64,000 bases of DNA from contig OZ245003.1 of NCBI GenBank assembly GCA_965223425.1, positions 512,001 to 576,000 of the forward strand. Reading direction: 5' to 3'. Made by a program: the position numbers and the translations under genes. Of this stretch, positions 1 to 64,000 are shown piece after piece (within the stretch, counting starts at the first letter, position 1; each line of letters starts with the position of its first letter). This DNA is from Nitrosopumilus sp. Its GTDB lineage: Archaea > Thermoproteota > Nitrososphaeria > Nitrososphaerales > Nitrosopumilaceae. The notes under the pieces are model-generated. The model was not told where the DNA came from. It ran no database searches and was given only the letters and a program-made list of their open reading frames with translations.

Positions 1-1
1 A

Positions 2-922
2 ATTCTTGAACCTGTTTTAGGTAATGTGAGTGTCTTGGGAACTCCGATGATATTTGTTGATGAGGTGGACGGAATTCATGGTCGTGGAGATTATGGCGGT
101 GTTGCGGCACTTGTTGAAATTCTAAAGGAACCCACAGTTCCTATTGTTCTTGCCGCAAATGATGACACGCAAGATAAAATGAAAAATATCAAAAAAGCAG
201 TTAAGACAATCTCTTTCAAAAGAATTCCGCCACGTCTCTTGAGAGTCTATCTTGAAAATATCCTGAAAAAAGAAAATGCAAAACTGAGTCCTGGATCTTT
301 GATTAAAGTCATTGTCAAATCACGTGGCGACATACGTTCAATGATTAACCTTACTCAATCTCTGGTTACCGGGTTTAATCCCCAAACTGAAACATCTTTT
401 GAAAGTATTAATGTTGAAGATGGCATAAACGCATTCTTTAAAGCAAACTCGATTGAAGAAGCCAGAAGTGTTTTATATTCAATGCAAATTGATCCACGAG
501 AAAAAATTAATGCGTTTTACTCTAGTATTATTACATCCAATCTGGATAATGCCTCTCTTGCAAAATACTTGGAAGTTATTTCAAGTGCTGACATGCTTTA
601 TGGAAAAATTATGAAAACTCAAAACTGGAGACTGTTACGCTATCTTAATGATATTTTGATCAAATTATACCAAAACGATGATCGAATTAGATATGCACAG
701 TACAATCTTTCTTGGCCTCTGCTAAACAGAATTCGTTGGGATGGTGCTAAAATTAAATCCTTGTCATCTGTTATGGCAAAAAAATTGCATCTCTCCTCAA
801 GTTCTTTTGTCACACTTTGCTTGCCATTTGTTTTGCTTTGTATTAAAAATAAAACTTTGGAATTGGAATTAGAAGAGACATTTGGTGATATTATTGAAAA
901 GGAGGTTGAACTAATTCAATGA
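2..922 (+). CDS. rfcL: Replication factor C large subunit, 5'-truncated by the window edge
   Basis: Walker B FVDEVDG, LAAND and GDIRSMIN clamp-loader motifs; frame is open to the window start. Confidence 0.85.
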   Translation: MLEPVLGNVSVLGTPMIFVDEVDGIHGRGDYGGVAALVEILKEPTVPIVLAANDDTQDKMKNIKKAVKTISFKRIPPRLLRVYLENILKKENAKLSPGSLIKVIVKSRGDIRSMINLTQSLVTGFNPQTETSFESINVEDGINAFFKANSIEEARSVLYSMQIDPREKINAFYSSIITSNLDNASLAKYLEVISSADMLYGKIMKTQNWRLLRYLNDILIKLYQNDDRIRYAQYNLSWPLLNRIRWDGAKIKSLSSVMAKKLHLSSSSFVTLCLPFVLLCIKNKTLELELEETFGDIIEKEVELIQ

Positions 923-1230
923 GTTGGAGAAAAATTCCCATGAAGTTTCCGGGAACTTGCATAGTATGTAATGACAAAATTGAGGTTAATGAGATTGGAT
1001 TGTGGGCAAAAGGGTTGGGTGTTAAACATGAAAAATGTGCTCAAATTAACGAACTGCAATGTGTAGTTTGTGGCGCACCTGCAGGTTGCCCTCAATGTGA
1101 ATTTCAAGAAAATTGTAATATTCCTAATGTGTCCCAACTGTGTATATGTAAGAAATGTAGCGAGGAAAAAGATGCTTTTAGTTCCTATCAAAGATCGGCA
1201 AAGAAGAAATTTCCAATTATTAATTTCTGA
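919..1230 (+). CDS. Cys-rich putative zinc-binding hypothetical protein
   Basis: Several CxxC/HxxC motifs; ATGA overlap with rfcL. Confidence 0.75.
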   Translation: MSWRKIPMKFPGTCIVCNDKIEVNEIGLWAKGLGVKHEKCAQINELQCVVCGAPAGCPQCEFQENCNIPNVSQLCICKKCSEEKDAFSSYQRSAKKKFPIINF

Positions 1231-1319
1231 AATGAATTTGGATTTTTGTAAAAATCTGATAATTTTTCTGCAATCAAATTAAATTAATATATGAAACCAT
1301 TTTGCTTTAGATTACTATT

Positions 1320-2867
1320 ATGCATTCTGAAAAGATTGAAGGGTATACTAAGAGAAATAACACGGCCTTGCAAGGGGGCGGTCAAGACAGAATCAAGGCC
1401 CAACATGATAAGGGTAAATTAACTGCTCGAGAAAGGATCGATCTTTTACTTGATGAGGGCACCTTTACTGAAATTGATCCAATGGTGACTCATCATTATC
1501 ATGAATATGACATGCAGAAAAAGAAGTTCTTTACAGATGGTGTAGTTGGTGGATATGGAACAGTTAATGGGAGACAAATCTTTGTCTTTGCTTATGATTT
1601 CACTGTGCTTGGTGGAACATTGAGTCATATGGGTGCAAAAAAAATTACTAAACTAATGGATCATGCAGTAAGAACCGGATGTCCAGTCATTGGAATAATG
1701 GATTCTGGTGGTGCAAGAATTCAAGAAGGAATTATGAGCCTTGATGGATTTGCAGATATATTTTATCATAATCAATTAGCTTCTGGAGTAATTCCGCAAA
1801 TTACTGCAAGTATTGGTCCTTCTGCAGGCGGTTCTGTCTACTCTCCTGCAATGACGGACTTTGTAATTATGGTGGATAAAGCAGGAACCATGTTTGTTAC
1901 AGGACCTGATGTGGTCAAGACTGTGTTGGGCGAAGAAATTTCATTTGATGACCTTGGCGGAGCTATGACTCATGGCTCAAAGAGCGGCGTTGCGCATTTT
2001 GTTGCACAAAATGAATACGAATGTATGGACTGCATAAAAAAATTAATCTCATATCTGCCACAAAATAACACTGAAGAACCACCCAAAGTCACAACTGATG
2101 ATGATCCAAACAGACTAGATCATAATCTGATTAACATAATTCCTGAAAATCCATTACAACCTTATGACATGAAAGAGATCATAAACTCAGTTGTTGACAG
2201 TCATGAATTCTTTGAAGTTCATGAATTGTTTGCGCCAAATGTTGTTGTAGGCTATGGAAGATTGAATGGTCAAACTGTTGGAATTGTAGCAAACAATCCC
2301 ATGCATCTTGCAGGCGCACTTGATATTGATTCATCAAACAAGGCAGCACGATTTATCCGATTCTGTGATTCATTTAACATACCCATTGTCACTTTAGTTG
2401 ATACTCCAGGTTACATGCCCGGTTCCAATCAAGAACATAACGGAATCATTAGACATGGAAGTAAACTACTTTATGCATACTGTGAAGCCACTGTTCCACG
2501 AATTACACTGGTTGTTGGAAAAGCATATGGTGGCGCATACATTGCAATGGGAAGTAAAAATCTCAGAACAGATGTCAACTATGCTTGGCCAACTGCTAGA
2601 TGTGCTGTACTGGGCGGAGAAGCGGCCGTCAAAATCATGTATAGAAAAGAATTACAGACGTCTGATGATCCTGAGGCATTCAAAAAACAGTTAATTGATG
2701 AATTTGCTGAAAAATTTGAAAATCCTTACGTTGCTGCTTCTCACGGAACCGTTGATAATGTGATTGATCCAGCTGAAACAAGACCCATGTTAATCAAGGC
2801 ACTTGCAATGCTTGCAAACAAAAGAGAGAAACAGCTACCTAGAAAACATGGAAATATCAACTTGTGA
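1320..2867 (+). CDS. pccB: Acetyl-/propionyl-CoA carboxylase, carboxyltransferase subunit (3HP/4HB cycle)
   Basis: GKLTARERIDLLLD, DSGGARIQEG, KAYGGAY, RKHGNINL. Confidence 0.95.
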   Translation: MHSEKIEGYTKRNNTALQGGGQDRIKAQHDKGKLTARERIDLLLDEGTFTEIDPMVTHHYHEYDMQKKKFFTDGVVGGYGTVNGRQIFVFAYDFTVLGGTLSHMGAKKITKLMDHAVRTGCPVIGIMDSGGARIQEGIMSLDGFADIFYHNQLASGVIPQITASIGPSAGGSVYSPAMTDFVIMVDKAGTMFVTGPDVVKTVLGEEISFDDLGGAMTHGSKSGVAHFVAQNEYECMDCIKKLISYLPQNNTEEPPKVTTDDDPNRLDHNLINIIPENPLQPYDMKEIINSVVDSHEFFEVHELFAPNVVVGYGRLNGQTVGIVANNPMHLAGALDIDSSNKAARFIRFCDSFNIPIVTLVDTPGYMPGSNQEHNGIIRHGSKLLYAYCEATVPRITLVVGKAYGGAYIAMGSKNLRTDVNYAWPTARCAVLGGEAAVKIMYRKELQTSDDPEAFKKQLIDEFAEKFENPYVAASHGTVDNVIDPAETRPMLIKALAMLANKREKQLPRKHGNINL

Positions 2868-2873
2868 TCAAAG

Positions 2874-4361
2874 ATGATTGAAAAAGTACTTATCGCAAAC
2901 AGAGGGGAGATTGCTTTACGTGTAATTAGAACTTGCAAAAGACTTGGAATTAAAACAGTTGCAGTTTATTCTGATGAAGATTACAACTCCCTGCACGTAA
3001 AGCAAGCAACTGAGGCATATCATATTGGTGAGGCGGCCCCTGCAAAGTCATACCTTAACCAAGAAAAAATTCTCGATGTGATGCTATCGGCAGGCGCTGA
3101 TGCTGTTCATCCGGGCTATGGCTTTCTTTCTGAAAATGATGACTTTGCAAGATTATGTGAAAAAAATAAAATTAATTTCATTGGCCCTTCTGCTGACTCT
3201 ATGAACCTTTGTGGTGATAAAATGCGATGCAAGGCCGCAATGCTAAAAGCCAAGGTACCCACCGTACCTGGAAGTCCTGATTTAGTTAAGGATGTAGACG
3301 AGGCAGAAAAGATTGCAAACGATATCAGTTATCCCGTATTGCTAAAATCAGTTTATGGCGGCGGAGGGCGTGGAATTAGACTGGCCACCAATGATAAAGA
3401 ATTGCGTGAGGGCTACGAATCAGTTACAGGGGAATCGATTGCGGCTGTAGGGAAATCAGCAATTCTTGTAGAAAAATTCCTAGAGAAAACAAGACACATT
3501 GAATATCAAATGGCAAGAGACACCCATGGCAATGCCGTTCATATCTTTGAAAGAGAATGCTCAATTCAAAGACGCAACCAAAAATTAATTGAACAAACTC
3601 CCTCTCCAATTGTTGATGAGGAAACAAGGGAACGTATAGGAGAAATCGTGCGCAATGCAGCTGATGCAGTTGACTATACCAATCTGGGTACAGCAGAGTT
3701 TCTAAGAGCTGACAATGGCGAATTCTATTTTATTGAAATTAATGCTAGATTGCAAGTAGAACACCCAATTACAGAATATGTGTCCGGGCTGGACTTGGTT
3801 AAACTACAGCTTGATATCGCAAATGGTGAACCGATTCCATTCAAACAAAAAGATCTCAAAATGAATGGATATGCAATTGAATGTAGAATCAATGCAGAGG
3901 ACACTTTCTTGGACTTTGCACCCTCTACTGGACCGGTTCCGGATGTGACAATACCTGCAGGACCGGGTGTTAGATGTGACACTTATCTGTACTCTGGATG
4001 CACAGTTTCTCCGTTTTATGACTCGTTAATGGCAAAACTCGTTACATGGGGACAGACATTTGATGAATCCAGAACAAGAATGCTTGCTGCATTAAATGAC
4101 TTTTACATTCAAGGAGTTGAAACCTCGATTCCCCTCTACAAAACAATTCTAAATTCAGATGAATACAAAAACGGTGAACTCTCAACTGATTTTCTCAAGC
4201 GTTTTGGTATGATTGACAGACTAACTGAAGACCTTAAGAAAGAAAAAGAAGAGAAAAGTGAAGCCGCTTTGGCTGCCGCAATAATTCATTCTGAATACTT
4301 TAAGAGCCGCGTACAAAACCACGCTGCTAGCAATCCTAACTGGAAAAACAAATTGGATTGA
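2874..4361 (+). CDS. accC: Biotin carboxylase subunit
   Basis: KVLIANRGEIA, HPGYGFLSEN, RECSIQRRNQK, EINARLQVEHP. Confidence 0.96.
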   Translation: MIEKVLIANRGEIALRVIRTCKRLGIKTVAVYSDEDYNSLHVKQATEAYHIGEAAPAKSYLNQEKILDVMLSAGADAVHPGYGFLSENDDFARLCEKNKINFIGPSADSMNLCGDKMRCKAAMLKAKVPTVPGSPDLVKDVDEAEKIANDISYPVLLKSVYGGGGRGIRLATNDKELREGYESVTGESIAAVGKSAILVEKFLEKTRHIEYQMARDTHGNAVHIFERECSIQRRNQKLIEQTPSPIVDEETRERIGEIVRNAADAVDYTNLGTAEFLRADNGEFYFIEINARLQVEHPITEYVSGLDLVKLQLDIANGEPIPFKQKDLKMNGYAIECRINAEDTFLDFAPSTGPVPDVTIPAGPGVRCDTYLYSGCTVSPFYDSLMAKLVTWGQTFDESRTRMLAALNDFYIQGVETSIPLYKTILNSDEYKNGELSTDFLKRFGMIDRLTEDLKKEKEEKSEAALAAAIIHSEYFKSRVQNHAASNPNWKNKLD

Positions 4362-4367
4362 TGGATA

Positions 4368-4883
4368 ATGGACTATAAAATACAAGATCTTGAAAAATCA
4401 TTTGACGGAAAAATAACTGAAAGTCTTGGAAATAATGAATATGTCATTAAAATTAATGATGCTGAACACCAGCTAAAAATTCTAAATATTAATTCAAAAG
4501 GAATTGAATTTATTTTGGACCAAAACTACCACAGAGCAAAATATCTTGAACAATCTACAAATGAAGTGAGCCTAGTAATCGATAATGTCCCAGTTACTCT
4601 TAACATGTATACTCATTTTGATCAAGTAGTTTACAAAAATTCCGGTGGAGGTGCTGGCGCTGGTAATGCACAATTAGCTTTGAAGAGTCAAATTCCAGGC
4701 AAAGTTGTTTCCATTGCAGTCGCTGAAGACGATTCCGTAAAGAAGGGCGATGTTGTCTGTACTTTGGAGTCCATGAAAATGCAAGTTGCAGTTAAAGCGC
4801 ACAAAGATGGTACTATCAAATCAATAAAAATTAAAGAAGCAGGAACTGTCGCCAAAGGCGACGCAATCGTAGATATAGAATAA
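4368..4883 (+). CDS. accB: Biotin carboxyl carrier protein
   Basis: LESMKM biotinylation motif; operon context. Confidence 0.92.
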   Translation: MDYKIQDLEKSFDGKITESLGNNEYVIKINDAEHQLKILNINSKGIEFILDQNYHRAKYLEQSTNEVSLVIDNVPVTLNMYTHFDQVVYKNSGGGAGAGNAQLALKSQIPGKVVSIAVAEDDSVKKGDVVCTLESMKMQVAVKAHKDGTIKSIKIKEAGTVAKGDAIVDIE

Positions 4884-4897
4884 AAAAGGGATGTTTC

Positions 4898-5362
4898 CTA
4901 TTTTAGGAAATTTTTAATTTCTTCATAGTTTGGCTCTTTTAATGGATCTTCTGAAACCCATTTGTAACCGATCTTTCCATCTTCCATAATTATGAATACA
5001 GAACGTTTTGCAGCATTGTAGTCCTTGATGTGCAACAAATCTTTTAACAGTATGTCGTAATCACGAATTGTTTTACTGCTGTAATCTCCCAATAATGGGA
5101 AATTAAAATTATTTTTTTCTGCAAATGCTTTGTTTGCAAATGGACCGTCATTACTGATTGCTATTACTTGTGCACCAAGGTCAGAAATTTCTTGCAAAGA
5201 GTCCCTGAATGTGCATAACTCTGTTTCACAAACTGGAGAACTTGCAGCAACGATGAATGAAAGTACAATCTTTTTTCCTTTAAATTCATCCAAAGCCCGC
5301 AATTTCAATTCTGTATCTGGAAGTTCAAAGTCAGGAGCAGTGTCTCCAATATTCAATGACAT
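4898..5362 (-). CDS. Peroxiredoxin (AhpC/Bcp family)
   Basis: GDTAPDFEL, SPVCETELC, FPLLGD. Confidence 0.9.
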   Translation of the reverse strand: MSLNIGDTAPDFELPDTELKLRALDEFKGKKIVLSFIVAASSPVCETELCTFRDSLQEISDLGAQVIAISNDGPFANKAFAEKNNFNFPLLGDYSSKTIRDYDILLKDLLHIKDYNAAKRSVFIIMEDGKIGYKWVSEDPLKEPNYEEIKNFLK

Positions 5363-5475
5363 TGTCGATTTTTGTCATTATCCTATTAAGTAGTTTACAA
5401 AAATCATTTTTTCCAAAATTTGATCGAAAAAAGGAGGCATACCTTTTTATACAAAAATTCGGTCAAAAAGCTAAA

Positions 5476-5850
5476 TTGGTCGGGGAATTAGCGGGCAATT
5501 ATAGTACCGTTGTATTGATGTTTGTGTTTGGCATAGTCGCAATGGCACCTGCCTTGGTAATTTCAAGAATGATTTCGCCGCGAAAACGAAGTAATCCTGT
5601 TAAATTTCTGCCAATGGAATGTGGCCAAGTCCCCTCAGGAGAAGGGCGAACTCACTTTATGATGCAGTATTACCCTTACATTCTGATGTTTGTAGTATTT
5701 GATGTCATGGCAATTTTCTTGTATGCGTGGGGAAGTTCTCTTTTAGAACTCCCAAAGAGTGCAACTTTACCTATGATTGGATTTTTGGGTATAATGTTTG
5801 GAGCAATGTCGTTTGCTTTGTATCAGTCAGGGAGACGAAGAATATGGTAG
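5476..5850 (+). CDS. nuoA: Complex I subunit A (start probably TTG 5476)
   Basis: PMECG, YILMFVVFDV; first gene of the nuo cluster. Confidence 0.9.
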   Translation: MVGELAGNYSTVVLMFVFGIVAMAPALVISRMISPRKRSNPVKFLPMECGQVPSGEGRTHFMMQYYPYILMFVVFDVMAIFLYAWGSSLLELPKSATLPMIGFLGIMFGAMSFALYQSGRRRIW

Positions 5851-5890
5851 TTTTTTATACAAATCACATCTACGAGGATAGGGAGTAAGA

Positions 5891-6415
5891 TTGCTTAAAG
5901 ACTTGGTAACACCAGAAAACGCAAATGTCTTTGTAGGAAAGTTGGGAGACATTTTAGAAAGAGCAATCGGTAAGCCATTGGGCTACGCCATCAATTGGGG
6001 TAGAATCTGGTCACTCTGGCCTGTTCACATTGAAACAGCTTGTTGCAGTGTCGAATTTGGCGCAGCATCAAGTCCTAGATATGATGTTGAAAGATTTGGT
6101 ATCATCGAGGCATTTGGATCACTAAGACAATGTGATCTGATTGTTGTTCAAGGAACTATTACAAGAAAAATGGCACCACGTCTCAGATTAGTTTATGATC
6201 AAATGCCAGAACCAAAGTATGTAATTGCTATGGGAGCTTGTGCAATTACTGGAGGACTGTATTTTGATTCATACAATGTACTTCCAGGAATTGACGGAGT
6301 TATTCCAGTTGATGTCTATGTTCCGGGTTGCCCACCTAGACCTGAAACTCTTATCCAAGGATGTATTTTGTTACAAGAGAAAATCAAGAGAATGAAGGCT
6401 AGGACGTTTGTATAA
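5891..6415 (+). CDS. nuoB: Complex I subunit B
   Basis: TACCSVE, AMGACA, YVPGCPPRPE. Confidence 0.96.
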   Translation: MLKDLVTPENANVFVGKLGDILERAIGKPLGYAINWGRIWSLWPVHIETACCSVEFGAASSPRYDVERFGIIEAFGSLRQCDLIVVQGTITRKMAPRLRLVYDQMPEPKYVIAMGACAITGGLYFDSYNVLPGIDGVIPVDVYVPGCPPRPETLIQGCILLQEKIKRMKARTFV

Positions 6416-7005
6416 TGAGTTCTGATTCTGAAAATCCCGCAGAGGAAAAACCAGTAGCAAAACCTGCACCAAAGCCTGCTGCAAAAAAACCTGAAGAAGA
6501 ACCAGTAGAGTTACCTGCATTTGAGAAGGGAATCTCTGAAAAGATTGTTGAAAAGTTTGGTGACAAAGTCAAAGTCACATTCGTAAAAGAAGACAGGGTT
6601 GGAATCAGCGCCAGCAAAGATGATGTACACGATGTTGCAGAATTCATTCGTGATGGCTTGAACTATGATCATGTCGAATCTGTTTCAGGAGTGGATTACC
6701 CAGCAGATAAAGAGATTGAAGTTGTTTATCATATTGGTTCTTACAGCGACTCCTCATTAGCAAGACAGATCCTTGTTCTATCTACAAGAGCTCAGCGAGA
6801 AGAAAATCCGATCCCCGGAAATGATGCCACTAAACTCCCTAGTCTTAGAGATGTATTCTATAGTGTAGAATTTCATGAAAGGGAAGTTTTTGAAATGCTT
6901 GGTGTTTTCTTTGAAGGTCATCCAGATAATAGAAGATTACTTTTGCCAGAAGATTGGGCAGACCTGCCTCCACTTCGAAAGGACTTTGCAATAAAGGGAA
7001 GATAA
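6415..7005 (+). CDS. nuoC: Complex I subunit C
   Basis: EREVFEMLGVFFEGHP, PLRKDF. Confidence 0.95.
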   Translation: MSSDSENPAEEKPVAKPAPKPAAKKPEEEPVELPAFEKGISEKIVEKFGDKVKVTFVKEDRVGISASKDDVHDVAEFIRDGLNYDHVESVSGVDYPADKEIEVVYHIGSYSDSSLARQILVLSTRAQREENPIPGNDATKLPSLRDVFYSVEFHEREVFEMLGVFFEGHPDNRRLLLPEDWADLPPLRKDFAIKGR

Positions 7006-7006
7006 A

Positions 7007-8143
7007 ATGACTGCAGAACTACCGCCAGGATTAGCACTCCAAAAAGTCGACGAGAGAATCATGACTCTCAATGTTGGGCCACAACATCCGGGTTCTGGCC
7101 ACATGAGACTTGTCGTGCAAATTGATGGTGACTACATTGTTGCATGTGACCCCGATCCCGGATATGTTCATCGTGGAGAAGAAAAGATGGCAGAATATAG
7201 AAATTATATCTTAAACATTCCTCACTTGGAAAGACCTGTAATTCATGATTCATGCAATGTACTTTATCCATATGTCTTAGGAGTTGAAGAAATTCTTGGA
7301 ATTGAAGTTCCTGAACGTGCAAAGTATGTTCGAGTTATTGCATCTGAGCTAAACCGGTGTATTTACACAATGTATTGGCTTGCAATTTACGGAATCTTCT
7401 TGGGACACTCTACAATGTTCATGTGGCCTGCAGGTGATCGTGAATTCTTGATTGATCTTATGGAAAAGATGACAGGAGCTAGGGTAACGCATGCACATTT
7501 TGTTCCTGGCGGAGTTAGAAATGACCTGCCACCAAACTTTGAGGACGTATGCTTGCGTCATGTTGACTATTTTGAAAAACGTATCAAGGAATATGCTGCA
7601 GTCTTTTATGATAACCCGATTCTAATTTCAAGAACTAAAGATACCGGTGTTTTATCGCGCCAAGATGCAATTAGACTTGGAACAACTGGTTCTGTACTTC
7701 GTGCAAGTGGCGTTGATTATGATCTAAGAAAGAAGGAGCCTTATGATGTCTATGACGAGTTAGACGTTCACACCAATGTGATGAAAGAAGGCGATTCTTA
7801 TGCAAGATCTGTCGTTCCTTGGCTTGATATGATGGAAAGCTGTAGCATTATCAGACAAGCATTACAAAAAATGCCAAAGTCTGGCTCTGTTAGGGTCAAA
7901 CTAAAACCAAATCCAAAAGGTAAGGGACTTGACACTGTATACAAACGTGTAGAATCTGGCAGGGGTTCTCTGGGTTGCTACATTGTTTCAGACGGAAAGC
8001 CTGAGCCATACAGACTAAAGATGAGCGTTGGCTCTTTTAGAAATTTGATTGCATTGCCATATCTTCTCAAAGGTGAAAAGCTCGGTAACATGCCATCTGT
8101 TTATTGGAGTCTTAATTATTGGCCAGTGGAGGCAGACAGGTAA
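7007..8143 (+). CDS. nuoD: Complex I subunit D
   Basis: LNVGPQHP, GYVHRGEEK, PYRLK. Confidence 0.95.
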   Translation: MTAELPPGLALQKVDERIMTLNVGPQHPGSGHMRLVVQIDGDYIVACDPDPGYVHRGEEKMAEYRNYILNIPHLERPVIHDSCNVLYPYVLGVEEILGIEVPERAKYVRVIASELNRCIYTMYWLAIYGIFLGHSTMFMWPAGDREFLIDLMEKMTGARVTHAHFVPGGVRNDLPPNFEDVCLRHVDYFEKRIKEYAAVFYDNPILISRTKDTGVLSRQDAIRLGTTGSVLRASGVDYDLRKKEPYDVYDELDVHTNVMKEGDSYARSVVPWLDMMESCSIIRQALQKMPKSGSVRVKLKPNPKGKGLDTVYKRVESGRGSLGCYIVSDGKPEPYRLKMSVGSFRNLIALPYLLKGEKLGNMPSVYWSLNYWPVEADR

Positions 8144-9442
8144 ATGTCAGTTATTGCACCACAATTCAAACTAAGTGAGTTCATAAAGTCGTTACTTGAT
8201 AACGCATTCTGGATTTTAATGATAATGGTTTTAGCTGGTATTCCAGCAGTTATGATAGTTCTGTTTGTTGTTGAAATGCCAGTAATTGATGGTGAGTTAC
8301 TCACGCCATTTCTTGCATTTTCTTGGTTAGTGGATCCTTCACGTACACTCCCTATTGTTCACGCGTTCATGGCAACTGACATGTTCAGAGTGATGGCATT
8401 TCCAGGATTTGGTTTTGCAGCATTACTGGCTGCTGGAACAATTTTTGTTGAAAGAAAGATGCTGGCAAAATTGCAATTAAGGGTTGGTCCATTTTACTGT
8501 GGAAAAATTGAGGGAATTTTGCAATTGATGGGAGATGGGCTAAAACTGATTTCTAAAGAAATTATCATTCCTGCCAAAGCTGACAAGCCGCTTTTCTGGG
8601 CAGCGCCGGTACTCTTTGTAGCTACTGCAGCTGCATTTGTTGCATTGATTCCTGTTGCACCTGGTTGGGTAGTTGCAGATATTGATATGGGGTTAATTGG
8701 AGTGTTTGCAGTGATTGGGTTCTTCCCAATCATTACCATTCTTTCTGCGTGGTCTGCAAACAGCAAGTATCCGTTCATTGGAGGCATTAGGGCTTTGTTC
8801 CAAATGGTTTCATTTGAAATTCCGTTGATATTGTCCTTGCTGGGGGTTGTTATGTTGACAGGAACTCTAAATCTGTCTGAAATTGTAGAAAGTCAGTCTA
8901 GTTTCCCATGGATTATATTTTTGCCAATTGGTGCTATTGTGTTCTTTATCACAATGCTTGCAGAGTTAGAAAGAATACCATTTGATCTACCAGAAGCAGA
9001 AAGTGAAATTGTAGCAGGCTGGCTGACGGAATTTTCTGGAATGATGTATGGACTTGTTCAGTTGGGAACTTATCTGAAACTTTATGCATTTGCAGCTTTG
9101 TTTGCTGTCTTGTTCCTTGGTGGATGGCATGGTCCAATGGTTGTCCCCCCATTCCCATCTGAAATTATTACTGAAGGAATTGTAATGGGTCCTGTTACTG
9201 CCAAGATTCCCGGATTGCCACTGTTCACACAAGAAATGCTTAATGGTACACTTTGGTTTGTCCTAAAAACAGTTGGAGTAATCTTCTTTATCCTCTTGCC
9301 AAGGGGCGTCTTCCCAAGAATCAGAGTTGATCTGTTGCTGAGTCTTGGTTGGACCAAGCTGATTGGACTTTGTTTCGTTAACATCTTTATTGCTCTAGGT
9401 TTGCTGTACGCTGGAGTATTGGGATTCGGAGGATTACAATGA
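8144..9442 (+). CDS. nuoH: Complex I subunit H
   Basis: ERKMLAKLQLRVGP, RIPFDLPEAESE, FPRIRVD. Confidence 0.95.
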   Translation: MSVIAPQFKLSEFIKSLLDNAFWILMIMVLAGIPAVMIVLFVVEMPVIDGELLTPFLAFSWLVDPSRTLPIVHAFMATDMFRVMAFPGFGFAALLAAGTIFVERKMLAKLQLRVGPFYCGKIEGILQLMGDGLKLISKEIIIPAKADKPLFWAAPVLFVATAAAFVALIPVAPGWVVADIDMGLIGVFAVIGFFPIITILSAWSANSKYPFIGGIRALFQMVSFEIPLILSLLGVVMLTGTLNLSEIVESQSSFPWIIFLPIGAIVFFITMLAELERIPFDLPEAESEIVAGWLTEFSGMMYGLVQLGTYLKLYAFAALFAVLFLGGWHGPMVVPPFPSEIITEGIVMGPVTAKIPGLPLFTQEMLNGTLWFVLKTVGVIFFILLPRGVFPRIRVDLLLSLGWTKLIGLCFVNIFIALGLLYAGVLGFGGLQ

Positions 9443-9939
9443 TGGGGACTGCTACAGGTATTATTCGTGCATTAAATTCTGGAATCAAACACATTGCAAT
9501 AAAGCGATTTACGCTTCGTTATCCTGAGGAGAAACTAAAGTTTGTAGGGGATGGATATCAATTTGATCCTTCAACTGGTGTAGGGATTGCAGGACTAAAG
9601 GGGCGCCATATGTTATTCCATGATCATTGTACTGGCTGCCAATTGTGCTCTATTGCATGCGAAGGGGTTGCCGAAGCAATTGCAATGGTAAAGGTTCCAG
9701 AAGAACACAAACAAAATAAAAAAGCAATCATGCCGCAGATTGATTATGGCAAGTGTGTTTTCTGCGGTCTTTGTGTTGATGCATGTCCATTTTACGCACT
9801 TTACATGACTAATGATTATGAATTATCATCATTTTCTAAAGAGGGATTAATCTATACCCCCGCTCAGCTTCAGGTCAAACCCTACGTTTCACAGGACAGT
9901 GAAATCCAAATAACAGATAGAGGTGCATCACATGGCTGA
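9439..9939 (+). CDS. nuoI: Complex I subunit I (2x 4Fe-4S)
   Basis: CTGCQLCSIAC and CVFCGLCVDACP. Confidence 0.95.
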   Translation: MMGTATGIIRALNSGIKHIAIKRFTLRYPEEKLKFVGDGYQFDPSTGVGIAGLKGRHMLFHDHCTGCQLCSIACEGVAEAIAMVKVPEEHKQNKKAIMPQIDYGKCVFCGLCVDACPFYALYMTNDYELSSFSKEGLIYTPAQLQVKPYVSQDSEIQITDRGASHG

Positions 9940-10444
9940 TGCTGCGTTTCTTGCATTAACCGTAATTACAATTGGCTCTGCAATTGCCGCACTTGAGTTA
10001 AGATCACTAATTTATGGCTCGATTGCTTTAATGGGAACCCTTGGCGGCATCGCCGGCTTCTTCTTGCTGTTGGATGCGCCATTTGTTGCATTGTTCCAAC
10101 TTGCAGTCTATGTTGGCTCTATTGCTGTTTTGATTTTGTTTACTGTAATGTTGGTAAAAAGAGAACTTATCTTCAAAAAAATCGAAGACAAAAGAAGAAA
10201 GTTTGCAGGAATTGGATTGATGCTTGTAGTGATGGTAGCATTAGGTGCAGTGTTCTTAGATTCTGGAATCAAGACAATAACTACTGATGAGCCACCAGTT
10301 GATTTTAGAGATATTGGTGTTGACTTTGTGACCTACTATTGGCCTGCATTAATTTTGATGGCATTAATTTTAGCAGGTTCTGTAACTGGCGCACTAGTTT
10401 TAGCTAAACGAGAGGATGTGGAAAATGACCAACGAACTAGTTGA
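9932..10444 (+). CDS. nuoJ: Complex I subunit J
   Basis: QLAVYVGSIAVLILFTVML; hydrophobic. Confidence 0.92.
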   Translation: MADAAFLALTVITIGSAIAALELRSLIYGSIALMGTLGGIAGFFLLLDAPFVALFQLAVYVGSIAVLILFTVMLVKRELIFKKIEDKRRKFAGIGLMLVVMVALGAVFLDSGIKTITTDEPPVDFRDIGVDFVTYYWPALILMALILAGSVTGALVLAKREDVENDQRTS

Positions 10445-10730
10445 TTTTACGCTTGTGTCAGTTGCCCTATTGGGAATAGGCATTTACGGTCTTGCAGTAA
10501 AGCGTAATTTTATTCGAATGTTATTTGCAGTCGAAATTATCATCAACGCGGCAAATCTTAACCTTGTTGCATTTGGCAGGTTCATACCTCACAGTGGCGG
10601 TCAAACTTTGGCGTTGTTCTCAATTGCAATTGCGGCTGCCGAAGTTGCAGTGGGACTTTCGTTAATTATCGTGGCCTATCGTATGTATCAGAATGTCGAT
10701 ATTGCAGACTTTAGGAGTTTGAAGGGATAA
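10425..10730 (+). CDS. nuoK: Complex I subunit K
   Basis: EIIINAANLN, AAAEVAVGL. Confidence 0.94.
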   Translation: MTNELVDFTLVSVALLGIGIYGLAVKRNFIRMLFAVEIIINAANLNLVAFGRFIPHSGGQTLALFSIAIAAAEVAVGLSLIIVAYRMYQNVDIADFRSLKG

Positions 10731-12283
10731 TGGAGTATGCGTTATTGCAGGCAATCTTCTTGCCACTCTTACTGTCCCCAGTAGCTTACATTATTGGAAG
10801 AAAGGCAGGTCCTACGCCTGCAATGTGGTTTACATTTGCAGTTTTGCTTTACACAACAATTCTTGTAATCACTGCTGCACTATCTGGAACTGTAGAGGAG
10901 CATTACCCATGGACAGAGTTCTTCGGTGAATTTGGTTTCTTGCTTGATGGCTTGGCATCGCCGTTTGCTATAATCATCTATGTCCTATCCACAATTCTGG
11001 CACTTTACTCAAAACCATACATGATTCACAAATTCCACGAGCAATTCAAAGAGGAGCAAAAAACCAATGCCTCCACGAGTGGACAAACGTCCGTAGTTGA
11101 ATCATCTTCCCTTTCAAATTATGTCAATGCAAAGTCCGGACTCTACTTTGCACTTTATCTGGTCTTTGCAATGGGAATGCTTGGAACAGTACTTGCAACA
11201 AACCTGATTGAATTTTACTTGTTCTTTGAATTCATGCTGATTCCGGGTTTCTTTTTGGTTGCTCTTTGGGGCGATGGTCCAAGAAGAAAGATTGGCTTAA
11301 TGTTCCTATTTTGGACTCATGCCGGTGCAGTTGTTTTGCTGTTGGGCTTTTTGATGATAGGCCTTACCATTGGAAGTTTTGACTTTGCCGATATCAAAGA
11401 GTCAGAAATACCGCAAGACATTGTAATGATTTCTGCCATTGCAATTGCAATAGGTCTTGGTGTCAAGCTAGCAGTCTTTATGTTCCATATTTGGTTGCCA
11501 TATGTACACGGCTCTGCACCTACGCCAATCAGCGCATTATTGTCTCCAGCCATGATCGGAATTGGTGCCTATGGTATTTTCAGGCTAATTGTAGAGTTCT
11601 TGCCTTCAACGTTTGCCGACCTTGCAATATGGTTCCACATCTGGGGTCTTGTTACAATGATTTATGGCGGAGCAATGGCACTGATGCAAGATGATCTAAA
11701 ACGTCTTTTGGCATACTCTAGCATCAGTCAAATGGGTTATCTCTTGTTTGGTATTGGTTCAATGTCCGCCCTTGGACTTGCAGGTGCAGAGATGATGTAT
11801 GTAACACATGCACTTGGAAAAGGAATTCTCTTCATGATGGCCGGAATCATCATCGTTAAGGTTGGAACTAGAAGCATCTCCAAACTTGGTGGATTAGCTG
11901 GAAAAATGCCAATCACTGCAACTTGTGCAGTGATTGGTGCTCTAACAATCATGGGAATTCCACCAACCAGTGGATTTATGGGGGAATGGATTCTGTTTTA
12001 TGGCGCATTAGAGACTGCAATTGAAGAAGGCTCTACACTTAGGGCCGTGACATTTGGTCTGGGTCTTGTTGCAACTGCACTTACAATGTCTTACATGCTT
12101 TGGATGCTAAAACGCGTATTCTTTGGAAAAACACCTGAACGTCTTGACAAAGTCAAAGAAGGAAGCTGGTACATGACTGCACCAATGATGGTGTTGGCAG
12201 GATTTACTATTGTGGTGGGAATTTATCCAGATATTTTCCTGAAAACAATAATTCCGTACATGAATGGGGTGCTGGGAGTCTAG
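10730..12283 (+). CDS. nuoM: Complex I subunit M
   Basis: FHIWLPYVHGSAP, DLKRLLAYSSISQMG, GFMGEW. Confidence 0.93.
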   Translation: MEYALLQAIFLPLLLSPVAYIIGRKAGPTPAMWFTFAVLLYTTILVITAALSGTVEEHYPWTEFFGEFGFLLDGLASPFAIIIYVLSTILALYSKPYMIHKFHEQFKEEQKTNASTSGQTSVVESSSLSNYVNAKSGLYFALYLVFAMGMLGTVLATNLIEFYLFFEFMLIPGFFLVALWGDGPRRKIGLMFLFWTHAGAVVLLLGFLMIGLTIGSFDFADIKESEIPQDIVMISAIAIAIGLGVKLAVFMFHIWLPYVHGSAPTPISALLSPAMIGIGAYGIFRLIVEFLPSTFADLAIWFHIWGLVTMIYGGAMALMQDDLKRLLAYSSISQMGYLLFGIGSMSALGLAGAEMMYVTHALGKGILFMMAGIIIVKVGTRSISKLGGLAGKMPITATCAVIGALTIMGIPPTSGFMGEWILFYGALETAIEEGSTLRAVTFGLGLVATALTMSYMLWMLKRVFFGKTPERLDKVKEGSWYMTAPMMVLAGFTIVVGIYPDIFLKTIIPYMNGVLGV

Positions 12284-12284
12284 T

Positions 12285-14366
12285 ATGGCAACTGAATCTA
12301 TTGGATTGCCATTTGAACCAAGTACTCTAAGTGCATGGCTTGTTTGGATACTGCCATTTGCTGCTGCATTAATCATGCCGGGAGTTGGAAAATTATCAAA
12401 ACATGTAACTGGATATGTTGCAGTTGGATTTGCTTTGATGAGTGCACTGTCTGCTGCATCAATGCTTCCTGTGGCTTTGGAGGCACATGAACTACATCAT
12501 CAAATTATGTGGATCGAGTCAATTGGTTTGAAAGGCGGCGTGCTAGCTGATCCGCTTTCTATAATCATGGCAAATGTTGTTGGTTGGATTTCATTTCTGA
12601 TTATGATTTACAGTACGGGATACATGAAAGGAGATAAAGACATTGCAAGATTCTGGTTCTGGATGATGTTCTTTATCGGTTCTATGCAGTTAATCGTCCT
12701 GTCTGATAACTTACTTCAAGTGTTCTTTGGATGGGAGGGTGTGGGACTTGCATCCTATGCATTGATCAGCTTTTGGTATCGTGATAAAAAGAAAGATCAT
12801 GTCGGTACTGAAGGAAGAACTGTTCTTGGTATGCTGGATTACTACTCCCCAACACATGCTGGTATGAAGGCATTCATCATGACCAAAGTTGGCGATGTGA
12901 TGATGATTGCAGGAATGCTTTTGATATTCTTGTTTGCAGGCACGTTTGGTTTCAAGGAATTAATGGGGGATACTGCGTGGGCCACTGCGATGTCCGCAGA
13001 GGGCCTCTTGGTTCCTGCATTTGTTTTGCTCTTTGGAGGCGCTATAGGAAAATCTGCCCAGTTCCCACTAAACGAGTGGCTATTGGAGGCAATGACTGGC
13101 CCTACCGCAGTTTCTGCATTGATTCATGCAGCAACTATGGTAAAGGCAGGCGTCTTCTTGGTTGCAAGAATTGGCCCTCTTGTTTTTGCATTGGCTGCTG
13201 CAGGAATTCTTGCAGAACAATTCTTTGAGATTGTTGCTTGGGTTGGCGCAATAACAGCTCTGCTGCTAGCTACGCAAGGAATGGTTAACGGGGAAATCAA
13301 GAAGGTTCTTGCATACTCCACTGGTTCCCAAATTGGTTATATGATGATGGCATTAGGTGTTGCCGGACTATCTCATCAATACGTTGATGGCTATACTGCA
13401 GGATTTTTCCATTTGATTTCTCATGCAATGTTCAAGGCTTCGTTGTTCATGGCAGCAGGCTCTTTGCTGCACATCGTTGGCTCTCGATTTATGAGTGATA
13501 TGGGAGGTCTGAAAAAACACATGAAGAAGACATATGCATTCATGTGGGCAGCCGGCCTTGGTTTGATGGGTGCGCCATTTATCACGACAGGTTTCTGGAG
13601 CAAGGATGCAATATTTGCAGCAGTTTATGAATCTGGAAATGAGTGGGCATTGCCACTGTTTGCAATTGCTGTATTGACTGCAGTGATTACTGCATTTTAC
13701 ACTACAAGGATGATTGGAATGGTCTTCTTTGGAAAGAAGAGCAAACATATCGAAAAGATGGAAGAGGAAGAAGGACATCACATCCATGAGGCATCAATAT
13801 CAATGTGGGCTCCCTATGGAATTCTTGCAGTTCTTACTGTTGGAATCGGTCTTGTCGGATTATCGACTGAAGAAGGACTGCACCATTTGTTTACCGAATA
13901 TCTTGAGCACTCGTTTGGTATTCACACTGAACATCTTGCAGTAGAGGCTTCAATTCTGCCAGAATTCTTGCAAGGACTTAATCCTGTCGCACTTGGTGCA
14001 TCATTGGCAGCATTTTCTATTGGAATCGGATTAGGCTACATCTTCTATATTGGCAGATGGGTTGATCCTGTAAAATTTGTAAACTCTAACATTTTCTTTT
14101 ATGCAATTCACAAAGTTTTCTTAAACAGATGGTATCTTAACGCAATAATCTATTGGTGCTTTGTTACAGCACCATTATGGTTGGCAAGAGGTGTGTTCAG
14201 ATACTTTGAGAGAACAGCCATTGATTACGGTATGAATGATGGATTCCAGAAAGCAGCCGGATGGGGTGCAAGAGTTGTACAAGGCACTCAAACTGGCGTC
14301 TCGCAGTCATATCTATTCGTATTTGGAGCAGGACTACTATTCGTGGTTCTGATGTTGTTGATGTAG
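12285..14366 (+). CDS. nuoL: Complex I subunit L
   Basis: GKSAQFPLNEWLLEAMTGPTAVSALIHAATMV. Confidence 0.95.
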   Translation: MATESIGLPFEPSTLSAWLVWILPFAAALIMPGVGKLSKHVTGYVAVGFALMSALSAASMLPVALEAHELHHQIMWIESIGLKGGVLADPLSIIMANVVGWISFLIMIYSTGYMKGDKDIARFWFWMMFFIGSMQLIVLSDNLLQVFFGWEGVGLASYALISFWYRDKKKDHVGTEGRTVLGMLDYYSPTHAGMKAFIMTKVGDVMMIAGMLLIFLFAGTFGFKELMGDTAWATAMSAEGLLVPAFVLLFGGAIGKSAQFPLNEWLLEAMTGPTAVSALIHAATMVKAGVFLVARIGPLVFALAAAGILAEQFFEIVAWVGAITALLLATQGMVNGEIKKVLAYSTGSQIGYMMMALGVAGLSHQYVDGYTAGFFHLISHAMFKASLFMAAGSLLHIVGSRFMSDMGGLKKHMKKTYAFMWAAGLGLMGAPFITTGFWSKDAIFAAVYESGNEWALPLFAIAVLTAVITAFYTTRMIGMVFFGKKSKHIEKMEEEEGHHIHEASISMWAPYGILAVLTVGIGLVGLSTEEGLHHLFTEYLEHSFGIHTEHLAVEASILPEFLQGLNPVALGASLAAFSIGIGLGYIFYIGRWVDPVKFVNSNIFFYAIHKVFLNRWYLNAIIYWCFVTAPLWLARGVFRYFERTAIDYGMNDGFQKAAGWGARVVQGTQTGVSQSYLFVFGAGLLFVVLMLLM

Positions 14367-14378
14367 GGGATTGATGGG

Positions 14379-15863
14379 ATGTTAGAGATTACTTCCACTC
14401 CGTTGGTGCTAATTGCAATACTGGGAACTGTTGGGGTTGTTTTACCAATCATTAGCATTGCAAGAAAAGAACAGGGCTCCAACTCATTTTATGCTGTAAT
14501 TGCATTTGCGGCACTAATCGCATCTATGGGATACGTTGGTTATCAATTTATCAATGATAATGTGGCAGTATCTGCCCTTTTCTCTGAAGACGTGCTAGTT
14601 GATGACGCATTTGGTGGATTCTTTGCAATAGCAATGCTAATTGTAGCTTTGTTCACCACAGTCGGTTCTTTTAATTATATGAGAAAACACAATTCTCCTG
14701 CAGTTTACTATTCCCTAATCTTGCTTGCAACAATCGGTATGGTGCTAGTTGCATATTCTACTGATTTGGTAATGTTGTTTGTTGCATGGGAGCTTATGAG
14801 TATTCCAACATACATTTTGGTTGGATTTATGAAAAAGAATCCAAGCTCAAATGAGGCTGCTCTAAAATATTTCTTGTTTGGTGCGCTATCATCTGCAATA
14901 ATTGTTTACGGAATTTCAATCTCATACGGATTAACTGGTTCTACAAACATTGGAGAAGTTATTCAAGGTTATTCAACACTGGATCCGTCTCTGTTGCCAT
15001 TGGCACTGCTTTCTGTTGGAATGTTTATTGCAGGGTTTGGATTCAAAATGGGACTTGTGCCTTTCCACCAATGGCTCCCAGATACTTATGAGGGAGCGCC
15101 ATCACCAATTACAGCTCTTCTTGCTGCAGCAACCAAGAAGGCAGGATTTGCAGCAACAATCAGAATTGTAATTCTTGGAATGGTTGTTCTAAATCTTGAT
15201 TGGACAATAGCTCTTGGAATTCTTGCGGTAATGACAATGACTGTTGGTAATGTTGCCGCAATCATGCAAAAGAACCTCTCCAGAATGCTGGCGTATTCCA
15301 GTATTGCACATGCAGGATACATTCTGATTGGACTTGCAGTTGCCCCATACAGCTCACTTGGCTTGCAAGGTTCTTTGTATCAAATTCTAAATCATGCAGT
15401 AATGAAAGGCGCTGCCTTTATTGCAATTGCAGGACTAGTAACTACTCTTGCTGTGACTAACATCGATAAACTAAAGGGACTGGGAAGAAGAATGCCTATC
15501 ACTGCATTGGGTCTGGTCGTCTCATTATTTGCACTTGCTGGCATTCCACCACTTGCAGGTTTTTGGAGTAAATTGATGTTGTTTGGCAGTGCCCTGGATG
15601 CAAGTACTGCATTATGGTGGGCACCATGGCTTGCAATTGCTGGCGTGCTTAACAGTGCATTATCACTTGCCTACTATGGTTGGATTACAAGAAAGATGTA
15701 CTTTGAAGGAGAAAAAGAAAAGAGAATTGCAGAACCAAAACCTGTCGTTGCTATTATGATTACCTCGATACTTTTCTTGGTCGGATTTGGCATATACCCA
15801 GAACCAATTCTCAAATTTGTGGAGATGGCAGCCCCTGTTATCAGCTTGGGTATTATGCCTTGA
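14379..15863 (+). CDS. nuoN: Complex I subunit N
   Basis: EAALKYF, PFHQWLPDTYEGAP, GIPPLAGF. Confidence 0.95.
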   Translation: MLEITSTPLVLIAILGTVGVVLPIISIARKEQGSNSFYAVIAFAALIASMGYVGYQFINDNVAVSALFSEDVLVDDAFGGFFAIAMLIVALFTTVGSFNYMRKHNSPAVYYSLILLATIGMVLVAYSTDLVMLFVAWELMSIPTYILVGFMKKNPSSNEAALKYFLFGALSSAIIVYGISISYGLTGSTNIGEVIQGYSTLDPSLLPLALLSVGMFIAGFGFKMGLVPFHQWLPDTYEGAPSPITALLAAATKKAGFAATIRIVILGMVVLNLDWTIALGILAVMTMTVGNVAAIMQKNLSRMLAYSSIAHAGYILIGLAVAPYSSLGLQGSLYQILNHAVMKGAAFIAIAGLVTTLAVTNIDKLKGLGRRMPITALGLVVSLFALAGIPPLAGFWSKLMLFGSALDASTALWWAPWLAIAGVLNSALSLAYYGWITRKMYFEGEKEKRIAEPKPVVAIMITSILFLVGFGIYPEPILKFVEMAAPVISLGIMP

Positions 15864-16704
15864 ACGAAGTAAAATTAATTAAATTATCCAAATTTACCTT
15901 TGAATCGCTGTCTGGAATTTTTCTTAAACCAATCCTAGCTTTTTCAGCATATTCTTTTAACAGTTCTTCCATTTTGTTAAAAACATCTCTTGGATCTGAA
16001 CTTTTCTTAATTAGGATGTTAAACAATTTGTCCTCGTTTTTCCAATCTAACAAATCATCTCTGATTTGATATGCAACTCCAATATTTTTACCGTATACAG
16101 TTAGTGCCTCAATTTGTTCCTCTGTTCCATTTGCAATAATTGCACCTGTTCTGGCTGCAACTTCGAATGCCGTTGCTGTCTTGTATTCGATTACTCTGAG
16201 ATAATCATCAAACGTGACATCTTCACTTGCCTCTAGTCTACTTTCGATCATTTCTCCCTCACTCATCAACATGGCAGTGGTGGCCAAATCTTTTGTAATT
16301 CTGGCGTTGTCCAGTCTGGAAGATATTGCTAGAATCAATCCTAAAACAAAGTCTCCTGTAAGGACACTTGTGTTGTATCCATATTTGATGTGAAATGGAT
16401 CCTTCTGCCTTCTCATAGTTTCATTATCAATGATATCGTCATGGATGATTGATTCCATGTGTAGAAATTCAACGGCGCAAGATGCTGCAAATGTGTTTTC
16501 GTCAATCTTTCCCACACTTTCAGCGGCCAAAATCAAAATAATGGGCCTAATTCGCTTTCCACCATCTAAGGAGTATTTTAGCGGCTCGATGAATTCTGAT
16601 TCAGAATAAAGATCTAGTTCTTTCTCCAAGGCATGGTCGATTTTTTCAATATATTTGCCATAGGTTTCAAGCAGGGGATTAATCTCAATATTTTTCCTAT
16701 CCAA
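15853..16704 (-). CDS. Polyprenyl diphosphate synthase
   Basis: GGKRIRP, IHDDIID..RR, YQIRDDLLD. Confidence 0.92.
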   Translation of the reverse strand: MDRKNIEINPLLETYGKYIEKIDHALEKELDLYSESEFIEPLKYSLDGGKRIRPIILILAAESVGKIDENTFAASCAVEFLHMESIIHDDIIDNETMRRQKDPFHIKYGYNTSVLTGDFVLGLILAISSRLDNARITKDLATTAMLMSEGEMIESRLEASEDVTFDDYLRVIEYKTATAFEVAARTGAIIANGTEEQIEALTVYGKNIGVAYQIRDDLLDWKNEDKLFNILIKKSSDPRDVFNKMEELLKEYAEKARIGLRKIPDSDSKVNLDNLINFTSFKA

Positions 16705-16745
16705 GATAATCTGATCAAAAAACTTTGTTATTACTAATTAAATCT

Positions 16746-16839
16746 TGGTGCTCCAGCCGGGATTTTCATCGATTGATTTTGAACCCGGGATCACTGCCTT
16801 GAAAGGGCAGTATGCTTGACCGGTCTACACCACTGGAAC
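16746..16839 (-). tRNA. tRNA-Glu(UUC) with encoded CCA and a 15-nt intron in the T-loop (16763-16777)
   Basis: Acceptor GTTCCAG/CTGGAGC; anticodon arm CTGCC-CT TTC AA-GGCAG; 22-nt T-loop folds as a bulge-helix-bulge. Confidence 0.92.
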
Positions 16840-16919
16840 CCAAGAAAATTCAGTATTTTGACCATAAAATCTTTTGTAAACCACAAAGATTTTTTTATTG
16901 GCAAATTTGGAGATGAAAC

Positions 16920-17552
16920 ATGGGTATTGTAAAAAGAATTGATGAAATGATTGAAGAAAGAAGTTTACTAAAACATTCATTCTATCAGATGTGGTCTGAT
17001 GGAAAGTTAACGCAAGAATCCTTGGCAGGTTATTCTAAAGAATATTTTCAACTTGTAAAAGCGGTTCCGTCCTTTATGACTCCAATTATTGAACAAGCTC
17101 CTGATTCAGTAGTTAATGAACTAATTGCAAATCAACAGGAAGAATCTGATCATGTACGCCCATGGATTAGCTTTGCCGGAGAACTTGGTATAACTGAAGA
17201 AGAACTCGTTCCCTACACCGGACTGGTCAAAACCCGTAAAGCAGTATCTGATTTGAGCGAATTGATGAGCTCCTTTGAGAGTGGAGCATGCGCAATGTAT
17301 GCTTTTGAAAAAGAAATTCCTAAAATCAGCCAAACAAAGCTTGATGGTTTAGCAGAATTTTATGGAATGACCACTGATGAGGCAACAGAATACTTCAAAC
17401 TCCATACCGAGGCTGACATTAGACATGCGGCATCATGGAGAAACATTCTAGAAAACTCTTCAGCTGATTCAAACAACTTGCTTGAGATTGCAGACAAGTC
17501 CATTTCAGCACAAAACCTGTTGCTTGATAGTTGTTATGAAGAATATTGCTAG
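16920..17552 (+). CDS. PqqC/TenA/CADD-like heme-oxygenase-fold protein
   Basis: LLKHSFYQMWSDG, EESDH, YFKLHTEADIRH. Confidence 0.85.
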   Translation: MGIVKRIDEMIEERSLLKHSFYQMWSDGKLTQESLAGYSKEYFQLVKAVPSFMTPIIEQAPDSVVNELIANQQEESDHVRPWISFAGELGITEEELVPYTGLVKTRKAVSDLSELMSSFESGACAMYAFEKEIPKISQTKLDGLAEFYGMTTDEATEYFKLHTEADIRHAASWRNILENSSADSNNLLEIADKSISAQNLLLDSCYEEYC

Positions 17553-17593
17553 TCTCATAACATTTTATACCTAAGAAAAAGTTCATCTGCTTA

Positions 17594-17667
17594 GGGCCCG
17601 TAACTCAGCTTGGTAGAGTAACCGGCTCATAACCGGTGAGCCAAGGGATCGAAGCCCTTCGGGCCCA
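17594..17667 (+). tRNA. tRNA with CAU anticodon, most likely tRNA-Ile2
   Basis: Cloverleaf with GGGCCCG/CGGGCCC acceptor stem typical of archaeal tRNA-Ile; anticodon loop CT-CAT-AA. Confidence 0.88.
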
Positions 17668-17715
17668 TACCCCACTTGATCCTTTATTTGGTCACATGAT
17701 TATAGAGGTGATACT

Positions 17716-17972
17716 ATGACTAATACTGACTATTCTTTAGAGAATTTATCAGACATTTCCCCCTTTGAGAATTACACTGCTGCAATAAGGGATAAATCTA
17801 CTCGAAAAAAATATGCAGTACATCCATTTTATGCAAAAGAAAAAATTTGATCACTAGTAAGAGTGCCAAGCTATCAAGAGAAGATAAAAAGTATGCTGAA
17901 AAAAAGGGAGTAAAAATTGATCGTATTAGTGCAAAATCCCGCCCAAAAAAGAAAAAATCATGGTGGGAATAA
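17716..17972 (+). pseudogene. Chimeric remnant: probable integrase N-terminus joined to a probable Mrr-like nuclease C-terminus
   Basis: GAGGTGA RBS, then MTNTDY..SPFENYTAAIRDKSTRKKY; frameshifted LITSKSAKLSREDKKYAEKKGVKID. Family assignments are by eye. Confidence 0.4.
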
Positions 17973-17981
17973 TATTCTATA

Positions 17982-18608
17982 TTATAACTCAGTAGACATT
18001 TTTTTAAAATTATTTTTAATATAATTTTTCACCAAATCTTCACCTCTTTGAAAATTATTCAAATGAGATTCATCCTCATTTTTTTGTTCATCAATAATAT
18101 GCAAAACTAGTTTGTTTTTAGGCAATCTCGTCATCCAACCATAAATATTACATTGGTCAATTGCATATTGACGTATTTTTTTTAATTGTCGTCTTGAAGA
18201 CATGAATTTTGCTTCAAAAATAGTGTCATCATTTTTGCCATCCAATCTGCCAGTGATAAAATATTCTTTCTCATCAACAGTGATTGCTTTCTTGATGAAA
18301 TCCTTTTCAAATCCTTTACTAACAAAGCCATTTGTTGCATGCAAAAATGAGCCTAATCTCATGGCAGCTTCTTTAGAAGACAGTCTTTTAATGCGATCTT
18401 CAAGTTCCTGAATAGTCATTTCTCCTATTAGTTTGGTTTTATCCTCACCATCTCTATAATGAATATCCTCCAAGATGGTACTAACTGAGATCGCCAAATG
18501 TTCATGAGATGTCTCATCAAGATTAAACATAGGCCAAGTACCATCTTCAGCAGGTCTTTTAATAATAAAATCACCACATAAATGACAATTCGTTTTAAAA
18601 TCACTCAT
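17982..18608 (-). CDS. PD-(D/E)XK nuclease (RecB/Cas4-like) with an N-terminal Zn-ribbon-like motif
   Basis: ITGRLDG..IFEAKF..DQCNIY nuclease motifs; N-terminal CHLC..W..H. Confidence 0.7.
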   Translation of the reverse strand: MSDFKTNCHLCGDFIIKRPAEDGTWPMFNLDETSHEHLAISVSTILEDIHYRDGEDKTKLIGEMTIQELEDRIKRLSSKEAAMRLGSFLHATNGFVSKGFEKDFIKKAITVDEKEYFITGRLDGKNDDTIFEAKFMSSRRQLKKIRQYAIDQCNIYGWMTRLPKNKLVLHIIDEQKNEDESHLNNFQRGEDLVKNYIKNNFKKMSTEL

Positions 18609-18729
18609 GATGATAACATCATAACCTCATCTAAAAATATGACTTACTCCTAGTCAAATGATGGTTACTTTTATATCAATTAAAAAATTCTCAATAGGCT
18701 TAAATCTTCATAATCCTTCTTGAATCTAA

Positions 18730-19284
18730 ATGGGATTAGACGTTTTTGATGCAATCGCATTAACTATTCATGCAAACAACGATGAAATCGCAAGTAAAAC
18801 AACAATACAGAAATTAATTTACTTTCATACGGTTACGATCAAGAATTTAGACATTTCAAACTATACTCATTATTTCTATGGTCCATTTAATCGAGAAGTA
18901 TCAACTGCATTAGAAGATATGTCTGAATTCTCATATATTGACCAAAATATCATTTCAGGATACTATGAAACTTACAATTACAGATTAACAGATAACGGAA
19001 TCAAATATGCTGAAACTGCAATGGGAAAATATTCTGATGAATTCAAAACAATTTCTAAAACTATCGAGATATGTAATGAATACTGCGAACTAAAACCAAC
19101 ACCATTATCATATGCAGCAAAGGCACACTATATTTTAGCAAACTCTAAAAATCAATTTAAAGACAAATATTCAGCAGAAGATGTAAAAACAATTGCAAAA
19201 GACTTTGATTGGAATATTTCCGCAAAAGATGCATTAACTGGACTCACATTACTTCAAAACCTCGACCTTGTCTCTACCTTATAG
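18730..19284 (+). CDS. YwgA/Panacea(SocA)-like winged-helix protein
   Basis: KTTIQKLIYF...YTHYFYGPFNREV; overlaps the downstream HD gene. Confidence 0.65.
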   Translation: MGLDVFDAIALTIHANNDEIASKTTIQKLIYFHTVTIKNLDISNYTHYFYGPFNREVSTALEDMSEFSYIDQNIISGYYETYNYRLTDNGIKYAETAMGKYSDEFKTISKTIEICNEYCELKPTPLSYAAKAHYILANSKNQFKDKYSAEDVKTIAKDFDWNISAKDALTGLTLLQNLDLVSTL

Positions 19285-19654
19285 TTATTTTAGATCCAAA
19301 GCAATCAGAGATCCACTTTATGGATTCATTGATCTTTCTGAATTAGAAACTAAAGTAATAGATACTGAAATTTTTAGAAGACTGCAATTTATCAAACAAC
19401 TCTCTCATGCATATGTTGTTTATCCATCATCAATTCATACTAGATTTGAACATTCTCTAGGAACATTATATGTATCAAATATCATGGCAAACGAATTAGG
19501 ATTTACAAAACAAGACGATGTTGAAAGAATAAGATTATCCTGTTTGTTGCATGATATTGGGCATGGTCCATTTTCTCATTTATTTGAGTCTATAATAGAA
19601 AAAATCAACCCAACAATTCCAGAACCACATGAGAAAATATCAAAAATTATGATT
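19268..19654 (+). pseudogene. SAMHD1/YwfO-like HD dNTP triphosphohydrolase, truncated after about 128 codons by an IS remnant
   Basis: IRDPLYG, FRRLQFIKQL, HTRFEHSLG, LLHDIGHGPFSHLFE; sequence then switches abruptly to GC-richer unrelated DNA. Confidence 0.8.
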
Positions 19655-20060
19655 AGACTTTATGCACAATTGAATCATAAAAATTTTTCCGAAAGATTTA
19701 GATCCATTTTGATCGCCACAACAGGTAATGGAATCTACAGAACAGACTATACGCAGGCTGCAAAGGGAGCTCAAGCAAAAGGACACAGCAATCAAGCAGA
19801 ACAACATGCACGCCATCGGAAGAATAAAGCAGTGGGCAAGGATGACAGACCCGTACGACGGCACGGTAGAAGAGTTTCGCGAGGAGCTTGCCGTGTGTAC
19901 AGGCCTTGTAAACTTTGGTTTGCTGTGGGATGCGAAAAGAAAGCGGCCGTCACTTGATTATTGATGTATGATACGGGGTGCATGATGCACTGGAATGGTG
20001 CGCATATATGCGCTTGAATTCTCCCGGATCTGCTGAGTGATCGTATATTTTGTGCCAGAC
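19655..20060 (+). mobile_element. Internally deleted IS remnant; ORF 19728-19964 resembles the C-terminus of an IS5-like DDE transposase
   Basis: HAIGRIKQWARMTDPYDGT..EF..EL..CTGLVNF pattern; GC shift; right boundary uncertain. Confidence 0.55.
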
Positions 20061-20095
20061 GGGGTTATTTTTTGGACTTGCTTGCCTTTGTATCT

Positions 20096-20200
20096 TGATG
20101 GCTTGCGCTGTAGAAAAAAAATTTGACGTCATTTACAGAGGGGTTGATAGCAGAGAGAGAGAAAATCCTGATGGCTTGCGCTGTAGAAAAAAAATTTGAC
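20096..20200. repeat. Two identical 32-bp direct repeats (20096-20127, 20169-20200) with a 41-bp gap
   Basis: TGATGGCTTGCGCTGTAGAAAAAAAATTTGAC x2. Confidence 0.9.
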
Positions 20201-20410
20201 TGGTCAATATGCATAATGTCTAATAAAAAAATAAAATTATGACGCCTAAATTGAATCTTAACGTAAAAGCAAAATATTCTGAGGCCCTTCGGGCCCATTA
20301 TATTTCCATTAGTTTTTAAAATAAGCAAGTCTAAAACTTACTGGCCGCAATGAAGAATCAGAGTTATATCTGAACGATGATTGGAAGGCATTTGTCTGAG
20401 CTGCCAATAC

Positions 20411-21016
20411 TCATTTGTTAATTTGTTCTTTTACTTTTTCTAAAATGCTCTCGTCTACAAGATTTTGTTCATACAATGCCTCTGTAATTTGTAAAATATC
20501 CAGAATTGAATGCATCTTTACTCCCAATTCAGACAGGGCCTCATCTGCACCTTCCATTCTATTCACAATTACATATGCGTCTTTTACAGAAATGTTCACT
20601 TCTTTTAGTAATTTTATTGCATTTACAACCGAACCCCCGGTAGTTGCAACATCATCAATCATGACTACTTTCATTCCATCATGAATTTTTCCTTCAACTG
20701 ATTTTGAAGTGCCGTAATCTTTTGGCTTACTTCTTACATAGATTAGTGGTTTTACAGTTTCTATGGATAATGCAGTTGCAATCACCAATCCGCCTGTTGG
20801 TATAGAAGCAACAGAATCAAATGTGTCTAATCCGATGTCTTGCACAATTTCACTTTCAAGATGTTTTACCATTTTTCTAAATTCGTGAGGATAGCCTGAA
20901 ACTAATCTCAAGTCCATATAGTATGAGCTCTTTTTTCCACTGGCAAGAGTGAAATCTCCAAATTTTATGATGCCATTTTGATGCAAAAAGGTTGTAAACT
21001 CTTTTACAAAGTCCAT
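20411..21016 (-). CDS. pyrE: Orotate phosphoribosyltransferase
   Basis: FGDFTLASGKKSSYYMD, VMIDDVATTGGS. Confidence 0.95.
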   Translation of the reverse strand: MDFVKEFTTFLHQNGIIKFGDFTLASGKKSSYYMDLRLVSGYPHEFRKMVKHLESEIVQDIGLDTFDSVASIPTGGLVIATALSIETVKPLIYVRSKPKDYGTSKSVEGKIHDGMKVVMIDDVATTGGSVVNAIKLLKEVNISVKDAYVIVNRMEGADEALSELGVKMHSILDILQITEALYEQNLVDESILEKVKEQINK

Positions 21017-21066
21017 ACCAAAATTAACTACACTGGATTTATTTTGGTTTGTATTATGTATGAATC

Positions 21067-22149
21067 ATGCCTGAAATCTGGTTAAATTATGGTGTTACAG
21101 ACGTTGTTTTAGACATAAGGGCAGAAAATTTGGAGCAAAAAATTGATTCTGAGGGTAAAATTTTAGAGGATCAAGCGATCCATGAAAAACTCAACGCACT
21201 TGACCTGTCAAAACCGATGGAACTTGTAGTTTTACATAATTCAAAATCCATCCAAAAAATCATTTCATCATTATTTACACTATGTGAGCAAAAATCAAAG
21301 CCATTCCCAAAAATTTTGGCTGATAAAAAAATACTAAATCTTGTCAAAGCAGGATTGCCTGAAGGAAGCTCCATAAATGAATTTGACAATGCTGGACTTT
21401 CAAATTCAAACCTTGTATTCATGTCTGAAATGGAGTTTGATGGATTGTTTGGCTATGAGACCATTTCAACTCGCCTGATCAAAAAATTCGGTCTAGAATC
21501 CATGCTTTTGGCATATGCAAAAAGACAAGGAAACCTTCCCGCACCTGGACAATATCCTGAAAGTTTGGAGGAGGCAAAAAAATTTACTGATAACTTTGAA
21601 ATTCAAGGAATTGAAATAGTTGCCAATTCTGAAGGCATAATAGATTTTTCTATAGGCCATCCCTCTGAAACTGCTTCCTCAACAAAAATTTTGGAATCCC
21701 ATTCGATTAAAGATGTGGGTCAGCACAAAACAATGATAGCTAGTACCGGTAAAGATGCAAGTAATGACCGTCTGGGAAAATCACTCTCGTCTCTTTGGAA
21801 TTGCTCAAATGCAGTTAAAAAAGACGGTCTGGCAATTTTGGTGGCCGAATGTAAAGGCGGTTTGGGTTCTGATGCAATTCAGCAATACGTTGAAGATAGA
21901 CTGACCCTGGAGCAGCTACGAAACCCCGCTAAATACATCAGCGGAATGGAGGATTTGCTGTTTCTTTCCGAAGTTCAAAAGAACTTTCAAATTGGCTTGA
22001 TCTCAATCCTTCCGGAATTTTATGCAAAGAAACTTGACATGATTTCCCTGCCTGGAATAAAGTATTCCATGGATTATATTCTAAAAACACAAGGCGCAAG
22101 ACAGAAAGTTGCAGTAGTTACAGATGGTGCAAGACTTTTGTTACGGTAA
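21067..22149 (+). CDS. LarA/DUF2088-like protein
   Basis: MPEIWLNYG N-terminus; AVKKDGLAILVAECKGGLG. Confidence 0.6.
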   Translation: MPEIWLNYGVTDVVLDIRAENLEQKIDSEGKILEDQAIHEKLNALDLSKPMELVVLHNSKSIQKIISSLFTLCEQKSKPFPKILADKKILNLVKAGLPEGSSINEFDNAGLSNSNLVFMSEMEFDGLFGYETISTRLIKKFGLESMLLAYAKRQGNLPAPGQYPESLEEAKKFTDNFEIQGIEIVANSEGIIDFSIGHPSETASSTKILESHSIKDVGQHKTMIASTGKDASNDRLGKSLSSLWNCSNAVKKDGLAILVAECKGGLGSDAIQQYVEDRLTLEQLRNPAKYISGMEDLLFLSEVQKNFQIGLISILPEFYAKKLDMISLPGIKYSMDYILKTQGARQKVAVVTDGARLLLR

Positions 22150-23247
22150 AAAGCCGGGTAAAAACTCTGTTGGTAACGGCGCGCATAAAACCGCTAATCC
22201 GATAATTCCAATGTATGCAAGTTTCCTATTTCTTGAAAGTGGCGATACATCATCTAGCGGGCTTGCGCTAGGATTCCTCGAGCTCATTACAAGAATCAAT
22301 ACTGCCATTAGCCAATAATTTAGCAAAACCAGAATTGCCATACTCCCATAAGTTGCATACCTGTGCATCTTTGGGCCAAGTAATGTTCTGGCCATGTGCC
22401 CTCCATCTAATTGCCATGCAGGCAGCAAATTCAAAAACGTAATTAAAAATCCAATCCAAGCTGCAAATAAAACCGGCGTCATGATTACCTCGTGTCCGCT
22501 TGTGCCCTTACCAAACATTGCCAAGCTAGCAGACATTAGCAATGGCTCTCCCTGGCCCCATTCCATCAACCTCGATTCAGCAAATAACCCTGCAGCAATG
22601 TCTTGATCTAGGACTGGTGCAGTGTATGCTCCATAAATTGAAACTATTACTGCAATTACCAATCCTGCAATGGGGCCTGCAATAGCTACATCAAATAGGA
22701 TTTCCCTGTTGATTGTTAGCCCTCTTGATTGAATGAACGCACCAAATGTTGGAATGCCAATTACTGGCAGTCCTGGTATAAAGTAGGGCCAACTTGTTTT
22801 TAGCCCATGTAATTTTGCAGCAATAATGTGACCTAGTTCATGAATTCCCAAAATTCCCAATAGCGATACTGTGTATACTAGGGCCATCTCTAAAGGATCC
22901 CCTATCTCTACAATTGAATTTGTTCCAGCTGTTCTGTAATATCCGTCAATCATTACAAATGAAATTACAACTGCAAACAACATTCTGGGAGTCCATGCGG
23001 CATTCAGCCATCTTCTCTGTTTTTTCGGAGCAAATTTTTGAATGATTATATATTTTGAATCATTCATCCTCTCTAATTTACAAACATAACTCATATCCTC
23101 TAATTTTCTTGCTAAACTCTCAAATTTTGATTTGAATTCCCCATCTTCAATTCTAAACTCTAAGGAAAATTCTGCCTTTGTAAAATCGCTGACATCAAAC
23201 ATGGAATTGACTAACGAAATAATCTCATCCTGTGAGGGCTCCTCCAT
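22141..23247 (-). CDS. Site-2 protease (M50 family)
   Basis: HELGH, IAGP, NLLPAWQLDGGH. Confidence 0.93.
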   Translation of the reverse strand: MEEPSQDEIISLVNSMFDVSDFTKAEFSLEFRIEDGEFKSKFESLARKLEDMSYVCKLERMNDSKYIIIQKFAPKKQRRWLNAAWTPRMLFAVVISFVMIDGYYRTAGTNSIVEIGDPLEMALVYTVSLLGILGIHELGHIIAAKLHGLKTSWPYFIPGLPVIGIPTFGAFIQSRGLTINREILFDVAIAGPIAGLVIAVIVSIYGAYTAPVLDQDIAAGLFAESRLMEWGQGEPLLMSASLAMFGKGTSGHEVIMTPVLFAAWIGFLITFLNLLPAWQLDGGHMARTLLGPKMHRYATYGSMAILVLLNYWLMAVLILVMSSRNPSASPLDDVSPLSRNRKLAYIGIIGLAVLCAPLPTEFLPGFLP

Positions 23248-23291
23248 CTATTTAGGCTAGATCTTTCCATTAAAATGGGTTTTTGGTTTAA

Positions 23292-23380
23292 CAGCTAAGC
23301 GAAATGATTAAGGAAACCACTCTCATGTGCAGAACCAAACCGCTGATCTGATCTCAGATTTGAGGCATTTTGCTTAACTG
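23292..23380 (+). mobile_element. MITE family A, left copy (89 bp)
   Basis: IRs CAGCTAAGCGAAATG / CATTTTGCTTAACTG; core nearly identical to 35856-35957. Confidence 0.85.
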
Positions 23381-23385
23381 GGGTC

Positions 23386-23522
23386 CAGTCTTCCCAGAAG
23401 TACCAAGTTTTCCTCTGAACCATAACCAGTAATCCGTGATTCTACAGATTCTGGGTGCGTGTGATTCTTTGTAGTAGAAAGTTTCTCCTCTTGGTAATCT
23501 CTACGAAGTACTGGGAAGACTG
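23386..23522 (+). mobile_element. MITE family B, left copy (137 bp)
   Basis: IRs CAGTCTTCCCAG / CTGGGAAGACTG; inverted diverged copy at 35721-35851. Confidence 0.8.
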
Positions 23523-23680
23523 GAGTTTGAAAAAAAATATATAAATATCAAAACAAAAGCATCAAGTTGTTGAATCATACATTTCAGTTATCTGCTTTCA
23601 AGAAGCCGTCGCTAGCCTTACTGCACCTCTGTCATTCCTGCAGTAATCTTGCCTTCCCTGCCACAATGTTGCCTGACATC

Positions 23681-23693
23681 GGGGGGGGGGGGG
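23681..23693 (+). repeat. G13 homopolymer upstream of the giant ORF
   Basis: 13 consecutive G. Confidence 0.9.
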
Positions 23694-23758
23694 TGGAGGA
23701 AGGATTAGCAGCAGCAGTAATGGCATTGGGAGAAGAAGAGTACAGGAGATTCTGAGAG

Positions 23759-26700
23759 TTGCGACGATTGATAAAACCGCCGTTGCTTGCAACGACAACA
23801 ACGACAGCAGCAGCAATAGCGGCACTTGTTCTTCTGATTCCCCTTTGCATTCCCCTTGCTGATGCTGCGATAGATTCGCCTGTTCCAGTCGCCTCCTTTG
23901 ATGACGGAGACACCGTCACAGTCGGCATGACAAACAAGACATTTGACGAGCTTGACCAAGCACATGACATCACCACGGTAAGGATAGGCACCGGCACGTA
24001 CGCCCTGGTCGTATCATTAACTGACTCAGGTGTCCAGATAATAGACATTACAGATCCCGCAAGCCCCGTCCCGACTGCCTCCTTTGAGGACGGGGACACA
24101 GTCGAAGTCGGCGGGACAAACAAGACATTTGACAAGCTTTTCAACGGACGGGACATCACCACGGTAAGGATAGGCTCCAGTACCTACGCCCTGGTCGCAG
24201 CAACCCTTGACCACGGCGTCCAGATAATAGACATTACAGATCCCGCAAACCCCGTCCCGACTGCCTCCTTTGAGGACGGGGACACAGTCGAAGTCGGCAT
24301 GACAAACAAGACATTTGACGAGCTTAGGCAACCATATGGCATCACCACGGTAAGGATAGGCTCCAGTACCTACGCCCTGGTCGCAGCAAACCTTGATGAC
24401 GGCGTCCAGATAATAGACATTACGGATCCCGCAAGCCCCGTCCCGACTGCCTCCTTTGAGGACGGGGACACAGTCGAAGTCGGCGGGACAAACAAGACAT
24501 TTGACGAGCTTGATGGCGCACGGGGCATCACCACGGTAAGGATAGGCTCCAGTACCTACGCCCTGGTCGCAGCATACTTTGATGACGGCGTCCAGATAAT
24601 AGACATTACGGATCCCGCAAGCCCCGTCCCGACTGCCTCCTTTGAGGACGGGGACACAGTCGAAGTCGGCGGGACAAACAAGACATTTGACGAGCTTGGG
24701 AAAGCATTTGGCATCACCACGGTAAGGATAGGCTCCAGTACCTACGCCCTGGTCGCAGCATACGTTGATGACGGCGTCCAGATAATAGACATTACGGATC
24801 CCGCAAGCCCCGTCCCGACTGCCTCCTTTGAGGACGGGGACACAGTCGAAGTCGGCGGGACAAACAAGACATTTGACGAGCTTGATGGCGCATTTGGCAT
24901 CACCACGGTAAGGATAGGCTCCAGTACCTACGCCCTGGTCGCAGCATACTTTGATGACGGCGTCCAGATAATAGACATTACGGATCCCGCAAGCCCCGTC
25001 CCGACTGCCTCCTTTGAGGACGGGGACACAGTCCAAGTCGGCGGGACAAACAAGACATTTGACGAGCTTGATGGCGCACAGGGCATTACCGTAGTGGATA
25101 TAGGTGCCAGTACCTACGTACTGGTCGCATCATACGTTGATGACGGCGTCCAGATAATAGACATTACCAATCCCGCAATAGATCCCCCCAGGTTCGTCTC
25201 AGCCGAACTAGACGAGTTAACTGGTGTGCTGAGCGTCACCTTTGACAAGACAATCGACGCATCCAGCGTCGATGCCACAATGTTCCACATAAGAGAGCCC
25301 GAATCCATCACGGGAGGAGTGACCCTGTCTGCACCGGAGCTTGACACTGCCGCTATTGCTACTACTGACGGCACCGCGCTCTCATTTACGCTGACTGGCC
25401 CGAACCGCGACGCAGTCATCGCGCTAGATGACCCGCAGCTGGAGATAGGGGAGGGCGCCGTGGCCGACGTCAATGGCACCAAGATAACTGCAGCATTTGA
25501 TATACGGACTGCCAGGTTCGCCGAGTCTTTTGCCTTGGGGGCGACAGATAAAGGTACCAGAGACATCTCCTTCTCAAATGACGGCCTGAGGATGTTACTG
25601 GCAGGCCCCAATCGTAATTCTAACGTACACCAGTACGTCCTGCCTGCAGCATTTGACGTGTCAGGCGCCAACCTTACCAACGATGTTACGCTTTCAGACG
25701 CTCCTTCCATAAACGGAATCACCTTCTCAAATGACGGCCTAAGGATGTTTACGGTCAATACGTTAATTGATGCCGTATACCAGTACGCCCTGCCTACAGC
25801 ATTTGACGTGTCAGGCGCCAGCTTTGCTCAATCCCTCAACATCCAATCTCCGCGAACCCATCCAACTGACGTCGCCTTTTCAAACGACGGCCACAGGATG
25901 TTCTTGGTGGGGATTTTCGAATATAAGATAGACCGGTACGACCTGCCTACAGCATTTAACGTGACAGGCGCCGAACACGTCGGCGTTTTCTCATTAGAAC
26001 GAAGGATAGATGGTAATCAGTATGGCCTTACCTTCTCAAATGACGGCCACAGGATGTTCGTTATGTTTGGACAAGATAATTCAAACACCTTCTACGCCTA
26101 CAAATCCGTACACCAGTACGACCTGCCTACAGCATTTGACACGACAGGCGCCAGCCTTGTCGGCACCTTTGATGTCTCTCCGCAGTCGACGACACAAACA
26201 GGCATCGCCTTCTCAAATGACGGCCTTGGGATGTTCAGTACAGATACGTCTACTAGCACAGTATACCGGTACGACCTGAGGCTGCTCTACGACATAAACA
26301 GGCAGCCAGTCGCAGAGGCAGGCCCAAACCAGCACGTGCAGGAAAGAGACACGGTGACCCTTGACGGGACCAACTCGGCGGATCCTGATGACGGCGACAC
26401 CACCACCCTGACATACTCGTGGTCCCAGACATCCGGCTCCCCTGCCGTATCCCTGGAAAACGCCAACACAACAAGCCCCACATTCACTGCACCGCAAACC
26501 GGCAGTACTGCCGCCCTAGAGTTCACGCTTACGGCAAGCGACGATTCCTTGTCAAACGGCACTGACACGGTAACTGTCACAGTCTACGACGACCAGACAG
26601 TCTTTGCCAGGTCTGCCACGTACTATGAAAACCACGGCCTCCTCGGCATAACCTTCAACAGGGACATCGATAGACTGCCAGGTATTTTATTTGACTTGTT

Positions 26701-29700
26701 TTTTATCCGCGAGTCCGGCTCTAATTTTGGCGGCTCGGATCTTGCCTCCTCTGAATGGCTGCAAAACACGGCAGCGCGCAGCACGATGATCTTCATGCTT
26801 GACCCGTCCACGGATGACGCAGTCAGGGCTTTGACATTCCCGGAGATTGACATAGAGGCTTTTGCCGTGTCTGGCACAAATGGCATCCGATTTCTGTACG
26901 ACCAAGTCGAACTGCCAGTCGTCAAAAGCGGCGCATTTCTTCCGCGGGTAACCACTGCTGTTGCCTCGGCCCAAAGCGAGATCACCGTGCGCTTTTTGTC
27001 CAACGTCGACACGGACATAACCAACGGCACGGGATGGTCCGTGGGCGCCTCCGTGGACGTGGGCCTGGAAGAAAACCTTGCCGTAGAGTCAAACTCGGAT
27101 CCCGGCGGGACGACAGACGCCATGACGCTTGCGCTAAACGGCTCGCTGCCAACAGGATTCAGGTCAGGTGCCATCTTCCTTGACTACCAGAGGCCGTCTG
27201 ATGACGGCACCGGCATCTTCAACGGCACCGAATACCTGGGCAGCACCAACCGCATCTTGCTAACTGACGGCATACCACCGGTAATAGTCAATGCCAGCGC
27301 AGCTTCTCCAACTGCCACGTCAATAACCCTGACCTTCTCAGAGAGGATCACAGGCAAGTCTGATGCCGAAAGCTTTTCGCTCTCGCGTACGGCAGGCAGC
27401 GCCACCACGACGCCGGTGCCTGCAGTGGTGTCGCAGGTAGAGGCCGGCTCATCTCCCACCATCACGCTTAACCTTAACGGCACCATCGGCAACAACGACC
27501 TGGTTATCGGCTACAACCGGGATCTGGGAGGCGACAGCAGCATGGCAGACATTGCAGGCAACCCCGTGGCAAGCTTTGCAGACATACCGGTGGCCACGCC
27601 GCCTGCGGATCCCGTTCTGCCTACACCACCGGAAGACGACAGCTACGCGATAGATTCGCCTGTTCCAGTAGCCTCTATCACTGACGGCCAGACCCATTCT
27701 AACGGCAAGACATTTGACGAGCTTAACGGCGTATATGACATCGCCACAGTAAAGATAGACACTAGTACCTACGCCCTGGTTGTAGCAAGCACATTTGGTG
27801 CTGACAACGGCGTCCAGATAATCGACATTACAGATCCCGCAAATCCCGCACCAGTCGCCTCCTTTGATAAAGGGGATACCGTCACAGTCGGCAATGCAAC
27901 CAAGACATTTGACGAGCTTCTTGGCGCACGAGCCATCACCACAGTAAAGATAGACACTAGTACCTACGCCCTGGTCGCAGCATTCACTGACAACGGCGTC
28001 CAGATAATCAACGTCACCAATCCCGACTTGCCAGCCCCAGTCGCCTCCTTTGATGACGGGGACATCGTCACAGTCAACGGGACAACCAAGACATTTGACA
28101 CGCTTCGAGGTACACGAACCATCACCACCGTGGATATAGACTCCAGCACGTACGCCCTGGTAGCAGCATCCAATGACGACGGCGTCCAGATAGTCGACAT
28201 TACAGATCCCGCAAAACCCGTCCCAACCGCCTCCTTTGATGACGGGGACACCGTCACAGTCGGCGATACAGAGAAGACGTTTGACGAGCTTAATGGCGCA
28301 CGGGCCATCACCACCGTGGATATAGATTCCAGCACGTACGCCCTGGTCGCATCATTTAATGACGACGGCGTCCAGATAGTCGACATTACAGATCCCACAA
28401 AACCCGTCCCAACCGCCTCCTTTGATGACGGGGACACCGTCGAAGTCGGCGGGACAACCAAGACATTTGACGAGCTTGATCAGGCAAATGGCATCACCAC
28501 AGTAAAGATAGATTCCAGCACGTACGCCCTGGTCGCATCATTAGATGACGACGGCGTCCAGATAGTCGACATTACAGATCCCGCAAAACCCGTCCCAACC
28601 GCCTCCTTTGATGACGGGGACACCGTCACAGTCGGCAATGCAAACAGGACATTTGACGAGCTTGACGGCGCACGGGCCATCACCACCGTGGATATAGGTT
28701 CCAGCACGTACGCCCTGGTCGCATCATTTAATGACGACGGCGTCCAGATAGTCGACATTACGGATCCCTCAAACCCCTTCCCGACAGCCTCCTTTGATGA
28801 CGGGGACACCGTCACAGTCAATGGGACAACCAGGACATTTGACGAGCTTGACGGCGCACGGGCCATCACCACCGTGGATATAGGTTCCAGCACGTACGCC
28901 CTGGTCGCATCACTCACTGACAACGGCGTCCAGATAGTCGGCATCTCGTCAAGATCTATTACAAACCAGCCCACTGTAGCCCCAACCCTCGTATCTGTTG
29001 AAAGGCACGACCCTGCCACACAGAACACAAACGATACCACCCCGACCTTCAGGGCAACCTTCAGCAAGGCAGTAACCAACGTGGATGCACCAGACTTTGT
29101 GATCATAGGTGATGCCACAGCGACAGTCTCTGCTGTCACCCCGGTATCTGATACGGTATACCACGTGGAGGTAAACGTGACTGCAGACGGCATAGTCAAC
29201 CTTGGCATCGCTGCAGGACACAACATCCAAGATGCTGCAGGCAACTCCCTGTTCGGTACTGAGCCTACCGATACAGACGAGCCATACACCATAGATACAG
29301 TTCCCCCAACCCTTGCATCAGTTACAAGGCACAGCCCTGCAGAGGAGGACACAAGCCGTGTCTATCCGGCCTTCAGGGTCACCTTCAGCGAGGAAGTAAA
29401 CAACGTGGATGAATCAGACTTTGATACCACAGGCAGCGCCACCGTGGATGGCTTGGAAGTCCTCCTAAACTTTGCTTTGGGTAACATCCCCGTATACGAC
29501 ATATTTGCAACGGTAACTGCAGATGGCACAATCAACCTTGACATCAATACAGAAAACGACATCAAAGACGCCGCAGGCAACGCCCTGTCCGGCACGGCAC
29601 CGACGGGGGCCGACGAATCATACACCATAGATACCGCTCCGCCAACCCTTGTATCCGTTGCAAGGCATGACCCCCTCACAGAAAACACAAACGATACCAC

Positions 29701-32700
29701 CCCCACCTTCGGGGTAACCTTCAGCGAGGCAGTAAACAACGTGGACCAATCAGACTTTGATACCTCAGGCAACGCCACTTCAACAGTCTTCACAGTCACC
29801 AAGGCATCTGATACGGTATACCACGTGGGGGTGACCGTAACTGCAAACGGCACAGTCGGCCTTGAACTCGCATTAACAGAAGACATTCATGATGCTGCAC
29901 GCAACCCCCTGCTTGTAGCGCTGACTGTCGACGAATCATACAACGTCCTCCTCACGCAGGCAGAAAACCGGCAGCCGACAATCACCCTAACCGGCGACAA
30001 CCCTGCAACTGCAGAAAGGTACGTCACATACACAGATGCCGGGGCAGCCTGCGCCGATCCTGACGGCGATGATATAACGCTTACCAGCTCTTCTAATGTG
30101 GACACGGACACAGTATCTTTGCCGGCATCTCCTTACCGGTACACCTACTCGTGTACAGACGAACACGGGCTTGCCGCGACAAACAAGACCAGACTCGTCA
30201 GTGTGGAGGATACCGTGAAACCTGTGATTACCCTTGTCGGCCCGGCATCAGTATCGCTGACAGTGGGCGACACATACACGGAAGAAGGGGCAACCTGCAC
30301 TGACTCTGGCCGTCTGCTTGGTGCTGCCAGTATCGGCGGCGCTACGGTGGACACGGCTGTCGTCAACGAGTACGATGTGGTGTATGCCTGCTCAGACGGG
30401 TACAACAACGCTATTCCGGTAACCAGGACCGTAACTGTTACAGAGCCCACGATAACGCCACCACCACCGGACGTCAACGTCCCCCCATCTGCGTCAATCA
30501 GCGCGCCTCCCCGGGCAGCAGAGGGAACGCAGGTATACCTTGACGGGAGCGGCTCGACAGACACTGACGGCACCATACAATCATACAACTGGACTGCCAG
30601 CAACCCGGCAGTAACCATCACCGGCAGCAACCTGCCAACTGCGTCATTTATTGCCCCCCAGGTCACAGAGAACACCCCTCTGCTCATCACGCTGAAGGTA
30701 ACTGACAACCAAGGCGCTACAGGCTCTGCACAGCACACCATGACCATAATCAACATAAGCCCGCCACCTGACGACAGTGCCGCCCCCACCTTCACTGCCA
30801 GGACCGGCCCTGCCACAAACCAGATAACTGTAACATTCTCCAAGGCCGTCAACAGCACTGCTGACTCCCACGCAGCATGGGGCGTGGCAGGAAGCACGGT
30901 CACCGCAGTCACCGGCCTTGACGGGACAGGCAGCACCGCAGTAATAACGCTGCAAAGCCCGGTACAGCCGCCTGATGCAACGCCTGCCGTAACATACAAT
31001 GCCGATGCGGGGGCGGACATTTCAGATGCGGCAGGCAACGCGTTAGCTACTGCAACTGTCACCGCTACTGCGGGACATCCTGCAGGTCTTCACATCCACC
31101 TGATCGGCGATGCCTTCCTATACCACCCGTACGGGGAACCGTACACCGACAAGGGCGCCCTGTGCCATGACGCAGACGGAAACGACATAACTGACACCGG
31201 CGACTATGAAACCCTGCCATACCTGAATCAGACGCAGACAATAAACGAAAAACTTCATGAAGGTCCAGAAACCCCTCTTAATTTTACCCACCCCACCCAA
31301 AACCTTTACCGCCCCTTTGATCCGCAGGAGGTAACATACAAGTGTGCTACCTCGCCGCTTGAATTCGTAGAGGAGTCCAGGCAAGTAGCCCTGCGTGATG
31401 AAACCCCTCCTGAAATCCGACTAAACGGGTCCCGCAACGTGGATCTGGAGATAGGCAAGACATTTAATGATACTGCCACATGCACTGACGCTCCTCTCAA
31501 ATACCAGACAGAACTTGTAGGCGGCCTCTTTTATCTGACTTTTCTCAACTCTTCCCTCCCTGACGGGTACCAGGACGCTACAGGGGAACACACGATAACC
31601 TACACATGTTCGGACTCTAAAGGCAACGACGCAGAGGATACAAGCAGGACGCTTCATGTAGGCACGCCTGACAACACGCCACCCGTGCTTGCAGTCAACC
31701 CCGATGTGGTGACCACCCTGGCAAACGGCACGCATATCGTACGGCAGGATGTCGGCTTTGCAGCAGCAGGTGACGGCGGCCTGCAGTCCGCAGTATCCTG
31801 CACGGACAACAGGGACGATACCCCTGCAATTACCCTTGATCCTGCCACGGTGGACACCTCGTCTGCTGGCACCCATACCATAACGTACTCCTGCACGGAT
31901 GCTGCCGGCAAACAAGCTGATACCGTCACAGTCACCTGGGATTTCGGTCCTGCAGCCCCCGTGCTTGCAGTAACGCCCGCAGACACCGCAGTCACGCTTG
32001 CAATCAACGCATCATACAGCATCCCCGCAGCATCCTGCACAGACCACAAAGACGGCGACATCACCAACACCGGGATTCTAACTGCCATCTCGTCTGGAGG
32101 CCAGCCAGTCGATACAATAGACACCTCCTCTGCAGGCACATACGATATAACGTACTCCTGCTCAGACTCTACCGGCAACACAGTAGAGCACAACGTGACA
32201 GTCACAATCCGGGCTGCCGAAGTTGACAACACGCCGCCTCACATAGTGCTAAAGACGCCGCCCCTGACCCTGTTTGTTCCGGCCGGAGCCGCCTTTGCAG
32301 ATGCCGATCCCGGCGCCCTCTGCATTGATGGCCAGGACGGAACCACAGAAAACACGATCACCGTGGATGTCACCGCACTTGACACGGCCGTTCTTGGCAA
32401 CCACACGGTGACGTACTCCTGCACGGATTCAGGAGGCCTCCCATCCAACACCATATCAAGGACAGTCAGCGTGTACGGATTCACCGTAAACGGAAACACT
32501 ACCGACTTTGCAACTGACATCACCACCTCTGATAAATACGAGCCATACGCAATCCTAGACATTACGAATATCAAGAACGCGTCACCCAGCACAAAGTATT
32601 ACGATACAGACGGGCAAGACACCGCCCCCTTTAACGGAACAACGCTCCAGGCGGGAACCTGGAGCGTGACGTATACCGTCTCTGGCCACGACGACGTGTC

Positions 32701-35494
32701 AGATCCGATCAACTTTGAAATCGAGGAAATCATAACCGTGGCTACTGCACCGCCGGACGGCAACGTCCCCCCAACTGCGAGAATCAGCGCGCCTGCCACC
32801 GCAGACGAGGGAGCAACAGTAACCCTTGACGGGACCGGCTCGACAGACACTGACGGCACCATATCATCATACGCGTGGACCACCGACGATGCGTCCATCG
32901 CAATAACTGATGCTGACCGGCCAACTGCATCATTTACGGCGCCCCAGGTCACAGAAGACACTCCTCTGCTCATCACGCTGCGTGTAACTGACAACCAAGG
33001 CGCTCCAGGCTCTGCACAGTATACCCTGATCATAACTGACAGCGAGTCTCCTGTAGTACCTGACACCACGCCTCCAACATTTACGGTAGACGGCCACACA
33101 GGCGACTTTGAGACGTCCCTAACAGAAGGCCAGACCTACAGGAACGGCAAGATAGATAACATCAACGAGACTGGCAGCCATCCGACCAGCACGGAGATAA
33201 GGTACTACAGCGGCACCGGCGATGTCATCACCACCACTGACGAAAACGAGATCAACTCCATTAACAATACCAGGCCTGCCATCGGAGGCTACACCATACA
33301 GTACCGCGTCTCTGACTCGGCCGTTTCACCAAACACCCACACAATCACAGAGACACTCACCGTGCGCGCACCTGACACGGTAACCATAGGGGCAATCGTC
33401 TCGACTACCGGCTCCATCTCGTCACTTGGCATACCTGCAAATGACGCCATACACCTGGCAGTAAACGACTTTAACGACAGATACCTTGCGCCAAAGGAGG
33501 CCGCATGGAGGCTTGCAGTGTCTGGGTATGATGACGGGTCTACTTCTGAGGGCGCAATTGCAGCACTGGAACTGCTTGCAGGCAGCAACATAACCTCCAT
33601 TGTGGGGCCCCTCACAAGCGATGCGCTGTCTGCAGTAAAGGGCCACGCCCTGTTTGATGAGCCGCCAAGGCTTGCCATAAGCTACGCATCCACTGCGCCT
33701 GCGGAGGATCTCAAGCAGAAGGACGACCGCGTCTTTAGGACAGTCCCTGATGATTCCAACACAGTCAGTGTATACGTCAGCCTCTTTGAGGCAGACTCCA
33801 TCGATTACGTGATTCCGGTGTTCCGCAACGACGCGTGGGGGATAGCACTGAACCGGACCCTTGCAGATGAAATTGATGATCATAACAATAACAACAACAA
33901 CAACAACGAAATAACCGTACACGGCGGAATACTGTACGACCCTGACACCGTGTCACTTTCTGCCAACACAACGCTTGCCTTGCTGAATGACACGCTAAGC
34001 CATGATTCCGTCAGTGAAAAGGCCCCCGCAGTGGTGGTGTTCGGATTTAGCGAGACCCTTGACATACTCGACGAGGCTGCAGCCACTGCAAACCTGCCTG
34101 CAGCAAAGTGGTACGGCAGCGACGCCGTGGCGCCATCAAAGCTGCTTGAGGGCAACACCCCACAAGACGAGAATCGCAGGGCATTCCTTGAGCGCACCGA
34201 CTATAACGTGCTCACCCTTGCAATAGACCAAAACGAGGCAAACAAGAGGATAGACAGCTCTGTGGACAACGCTGACGTATACTCTTATGCGGCATACGAC
34301 GCAGTATACATACTCGGCACTGCCATACACCTCAACGGCGGCCCTGCAGGCAATATGGTCAACGAGGGCCTGATTGGCAACATCACGCAGGTAGCAGACA
34401 ACGCAAACGGGCACTACACAGACCCTGCCATGGGCAACACCGAGCTCAACGAGTACGGCGACCTGAAGCAGGCTGATTACTTTGTCCTCTCCCTTGATCC
34501 TGGCAACGACAGAACCCCCGCATCCTTTGAGCCAGAATTCCGGTATGATCACTCATCAGGCACCCTTGGGAGCCTTGTCTCCTCTGGCGGCGGTGGCAGC
34601 AGCGGAGACGTCTCTGCCCCCTCAATCCGCACGGGCTTTGATGCAAACCAGTACCCCCTGGTATACGACGGGGTAAAGTACGGCCCTGACACGATTGACT
34701 CTCCCCACACTGCCACGATACGCGCAGGCAGCGGCGAGAGGCTTTTCAGCACCCTCACAGTATACGAGGACGGCGGGGCGCAAAACGTGCGGCACGTCGA
34801 CATGTTTGTCGCACACGACGGCAGGACAATACACAACGACGGCACGGAAACCCACGTGACCTACGATTCGGGCAACGTCCGGATAACTGATCCGCACGGC
34901 CTTATTGCCAGCGCCACTGTGGATGCGTCTGCCATTGATGCCACAAAGGCGCAGTTTGAGTTTGCCATAACCTTTGCCAAGAAGGTCCCGCTCTCTGACG
35001 TGCTGTACCGCCTGTGGGACACCGGCAGAAACGCGCTTTACATCCACCTTGAGGACGCCCTTGTGGTGTCTGAGGGAAGGAAAGGCGGCAGCAGCAGTGG
35101 CGGCGGAGGCGGTGGTGGCAGCGGAGGCGGTAGCAGCAGCAGCAGCAGTACCGCCACCCCAGCCACCGGCAGCGGCAACGGCACAACAACAACCGCTACT
35201 GGCAACGGCACCGCAGCTGACACTGCAGACAAGCAGCAGCAACAACAACCCCGACAGGGCTTTACCGCAGAACAGCTTGACACCCTAAAGCAGTGGGGCG
35301 GATTTGCGTCCCAGTCCGCATCTGACTCGCAGCTTTTAGCCCAGTTCGGAATAGAGGGCACCAGCATCCCCCCATACTTTAAGCAGACAGCAAAGTGGTT
35401 CCTCGATGCAGATGACGGCGATGGCGGCCTGACTGCGCAGGAGTTTGTCGCAGCGCTGTCGTACCTTGGGCAGCGCGGGCTGCTGCTAAACTAG
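23759..35494 (+). CDS. Giant (3911 aa) secreted or surface protein: signal peptide, two LVIVD-like beta-propeller blocks, FSNDG propeller, PKD/Ig/DUF5011-like modules, type-1 periplasmic-binding-protein domain, thaumarchaeal C-terminal domain
   Basis: 11.7-kb uninterrupted ORF; hydrophobic N-terminus ending LADA; recognisable repeat motifs; C-terminal IPPYFKQTAKWF..EFVAALSYL; GC clearly higher than the flanks. Start codon (TTG) uncertain. Confidence 0.9.
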   Translation: MRRLIKPPLLATTTTTAAAIAALVLLIPLCIPLADAAIDSPVPVASFDDGDTVTVGMTNKTFDELDQAHDITTVRIGTGTYALVVSLTDSGVQIIDITDPASPVPTASFEDGDTVEVGGTNKTFDKLFNGRDITTVRIGSSTYALVAATLDHGVQIIDITDPANPVPTASFEDGDTVEVGMTNKTFDELRQPYGITTVRIGSSTYALVAANLDDGVQIIDITDPASPVPTASFEDGDTVEVGGTNKTFDELDGARGITTVRIGSSTYALVAAYFDDGVQIIDITDPASPVPTASFEDGDTVEVGGTNKTFDELGKAFGITTVRIGSSTYALVAAYVDDGVQIIDITDPASPVPTASFEDGDTVEVGGTNKTFDELDGAFGITTVRIGSSTYALVAAYFDDGVQIIDITDPASPVPTASFEDGDTVQVGGTNKTFDELDGAQGITVVDIGASTYVLVASYVDDGVQIIDITNPAIDPPRFVSAELDELTGVLSVTFDKTIDASSVDATMFHIREPESITGGVTLSAPELDTAAIATTDGTALSFTLTGPNRDAVIALDDPQLEIGEGAVADVNGTKITAAFDIRTARFAESFALGATDKGTRDISFSNDGLRMLLAGPNRNSNVHQYVLPAAFDVSGANLTNDVTLSDAPSINGITFSNDGLRMFTVNTLIDAVYQYALPTAFDVSGASFAQSLNIQSPRTHPTDVAFSNDGHRMFLVGIFEYKIDRYDLPTAFNVTGAEHVGVFSLERRIDGNQYGLTFSNDGHRMFVMFGQDNSNTFYAYKSVHQYDLPTAFDTTGASLVGTFDVSPQSTTQTGIAFSNDGLGMFSTDTSTSTVYRYDLRLLYDINRQPVAEAGPNQHVQERDTVTLDGTNSADPDDGDTTTLTYSWSQTSGSPAVSLENANTTSPTFTAPQTGSTAALEFTLTASDDSLSNGTDTVTVTVYDDQTVFARSATYYENHGLLGITFNRDIDRLPGILFDLFFIRESGSNFGGSDLASSEWLQNTAARSTMIFMLDPSTDDAVRALTFPEIDIEAFAVSGTNGIRFLYDQVELPVVKSGAFLPRVTTAVASAQSEITVRFLSNVDTDITNGTGWSVGASVDVGLEENLAVESNSDPGGTTDAMTLALNGSLPTGFRSGAIFLDYQRPSDDGTGIFNGTEYLGSTNRILLTDGIPPVIVNASAASPTATSITLTFSERITGKSDAESFSLSRTAGSATTTPVPAVVSQVEAGSSPTITLNLNGTIGNNDLVIGYNRDLGGDSSMADIAGNPVASFADIPVATPPADPVLPTPPEDDSYAIDSPVPVASITDGQTHSNGKTFDELNGVYDIATVKIDTSTYALVVASTFGADNGVQIIDITDPANPAPVASFDKGDTVTVGNATKTFDELLGARAITTVKIDTSTYALVAAFTDNGVQIINVTNPDLPAPVASFDDGDIVTVNGTTKTFDTLRGTRTITTVDIDSSTYALVAASNDDGVQIVDITDPAKPVPTASFDDGDTVTVGDTEKTFDELNGARAITTVDIDSSTYALVASFNDDGVQIVDITDPTKPVPTASFDDGDTVEVGGTTKTFDELDQANGITTVKIDSSTYALVASLDDDGVQIVDITDPAKPVPTASFDDGDTVTVGNANRTFDELDGARAITTVDIGSSTYALVASFNDDGVQIVDITDPSNPFPTASFDDGDTVTVNGTTRTFDELDGARAITTVDIGSSTYALVASLTDNGVQIVGISSRSITNQPTVAPTLVSVERHDPATQNTNDTTPTFRATFSKAVTNVDAPDFVIIGDATATVSAVTPVSDTVYHVEVNVTADGIVNLGIAAGHNIQDAAGNSLFGTEPTDTDEPYTIDTVPPTLASVTRHSPAEEDTSRVYPAFRVTFSEEVNNVDESDFDTTGSATVDGLEVLLNFALGNIPVYDIFATVTADGTINLDINTENDIKDAAGNALSGTAPTGADESYTIDTAPPTLVSVARHDPLTENTNDTTPTFGVTFSEAVNNVDQSDFDTSGNATSTVFTVTKASDTVYHVGVTVTANGTVGLELALTEDIHDAARNPLLVALTVDESYNVLLTQAENRQPTITLTGDNPATAERYVTYTDAGAACADPDGDDITLTSSSNVDTDTVSLPASPYRYTYSCTDEHGLAATNKTRLVSVEDTVKPVITLVGPASVSLTVGDTYTEEGATCTDSGRLLGAASIGGATVDTAVVNEYDVVYACSDGYNNAIPVTRTVTVTEPTITPPPPDVNVPPSASISAPPRAAEGTQVYLDGSGSTDTDGTIQSYNWTASNPAVTITGSNLPTASFIAPQVTENTPLLITLKVTDNQGATGSAQHTMTIINISPPPDDSAAPTFTARTGPATNQITVTFSKAVNSTADSHAAWGVAGSTVTAVTGLDGTGSTAVITLQSPVQPPDATPAVTYNADAGADISDAAGNALATATVTATAGHPAGLHIHLIGDAFLYHPYGEPYTDKGALCHDADGNDITDTGDYETLPYLNQTQTINEKLHEGPETPLNFTHPTQNLYRPFDPQEVTYKCATSPLEFVEESRQVALRDETPPEIRLNGSRNVDLEIGKTFNDTATCTDAPLKYQTELVGGLFYLTFLNSSLPDGYQDATGEHTITYTCSDSKGNDAEDTSRTLHVGTPDNTPPVLAVNPDVVTTLANGTHIVRQDVGFAAAGDGGLQSAVSCTDNRDDTPAITLDPATVDTSSAGTHTITYSCTDAAGKQADTVTVTWDFGPAAPVLAVTPADTAVTLAINASYSIPAASCTDHKDGDITNTGILTAISSGGQPVDTIDTSSAGTYDITYSCSDSTGNTVEHNVTVTIRAAEVDNTPPHIVLKTPPLTLFVPAGAAFADADPGALCIDGQDGTTENTITVDVTALDTAVLGNHTVTYSCTDSGGLPSNTISRTVSVYGFTVNGNTTDFATDITTSDKYEPYAILDITNIKNASPSTKYYDTDGQDTAPFNGTTLQAGTWSVTYTVSGHDDVSDPINFEIEEIITVATAPPDGNVPPTARISAPATADEGATVTLDGTGSTDTDGTISSYAWTTDDASIAITDADRPTASFTAPQVTEDTPLLITLRVTDNQGAPGSAQYTLIITDSESPVVPDTTPPTFTVDGHTGDFETSLTEGQTYRNGKIDNINETGSHPTSTEIRYYSGTGDVITTTDENEINSINNTRPAIGGYTIQYRVSDSAVSPNTHTITETLTVRAPDTVTIGAIVSTTGSISSLGIPANDAIHLAVNDFNDRYLAPKEAAWRLAVSGYDDGSTSEGAIAALELLAGSNITSIVGPLTSDALSAVKGHALFDEPPRLAISYASTAPAEDLKQKDDRVFRTVPDDSNTVSVYVSLFEADSIDYVIPVFRNDAWGIALNRTLADEIDDHNNNNNNNNEITVHGGILYDPDTVSLSANTTLALLNDTLSHDSVSEKAPAVVVFGFSETLDILDEAAATANLPAAKWYGSDAVAPSKLLEGNTPQDENRRAFLERTDYNVLTLAIDQNEANKRIDSSVDNADVYSYAAYDAVYILGTAIHLNGGPAGNMVNEGLIGNITQVADNANGHYTDPAMGNTELNEYGDLKQADYFVLSLDPGNDRTPASFEPEFRYDHSSGTLGSLVSSGGGGSSGDVSAPSIRTGFDANQYPLVYDGVKYGPDTIDSPHTATIRAGSGERLFSTLTVYEDGGAQNVRHVDMFVAHDGRTIHNDGTETHVTYDSGNVRITDPHGLIASATVDASAIDATKAQFEFAITFAKKVPLSDVLYRLWDTGRNALYIHLEDALVVSEGRKGGSSSGGGGGGGSGGGSSSSSSTATPATGSGNGTTTTATGNGTAADTADKQQQQQPRQGFTAEQLDTLKQWGGFASQSASDSQLLAQFGIEGTSIPPYFKQTAKWFLDADDGDGGLTAQEFVAALSYLGQRGLLLN
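23866..25180 (+). repeat. Seven tandem 186-bp (62-aa) LVIVD-like repeats, block 1
   Basis: GTCCAGATAATAGACATTAC recurs at 24032, 24218, 24404 and onward with period 186. Confidence 0.95.
27646..28945 (+). repeat. Seven tandem ~186-bp LVIVD-like repeats, block 2
   Basis: Same unit YALVA..DDGVQI.DITDP..P; opens with the same AIDSPVPVAS as block 1. Confidence 0.93.
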
Positions 35495-35720
35495 GGACGC
35501 CAAAAGGCACCACCTGCCAGTCAAAGACAGATGCCCGCCGCAGATCATCAGGAACGCGGCCAGGATCCGCATTTGTCTGACACACAAGGTTTTATCAAAC
35601 CCCTGTGCAGTCCCCAGTTGAGCCTGCAACCGGATTGCGGCACATCATCATCATCATCCCATATGCGTTGTTTTCCCTGGCCGTTCCAAACAGCAATATT
35701 CTTTTCAAGATATTTGGCTG

Positions 35721-35851
35721 CAGTATTCTAGATGCTTTGCAGGCTGCCAAGAGGGGAGACTCTCCACTGCAGAATCACACACGCCCAGAATCTGCAGGAT
35801 CGAATTACTAGTTACAGTTCAGAGGAGAACCTGGTACTTTTGTGAAGGCTT
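35721..35851 (-). mobile_element. MITE family B, right copy (inverted, diverged)
   Basis: Reverse complement aligns along 23386-23522, mostly with transition differences. Confidence 0.75.
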
Positions 35852-35855
35852 TCTC

Positions 35856-35957
35856 CAGCTAAGTGAAATGAAATGTGCCCTAACTAAGGAAACCACTCTC
35901 ATGTGCAGAACCAACCGCTGATCTGATCTCAGATTTGAGGCACATTTCGCTTAGCTG
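35856..35957 (+). mobile_element. MITE family A, right copy (102 bp)
   Basis: CAGCTAAGTGAAATG...CATTTCGCTTAGCTG; shares TAAGGAAACCACTCTCATGTGCAGAACCAA..CCGCTGATCTGATCTCAGATTTGAGGCA with the left copy. Confidence 0.88.
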
Positions 35958-35992
35958 TTTAAAATTAAATATTGATACGCCTGTCTTATAGC

Positions 35993-36490
35993 ATGCAAGT
36001 GATTCTAAGACAATTAGGTGACTGCAATATAAGACGTGCAGAACCAAGCGATCTGATTCCTGTTATGGAAATTAATTTGAAAACACTTCCTGAACACTAT
36101 TCTGATTATTTCTATGAAAGCTTGCTTGCAGAAATTCCTGAAGCATTCATCATTGCCGAAATTGGGGGAAGACATGTTGGCTATATCATGTGCAAGACTG
36201 AATATGGTTTTTCAAATTTTAAAAAACTGGGATTCGTCAAAAAAGGCCACGTTGTTTCCATTGCAGTTCTTGACGAGTATAGAAAAAAAGGAATCGGACG
36301 GGGATTAGTTGAAGAGTCTGTCAAGGGTGTAAAACTGAAAAACTGCGATGAATTCTATCTAGAGGTGCGATGCAGTAATAATGAGGCTGTGCGATTATAC
36401 GAAAAGCTTGGGTTTGTTATCAGACAGCAACTAAATACCTACTATCGGGATGGCGAAGATGCATATCTTATGGCAATTGAATTAGGTTAG
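35993..36490 (+). CDS. rimI: N-terminal acetyltransferase (Ard1/RimI)
   Basis: LPEHYSDYFY, GHVVSIAV..YRKKGIG, YYRDGEDAYLM. Confidence 0.92.
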   Translation: MQVILRQLGDCNIRRAEPSDLIPVMEINLKTLPEHYSDYFYESLLAEIPEAFIIAEIGGRHVGYIMCKTEYGFSNFKKLGFVKKGHVVSIAVLDEYRKKGIGRGLVEESVKGVKLKNCDEFYLEVRCSNNEAVRLYEKLGFVIRQQLNTYYRDGEDAYLMAIELG

Positions 36491-36528
36491 TTCAAACCAA
36501 TAAATAACTCACAAAAAAATTCCCTGCC

Positions 36529-36747
36529 ATGAACAAACGTAATGGAATGGGAATTACCATTTTCGTACTTTGTATAGGCGGGTTCTTTCTTTATGCATAC
36601 CTGCTGATGCTCTCTGAGTGGAGCCCTATCGTATTGCAGTTGTCAGTTTTGATGATTGCAGGGGGAATACTTGGAGTGATTGCATGGATTGGATATGTTA
36701 TGGCAACAACAAAACCATCGCCTGCATCAATCACATCTGATGATTAA
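36529..36747 (+). CDS. Small two-TM membrane protein
   Basis: Two hydrophobic helices; WIGYVMATTKP. Confidence 0.7.
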   Translation: MNKRNGMGITIFVLCIGGFFLYAYLLMLSEWSPIVLQLSVLMIAGGILGVIAWIGYVMATTKPSPASITSDD

Positions 36748-36748
36748 A

Positions 36749-37585
36749 TTATTTGGAAATCCTAGCATCTACTACTGTTTGATAATACCTGGGACCTACC
36801 GCTCTGACAATTTTTGAGCCAAGAATTTCTGATTTTACTGGTGTGACTTGTGTATAGTGTTCCTCTGAAAGTCTTCCCGCGTCGGATTTTTTATCAGCAT
36901 GAATGTGTGAATAATAGTGAATGGTTCCCCCATTTTTGGTTGCACTAATTGCATCTTCTAAAAACTCATCAGATCTTTCAGGCAGCAACATCAATGTTCT
37001 GTCTGATTTGCCAACTAGTTGCTCTTTGATAATTTTAGAGGCGTCACCATTTATTGAAATTATTTTTCCAGCAAGCTTGTTTAATTCAATATTTTTCTCA
37101 CATAGTTCTGACGCAATTGGATTGATGTCAATGCTATAAACAGTACATTTTTTCTTTTTTGCAGCCATTATGGAGAACATTCCGACTCCTGCAAACATGT
37201 TAGTCATTGTTTCCCCATCCTCAATCAAGTTTGCAATTCTTTCTCTTTCTGTGGATAGACGGGGTGAAAAGAATGCATTTTCTACATCCACTGCAAATTT
37301 ACAGCCAAATTCCTTGTATTCTGTTTCAGTATTGTCTTCCCCTGCAATAACCTCTAAATTTCGTGTACGAAAATCCCCCTCTACAGATGATGCCTGATAA
37401 AACACACTTCTGGCTATTTTTACCTCACTTAGCAAAGTTTCACCGATGATTTTTTTCTTTGATAAAAGCGAATCAGGAATTCTTACTATGATTATGTCTC
37501 CTATCTGATCAAATGCTGCGATTAGCTCATCACTCTCTTTTGATGTAAGCACGCTTTCCAGTGATTTTTTTAACATTCGAGTCAT
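36749..37585 (-). CDS. Trm5/Tyw2 (Met-10+) tRNA-modifying SAM-dependent transferase
   Basis: FDQIGDI, FFSPRLSTER, MFAGVG, DINP. Confidence 0.88.
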   Translation of the reverse strand: MTRMLKKSLESVLTSKESDELIAAFDQIGDIIIVRIPDSLLSKKKIIGETLLSEVKIARSVFYQASSVEGDFRTRNLEVIAGEDNTETEYKEFGCKFAVDVENAFFSPRLSTERERIANLIEDGETMTNMFAGVGMFSIMAAKKKKCTVYSIDINPIASELCEKNIELNKLAGKIISINGDASKIIKEQLVGKSDRTLMLLPERSDEFLEDAISATKNGGTIHYYSHIHADKKSDAGRLSEEHYTQVTPVKSEILGSKIVRAVGPRYYQTVVDARISK

Positions 37586-39369
37586 TTTTTGTAATAGAAA
37601 TTTCCAGATGATTTTTGGGTTTTGTCCAACCTGCTTTCTAGTTTGTTTATGCGAGGCCTAAGACTCTTCTCATCTCTTCTAAACGACACGTCAAGTGATT
37701 TTAGGAATCTATTCATGGCATCTGATTTTGGCATTGGAGATGTGGCCTGACCTGCTGCCCCTGACTCCCCTTCAAATATTACCATTGTATCAGAAATCAA
37801 GTCCATTAGCTGCAAATCGTGGTCAATCACTATCGCTGATTTTCCAAAAGAGCGGACAAATTTTTGTAAAAATTTTGCAACTGCAATTCTATCCTCCACG
37901 TCCAAAAATGCTGAGGGCTCATCTAGTGCATACAGATCTACTTTTTGCAACAGGCATGATGCGACTGCCACTTTTTGCAGTTCTCCTCCGGAAAGATTCT
38001 TGATAGATTTATTGTAGAGTTTTTTGATTTTTAACGGGTTTAGTATCTGTTCTTCTTCGAGACTTCCTTCAACTGGATTGCCATTTGCCTTATCTAATAC
38101 TGATACAACTTCAACGTCAATATCATTTTGAAGATATTGCGGTTTGTATGCTATCTTTATTTTTTTATCAATACTCCCAGTATCTGGTTTTTCAACACCG
38201 GCAATCATCTTCATCATGGTGGTCTTTCCAAGAGCATTTGCTCCCATTATTCCCAAAACTTCTCCTTTTCTTACTTGTCCAGGCTCAATTGCTACTGAAA
38301 ATGACGAATATTTTTTCTCCAGTTTTGGATATGTTACAACATCACTTCCTTCCTGGAACGTATCTGTAGGTGAGGACGAGACATCAAATGAAAATCTCTT
38401 ATCTCTAAATCTGACATTTTCAGTTGGCAGGTATCCATCAAGAAAAACATTGATTCCAACTTTGGTGGATAGAACACTTGAAACGATTCCATATGCGGCT
38501 GGTTCGCCATACAGCACTTCGATATAATCACTAAGAAAATCCAGCAATGTCAAATCATGCTCAACTACCATCACGCTCTTTCCAATTTTTGCTAGACCTT
38601 GTATTACACGGGCAACCCCTGTTCTTTGAAAAACATCATTGTATGATGATGGCTCGTCAAAAAAGTAAAATTCTGTATCCTTTGATGCAGCAGCAGCTAC
38701 TGCTATTCTTTGTAACTCCCCGCCACTTAGCTCCTTTAGGTTCTGCTCCATAGAATTTCCTAATCCCAATTCTTTGATCAGTTCTCTAGATACGCCTCTT
38801 TCATCGTATTTGTCAATGAGTTCTTTTCCTGTTCCCTCAAATGCTTGTGCAATATGATGCACTTGCTGTGGTTTTATTGATACACGAATTTGGTTTTGTT
38901 CAATTTTTTCAAAATGCTGTTTAAGCTCGGTTCCACTGTAATGTTTTAAAATCTCATCCCACTCTGGTGGGTTTTCATATATTCCGAGATTTGGTTTGAG
39001 GTTTCCTGATAGTATGTTCACAACAGTACTCTTTCCCATTCCGTTTCTTCCTAGCAGTCCAACAACCTCGCCTTTTTTTGGAGTGGGTAGCTTGTACAAT
39101 CGAAATGAATTGGGTCCGTATTGATGAATTTTGTCTGTGGCCAATTCACTAGCTAGATTTACAATTGTTATTGCATCAAAAGGACATACTTTGACACATA
39201 TTCCGCAACCATTACAGATGTCCTCATCGATCTGAGCTTTGTTTGTCTCTTCACTTAGAACGATACAGTCTGCCCCTGATTTGTTAACCGGGCAGTACTT
39301 TATGCACTCCAAACCACACTTTTTTGGCTGGCATAACTCCTTGTCTAGAACAGCAACCCTGTGTGTCAT
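37582..39369 (-). CDS. rli: Ribosome recycling ATPase ABCE1/RLI
   Basis: N-terminal 2x 4Fe-4S CQPKKC..CNGCGICVKVCP; two ABC domains with LSGGELQ. Confidence 0.96.
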   Translation of the reverse strand: MTHRVAVLDKELCQPKKCGLECIKYCPVNKSGADCIVLSEETNKAQIDEDICNGCGICVKVCPFDAITIVNLASELATDKIHQYGPNSFRLYKLPTPKKGEVVGLLGRNGMGKSTVVNILSGNLKPNLGIYENPPEWDEILKHYSGTELKQHFEKIEQNQIRVSIKPQQVHHIAQAFEGTGKELIDKYDERGVSRELIKELGLGNSMEQNLKELSGGELQRIAVAAAASKDTEFYFFDEPSSYNDVFQRTGVARVIQGLAKIGKSVMVVEHDLTLLDFLSDYIEVLYGEPAAYGIVSSVLSTKVGINVFLDGYLPTENVRFRDKRFSFDVSSSPTDTFQEGSDVVTYPKLEKKYSSFSVAIEPGQVRKGEVLGIMGANALGKTTMMKMIAGVEKPDTGSIDKKIKIAYKPQYLQNDIDVEVVSVLDKANGNPVEGSLEEEQILNPLKIKKLYNKSIKNLSGGELQKVAVASCLLQKVDLYALDEPSAFLDVEDRIAVAKFLQKFVRSFGKSAIVIDHDLQLMDLISDTMVIFEGESGAAGQATSPMPKSDAMNRFLKSLDVSFRRDEKSLRPRINKLESRLDKTQKSSGNFYYKK

Positions 39370-39462
39370 GTCGTAATTCGGTATTTTCTTTGCTTTATAC
39401 CTATTTTGAGCGTCTTGAAATGCGGCGTTACGTTAATAGATGAGAATCTGACACCAATTTTC

Positions 39463-39580
39463 AAGCCGGCCATAGCGTTAGGGTGCGACCCAATCCCTTT
39501 CCGAACTTGGAAGTCAAACCTGACGTCGCTGTTGTGCTACTAAGATGCGAGAGCCCTTGGGAAGCAACAGTGCTGGCATT
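39463..39580 (+). rRNA. rrf: 5S rRNA (stand-alone; ends approximate)
   Basis: GCCGGCCATAGCG..CCGAAC..GAAGTCAAACC; terminal helix GCCGGC/GCTGGC; about 118 nt. Confidence 0.9.
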
Positions 39581-39626
39581 TTCAATCAATCTTTTAATAT
39601 CTAATAAATTTGGTTGATGTAATCCG

Positions 39627-39755
39627 ATGCCTAGCTGTTCTGTTTGCGGTAAATTGTGCGATAATGATATTAGACTACTAAACCATATGATGGAAAAACA
39701 TGGTTGGAGAAATCCTAATGTTGGCAAGCCCGATAGAAATAGCCGAGGATACTGA
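39627..39755 (+). CDS. 42-aa C2H2 zinc-finger microprotein (absent from the ORF track)
   Basis: MPSCSVCGKLCDNDIRLLNHMMEKH = C-x2-C-x12-H-x4-H; fills the gap between 5S rRNA and pepA. Confidence 0.7.
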   Translation: MPSCSVCGKLCDNDIRLLNHMMEKHGWRNPNVGKPDRNSRGY

Positions 39756-39757
39756 TT

Positions 39758-41230
39758 TTACAGATTTTGTAAATAGTCTAGAATCAGTCTTACGCCAAAG
39801 CCGGTAGCCCCTTTTGGATTGTATGGTTTTTCTTTAGTGGCTACTTGTGTCCATGCAACCCCTGCAATGTCAATATGGGCCCATGGAGTTTTCTCAATGG
39901 CATTTTTCAAAAATGCCGCAGCTGTAATGGTTCCTGCCGCTTTACCTGTTCCAACATTTCTCATGTCTGCAACATCTGATTTTATCATGTCCATGTAGTC
40001 TTGGTTTAATGGAAGCTCCCAAACTTCTTCTGTAGTTCTCTTGGAGGACTCGTTGATTTTCTTTGTCAGTCTTTCATTGTTTGAAACCATTCCTGCAACA
40101 TTGGTGCCTAGTGCTATGATGCATGCTCCAGTTAAGGTTGCAAAATCAATGATTGTCTTTGGTGAATAGTGTTTTTCCCCATATGCTAGCGCATCAGCTA
40201 AAATCAATCTGCCTTCAGCATCCGTGTTCAGAACTTCTGCAGTCTTTCCATTGTACAACTTTATGATGTCTCCCGGCCTGTATGATTCCCCGCCTGGCAT
40301 ATTTTCCACTGATGGAATTATTCCAACAACGTTAACTGGTAGTTTTAATTCAGAAACTGATTTCATTATTCCAAGAACTGTGCATCCTCCACATTTGTCA
40401 AACTTCATCTCATCCATCTTTTCTCCCGGTTTTAATGAAATTCCTCCCGTGTCAAACGTTACTGCCTTGCCAACCAAAACAGTTGGTTTTTCGTTTCTTG
40501 ATCCTCGATTATGCTCTAAGATAATTAGTTTAGGTTCGTTTTTACTGCCTTGTCCTACTGCTGTAATTCCGCCAAAACCTCTCTTCTTTAATTCAGGTTT
40601 AGAAACTATGTTGCATTTCATGTTGTTCTTTTTAGCAATTGTTTTTGCAAAACTTGCTAATGTAGCTGGCGTACATTCATTTGGAGGCAAGTTGGCTATG
40701 CTTTTAGTAAATATTGCACCCTCTGCAACAATTTGAGCTATTTTGATTGCATTTGCAGTTTTCTTTGATTTGGCAACTATGATTGTAAGTTCTGGAGAGT
40801 TGCCTGTTTTTTCTGCCTTGAATTTATCAAATTTGTAGAGTGCCATTTTAGAACCTTCCACAATCTGACTGATTGATGAGATTTGATCAGTCACAAAACT
40901 TGGAGGCGTAATTATTGAAAATTCTTTTAGTTTTAACTCTCTTGCTTTTTGTGCAATTTTACCTGAAACAAACCTAATGGTGTCTTTTGTTAATTTTTCT
41001 TTTTTTCCTAGTCCTGCAAGTAGAATTCTTTGGGATGACTTTTTATCCGGAACTGGAATTACGCTTAATTTTCCTAATTTACCTTCCATGTCCCTTAGTG
41101 ATTGGTTGATTGCCGAGAAAGTTTTAGTATCAAATTTTCCTAATCCTGGAACTTTGTTTGAATTTTCCAGTACAAATCCACAAAGAAGCTGTGTTTTCTT
41201 TTTTGCAGAACTCTCAATTTTTACCTTCAT
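39758..41230 (-). CDS. pepA: Leucyl aminopeptidase (M17)
   Basis: VGKAVTFDTGG, MKFDKCG, NTDAEGRL, DFATLTGA. Confidence 0.95.
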   Translation of the reverse strand: MKVKIESSAKKKTQLLCGFVLENSNKVPGLGKFDTKTFSAINQSLRDMEGKLGKLSVIPVPDKKSSQRILLAGLGKKEKLTKDTIRFVSGKIAQKARELKLKEFSIITPPSFVTDQISSISQIVEGSKMALYKFDKFKAEKTGNSPELTIIVAKSKKTANAIKIAQIVAEGAIFTKSIANLPPNECTPATLASFAKTIAKKNNMKCNIVSKPELKKRGFGGITAVGQGSKNEPKLIILEHNRGSRNEKPTVLVGKAVTFDTGGISLKPGEKMDEMKFDKCGGCTVLGIMKSVSELKLPVNVVGIIPSVENMPGGESYRPGDIIKLYNGKTAEVLNTDAEGRLILADALAYGEKHYSPKTIIDFATLTGACIIALGTNVAGMVSNNERLTKKINESSKRTTEEVWELPLNQDYMDMIKSDVADMRNVGTGKAAGTITAAAFLKNAIEKTPWAHIDIAGVAWTQVATKEKPYNPKGATGFGVRLILDYLQNL

Positions 41231-41266
41231 AATGAATGCCTACTTTCAAAGTCTTATTTAGATTTA

Positions 41267-41644
41267 CTAAAGATCTATTTTTTTACTATTTGTGAGCAAA
41301 CTTGATGATCTCACAAATACTGCCTTTACAGTTTTACATTCTTGCTGACAATTTTCATCCAAACCCATAGTTGATAATTTTCTTGTTTTTTTACACAAAA
41401 TTGATTTTACTAATGGAAATAAAGCTGCTCTGCCGCCGTATGCTCTTTTTTTATCTATAAACCAAAACATGTCCAAAGCTGATTCATCCAGTATTTCATT
41501 CCTAATCTTCTCTCCAAGCTCTGAATAATGTCCTACCATTGTAATTTTACCTCTGGCAAAAAACTCTACAAATTTTGCAAATTTCATGCACAAGTAACAT
41601 TGATTATCAAAAACCACAATTGGGGTAATTTCTTTTATTTCCAT
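41267..41644 (-). CDS. DCC1/DUF393-like thiol-disulfide protein
   Basis: VVFDNQCYLC (DxxCxxC). Confidence 0.75.
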   Translation of the reverse strand: MEIKEITPIVVFDNQCYLCMKFAKFVEFFARGKITMVGHYSELGEKIRNEILDESALDMFWFIDKKRAYGGRAALFPLVKSILCKKTRKLSTMGLDENCQQECKTVKAVFVRSSSLLTNSKKIDL

Positions 41645-41720
41645 ATTATACTATAACGGCGATCAAATTAAAATTTTACAGAAGTAGATTTTTATTCAAT
41701 TTATAAAGATAACAATCGAG

Positions 41721-43388
41721 ATGGGGCTTGATTATTATCAAACTAAGAAAAATATACTTCGAGCCCGTAAATTAGTAATCAGGGGTACTAATATTGCCGG
41801 CTCAGGCCATCCAGGTGGTTCCTTTTCCATGGCAGAAATCCTGGGTTGCTTGTTTAGCAAACATCTAAAATTCGATCCTAAAAATCCACAATGGGAAGAT
41901 AGAGATCGCCTAGTTTTATCTAAAGGACATGCCTCCCCCGGCTTGTTTTCTAATATGGCAGTTGTAGGATATTTCCCAGAATCTGAAATTGAAACCCTAA
42001 GAAAGCTTGGCAGCAGATTACAAGGGCATCCTGATCTAAAATGCCCTGGTGTAGAATTTTGTGGGGGATCTTTGGGCACCGGACTGTCTTATTCTATAGG
42101 AATTGCACTTGCTGGCAAACTCGATTCCAAAGATTATCATGTTTATACGGTTATAGGCGATGGTGAATCCGACGAAGGTCAAATTTGGGAGGCCGCAATG
42201 ACAGCTTCAAAATACAAAGTTGATAATCTTACAGTTTTTCTTGATAGAAATTTCATTCAACAAGACTCTTACACGGAAAAAATCATGCCACTGGATGCAA
42301 AATTAGAAGGCGATGATCTTTCTGAAATGTGGAAAGACGCATCCCGTTGGAAAACAGGTGACAAATGGAGATCATTTGGTTGGAATGTGCTTGAAATTGA
42401 TGGGCATAGAGTTGAACAAATTGATGCGGCAATTGCAAAAGCAAATGCTACCAAGGGAGTGCCAACCATGATAATATCTAGAACGATCAAAGGTAAATCA
42501 GTTGAACACATGGAAGACAATCCACAGTGGCATGGAAAAGCTCCAGATTCTGATGTAGTTCCTATAATTAACCTTGAGTTAGATTCACAATTTATGATTG
42601 CCCCGTCTATAATTGCCGGTGACATGACAAATTTAGAAAATGAAGTTAAAAGATGTGTTTCTGGCAGAGCTGATTACATTCATCTTGACGTAATGGATGG
42701 CCAATTTGTTCCAAACAAAACTTTTGATCATACAAAAATTAAAGAGCTAAGACCATTAACTTTAACCCCCTTTGATTCTCATTTGATGATAAATGAACCT
42801 GTAAAGCATGTTAGAGATTACATTGATGCAGGCAGTGACATTATTACAGTACATGCTGAAGTAACTGACGAATCTAGTTTTGGAGAAATTCATGATTTGC
42901 TACAACAAAACCAAGTTGGTATTGGATTTGCAATAAATCCTGATACTGATTTGCCTGAATGGTCATACAAATTCTTAGACTCGCTTGATCAATTAATCGT
43001 CATGTCTGTTGTGCCAGGAAAATCTGGTCAAAAATACATTGAAGAAACCCATGCAAAAATGACTAGACTAAATTCACTTCTAAAAGAACATCATTTTTCA
43101 GGCTATATTGAGGCTGACGGGGGGGTAAATCTTGAAAATATCGGATCTATATTTGCAGATGGTGCTCGCGTATTTGTTGGAGGCGGTGCCATTATTGGAC
43201 AACAAGATGTCCGAATGGCAATCAGGGATTTCAGAACCGAGGTCTTAAAATCTAGAAGACGTATTTTGCTTGATAAAGCAAATGAGCTGGGTGGATCCAA
43301 TTTAGTAAACAAATGGATTGGTCTGCATGTTGTAGGAGAAAAACAAGAACAAATTAAAAAAATTGCACGGGAGGCAGGATACATTTGA
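41721..43388 (+). CDS. Transketolase N-terminal subunit fused to ribulose-phosphate 3-epimerase
   Basis: SGHPGGS, LSKGH, GDGE..EG, then IAPSI, HLDVMDGQFVPN, EADGG. Confidence 0.92.
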   Translation: MGLDYYQTKKNILRARKLVIRGTNIAGSGHPGGSFSMAEILGCLFSKHLKFDPKNPQWEDRDRLVLSKGHASPGLFSNMAVVGYFPESEIETLRKLGSRLQGHPDLKCPGVEFCGGSLGTGLSYSIGIALAGKLDSKDYHVYTVIGDGESDEGQIWEAAMTASKYKVDNLTVFLDRNFIQQDSYTEKIMPLDAKLEGDDLSEMWKDASRWKTGDKWRSFGWNVLEIDGHRVEQIDAAIAKANATKGVPTMIISRTIKGKSVEHMEDNPQWHGKAPDSDVVPIINLELDSQFMIAPSIIAGDMTNLENEVKRCVSGRADYIHLDVMDGQFVPNKTFDHTKIKELRPLTLTPFDSHLMINEPVKHVRDYIDAGSDIITVHAEVTDESSFGEIHDLLQQNQVGIGFAINPDTDLPEWSYKFLDSLDQLIVMSVVPGKSGQKYIEETHAKMTRLNSLLKEHHFSGYIEADGGVNLENIGSIFADGARVFVGGGAIIGQQDVRMAIRDFRTEVLKSRRRILLDKANELGGSNLVNKWIGLHVVGEKQEQIKKIAREAGYI

Positions 43389-44359
43389 ATGAACCAACAA
43401 TGACTGACATGCGTTCAGAATATTCTAAATCTTTGATTCAAATTGGAAAAGAAAATCCAAACGTCGTTGTTTTAGGTGCTGATACCACTGATTCCCTAAA
43501 GACTTCGGGTTTTGGCAAAGAATTTCATGAAAGATTCTTCAATGTAGGTATTGCTGAGGGAAATTTAGTTACTGTCTCTGCTGGATTGGCAGCCTCAGGA
43601 AAAATTTCTTTTGCAAGTACCTATGCAATATTTCTGCCAGGAAGAGCAGTCGATCAAATTCGAAACAACATTGCATATCCCTCACCGCCAGGAAAAAAAG
43701 GACTTGATGTGAAACTGGTCGTTTCTCATGGGGGTTTATCTGTTGGACCTGACGGTGGCTCGCATCAACAAATTGAAGACATTGCAATAATGAGGGCCAT
43801 TCCAAATTTCCGAGTTTTCATTCCAGCTGATACCGTTGCTGTTTCTAAACTGACTCGTTTAATGGCAAATGAGTATGGCCCGTTTTACATGAGAATGGCA
43901 AGATCAAAGACACCCTTAGTTCATCCAGAATCTCAAGATTTTCAAATTGGAAAAGGCATTACACTAAGAGATGGCTCTGATTGCACAATTGTTTCATGTG
44001 GAATCACTGTTCGCATGGCTTTAGAGGCAGCTGAATCGTTACAACAGGAAGGAATCTCATGTAGAGTTTTGGACATGTTTTCAATCAAACCGATTGACAA
44101 TGAACTTTTAGAAAAAGCTGCAAGAGAAACGGGGTGTATAGTTACTACTGAAGAGCATAATATTTTTGGCGGCATGGGCTCTGCAGTTGCAGAGTCTGTT
44201 TCTGAATCATACCCTGTACCAATGAAACGAATTGGTGCCCAAGACATGTTTGGAGAGTCTGCCAGAGATAAGGAGGTTCCTTTACTCTTAGAAAAGCATG
44301 GCATAACATCTTTTAATATGGCAAAACAAGTTAAAGAGCTTAGGAGTAAAAAACTATGA
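43385..44359 (+). CDS. Transketolase C-terminal subunit
   Basis: RFFNVGIAE, GPDGGSHQ, EEHNIFGGMGSAV. Confidence 0.93.
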   Translation: MNEPTMTDMRSEYSKSLIQIGKENPNVVVLGADTTDSLKTSGFGKEFHERFFNVGIAEGNLVTVSAGLAASGKISFASTYAIFLPGRAVDQIRNNIAYPSPPGKKGLDVKLVVSHGGLSVGPDGGSHQQIEDIAIMRAIPNFRVFIPADTVAVSKLTRLMANEYGPFYMRMARSKTPLVHPESQDFQIGKGITLRDGSDCTIVSCGITVRMALEAAESLQQEGISCRVLDMFSIKPIDNELLEKAARETGCIVTTEEHNIFGGMGSAVAESVSESYPVPMKRIGAQDMFGESARDKEVPLLLEKHGITSFNMAKQVKELRSKKL

Positions 44360-45021
44360 AGATTTTTCTTGACACTGCAAATCTAGAATCTATTAAAAAA
44401 TTTAATGATATGGGACTACTAGACGGAATTACAACTAATCCCTCTTTGCTGTCTAAAGAACAGGGCAATCCCAAAGATGCAATGGAAGAGATTACAAAAA
44501 TTATCAAGGGCGATGTAAGTCTTGAAGTCGTAAGTACAGAATATTCTGGAATGATGGAAGAAGGAAAACGCCTTCGTGAATATGGGGATAATGTTGTCGT
44601 TAAAGTTCCTATGACTTCTGATGGTTTGAAAGCGTGTAAATCGCTTTCATCAGAAGGCGTTCCTGTTAATGTTACTCTGATATTTTCTCCAAACCAAGCT
44701 TTACTTGCCGCAAAGTCTGGTGCGAAATATGTCAGTCCATTTATTGGACGGCTAGATGATATTGGACAAGACGGCATGCATTTAATTAAAGAAATTAAAG
44801 AAATATTTTCTAATTATAATTTCGGAACTGAGATACTTGTAGCAAGTGTTCGTCATCCGGTACATGTAGTTGATGCTGCAAAAATTGGGGCAGATGTAGT
44901 GACTCTCCCTCCTGCCGTCTTAGATAAGATGCTACAGCACCCATTGACAAAAACTGGCTTGGAAAACTTCCTTGCTGATTGGGAAAAGCTGAAATCCGGA
45001 AATCCTGATGTCAAAATCTAG
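44356..45021 (+). CDS. tal: Transaldolase / fructose-6-phosphate aldolase
   Basis: IFLDTAN, GITTNPSL, VVKVP, SPFIGRLDD. Confidence 0.94.
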   Translation: MKIFLDTANLESIKKFNDMGLLDGITTNPSLLSKEQGNPKDAMEEITKIIKGDVSLEVVSTEYSGMMEEGKRLREYGDNVVVKVPMTSDGLKACKSLSSEGVPVNVTLIFSPNQALLAAKSGAKYVSPFIGRLDDIGQDGMHLIKEIKEIFSNYNFGTEILVASVRHPVHVVDAAKIGADVVTLPPAVLDKMLQHPLTKTGLENFLADWEKLKSGNPDVKI

Positions 45022-45078
45022 TAACTTTGGATGATACCATCTAAGAAAATCTTAAAAATGAAAAATTGAGTTACTTTT

Positions 45079-45333
45079 CTAGGACTTTTTTCTAGAAGCA
45101 GTTCCTCTGCCTGAAACTCTAGTTCCTGTGTATTTTGGTCTCTGTTTTGGTTCAGGGGTGTCGCTTAATTTTCTTCTGCCAGTTCCTCTGCCAGATGAGA
45201 CATATGTCCCCTTGGCTGCGTGTTTTCTTGCTTCTTGAATTTTCTTAAATTCTGAACCAGTCCATTTTGAGGCATCGCTATCGACCTCGATAGTTCCTGT
45301 ACCTCTTCCGGTTCGTATTTTTATTTTGACCAT
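45079..45333 (-). CDS. Small basic protein with three GRGT motifs
   Basis: 84 aa, K/R-rich; TGRGTG, SGRGTG, SGRGTA. Confidence 0.7.
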   Translation of the reverse strand: MVKIKIRTGRGTGTIEVDSDASKWTGSEFKKIQEARKHAAKGTYVSSGRGTGRRKLSDTPEPKQRPKYTGTRVSGRGTASRKKS

Positions 45334-45357
45334 AAATTAGGTTGAATCTGCTTGTAT

Positions 45358-46377
45358 TTAACTACTAATCCATCCAAGCTTTTTGAAATACGCAAACATA
45401 ATGATTGCTGGAATTGCAGATGCAAGAATAATAATTATGAAAGTTGTAAGCGATCCCAAAAACATAGAATCGTCCCCGATCGCAGGTAAGTTGACGTTCA
45501 TTCCATAAAACGTTCCAATTACAGTTGATGGGATTGCCAGTGTGAAGATAATGGTTAGTAAGCCAAGTACTTTGTTTGTCTTTTCAGTACTTAACACAAA
45601 GTCTGTGTCTTTATAAATTTCCATAGTTTCTCTTGATTCCTCTAGTGTTTCAATTACTTTGTCTATGTGATCAATCACATCATCAAAATATAATGCAAGT
45701 TCTTCATCCTCTCTTTCTGAAAATCTTTCAACATTTTTTGCAATCTCTAAAACAAATTTCTTTAATGGATTGGCTATTCTTCTTAGCCTGTTAATTTCCC
45801 TTCTAAGTAGGGCAATACTTCTTGCTACTGGTTTTGCCTCATCAAACACTCTGTCCTCCATTTCATCCAAATTTGCAATAATCTTTCTAGAAGTATGTAG
45901 AAGATCATCTACAAGCACATCTATAATTTCATGAAGCAATGATCCAGAAGATTCTCCTAACAACCTGTCTTTTTTTTGCTGGTCTGAACCTGTTTTGCAT
46001 ATTTCTGCTAACTCTACCAGGGGCTTTAGATCTCCTTGGTGTACTGTAACTATGATATCCTTGCCAAGAAATATGGATAGCTGACTGTTTTTTGATATTC
46101 CTATTTTTTGTGCTAATGGCGGGAAATGTAGAATTACAAAGAAATGATCATTATAGCTATCCAATTTTGGAAGTTCAAATTTAGTCATACAGTCTTCAAT
46201 GTTTAATTCATTAAAATTGAATTTTTCAGCTAATTTCTCAACATCATTTCTGTCTGGATTTTGTAAATTCATCCATGTGAATTTCTCTCCTTGAATGGTC
46301 TCAATTTTCCTTTCAATGGAATCCTCTATTGATTTTCTACCTGAACGCAATCTTTTGGTGATGAATCCTTTTCTCAA
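45358..46377 (-). CDS. corA: CorA Mg/Co transporter
   Basis: YGMNV signature after the first TM helix. Confidence 0.92.
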   Translation of the reverse strand: MRKGFITKRLRSGRKSIEDSIERKIETIQGEKFTWMNLQNPDRNDVEKLAEKFNFNELNIEDCMTKFELPKLDSYNDHFFVILHFPPLAQKIGISKNSQLSIFLGKDIIVTVHQGDLKPLVELAEICKTGSDQQKKDRLLGESSGSLLHEIIDVLVDDLLHTSRKIIANLDEMEDRVFDEAKPVARSIALLRREINRLRRIANPLKKFVLEIAKNVERFSEREDEELALYFDDVIDHIDKVIETLEESRETMEIYKDTDFVLSTEKTNKVLGLLTIIFTLAIPSTVIGTFYGMNVNLPAIGDDSMFLGSLTTFIIIILASAIPAIIMFAYFKKLGWISS

Positions 46378-46481
46378 GTCGAAAAGTACCCTAATACAGC
46401 AAATTTAAAGCGATCGTTATCGCTGTATGTAAAAATTATTGTCAAGTTGTAAAATTAAAAAATGCTCTTGAATTGAGGCTG

Positions 46482-46562
46482 CTACTTAAATGGAAGCAAA
46501 TAATTCATTCCAACCCATGTTAATCCAATGGATATTGCCATTGCAAGCCACCAATACCTCAT
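46482..46562 (-). CDS. Putative 26-aa single-TM microprotein
   Basis: MRYWWLAMAISIGLTWVGMNYLLPFK; intergenic, with AT-rich upstream sequence. Confidence 0.4.
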   Translation of the reverse strand: MRYWWLAMAISIGLTWVGMNYLLPFK

Positions 46563-46653
46563 ACTTGAAATCCCAACTGGTTGATAATAAATCTAGTCTA
46601 ACCCTCATCAAAAGTTAAAGATTATTACAGGATAAACAGTTTTTCTTTTTTGT

Positions 46654-46726
46654 GGCCTTCGTAGTACAGTGGTTAGTATAGAGGATTGTGGATCCTCGGA
46701 CAGGAGTTCGATTCCCCTCGAAGGCC
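46654..46726 (+). tRNA. tRNA-His(GUG) with encoded G-1
   Basis: G-GCCTTCG/CGAAGGC-C; anticodon arm GAGGA-TT GTG GA-TCCTC. Confidence 0.93.
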
Positions 46727-46980
46727 CTCTTAGTTTACTTTAAGATCACACATGTGTATGTGCTGCTTATGAATCTGAAACTTTGCTCAACTGGCCTTAT
46801 GATTATGATTCTTTACTAGCCAATGTTTCCACTTGAACCTGTTTTGAACATCAAAAGGGAATTATAAAATTAATTCAAGACTCTAGCAGTTAGTCCGGCA
46901 GACTTGAACGTATTTACTGGTTAATTGGATGCCAAATAGACACGAATTCTAATATCTCATAACAAATCATCATTGTTGTG

Positions 46981-47470
46981 GTGAGCCAATCAGTAGTTAT
47001 TGGAATTGCCATTGGGTATTTTTTGCAGGATTAGTAGTAGGTATTGCAATTTTTCAGGCTTTGGATCAACTAATTCAAACTACAAATAAAGAATTAGAAA
47101 GACACAAGATGGCAGAACAACTTGCAGTACAACATCTTGAAACATTTGATGAGTTAGATTTTGATGTTTTTACAGATTAGAAATGGGAAAGATTACATGA
47201 AAGCCACTCACAGGATATTGTAGTACACTGGCCAGATGGACAGACTACAGAAGACATTGAACCTCACATTGAGGATTTGAAAGCTATGTTTGATGGTCAC
47301 CAGATACTAGAATAGAACAACATTCAACCAAATAGCATCAGGACAATGGACAAAGTGATTGGAGTTATTGAGGGCGCATTTACAGAACCTATACCATTAC
47401 CAGATGGAACTTCAATTCCACCAACTGGAAAATCTTACAAACTTACAATGACTACAGTTACCGAATATTG
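46981..47470 (+). pseudogene. SnoaL-like ester cyclase pseudogene
   Basis: HLETFDELDFDVFTD*KWERLHESHSQDIVVHWPDG...PDGTSIPPTGKSYKL; TAG at 47178 plus frameshifts. Confidence 0.75.
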
Positions 47471-47491
47471 GCTGTCATGAAAGTCTAGTTT

Positions 47492-47995
47492 TTATTTTCG
47501 AACTCTCAATTTTGCTTTTTTTAATGCAATAATTCCAGGTATTATGAAGGCCATTCCATAACTAATTTCCACCAAGCTACTAATCAATATTATCCAGTCA
47601 TTTTCTTGTTCAAGTTGTTCAAGAATTAATACGGACTGAAGACCACCCAGTATTAAAGGAGAACCAAAAAATATCAAAACTCCTGCAGCTATAATGAGCA
47701 TATATTTTCTAGTTGGGATTTTTTTTACTCTCAAAATTATATTTGATACAATAAATATCAGCGAGATAACTCCCAACATAATTGGCCCTGCAACAAATAT
47801 TGAATTAAACGCTAAGAGCATTCCAGGAAAATCACGTGCATAACTAGGAGACAAGTCTGAATCAAGATCAACTGCACCTCCACCATAATCTGTATCTGAT
47901 TCTAATCTCAAGTTTATCGAATATACAAAAGCAGTAAAAATAACCAAGGATAAAAAAATACAAAATGCAATTATTGTTAAAAATTTAATTTTCAT
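47492..47995 (-). CDS. Four-TM hypothetical membrane protein (cassette)
   Basis: MKIKFLTII start; hydrophobic segments; junction motif at both ends. Confidence 0.75.
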   Translation of the reverse strand: MKIKFLTIIAFCIFLSLVIFTAFVYSINLRLESDTDYGGGAVDLDSDLSPSYARDFPGMLLAFNSIFVAGPIMLGVISLIFIVSNIILRVKKIPTRKYMLIIAAGVLIFFGSPLILGGLQSVLILEQLEQENDWIILISSLVEISYGMAFIIPGIIALKKAKLRVRK

Positions 47996-48446
47996 TTTCT
48001 AACTCCATAGAAGTTCGTTTTTCAAAAATAATACCTACACATTCCTCAAATTTTTCTGTAGATACTTCATCAGGTAATCCCACATCGTTAATAATATAAA
48101 ATCCATCAAATTCTTCATCAAGTAAATTAGAATATCTGGTGAGATGTTCAAGTATTAGCTGGTTGCATCCAAGGCTATATAGGTCATTTTGGTTGCACCA
48201 TTCTTGACAGTAATCCTGATCGGTAATCTATTGAGAATCTGTTTCATTATCCTGTATTTCTGGATGCCAAAGAATTTCAAAATATTTCTGAATTTCATAT
48301 GTTACATATGGACCACATCCGCCATGTGAACCCAACGAACTAGGAGTTGGGCCGTCAACTAAAATACATACACCATGACCAGTAACCCCTATCCAACTTA
48401 CAAAAATTAAAGAAATTACAATTATTATTTTGATTCTTGTTTTCAT
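47985..48446 (-). pseudogene. Secreted Cys-containing protein interrupted by one in-frame TAG (48228-48230)
   Basis: Frame continues ITDQDYCQEWC...MELENEN* to 47985, overlapping the next start. Confidence 0.7.
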
Positions 48447-48449
48447 TTT

Positions 48450-48575
48450 CTATGTTCCCCAGAAAAAATCCCAAAAACCAAGAAGTTTACTGCAATGTTT
48501 ACACCTTATTTGACCATTAATTTCAATAAAAGAATGAAAGATACCAATTTCGCACAAAAATTTAGCTAGACTCAT
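48450..48575 (-). CDS. 41-aa putative Zn-binding microprotein
   Basis: MSLAKFLCEIGIFH...RCKHC; its stop lies directly at a cassette junction. Confidence 0.5.
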   Translation of the reverse strand: MSLAKFLCEIGIFHSFIEINGQIRCKHCSKLLGFWDFFWGT

Positions 48576-48920
48576 GCTGTTTCGTTTGAATATATCCTTA
48601 TAACAAATTCTACTCTTGAATTCAAGTTTGAGATTCAGACATATGTGTTATAGTTGGCTCACAGGCCCCTCATTGTTGTAAAATTTCAACTGTTTGTTTG
48701 ACATCTCCACCTGAATCTGCATATGCCTTTAATTTGATTTGTTGAATAGTCATCAGCATTCTTTCCAATCTCAACAATTTTGACAGTCAAAAATTCTCGC
48801 TCAATACAAATATCTAAAAGTTTTTCAGTCTTTTTCATCCCTTCAACCGTAGGCTGTAATTGAGACAATGCAGTGATTACAGGATTCTTGATTTATTTGA
48901 GGTCCCGTTAAACCAAATGG

Positions 48921-49310
48921 CTAATCATAATATTCATCAACAAAACAGTCTTTTTCTGAAAGATATGATAATACATTTTCTCTAACTGTGTATTGGCTTT
49001 GGATTCCATTGGGAGTGCAATGGAGAAAAATATTTGATGGAATGCCAAACTGATATGTTATCTTTAGCACTACCCATTGATCTTCTGACAGACCAGATTG
49101 AAATCCAATTTGATACGAATATGCTCCATCTGGGAATACCAAGACACCATAATGGCCATATTTTTCATAAAACATGTTGACTTCGGGGATTTGTTTTAGT
49201 TCTTCGACATGATTACCTGGCCAATCATCATATGGTTTTATTCTTACAGTAAATACAAGAATTACTATTACAAAAACAATTGCAATTATTATCAAAAATC
49301 TAGTCTTCAT
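48921..49310 (-). CDS. Hypothetical protein with N-terminal signal or anchor (cassette)
   Basis: MKTRFLIIIAIVFVIV. Confidence 0.8.
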   Translation of the reverse strand: MKTRFLIIIAIVFVIVILVFTVRIKPYDDWPGNHVEELKQIPEVNMFYEKYGHYGVLVFPDGAYSYQIGFQSGLSEDQWVVLKITYQFGIPSNIFLHCTPNGIQSQYTVRENVLSYLSEKDCFVDEYYD

Positions 49311-50350
49311 TTTCTTTTTCTCAAAAAAATCATTAAACCAAAAAAAGAACCCGTACCAATTACTATTGCAATAACTATTGTACTTGGGTAAAATCCAGAT
49401 TCCTGAAATATGGGAGTTTCAGAACCAAATTCCATACCAGGAGCATATTTGTAATCACATAATTTTCGATTATCATACCAAGTTCCATCTAACTTGTCAC
49501 ACTCGGATTTATTATTTACCAAAAGAATACCTGTTTGAATATCATAATTTCCTATTCTTTCACATTGATCGTTTTGTATCATACCAGAACCTCCCCGACA
49601 TAATGGTTTTTCATATTCATCTAATTTAGCATGTTGTGTTTGAGATTCATTAATTATTCTTGAAAAATTAACATTTGATTTATGTTCAGCATATACGGCA
49701 TCTTCTACTAAAAGTCTAGTACCTCTTGATTCATCCGTTATTGTAAAGAAAACTTTTGATTCAAAAATTCCACTAGCATTATCAGTTTCAGACATTGTTA
49801 GCTGTATGCCATTATGATCAATATCGGACCACACATGAATATCAAAAGAATCTATTTTTTTGTCATCTAGGTTCATATATTTATCAATTATTCTAACAAT
49901 ACCCGCATCAGTTGACAAATAGTTATGTTTATCCCACTTTATTTTTACCCCGTCATCAATTGGCGCAAGCCATTTATCACAAAGAGAATCATCTCGATGG
50001 TTTTCAAAGCTGGATATGGTTTGAGAATCTACCCATTTGACCATTCTATATTGTTTCATACCATCTACCACAAACTCTGTACAAATTATTGCAGGCAATT
50101 GTAATTCTACATCTTCACTATCCCAGTTTCTATCAGACATTTGCCAATCCCCATAGTTGAACTCAATGTTCCTGGCGTAATTTTCCATAATTGATTTTTC
50201 AGTAAGGGGAGGATCAGTAACTACAGAAAAAGAGTCAAAGCACGGTCCTGCAGTTCCAAATAATGGAGCAGCGCAAGATGCATAGGAGTATGGAATTGCT
50301 GCAAATCCAATCATTACAACTACAAGTAATATTGAAAGTCTAGTTTTCAT
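49307..50350 (-). CDS. Secreted protein with a C-terminal membrane anchor (cassette)
   Basis: MKTRLSILL..SYA signal peptide; C-terminal TM helix plus RKRK. Confidence 0.82.
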   Translation of the reverse strand: MKTRLSILLVVVMIGFAAIPYSYASCAAPLFGTAGPCFDSFSVVTDPPLTEKSIMENYARNIEFNYGDWQMSDRNWDSEDVELQLPAIICTEFVVDGMKQYRMVKWVDSQTISSFENHRDDSLCDKWLAPIDDGVKIKWDKHNYLSTDAGIVRIIDKYMNLDDKKIDSFDIHVWSDIDHNGIQLTMSETDNASGIFESKVFFTITDESRGTRLLVEDAVYAEHKSNVNFSRIINESQTQHAKLDEYEKPLCRGGSGMIQNDQCERIGNYDIQTGILLVNNKSECDKLDGTWYDNRKLCDYKYAPGMEFGSETPIFQESGFYPSTIVIAIVIGTGSFFGLMIFLRKRK

Positions 50351-50673
50351 TTTACCAATCTTGGATTAAATCGGTTTTTTGAGGAATAGTATTCAAACAT
50401 GGATTCTGATACAATATTTTCACATTCAACTCTAATTGTATAATAACCGTTTTCAAACATGGCCCGTCCTCCACAGGCAAATATAAAAGTCTCAGTTTCA
50501 TCAGGAGTTGTCTTTAGTATTGTTGAATCAATTTTACGACTAGTGGGACCATGAATACTAAGAGTTGCAGCATTTACAAAATGATGATTAAACCATACAT
50601 GAATTTTTATTTCATCGTCATCAGCGTAAAATTGTTTATCAATTGAGATTACAATTCTAGAATCTTCTTTCAT
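50347..50673 (-). CDS. Hypothetical protein, possibly Ig-like beta-sandwich (cassette)
   Basis: IDKQFY..DD.I.I...GYYTIRV pattern; ATGA overlap. Confidence 0.65.
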   Translation of the reverse strand: MKEDSRIVISIDKQFYADDDEIKIHVWFNHHFVNAATLSIHGPTSRKIDSTILKTTPDETETFIFACGGRAMFENGYYTIRVECENIVSESMFEYYSSKNRFNPRLVK

Positions 50674-50864
50674 TTTCTCTTATCCCAAATTATAATTCCA
50701 GAAATTATTGTACAGGGGATCTTTTTGAATTTGAATCATTCTTATCGTCATCACCATCTAATTTCCTTGATCGTGGCACATAAGATTACGCCCATAACTA
50801 TGCCCAAAATTGTAAGGGTCTTGAATTAATTTGACAAGTCACCTCGAGGGCCTTTTCATTTTAA

Positions 50865-51212
50865 TTAAAAAATACCAAATTTGCTAGACTCCATTTCTTC
50901 TTTAATGGCAAGTCTGAACCGTGGAGACTTGTTTTCTGTATTCTTGGCTAACCAAGAAAGAAATTTTTTTTCCATTCCCTTTCCCTTCAGTCTATCAAAA
51001 TCTGCTCCCATCATCTCTGCTAACTTTTCAACCAATGATCTGTTTACGCTTAACACAAAAAAATGCCAGCCAAAAGCAAATTCCGAATCAGTCATCACAA
51101 AGTCTTCTTGACCGTGGACCATTTCTTCTAAAAGGGATAATTGACGCGTCAGCGCTTTGCTTGTTTTGTCATAATCCACTGCAGATACATTGATGTTGAT
51201 TCTCCCATCCAT
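50865..51212 (-). CDS. Hypothetical protein
   Basis: 115-aa ORF in the housekeeping gene run. Confidence 0.75.
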   Translation of the reverse strand: MDGRININVSAVDYDKTSKALTRQLSLLEEMVHGQEDFVMTDSEFAFGWHFFVLSVNRSLVEKLAEMMGADFDRLKGKGMEKKFLSWLAKNTENKSPRFRLAIKEEMESSKFGIF

Positions 51213-51243
51213 GATTTTTTCACGTCAAAACAAAATAAAAGGC

Positions 51244-52014
51244 TTATACTTGTTCCTCTTTCAAAAGATGTTCAAAATCTATGTCAAAATGCATTTTCAT
51301 TATGTTGATATACGTTTGAATTGATTCCGGAATTTCTTCACCACATGCTACCCCTAATTTTTTTGCGTTAATCCAAATTACCAGCGTTTGTATAATTGTT
51401 AAAAATCTATCGTTGCCAATCTCTGGGGATCCGATAGATTTTGTGTATCTTTCAGCAAACTCCCATGCTGTTACAAAATCTACGCATTTTACACCAAAAA
51501 CTGCTAGTAACTGCTCCTGCATACTTGATGCCTTTTTGAATGGTATTTTGTTGATAATATATGGGAAATCTACCTTGTCTGGAATGCAATCTGGAAGCGG
51601 CCCCCAAATTGTAATTACTTTTGTCTCTGGTTTTAGTTTTTCAAATTTTTCCAACATCTGATTAATTATGTCCCCATCTGTAAACCAAAACAAAATTACT
51701 GAGGCATCTGACAAGTCTGATTCTTCAATATTTTCACAGATTAACTGTCCTTGAATGTTTTTCTCTTCAAGACTTTCTTTTGCAAGTTGGATTTTTTTAG
51801 GATTATTGTCTATCCCTACAGCTTTTTTTACTTTGAACTGGTTTACTGCCATCTCAATTCCTTTTTCATTACCACAGCCCAAATGATAGAAAATGTCTGC
51901 CTCCCCTAAATTTACAAATTTAAAAATTTCATTAAATGCCTTTTCTGGCAGCTGAACATCCTCTCCACTAAGCAAGTTTTTTGGAAGCGTTTCCAAATAT
52001 TCCTCAATTTTCAA
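51244..52014 (-). CDS. SAM-dependent methyltransferase-like protein
   Basis: FYHLGCG, AVGIDNN. Confidence 0.8.
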   Translation of the reverse strand: MKIEEYLETLPKNLLSGEDVQLPEKAFNEIFKFVNLGEADIFYHLGCGNEKGIEMAVNQFKVKKAVGIDNNPKKIQLAKESLEEKNIQGQLICENIEESDLSDASVILFWFTDGDIINQMLEKFEKLKPETKVITIWGPLPDCIPDKVDFPYIINKIPFKKASSMQEQLLAVFGVKCVDFVTAWEFAERYTKSIGSPEIGNDRFLTIIQTLVIWINAKKLGVACGEEIPESIQTYINIMKMHFDIDFEHLLKEEQV

Positions 52015-52039
52015 TAATGTTCTTCTTACCTGGGAGGAT

Positions 52040-52309
52040 TTATTCTCTTATGCTTTCTAGTTTTGAAACTGCTTGCCATAACTGTGTCCGTACGTATGAA
52101 GGCATGTTCGGATCTTGCGTTACATCGTCTAACAGACTAATTGTATTTGCAGCTCTTACTGATAGAGAATATTCTTCATTATTCAAATCTGCAACCAGGT
52201 CTGTAATTGATTTTTTTATTGTTTTTGGAGTAGAATTGCTTGAAGCAATTTGATTTAATGTTTCAATTGCTTCTTTCATAGATTCTTTATTTCGAGTTTC
52301 ATCTACCAT
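52040..52309 (-). CDS. UPF0147 family protein
   Basis: VRAANTISLLDDVTQDPNMPSYVRTQLW. Confidence 0.88.
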   Translation of the reverse strand: MVDETRNKESMKEAIETLNQIASSNSTPKTIKKSITDLVADLNNEEYSLSVRAANTISLLDDVTQDPNMPSYVRTQLWQAVSKLESIRE

Positions 52310-52345
52310 TTTTTCCACCTTTTCTTAAAAATTAGAAGTATATAG

Positions 52346-52654
52346 TTACATCTCTAGAAATACAGTATCTGATTCTATTACGATGCTATACGATGTCAAA
52401 TCTCTAATTTTTGCTGGGAATTTAACCAGGTTTCCTGTTTTACAATCAAACTGAGCTCCATGCCAACCGCATGTAACTGTGCATCCATCCAATTTCCCTT
52501 CAGAGAGACTTGCTCCTGAATGCGTACAAGAGTCATCTGTTGCATAGTATTCACCGTCAATATTTGCCACTAGGACATCTCGGCCATCAATGGATGCCTT
52601 TATCATTTTTCCAGGTGTAATATCTGATGTTTTACCAACGATCACTTTTCCCAT
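52346..52654 (-). CDS. Rieske 2Fe-2S ferredoxin
   Basis: CTH...CGWHGAQFD. Confidence 0.92.
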   Translation of the reverse strand: MGKVIVGKTSDITPGKMIKASIDGRDVLVANIDGEYYATDDSCTHSGASLSEGKLDGCTVTCGWHGAQFDCKTGNLVKFPAKIRDLTSYSIVIESDTVFLEM

Positions 52655-52705
52655 GACAGTTTTTATCTGATAATTCTTAATATTTTTTTGTATAGGGCGA
52701 ATGTG

Positions 52706-53485
52706 ATGATTAGAGATGCAACTGCTTTAGATAAAATTCCAATCTTGAAATTTTGTAGGGACACTTTTTCTTGGGGTGACTATGTGGATCAGGTTTGGGA
52801 TTTTTGGCTATCTGAGGGTCATTTGTTACTGTTTGAAAAAGAATCCCCCGTTGGAATGTGTCATGCCCTTTACACAGATGATCAAATCTGGATTGAAGGA
52901 ATAAGAATTGATCCTAATTTTCGAAGACAAAAGATTGCATCTGAATTAATAAAACATGCCGAATCAATAGGAAGAAACAAGTCTATTTCATTTTCCCATA
53001 TGCTAATTGATACTAAAAATACTTCATCCCTCTCTTTGGCCTCATCCCTAGATTATGATATTTTTCAAACTTGGAATTTTTACTCTCTCAAACCAAAAAA
53101 GAATTTGAACTATGATGATATTCAATTTGAAAAATCCCTTGATCCTCAACTCTATTCCCACTATGTAAAATCTTGGAGATGGCTTCCTATTGATGATTCT
53201 GCCTTGTCTGCATTTTATGAGCAAAACCAAATTGTAAAATCTTGTCTAGACGGCAATGCCTCAGTTGGAATCCTTACTGATTCTGAACATTTTGATAGTA
53301 CACTCATTGTTACATTGTTCTCAGGCTCACAAAATACCACACTACAAATAATTTCATTTTTACAAAATTATGGGTTTGAAAATAATTATGAACGAATACA
53401 AATTTTAACCAGAGAGAAACTGTCAATTTTTGATTCAGTGGAACACAGATTTTCATTTCATCTTATGAAAAAATCCTTAGACTAG
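52706..53485 (+). CDS. GNAT acetyltransferase
   Basis: WIEGIRIDPNFRRQKIA. Confidence 0.85.
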   Translation: MIRDATALDKIPILKFCRDTFSWGDYVDQVWDFWLSEGHLLLFEKESPVGMCHALYTDDQIWIEGIRIDPNFRRQKIASELIKHAESIGRNKSISFSHMLIDTKNTSSLSLASSLDYDIFQTWNFYSLKPKKNLNYDDIQFEKSLDPQLYSHYVKSWRWLPIDDSALSAFYEQNQIVKSCLDGNASVGILTDSEHFDSTLIVTLFSGSQNTTLQIISFLQNYGFENNYERIQILTREKLSIFDSVEHRFSFHLMKKSLD

Positions 53486-54351
53486 TTTGATTTAACAACT
53501 TTTATTGTATTGTTTAAAATTCCAAGACCTTCAATCTCCATTTCCACTTTGTCGCCATCTTTCAAAAACACTGCGTTTGGCCTGTTTAGCATTACTCCTG
53601 CAGGAGTCCCAGTAGAAATAATATCCCCCTTTTCTAGAGTCATGACTTTGGAAATTTTCGAAATAATTTCTGGAATTTTAATGAACATGTTATTTGTGGA
53701 TGAATTCTGTCTCAACTCTCCATTGACTTTTGTTGTCAGTTTTAGATTTTGGGCATCCTTAATTTCATCAGCTGTTGTAATCCATGGCCCACACGGTGCA
53801 AATGAGTCAAAACTTTTTCCTCTAGTGAATTGCTTATCTTTGGATTGAATGTCTCTGGCTGAAACATCATTGAACACCATATAACCAAATACTGTGTCTG
53901 CTGCATCATTCACGCTGATATTTTTGCAGTTTTTGCCAATAATCATGGCCAATTCCACTTCATAGTCTAACTGTGTAATAAAATCTGGACATACAATATC
54001 TGACTGAGCGCCAGTTAATGTAGTTCGGGGTTTTATTACAATGGAGGGATCTTCGGGCGCCTGTAATCCCTGTTCCTCGGCATGATCAACATAATTAAAT
54101 GCCAAACAAACTATTTTGTTCGGATTTGGTATGGGCGATAATAATTTAAATTTCGAAATATTTTCTTCGTATGGCAAGTCATTGATTTTATTTTTAATTT
54201 CATTGTACCATCCATCAAAAAGAAAATTCTTTACATTATGTGGAATTGGGATTCCGGTAGAGAAGGTTATTTCATCTTTTGTTGCCACCTTGTCTCCTTT
54301 TATGAAACCATATGTTTCATTATTTCCATCTGAGAATCGTGCTATTTTCAT
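53482..54351 (-). CDS. Fumarylacetoacetate hydrolase family protein
   Basis: LDYEVEL, NDVSARD, GKSFD, TGTPAGV. Confidence 0.92.
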   Translation of the reverse strand: MKIARFSDGNNETYGFIKGDKVATKDEITFSTGIPIPHNVKNFLFDGWYNEIKNKINDLPYEENISKFKLLSPIPNPNKIVCLAFNYVDHAEEQGLQAPEDPSIVIKPRTTLTGAQSDIVCPDFITQLDYEVELAMIIGKNCKNISVNDAADTVFGYMVFNDVSARDIQSKDKQFTRGKSFDSFAPCGPWITTADEIKDAQNLKLTTKVNGELRQNSSTNNMFIKIPEIISKISKVMTLEKGDIISTGTPAGVMLNRPNAVFLKDGDKVEMEIEGLGILNNTIKVVKSN

Positions 54352-54357
54352 TATTGA

Positions 54358-56067
54358 TCACTTGTGTGTAAAAATTGCTTGATTTTGCGAATCTTTTCTG
54401 CAATATCCAAATCTAACAAATTGAATTTCTTCTCCTTCTTTTAACTGTAAATATTGCGGTTCTGTATAAACGTCTAATTCTTCCAAACTATCTGTGTTAA
54501 ATTCTTCTCCATTGAATAACATTTTTGGAATGATCATTTTAATTTCATGTGCTGTTTTTTGGGGAACCCATTGAATTTTTAGTATGTCGCCTGCTTCACC
54601 CTCTCCGACAAATTCTCCTTCAAGCTCTGCCTCATTTTTTGTTATGGATATGTTTCCTAATCCTAAAAGTCTAATTTGCATTCCTTTCTTGATGTTTTGC
54701 GCATCGTCTCCAGAAATATAGAAATTTCCGTCAATCTCAATTTTTCTTTTTCCCATGTCGTTTATTGGATGATTAGGAATTTCAACTGATGATGTAGACA
54801 AATTTTTCACTGTCAATTTTTTCGCATTGCTTACCATGAATAATCTTATACTTTTTGAATCAACAAATTTTCGATTAAACGCTTCTAATGCATCAAATGG
54901 TGCTAGTGTGTTTGCTTTGGTCAATCCTAACGATAAAATGAATTTTTTAATAGCCTCAGGCTTGATTCCTCTCCTTCTTAGGGCCTCTAGGGTTGGCAGT
55001 CTAGGATCGTCATACCAGGAAACTTTTCCCTCCTCAATCAGAGGCTTGATAATTCTTTTTGAAATAGGCATGCCTTTGAATTCTAGTCTGGAGAAAAACC
55101 CTTGGTACGGCTTTCTCATTTTTAGCGTGTCTAAAATTGCATCTATGAGTTCTTCTCTTAATTCAAACTCTTTTGAGCGAAACGCATGTGTAACCCCATC
55201 AATACTGTCTTCAATGGCAACTGCCATGTCATAACTTGGCCAAATTCTGTATTTTTCTCCCAGTGTGTAGTGTTTTTCATCAATAATTCTGAACAGTACC
55301 GGATCTCTCATGACTGCATTATCTGCTTTCATGTCTCCACGAAATCTTACAACTGCCTCACCTGGTTTGAATTTTGCACTCATTTTTTCCCAATTTTTAT
55401 TGTTTTTTTCAATATCCACCATACTGCATTTGCATGCTTTTCTTTCTCTTCTGTTCTTGCTAATGTCGTCTCTTTTACAAGTGCAAACATATGCTTTTCC
55501 AGAATTAATTAATTCCATTCCTTTTTCATAAAATAATTCCATGTCATCTGAAGTATTTTTTATTGTGTCAATCTTGATTCCCAACCATTCTAATCCTACT
55601 TTGATTGCTGCATGATATTCCATTCTTTCTGCTTCGGGATTTGTATCATCCATTCTAAGAATAAATTTTCCACCGTACATCTTTGCATATTCTGAATTAA
55701 TTATGGCAGCCTTTGCATGTCCTATGTGAGGATATCCATTTGGTTCTGGAGGAAATCTTGTAACAACATTTCCTTGCTCTGCATCTTTTAATTCTGGAAG
55801 GCCCTCCCTTTCTACAATTTTTTCCCTAGGCGCTAAAATTTCTGGAAAGCTTTCTTCAATTTCCTTTTTTTGCTCTTCAGGTGATAATTGATTTACAGCA
55901 GTGACAATTTCAGAAATATCTCCTGTAATCTCTTTTACTTTAGTTCTAAATTCTGGTTTTGTTCCCAAAATTTTACCTAAGACTATCTTGTCTTGAGTTT
56001 GACCTTCATGCTCAAACGCGTTTTGAAGGGCCATTTTTCTAATTTCTTTTTTCAGTTCTTCCTCCAT
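54358..56067 (-). CDS. gltX: Glutamate--tRNA ligase
   Basis: RFPPEPNGYPHIGH, ISKR, DDPRLPTL. Confidence 0.95.
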   Translation of the reverse strand: MEEELKKEIRKMALQNAFEHEGQTQDKIVLGKILGTKPEFRTKVKEITGDISEIVTAVNQLSPEEQKKEIEESFPEILAPREKIVEREGLPELKDAEQGNVVTRFPPEPNGYPHIGHAKAAIINSEYAKMYGGKFILRMDDTNPEAERMEYHAAIKVGLEWLGIKIDTIKNTSDDMELFYEKGMELINSGKAYVCTCKRDDISKNRRERKACKCSMVDIEKNNKNWEKMSAKFKPGEAVVRFRGDMKADNAVMRDPVLFRIIDEKHYTLGEKYRIWPSYDMAVAIEDSIDGVTHAFRSKEFELREELIDAILDTLKMRKPYQGFFSRLEFKGMPISKRIIKPLIEEGKVSWYDDPRLPTLEALRRRGIKPEAIKKFILSLGLTKANTLAPFDALEAFNRKFVDSKSIRLFMVSNAKKLTVKNLSTSSVEIPNHPINDMGKRKIEIDGNFYISGDDAQNIKKGMQIRLLGLGNISITKNEAELEGEFVGEGEAGDILKIQWVPQKTAHEIKMIIPKMLFNGEEFNTDSLEELDVYTEPQYLQLKEGEEIQFVRFGYCRKDSQNQAIFTHK

Positions 56068-56087
56068 TCTGAATCTACCTATTATGA

Positions 56088-57068
56088 TTAAACACTTCTT
56101 TTAACTACAAAACCCAATAACGCAATTAATTCTGTTTTGGCAGAGCCTGAGTATTTTGCCAATGATTTTTCCGCTTTTTCTGCGTACTTTAGAGCCTGTT
56201 TTCTGACGTCTTCTTCGATTCCAAGAGACCGAATTACCCCCACAGCCTTGTTTAGATCATTTTTTGTTGCCTTGGGATTTCCAAATGATTTTAAAATTAT
56301 TTTTTTATCTTTACCTCTCGCTGACTTTATGGCCATTAGAATTGGAAGTGATTTTTTGCCTTCCCTGAGATCATTTCCTACGGGTTTCTTTGTAACCTTG
56401 GGATCTCCCATTACTCCTATAATGTCATCAGTTATCTGAAACGCAATTCCCAGGTTTCTTCCAAATGATGAAAGATTTGCAATATCACTGGATTTGTTTG
56501 TAGCACAAATAGCTCCCATTGCACATGACACATCAAACAATGCGGCCGTTTTCTTTCCAATCATTGTAATGTAGTCTGTTTGTGATGGAGTTTTCTTTTC
56601 TTCGGCCATCTTTACATCTAACAACTGTCCTTCACATACATCCACACATGCTTTTGATAATCTGGAAACCAATTTTGTAGTCGCGTTTGTAGATAATTTT
56701 GAATCAGAAATTGTTTGGAATGCTTTTGAAAATAAAACATCTCCTGCTAAAATTGCAATTGGCATCCCAAATTTTTCATGTACCGTTGGAACACCGTGAC
56801 GCATTTCGTCATTATCCATAATATCATCATGCACTAAAGTAAAATTGTGAACCATTTCTACAGCACTTGCAGCTGGCATTGCATTGGAAATCCTTCCTCC
56901 TAAAATCTGGCAACTTCTAATTGCCATGTATGGCCTTAGTCTTTTTCCGCCGTGAATAATAAGATGTTCTGCTGCGTCGTAGAGTTTTTTTGGATTGCCT
57001 TTTAGTTTAGAATTTAGATACTTGTTTACTGTTTTTGCGTTTTTTTCAATTTGCTTAGTTTTTTTCAT
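56088..57068 (-). CDS. Geranylgeranyl diphosphate synthase
   Basis: GGKRLRP, HNFTLVHDDIMD, FQITDD. Confidence 0.92.
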   Translation of the reverse strand: MKKTKQIEKNAKTVNKYLNSKLKGNPKKLYDAAEHLIIHGGKRLRPYMAIRSCQILGGRISNAMPAASAVEMVHNFTLVHDDIMDNDEMRHGVPTVHEKFGMPIAILAGDVLFSKAFQTISDSKLSTNATTKLVSRLSKACVDVCEGQLLDVKMAEEKKTPSQTDYITMIGKKTAALFDVSCAMGAICATNKSSDIANLSSFGRNLGIAFQITDDIIGVMGDPKVTKKPVGNDLREGKKSLPILMAIKSARGKDKKIILKSFGNPKATKNDLNKAVGVIRSLGIEEDVRKQALKYAEKAEKSLAKYSGSAKTELIALLGFVVKRSV

Positions 57069-57705
57069 TTACTAGTCTCCACTTGTCTTTTGGTAAATGA
57101 GTCTTGATTGCCTCGATCAATACCTCGTGAATCTCACTATTCGTCCACGCAGATAAGACATTTCCGTGTTTTTCAAGCACAGTTTGGTCAGATTTATCAA
57201 GTAATTCTAGTGCAATAAGCATCCATGGACAATAAATTTGAGGATTTATCTTTAATTCTGAGAGTAACTCTTTTGCAGAAATCCATTTAATCTCCTCAAT
57301 TTCACCTTCCACTTCTTTTAGTTCTGAAGAATTGTCAATTATTCCAATTAATGTTCCACAAATTTCATTTTCAGAACCTACATCTTTGTAGGGCACATGA
57401 TATTCAAATTTGTGTAAATAATCCAATTTCCCCTCAATTCCTAGTTCTTCTGGCATTCTTCTTTCTCCTGATGATGCGTATGTTTCTGACTCTCTTGGAT
57501 GACTTGCAAACGTACCATCCCACCTGCCTGGCCATAACATCTTCTCTTTTGCCCGCCTTGTTAGTGCCAGTCTATTCTCTTTATCAAACAATAAAGCAGT
57601 AAATGCTCTATGCAGTCTTCCATTTGGTAGATGACACCTTGCTTTTTCTTCAGTACCTATCGGACTGTCGTTTTCATCAACTAAAATTACAAATTCTTCA
57701 GACAT
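57055..57705 (-). CDS. idi: Isopentenyl-diphosphate isomerase, type 1
   Basis: ILVDEND, LHRAF, ASHP, EELGI, ENEIC, CPW. Confidence 0.9.
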   Translation of the reverse strand: MSEEFVILVDENDSPIGTEEKARCHLPNGRLHRAFTALLFDKENRLALTRRAKEKMLWPGRWDGTFASHPRESETYASSGERRMPEELGIEGKLDYLHKFEYHVPYKDVGSENEICGTLIGIIDNSSELKEVEGEIEEIKWISAKELLSELKINPQIYCPWMLIALELLDKSDQTVLEKHGNVLSAWTNSEIHEVLIEAIKTHLPKDKWRLVNEKN

Positions 57706-58450
57706 TTCGTTTACCCCTAAACAGCGTTCCTTCATATTTTCTATTTTTAATTGCTTTTGCAATTCTTTCTGGTTTGTTGCCATTTACAAAAAATACGTTT
57801 AATCCCATCTTTGAAATTTTTGAAGCCTCATCAACCTTTCTGGTCATTCCTCCAGTTACATCCATCTTGTTTTCTGAAATTAAGGGACGTTTGCCTTTTA
57901 ATTCATAAATTAATTTTTTTGATTTAAGATCAGAATACAACCCATCTTCGTTTAAGGCAAAAATACAAAGTCTTGGTTTTAGAATCTTTGCAAGATGAGT
58001 CATAATTTTGTCCCCCGATAAAATGTACGTTTTTTTCTGTCCGTACCATAAAGCATCTCCATATGTGACTGGAATCAAGCCTGATTCTGCAATTTTCTTA
58101 CTTTCATTCACTTTTTTTAAAACTGGTTTGTTTCCTGACATAAAATCAGCTGGTGGAAGACAATACGGATTCAATCTATTTTTTAATAATGCATCCAAAA
58201 TCATCTTGTTTAACTCGATCATTGAATTTTTTACAATTGAAACTCCCCTAGGATCATATTTTTTTCCTTTAGTATGCATGTCATATTTTGCAGACCAATA
58301 ATGTCCATAGGAGCCCCCACCGTGAACAATTATGATTGGCTCATCAATTTTCTTCAAGGCCTTGGCAAGTTTGTCCATTGCCTTTCTTCTAGCTGATAAC
58401 GGCTTTTCTTTATTTGTGATAACCGAGCCGCCAAATTTTATTAGAATCAT
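57698..58450 (-). CDS. ipk: Isopentenyl phosphate kinase
   Basis: IKFGGSVITNK, VHGGGSYGH, DVTGGMTRK; operon context. Confidence 0.9.
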   Translation of the reverse strand: MILIKFGGSVITNKEKPLSARRKAMDKLAKALKKIDEPIIIVHGGGSYGHYWSAKYDMHTKGKKYDPRGVSIVKNSMIELNKMILDALLKNRLNPYCLPPADFMSGNKPVLKKVNESKKIAESGLIPVTYGDALWYGQKKTYILSGDKIMTHLAKILKPRLCIFALNEDGLYSDLKSKKLIYELKGKRPLISENKMDVTGGMTRKVDEASKISKMGLNVFFVNGNKPERIAKAIKNRKYEGTLFRGKRNV

Positions 58451-58534
58451 GCTGTTCCAAATTATGTAGTCAATTAAAAAGTAATGGAGTCATTTTTGTA
58501 AGATTTATAACCTGTTTTAGTAGATGTAAGTAAT

Positions 58535-59566
58535 ATGTCTACTATTTTGAACAAATCCCGAAGCAAGAAGAGTATTGAGGAAAAGATACAGACAAAATCC
58601 AGTGGCACGCAAAAGAACTTTCAAGTGATAATAAAGAACTTTGAGGACTTTTGTATGGAAAAATATCACCTCTCATGTGATGGTATTATTGCAGAATATG
58701 CAAAGGTTGATGATAATCAGATATATGATTCCTTGCAGGACTGGATAAACTGGAACCATAACAGAGGAGTTCACTCTAACACCCTGCCCATGTGGTTCTC
58801 TTATCTGAAGAAATATCTGAGATACAGGGGGATAAAGATCATAGCCGAAGATGCCCGAGACAATATTGACTTTCCACATAAGATAAAGGAGGAGAAATAT
58901 CCGTTGACACGAGGGGAGATCAGAAAGATACTCGATACTTGCAGTAGCAAGAACAGGTTTAGGATAATGGCACAAATTTCAAGCGGGCTGAGGCGTGGAG
59001 AGCTGCTACGACTACGAAAAAAGGATCTTGATGTGACAACAGAGAGGATTACAATAAATGTTCCTGCACAGATTACCAAAACAAAAAAATCACGGATTAC
59101 CTTTTTCAGCATGGAAACCCAAGATATGATAATTGGCATGTTACATGGCCTAAATGATGATGACTTTGTATTTGGAAGCAAGAATGGCAGAAATCAGTAT
59201 ACTGGAAGCTCATATCAAAAGGCACTAGTCAACTGTCTGGAAAAGATTGGCTTTGACCAAAAATATTCTTCTGGAACCCACAAAATATCAACTCACAGCT
59301 TCAGGGCATTTTTCATAACCAAGGTGTCACGACATGATCCAAATCTTGCCAAATACTTTGCAGGACAGGAACAGACAGGAGATCTGTTAATGTATGACAG
59401 GCTTACACTTGATGAGAAATTACAGAGATATATCGAATTTGAGACTGACTTGCTGATTTTTGATGAGAAAAAAGAGACCTTACAGGAAAGAGAGATTGCA
59501 CAACTCAGAACAGAAGTTGAAACGTTGAGGGAATTTAAAAAAAATTCGTTAAAAGAGGAATCATGA
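58535..59566 (+). CDS. Tyrosine recombinase/integrase
   Basis: SSGLRRGELLRL, TKTKKSR, HSFRAFF, C-terminal Y (LMYDR). Confidence 0.92.
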   Translation: MSTILNKSRSKKSIEEKIQTKSSGTQKNFQVIIKNFEDFCMEKYHLSCDGIIAEYAKVDDNQIYDSLQDWINWNHNRGVHSNTLPMWFSYLKKYLRYRGIKIIAEDARDNIDFPHKIKEEKYPLTRGEIRKILDTCSSKNRFRIMAQISSGLRRGELLRLRKKDLDVTTERITINVPAQITKTKKSRITFFSMETQDMIIGMLHGLNDDDFVFGSKNGRNQYTGSSYQKALVNCLEKIGFDQKYSSGTHKISTHSFRAFFITKVSRHDPNLAKYFAGQEQTGDLLMYDRLTLDEKLQRYIEFETDLLIFDEKKETLQEREIAQLRTEVETLREFKKNSLKEES

Positions 59567-59663
59567 ATGACTCAAAATATCGTAATTCATGATGTGGGTA
59601 TTAAGGATCGTCAAATTAGATTAAACAAATATGTGGGAATGTCTTTTCCTGGGAATCTCTGAA

Positions 59664-60272
59664 ATGACATTTCTTAACAACAAAACTATTGGCATAACAA
59701 TGCTGATAATCATCGTATCTGTCTTGTCTTATTTTGCAATGTGGGATTATATGAGAGAGGGTGAGTTTCTGGGAAAATGGGCCTCCGCAATTACAGTAAT
59801 CTCTGTTGCCGTATCTCCAATATGGTATTTTTGGACGCGGTATCAGGATAAAAAAGATGAACAAGACCGTGCTTCAAGAAACCTGTATGGTGAATTAAAG
59901 GATGCATTAGATGGGTTGGATGATACCAAATATTCAGATGACGTAGTGACAATCACTTTTAATGAAAAATCCCCCGTCTTTATGAACAGGGATATGAACC
60001 ATGACATTTATGACAGTCTTGTAAGTTCCGGAAAAATAAATTTCTTGACATACGAGCTGCAGCAGGGGATCCAAGATATCTTTAGAAGAATTAAACAGCA
60101 CAACTACTATGTTACATTAGTCATGGAATTATCTGATAAAGAAAACAGGGTTAACAAAAAAGCTCTCAAATATTGCATATCAATGGAATCTACCGAAGAC
60201 AAACTGTTAAGAGATATACCAGATATGATGAAAAAATTAGAAAACGATTTTAATATAAAATCAATCTCGTGA
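59664..60272 (+). CDS. Hypothetical protein with two N-terminal TM helices
   Basis: Hydrophobic N-terminus, helical soluble C-terminus; start uncertain. Confidence 0.7.
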   Translation: MTFLNNKTIGITMLIIIVSVLSYFAMWDYMREGEFLGKWASAITVISVAVSPIWYFWTRYQDKKDEQDRASRNLYGELKDALDGLDDTKYSDDVVTITFNEKSPVFMNRDMNHDIYDSLVSSGKINFLTYELQQGIQDIFRRIKQHNYYVTLVMELSDKENRVNKKALKYCISMESTEDKLLRDIPDMMKKLENDFNIKSIS

Positions 60273-60404
60273 TTTTGGTCTAGGTTTACCTTGGGTAATT
60301 GTCACGCCTTCTGAATTGGTCCCTGATTCATATCTTGGCATTGACCGACTCCCCTGTCTGTTATTCGTATCTTTTGCAATTTTTCCTGATTGTTCTTTTG
60401 CCAT
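60261..60404 (-). CDS. Possible 47-aa hydrophilic microprotein
   Basis: MAKEQSGKIAKDTNNRQG...PKSRD*; intergenic. Confidence 0.3.
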   Translation of the reverse strand: MAKEQSGKIAKDTNNRQGSRSMPRYESGTNSEGVTITQGKPRPKSRD

Positions 60405-60528
60405 ACTCTTGGTATGGCTGTATTATGTTTAAAACTTTTGGGAAAAACAATTCAGGCCAGGCATGTATTGGCAGGCAAAACCAGTCATTACTGGTAGATT
60501 TTTAACCCACCTCTACTCTTTTGGATGC

Positions 60529-61215
60529 ATGCAAAGGCTGACTAGACTGGAAAAAAAGGTTGTGGATTTTCTAGGAGACAAGTACAAGCATGTCACGACT
60601 CAATACAAGGAGGTCAATGACACAAAGCGACTCTCAAAGACAAAATCAGACATCATAGCCAAGATAAAAAATAACATAGAGGGATTCATGACCATGTCTG
60701 ATATAATCAAGGTCTCAAGTATCACGCCAGACAGGATTAGCCAACAGGGACATAATTCTGAGAACAAGAAATACATCAGGGAACTACACTCTTCTCTTTC
60801 AAGGGATCTGATAGAGGCAACAGTGGGTTTTAACTTGGTGGCACAGCCTGATACTTTGGAATATTTCAAAGAGGTTCAAAGAGACATTGCACGTGATATC
60901 TTCAGTCCTACATTTACCTATATGCTGATACGAGCAATCTTTGCGTTTCATCCGACAGGCATAATATCACAAAATCTTGGAGATCATATGACATATTCCA
61001 ATCCACGTGAGCTGGACTCTGAGCATTACAGGGAACATCACAAGCTATACTATCACGAGCTTGCAACAATACTGGTAGAATCAGGACTAGATGAGATTAA
61101 AAAAGACCTGCATCCGGACAAGGACAGGGCAATAATTAATCACCTAGATTTGACTGTAAACATGATACAAAAACTCAATTACAACGTTGAAAGAGTCAAA
61201 CCGGATTCATCTTAA
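60529..61215 (+). CDS. Hypothetical protein
   Basis: Long ORF inside the integrative element; no motif recognised. Confidence 0.7.
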   Translation: MQRLTRLEKKVVDFLGDKYKHVTTQYKEVNDTKRLSKTKSDIIAKIKNNIEGFMTMSDIIKVSSITPDRISQQGHNSENKKYIRELHSSLSRDLIEATVGFNLVAQPDTLEYFKEVQRDIARDIFSPTFTYMLIRAIFAFHPTGIISQNLGDHMTYSNPRELDSEHYREHHKLYYHELATILVESGLDEIKKDLHPDKDRAIINHLDLTVNMIQKLNYNVERVKPDSS

Positions 61216-61234
61216 CTGCAATCCATCTCGTGTT

Positions 61235-61450
61235 TTATTCCTCTGATGTTGTGATTGGTTCATTTTTATCAAGTTTTTCCTTGATTGTTTTCTAATTCTC
61301 AATATAATATCTAGTAGCGTCTTCTACAGAAATGATTACATCCTTTAGTGTTTCATAGGGATCCTGAATTAGTGTGATCTTTTGTTGTATGGATTTTTGT
61401 TCATCTTTTACGTCTTCCACAATATCCAAACTGTCTGTTACAAGATGTAA
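61235..61450 (-). pseudogene. Gene remnant with an in-frame TAG at 61292-61294
   Basis: LHLVTDSLDIVEDVKDEQK...YYIEN*KTIKEKLDK...EE*. Confidence 0.35.
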
Positions 61451-61536
61451 TCATGTTGCAAGAACTAGAATCAAAACCGTTACATTGCATGCATGTCTCT
61501 AATTTTAACACTTGTTGCAGTTATTTTAAAATTAAA

Positions 61537-62484
61537 TTAAAAAGTATCCAGTCCTTCAAAATCGATTTTTACTGAAAAGCATTCGTAATTCTTCTCTTTG
61601 AATTGATTAATGGAAGCTTCCAAATTTGATTCATCAGTTAAAGCAAAGATGCATCCTCCGCCCCCTGCACCTGTAATTTTTGCCCCAAAGGATGATTTTT
61701 GTCCTATTTGGATCATATTTCTTAATTTTTCATTTGAGATCCCTATGGTTTCCAAATATTCTTGATTTTGAATTATTTTTTTACCTAATTCCTTGGTGTT
61801 GTTACTTTCTAATAATTTCAAAACATCTTCGACTAGTTTTGATTCATTATCACATAGTTTTGCAAACTCCATTTCATTTTCTTCTTTGAATTTTTTTACT
61901 CCTGAAACTATTGATTCTGTGGAATGTTCTATGTTTGAATTTGCGACTATTAGATGAAAGTTAGGCTCAGATTCTATTTTTGCAAATCCATTTTTTTTAT
62001 CATATTCTATGATTCCCCCATATGTACAAACAGTGCAATCTGCACCCGAAGTATTTTGAAAAATTGTTTTTTCAGCTGCAATTGCCAGTTCGAGAATCTC
62101 CTCTTTTGTTGGTTCTGTAAATAATCTGGAAATTGCCGCTGCACCTGCAACGCAACACGCAGACGATGAGCCTAAACCCACCCCTAACGGAATATCTGAT
62201 TCTACGATAATTTTAATTCCCATAATTTCATTTTGTGCTTGTAACATTTTATCTGCTAAATAATAAAATGGTTTTAATGGAGAACTTGTTTCTGAAATAG
62301 GTTTGTTTGGTTCCAAAACCAAATCTCCTATATTTGATTGAATGAAAATTTTTCTCTCATCAATTTCTTCGGCAGTAACTGTGACTCTTTTATTGATTGC
62401 GCAAAGAATAGCTTTTACTCCATATACTACGAAATGTTCTCCAAAAAGAATGACTTTTCCTGGTGCAGAGGCTTTGGATTTCAA
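61537..62484 (-). CDS. mvk: Mevalonate kinase
   Basis: APGKVILFGEH, PLGVGLGSSSA, KITGAGGGG. Confidence 0.95.
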   Translation of the reverse strand: MKSKASAPGKVILFGEHFVVYGVKAILCAINKRVTVTAEEIDERKIFIQSNIGDLVLEPNKPISETSSPLKPFYYLADKMLQAQNEIMGIKIIVESDIPLGVGLGSSSACCVAGAAAISRLFTEPTKEEILELAIAAEKTIFQNTSGADCTVCTYGGIIEYDKKNGFAKIESEPNFHLIVANSNIEHSTESIVSGVKKFKEENEMEFAKLCDNESKLVEDVLKLLESNNTKELGKKIIQNQEYLETIGISNEKLRNMIQIGQKSSFGAKITGAGGGGCIFALTDESNLEASINQFKEKNYECFSVKIDFEGLDTF

Positions 62485-62507
62485 GTGAATACTGTAATTT
62501 GATTGAA

Positions 62508-63131
62508 TTATTCGGTTTCCTCTTCTATGATCTTTGTTTCAAAATCATCGATTTCATACTTCATTGGATCATCTTCTTTTAGTTCGCCTCTTTCAATGAG
62601 AATTTGGCGTACCAATAACCAGTAAACTGTTGCAAGAGCTTTTCTCCCTCTGTTGTTTGCTGGAATAATCACATCCAGTTTCGATGTAATGTTATCTGTA
62701 TTTGCAATTCCTATTACGGGAATACCTGCATTAGTGGCTTCTGTAACTGCTTGTTTGTCAACTTGTGGATCTGAAATTAAGACTAATTTTGGTTCAATGT
62801 AGTATGGTAATGAAGGATTTGTCAAAGTTCCTGGCATGAATCTGCCAAGGAGCTTCTTAGAGTCTAGCATCTCACAGAATTTCTCAATTGGTGTTTCTGC
62901 ATATTGCCTGCCTGAACATACAATCAGTTTGTCTGTTCCTAATCTGTTGATGAATTTTGCAGCGGTTTGAATTTTCTCTAATGTAATATTTAGATCAAGC
63001 ATGTAAAGTCCTTCAGGACTGGCTTTTGTGATGAATGGTTTCATGAATTTGGTCTTTACTTGAGTTCCTACTCTGATTCCAGTGGATAGGACCTTCTTTT
63101 TGATGTCTGTTGCTTCAGTTTGTTGACTCAT
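62508..63131 (-). CDS. rpsB: 30S ribosomal protein S2
   Basis: GRFMPGTLTN, IPANNRG. Confidence 0.95.
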   Translation of the reverse strand: MSQQTEATDIKKKVLSTGIRVGTQVKTKFMKPFITKASPEGLYMLDLNITLEKIQTAAKFINRLGTDKLIVCSGRQYAETPIEKFCEMLDSKKLLGRFMPGTLTNPSLPYYIEPKLVLISDPQVDKQAVTEATNAGIPVIGIANTDNITSKLDVIIPANNRGRKALATVYWLLVRQILIERGELKEDDPMKYEIDDFETKIIEEETE

Positions 63132-63138
63132 AGCGATT

Positions 63139-63999
63139 TTAAATCTCTGCCATGCCGCATATTAAATCATGCTCTGATAGGCGTAATAATTCATTGAGTT
63201 TTGCAACTCTTTCTCCCCCCACTACGCCAACTTTGAGCATTTTTGATTTTGTTGCTAATCCTATGTGTGATATTTGTGCATCAATAGACTCGCCTGATCT
63301 ATGTGATGTGATTAATTTGACATCATTTTGATTTGCAACATTGGCAAATTCAAGAGCATCATAGAGGCTACCTGCTTGATTTACTTTTAAAATTGCCGCA
63401 TTGCATGATTTTGAATCAATCGCTTTTGTCAGAATATCTTTGTTTGTGACTGTCAAATCATCTCCCGCAATCATTGCATTTGGAAATTTCTTTGTTAATT
63501 CTGCCATATCTTCAAAAGCTTCCTCATGCACTGCATCTTCTGCATAAACTAACTTGTATTTTTCAATAATATTTGCAGCAAAATCAATTTGTTCTCCAGT
63601 AGAATTTTCAAATCCAGCCCTGTCGTAAATGTACTTTTGTTTTTCTTCATTCCATTGTATAGATGATGCAAAATCCACTCCAAGCGATACCTCTTTTCCC
63701 AACGTAAATCCCAAGTTTTCACAGGCCTTTGCAGAAACTTCTAGTGCCTTTTGATTCTCTAATTTTGGTGCCCATCCGCCTTCATCCCCTCTACCGTTAG
63801 TAAAATCAGGGTCTTCTTTTTCTAAAACATTGCGTAACTCTTTGTGTACTTTCAAATTAGTTTCAATCGAGTCTTCTATGGTTTTTGATCCTGTCGAACA
63901 AATCAAAATCTCTTGAATGTCCGGCGTTCCAGGTCCTGCATGTGCTCCACCGCCCAAAACATTGCCTAGTGGAAACGGAAATTTGAATGATGTTTCTGA
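63139..63999 (-). CDS. eno: Enolase, 5'-truncated by the window edge
   Basis: GDEGGW, GDDLTVTN, ILKVNQAG, SHRSGE, GGERVAKLNELLR. Confidence 0.93.
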   Translation of the reverse strand, partial: SETSFKFPFPLGNVLGGGAHAGPGTPDIQEILICSTGSKTIEDSIETNLKVHKELRNVLEKEDPDFTNGRGDEGGWAPKLENQKALEVSAKACENLGFTLGKEVSLGVDFASSIQWNEEKQKYIYDRAGFENSTGEQIDFAANIIEKYKLVYAEDAVHEEAFEDMAELTKKFPNAMIAGDDLTVTNKDILTKAIDSKSCNAAILKVNQAGSLYDALEFANVANQNDVKLITSHRSGESIDAQISHIGLATKSKMLKVGVVGGERVAKLNELLRLSEHDLICGMAEI

Positions 64000-64000
64000 T

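Follow-up and report, generated by a model that had tools for sequence, protein, structure and literature searches.

Gene content of the array

The window analysed here, a 64,000-nt stretch of Nitrosopumilus sp. DNA, contains a run of minus-strand genes, A to E, joined by a recurring motif henceforth referred to as the junction. The genes, the junctions and the surrounding features are listed in Table 1. An earlier note, made from the DNA sequence, had placed the motif at six gene boundaries. Five of these minus-strand sites were recovered, whereas the site at 50673, in front of gene A, has only AGAAAATGAAA in common with the junction and is, with 6 mismatches in the 15-mer, a weak member. The N-terminus of gene A contains no hydrophobic stretch, and the gene A homologue in genome G023 is an internal array gene located behind a gene ending in ...WRKRK*.

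Table 1 Features of the islet and its gene array (window coordinates).
Feature	Position	Strand	Details
tRNA-His (GTG)	46655..46727	+	ARAGORN; Rfam RF00005, 59.9 bits
Left direct-repeat copy (tRNA 3' end), att-like	46713..46727	+	CCCCTCGAAGGCC
Left inverted-repeat arm bracketing the islet	46859..46891	+	core AAATTAATTCAAGACTCT
Broken convergent ORF	46995..47483	+	two in-frame TAG, 3' end cut short
Remnant junction	47478..47498	-	15-mer 47484-47498, 1 mismatch: ATA replaces ATG
Gene E	47492..47995	-	167 aa; starts MKIKFL, ends LRVRK
Junction D/E (AGAAAATGAAAATTAAA)	47984..48000	-	15-mer 47984-47998, 2 mismatches
Gene D	47990..48446	-	starts MKTRIKIII; broken by in-frame TAG
Junction before D	48435..48451	-	15-mer 48435-48449, 1 mismatch
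41-codon ORF	48450-48575	-	supplies GT* end
Gene C	48921..49310	-	129 aa; N-terminal membrane anchor MKTRFLIIIAIVF
Junction B/C	49299..49315	-	15-mer 49299-49313, 1 mismatch
Gene B	49307..50350	-	347 aa
Junction A/B	50339..50355	-	15-mer 50339-50353, 0 mismatches, exact consensus
Gene A	50347..50673	-	108 aa; first gene of run
Partial repeat copy	50712..50792		blastn of window stretch vs genome
Right inverted-repeat arm bracketing the islet	50808..50840	-	repeat search
Right direct-repeat copy of tRNA 3' end	50841..50853	+	CACCTCGAGGGCC

Gene B comprises a predicted signal peptide, a conserved core of ~220 aa, a variable part, a C-terminal helix and an RKRK tail. At E <= 0.001 it has 145 relatives, each either without a name or annotated as "hypothetical" and, where the source is named, from Nitrosopumilus and Nitrosarchaeum; no Pfam or NCBIfam family was found for gene B. 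The leaders within family B vary (MKTR, MKIR, MKNRYKI). The SYA/S sequence of gene B was judged by eye to be an Ala-x-Ala-like site. Short matches to junction B/C were obtained in many relatives. The homologue of gene C in genome G017 has 217 aa, with similarity stopping near codon 125. The in-frame TAG of gene D lies at 48228-48230, where the intact G017 homologue (152 aa) has TGG. Gene E is predicted to contain several hydrophobic helices and gave only weak Pfam matches, all below the cut-off. By their mature parts, B, C, D and E were assigned to different clusters in BLAST comparisons, and A is separate from these too, in agreement with the mutual dissimilarity noted earlier.

The upstream reading frames end in different frames, as the earlier note had stated. 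Genes A (RLVK*) and B (LRKRK*) end through ATGA overlaps at their junctions, the 41-codon ORF ends in GT* at the TAG (-6..-4) that precedes AAAATG in the junction before D, and gene D ends in ENEN* at a TAA at +8..+10 of gene E, where most other junctions have TAG. The remnant junction still provides the stop of gene E (TAA); its own frame reads IKTRLS followed by a stop (6 codons), and, as previously observed, no gene follows. The earlier observation holds in part. Since C and D are separated by a 470-nt gap and D is broken, the run does not amount to six intact genes in a chain; the array here consists of A, B, C, a broken D, E and a remnant start.

The islet at tRNA-His

The whole array has an ordinary setting, a tRNA-integrated islet. 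The variable islet starts directly after tRNA-His, and similarity to relatives restarts at the right direct-repeat copy. The two copies are alike at 11 of 13 positions, and the tRNA-His end in relatives is CCCCTCGAGGGCC. The site is empty in G013, G003, G019, G012, G017 and G014, in which tRNA-His abuts a 115-aa gene, and carries inserts of other sizes in G007, G009, G005 and G021. The islet is further bracketed by 33-nt inverted-repeat arms that are 79% complementary. Sequence related to the left arm adjoins tRNA-His in G007, G011 and G005, and the inverted-repeat end of the islet recurs at the right end of a 55-kb island of G021.

The convergent ORF is 57-59% identical to intact genes of 179 and 225 aa (G023, G003), which encode Q at the position of its first TAG; no Pfam family was found for it. 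The partial repeat copy occurs at 17 other places in this genome and resembles an insertion-element end. No integrase gene was found in the islet by ORF table or Pfam, while the island at the same tRNA in G021 begins with a PF00589 integrase gene (E 6e-11). For thaumarchaeal integrated elements, excerpts of PMC6563490 describe short att sites located at the 3' ends of tRNA genes. Insertion at the tRNA 3' end with a direct repeat, and the empty site in relatives, are features of such an element, and the islet is read as a decayed 4.1-kb remnant with the array as its cargo. It would have integrated once at the 3' end of tRNA-His by the ordinary integrase route.

Junction matches in the window and the genome

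The junction pattern, AAAATGAAAACTAGA with up to 2 mismatches, matched 6 times in the 64-kb window against 0.54 expected, and 6 or more matches were obtained in 0 of 100 shuffles. Five of the 6 are the minus-strand matches at the gene boundaries in Table 1. The sixth, on the plus strand at 45055-45069, is unrelated. In the whole genome (2.64 Mb), 38 matches with <=2 mismatches were found; only 5 have <=1 mismatch and 4 of these lie inside the 2.9-kb stretch of the array, outside which the motif is rare. By repeat search, the four real junctions form one 54-nt direct-repeat family with 61-72% identity. The same search returned 47478-47498 and 50333-50353 as a 21-nt repeat at 95% identity, confirming the 20/21 agreement reported between the last junction and that at 50350, and detected no inverted pairs or hairpin-forming arms at the junctions.

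Anatomy of the junction core

The conserved core spans -5 to +21 relative to the start codon and comprises AGAAA, the ATG, the MKTR codons and the start of a hydrophobic leader of one of two types, in which MKTR is followed by LLIII or YKII. In a profile of 66 array genes, partly built in at codons 2-4 because loci were chosen via motif matches, genes by a naive longest-ATG rule and the family by a regular expression, AGAAA was present at -5..-1 in 76-97% of genes. Third codon positions were conserved to approximately codon 8 and farther on only second positions, which specify hydrophobic residues, the similarity fading gradually over ~50 nt.

All three reading frames are shut within 17 nt by built-in stops, namely TAG at -6..-4, TGA in ATGA and TAG inside ACT-AGA. 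The upstream gene ended at one of these in 48 of 66 cases: at the TGA in 20, at +8..+10 in 17 (16 TAG, 1 TAA) and at the TAG at -6..-4 in 11. A stop at +8..+10 was thus used by 17 of the 66 upstream genes here, compared to only 1 of 227 other gene pairs. The site was proposed to supply both stop and start, and it does so for genes in all three frames.

Conservation was also assessed with codon-blind searches, which correct for the selection bias only partly and, paralogues and kin not being independent, carry no formal probability. In 61 genomes, the pattern ATGAARACNMGNYTNYTNATH gave 50 matches versus 1 in the control. The Thr codon was ACT in 42, ACC in 5, ACA in 3 and ACG in 0, against background frequencies of 0.36 for ACT and 0.46 for ACA, and the Arg codon was never CGN (background 0.30). 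When codon 3 was left free, 58 matches were obtained in 5 genomes versus 2 in the control. Codon 3 was ACT in 44 of the 58, no other Thr codon in any and a non-Thr codon in 14; T was kept at its third position in 56, and the TAG is therefore preserved more faithfully than the amino acid. Conservation at synonymous sites and at the five non-coding bases before the ATG bears out the claim that the motif is conserved at the DNA level as well as in the protein. The T at +8 could nevertheless be kept by selection acting solely on translation or on out-of-frame stops, with no DNA exchanged.

The motif has a plain function, left unweighed by the earlier note: it is also an A-rich, weakly folded translation start region, frequently with GGAG. 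A GGAG-type site was present at -18..-5 in 34 of 64 family genes versus 23 of 152 first or isolated genes, often ~10 nt upstream of the start, and the 16S 3' end contains CCUCC. Mean folding energy over -20..+20 was -1.9 kcal/mol versus -3.7 and -3.2 kcal/mol in two comparison sets.

Sec signal peptides and anchors have a basic n-region, a hydrophobic h-region and, where cleaved, small residues at -3/-1. In the leaders of the 66 genes, hydrophobic or small residues make up at least 70% of positions 5-22, after MKTR, and several leaders contain Ala-x-Ala-like sites as judged by eye. MKTR is not a general feature of signal peptides in this genome, an explanation that the earlier note had named as a possible refutation. 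Only 3 of 137 signal-like ORFs start with MKTR and gene E starts with MKIK, and all four lie in the islet.

Occurrence in other genomes

With <=1 mismatch allowed, the motif was found in 99 of 121 genomes of the genus, where it heads 0 to ~46 genes per genome. The matches cluster in head-to-tail arrays, the arrangement anticipated by the earlier note. Counts were highest in G021 (46), G126 (32), G125 (30) and G097 (19), and a reversed-pattern control gave 0-6. Outside the genus, counts were similar to those of the control, with the exception of the sister genus g20, in which genome G247 has 13 clustered matches, 7 of them exact; the arrays extend beyond this genus to one or more sister genera. 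Single copies of the exact 17-mer are also present at the starts of unrelated soluble proteins on 32 viral contigs. Among the assembled contigs of the public runs that contain this stretch, no recombination event was seen; the joints at leaders came from the contigs of other organisms.

Cargo, gene order and leader variants

The joined genes are unrelated, as had been suggested, by both BLAST clustering and Pfam fold. Sixty-four mature parts formed 30 BLAST clusters, and among 75 array proteins (64 leader-family and 11 array-first genes) only 8 Pfam families of unrelated folds were found, including BNR_2, MG2, SNase, CBM_14, GH43 and cupredoxin. The same Pfam search of the 75 proteins recognised no toxin/immunity pairing, with one SNase and one weak Tli3 match.

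Gene order, which if fixed across strains was to count against the earlier proposal, differs between relatives. In G017, homologues of B, C and D are present at another locus in changed order. No downstream neighbour cluster recurs between genomes, save c0 followed by c0; as the BLAST clusters are loose, these different neighbours may partly reflect paralogy. Breakpoints had been predicted to fall in the motif, and at least one homology block does end there: that of D begins at -6 relative to its own start and reaches +11 relative to the following one, so that in G017 the D homologue is followed by the same D/E junction and similarity collapses afterwards. The other two of the three blocks (C and B) end within genes, outside junctions. 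The compared genomes are different species with flanks 73-84% identical, a divergence at which breakpoints are not placeable to the base.

A codon-3 variant, AGT, was found in 7 of 21 leaders of G021 and was absent from all 37 leaders of four other genomes. Of the 7, six lie within 869-893 kb of G021 and comprise both leader types, and homologues of these genes elsewhere carry ACT.

Discussion

These observations probably reflect a portable translational-coupling junction with a signal-peptide leader that has been spread and homogenised by homologous recombination. In approximately 26 nt (-5 to +21), the junction would combine an A-rich spacer, often preceded by a GGAG ribosome-binding site, a start codon, stops in three frames and the codons of a leader (MKTR followed by LLIII or YKII) that is a putative secretion or membrane-anchor start. 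It heads the internal genes of what appear to be operon-like, head-to-tail arrays, whose products are probably fast-evolving, mostly uncharacterised proteins, predicted from sequence to be secreted or membrane-anchored. The upstream gene would be stopped in any frame and translation would restart at once, so that any gene could follow any other. Since the same 20-50 nt are present in each gene of the arrays, recombination between junctions is possible, and homologous recombination or short-tract gene conversion may duplicate, delete, swap and homogenise whole genes unbroken. A dedicated recombinase need not be assumed.

A further reading, which we entertain tentatively and consider doubtful, is that a 17-26-nt "plug" acts at once as three-frame terminator, ribosome restart, export-leader start and recombination homology patch. 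Such an integrase-free cassette system would allow any surface-protein gene to be inserted, lost or moved between arrays or genomes in one step.

It is unlikely that no DNA-level process is involved. The array genes would then be a lineage-specific superfamily or convergent exported proteins arrayed by ordinary tandem duplication and divergence, their likeness arising from A+T bias, codon bias, selection on internal starts and an MKxR n-region. The A-rich, weakly folded start regions with GGAG agree with this explanation, as do AAA and AGA being the commonest Lys and Arg codons, the conservation of hydrophobicity alone past codon 8, the leader variation within family B and the 17-mer at soluble protein starts on viral contigs. 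However, ACT is not the commonest Thr codon and yet is the sole Thr codon among the 58 matches, 14 of which are non-Thr. The unrelated folds of the cargo, the AGT variant common to unrelated neighbouring genes of a single genome, the confinement of MKTR to one islet among the signal-like ORFs of this genome and the preferential use of the +8..+10 stop also argue against it.

An integron-like, site-specific system, in which a recombinase encoded elsewhere recognises the junction (e.g. at a CTAG-centred core) and excises or inserts single-gene units, is very unlikely. It would account for tight arrays in which unrelated genes of a single orientation follow one first gene with a promoter, for the palindrome CTAG in a near-invariant 15-17-nt core, and for shuffled gene order with one block junction-bounded on both sides; the genome contains at least 9 frames that pass the cut-off for PF00589 recombinases. 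On the other hand, the junctions are weakly folded and have neither inverted-repeat arms nor hairpin potential, some blocks end inside genes, no recombinase was noticed in the array-locus gene tables read by eye, and the gradual decay resembles a coding leader rather than the sharp edges of a recombination site. Most improbable is an RNA signal (a processing site or a small-RNA or RNA-binding-protein target) co-regulating the array genes, which would explain conservation at -5..-1 and synonymous sites and a core that hardly varies among dozens of genes in a genome, but the junction region is little structured and matches no Rfam family, the only nearby match being at chance level (E 0.41).

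Few cells in the sea are as abundant as ammonia-oxidising archaea, whose variable "dark matter" genes have hardly been characterised. The junction provides a sequence handle for locating and counting probable surface proteins, which form a large pool that changes fast, and shows their genes to be arranged as interchangeable units. If it mediates exchange, archaeal surfaces could diversify without a dedicated recombinase, a process relevant to virus pressure and to recognition between cells; if the "plug" reading is true, this recombination-based diversification would need neither attC sites nor a dedicated enzyme. If the junction is a translation device only, it would represent a natural universal coupling adaptor that shuts all three frames. 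The junction hypothesis is now directly testable.

Comparison with known systems

Integrons are recognised by an adjacent IntI, attI, attC hairpins, promoterless co-oriented cassettes and the excision of circles. The present arrays resemble them in their co-oriented unrelated genes, a repeat at every boundary and content that varies between relatives. The internal genes may lack promoters of their own. As a mechanism, the integron analogy of the earlier note was not sustained. The junctions have no attI and no attC hairpins, and the repeat is direct, placed at the gene 5' end within coding sequence and the ribosome start region. There is also no adjacent IntI: no IntI-type recombinase was found at 44000-53000, and the nearest PF00589 frame in the genome search lies 7.7 kb off, at 58535-59566.

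Polymorphic toxin systems consist of a large delivery protein with a C-terminal toxin domain, an adjacent immunity gene and orphan cassettes with a pre-toxin motif. In the portions of PMC8416519 considered, VARTIG-type archaeal modules are described as a large secreted protein followed by variable sets of small genes, hypervariable between relatives, with recombination proposed at short conserved coding motifs; within those portions, no comparable module is reported outside Thermococcales. The arrays resemble the modules described there in these respects, and MG2 and SNase domains in some array proteins are a further point of likeness. Unlike them, the arrays have no recognised toxin/immunity pair or pre-toxin motif, and the repeat is at gene starts rather than at a domain border.

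The "dark matter islands" of PMC4158269, as presented in extracts of that paper, group together genes for small membrane and secreted proteins that evolve fast, and an uncharacterised membrane-protein group "expanded in Thaumarchaeota" tops the list. The array proteins are likewise small, fast-evolving and predicted to be membrane or secreted proteins, whereas no common junction or leader is described in those extracts. Compared with thaumarchaeal cryptic integrated elements, as far as covered by the excerpts of PMC6563490, the islet is alike in its position at a tRNA 3' end, its short direct repeat, its absence from relatives and the integrase-bearing island at the same site in G021, and differs in that it has no integrase and its genes are broken. 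tRNA integration accounts for the position of the array and not for the junction motif, which is also present in arrays with no tRNA in the sequence stretches examined.

The Mycoplasma vlp/vsp/vsa families and the Borrelia upstream homology boxes are surface multigene families with conserved 5' ends, between which recombination probably reshuffles genes. These families share with the arrays a conserved 5' region with a signal peptide, divergent mature parts and clustering. They differ in having a promoter for each gene and a lipoprotein signal, and several undergo site-specific inversion and phase variation, whereas the array here gives no signs of switching. The genes described here instead form operon-like runs that appear to be coupled, and their conserved piece additionally ends the gene upstream, whichever frame it is in.

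The gene run and its junctions

Five minus-strand genes, A to E, lie within a 4.1-kb islet at tRNA-His, and their boundaries carry a recurrent motif, henceforth referred to as the junction, which ends the upstream gene and starts the next with an MKTR leader. Coordinates are collected in the table below. A search for AAAATGAAAACTAGA at up to two mismatches recovered six sites in the window against 0.54 expected, and none of 100 shuffles reached six. The earlier note, made from the sequence alone, had placed the motif at six gene boundaries; five of these were recovered by the search, whereas the start of gene A has just AGAAAATGAAA in common with them. The sixth window match, AAAATGAAAAATTGA, has a conserved gene on either side and starts a frame of just 3 codons; G020 and G021, two relatives, retain it, and it has no relation to the arrays.

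Features of the islet and its surroundings (window positions)
Feature	Position	Strand	Description
Isolated motif match	45055-45069	+	3-codon frame
Insertion hot spot of the genus	46655-50853		at tRNA-His
tRNA-His	46655-46727
Inverted repeat, first copy	46859-46891		33 nt
Truncated ORF	46995-47483	+	two in-frame TAGs
Remnant junction	47478-47498		after gene E
Gene E	47995-47492	minus	167 aa
Gene D	48446-47990	minus	interrupted by TAG at 48228-48230
Short ORF	48575-48450	minus	41 codons
Gene C	49310-48921	minus	129 aa
Gene B	50350-49307	minus	347 aa
Gene A	50673-50347	minus	108 aa
Dispersed-repeat fragment	50712-50792		~75 nt matching
Inverted repeat, second copy	50808-50840		33 nt
Conserved downstream gene	begins at 50865		115 aa
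Tyrosine recombinase	58535-59566	+	343 aa, PF00589

The four working junctions form one 54-nt direct-repeat family by repeat search, which also bore out the 20/21 identity reported between the remnant junction and the A/B junction. At up to one mismatch, five junction copies were found in the entire 2.64-Mb genome under study (G000), four of them inside this stretch. The remaining copy (contig 1, position 250429) stands at the head of a mini-locus of two genes with a like overlap (...WRKRK*/MKTR). This mini-locus (contig 1, 250295-250833) holds the sole further junction of the genome, lies outside the window beside housekeeping genes, and consists of a 136-aa gene with a WRKRK* end overlapping a 43-codon MKTRSLIII ORF. 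A signal-like N-terminus was detected in 137 ORFs of G000; three start with MKTR and gene E with MKIK, all four in this stretch. The shuffle excess, the rarity in the genome and the confinement of these starts show that the motif is neither chance nor the organism's general signal peptide. Pfam and NCBIfam searches with genes A to E gave nothing above cut-off, and an Rfam search of 44000-53000 returned the tRNA plus one chance-level match at the B/C junction (E 0.41).

Distribution in relatives

The 15-mer at up to one mismatch was present in 99 of 121 same-genus genomes, at 0 to 46 per genome and in clustered positions. The counts were 26 forward and 20 reverse in G021 (reversed-pattern control 0), 12 and 20 in G126 (control 1 + 3), and 16 and 14 in G125 (control 0 + 2). 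Stretches taken from relatives contained head-to-tail gene runs, up to six genes long or more, in which each gene starts with ...AGAAAATGAAAACTAGA and encodes MKTR ahead of a hydrophobic segment of the LLIII or YKII type. Across 150 further genomes of the order, counts stayed at control level with the exception of one sister genus (G247; 13 matches, seven exact, clustered). Relatives of gene B are annotated as Nitrosopumilus and Nitrosarchaeum hypothetical proteins.

The exact 17-mer was also found in 32 viral contigs, once each, with no hydrophobic leader behind it and no array; the viral-contig search thus gave no support for a viral origin of the junction. The window stretch or parts of it occurred in 7 entries of 4 public studies, all assembled contigs and none of them listed as RNA, and four of these runs that were compared carried identical sequence at low depth. 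Leader joints seen in public runs (e.g. 48453 to 49284 in X5) came from high-depth contigs of other organisms and were uninformative on circles, deletions or expression. No earlier description of the junction or leader was found in the literature searched, whose supplementary tables might list the genes.

Anatomy of the junction

In a profile built over 66 array genes, from loci picked through the motif, conservation sets in at -10 (G in 61%), is strong at -5 to -1 (AGAAA, 76-97%), continues over ATG AAA ACT AGA and has faded by codon 8. Past that codon it is limited to second codon positions, i.e. hydrophobic residues. The junction core holds a stop in every frame: TAG at -6 to -4, TGA within ATGA, and TAG across ACT-AGA. 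The TGA terminates 20 of the 66 upstream genes, the +8 to +10 stop 17 (16 TAG, 1 TAA) and the -6 to -4 TAG 11. Of 227 further gene pairs from these stretches, 1 used the +8 to +10 position. Upstream C-termini recur because the junction supplies stops in three frames: ...ENEN* is the junction itself in another reading frame, and ...RKRK* is found on proteins that finish in a helix plus basic tail.

A GGAG-type site, matched by CCUCC at the 16S rRNA 3' end, was present 5-18 nt upstream of 34/64 family genes versus 23/152 first or isolated genes. The junction region is A-rich (0.46) and weakly folded (-1.9 versus -3.7 and -3.2 kcal/mol in the comparison sets). Separately, about 20 copies of one repeat in G000 contain a string matching the 16S 3' end word (e.g. 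contig 1 near 253042 and 352736). Array-first genes in relatives have a different conserved start, MKYF, MKYL or MKIF, which is consistent with a first gene close to the promoter and internal genes coupled behind it. At four array stretches (L018, L019, L029 and L032; G021, G126 and G073), each first-gene start has a conserved upstream stretch specific to the genome group, possibly a common promoter or leaderless start.

Conservation at the DNA level

Because the loci had been picked through the motif, matches were recounted blind to codon choice. With all synonymous codons allowed, 61 genomes gave 50 matches versus 1 control match; the Thr codon was ACT in 42, ACC in 5, ACA in 3 and ACG in none (background ACT 0.36, ACA 0.46), and the Arg codon was never CGN (background 0.30). 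With codon 3 wholly free, five genomes gave 58 matches versus 2 control matches. ACT accounted for 44 and other Thr codons for none, the 14 non-Thr codons being AGT (7), ATT (2), and GCT, GCC, AAT, GAT and TGC (1 each). Third-position T, and hence TAG, was retained in 56 of the 58, so the +8 to +10 stop is preserved more faithfully than the residue, though only about a quarter of junctions use it today.

Cargo of the arrays

The mature parts of 64 array proteins fell into 30 BLAST clusters. Pfam assigned few of 75 array proteins to a family; the families, which include BNR_2, MG2, SNase, CBM_14, GH43 and cupredoxin, have unrelated folds. Gene B is a member of a large family whose proteins consist of a conserved ~220-residue core, a variable tail and a TM-plus-WRKRK end; its predicted structure (20-sequence alignment; mean pLDDT 58.6, pTM 0.31) was too uncertain for use. 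A D-type domain (Cys-rich, ...EKFEEC...) occurs on metagenome contigs (L039-L041) as part of longer array proteins (269 and 304 aa), which indicates that domains, beyond whole genes, are recombined in these arrays. A metagenome scan with an intact D homologue yielded 3 loci, all with a D-like domain in larger array proteins and too few for a breakpoint census.

Gene order and possible exchange

Homologues of genes B, C and D lie at a different locus and in a different order in G017, and in G023 the gene A homologue occupies an internal position in an array. No downstream neighbour cluster recurred across nine genomes except in one tandem-paralogue case. The D block is ~85% identical between G000 and G017 from 6 nt before the start codon to 11 nt inside the next gene, beyond which the sequences are unrelated. 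The C and B blocks begin at the junction but end within the gene.

AGT (Ser) stood at codon 3 in 7 of 21 G021 leaders, whereas the 37 leaders from four other genomes had none. A 24-kb segment contains six of the seven, on both leader types, and the genes that follow them come from different families, in which members found elsewhere have ACT. Short conversion tracts or junction copying would be the simplest account of this spread, since the same mutation is unlikely to have arisen seven times in parallel and cargo this divergent speaks against recent whole-gene duplication.

The tRNA-His islet

In six relatives the 115-aa gene stands directly behind tRNA-His, and inserts of 2.7, 2.8, 3.5 and 55 kb occupy the spot in others; the site is an insertion hot spot in the genus. 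Direct-repeat copies of the tRNA 3' end (11/13 alike) flank the 4.1-kb insert, as does the 33-nt inverted repeat, which may represent the end of an element or a site bound by an integrase. The inverted-repeat core (AAATTAATTCAAGAC, then T or C, then CT) is also found beside tRNA-His in G007, G011 and G005 and at the distal end of the 55-kb G021 island at tRNA-His, and is absent from the other arrays. That island opens with a PF00589 integrase gene, and some of its ORFs have starts that may resemble those of defence genes. No integrase was found in the 4.1-kb islet. Thaumarchaeal elements that integrate at tRNA 3' ends and have short att sites are described in PMC6563490.

The islet contains a truncated plus-strand ORF, the broken gene D, the remnant junction and a dispersed-repeat fragment, and is read as a decayed integrated islet. 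An ester-cyclase-like name for the plus-strand ORF was dropped, as Pfam gave no match. Three in-frame TAGs interrupt otherwise open frames within 1.3 kb. Recoding of TAG was rejected, as it is a working stop in 27 of 48 junction stops and two of the three positions read TGG or Q in relatives; the TAGs are read as islet decay. The repeat fragment matches the end of a dispersed repeat with 17 other genome copies and resembles a terminus of an insertion sequence or miniature element. Insertion elements seem abundant in G000 and may account for its size (2.6 Mb versus 1.2-2.2 Mb in most relatives).

No tRNA gene adjoined the arrays of relatives in 17 of 18 stretches checked. The tRNA linkage is therefore particular to the window locus, and the mobility of the islet has to be kept apart from the junction motif.

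Nature of the junction

The proposal that a DNA-level junction provides stop and start between unrelated genes holds, and over a wider range than first seen. As the best account, we infer that the junction is a portable device for translational coupling joined to an export leader, its uniformity and spread arising through homologous recombination between copies. Such a junction ends the upstream gene and would couple translation of the next and carry the export leader for the following protein, and recombination among its many copies would both spread it and keep it uniform.

The integron-like reading advanced in the earlier note fails on its testable defining features. Integrons have attC-like arms and an adjacent integrase, and the array here has neither; the recombinase frame nearest the islet (PF00589, 48.8 bits) is 7.7 kb off and may encode a chromosome-resolution enzyme or belong to a different element. 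The junction arrays are instead classed with clustered surface-protein families having conserved 5' ends.
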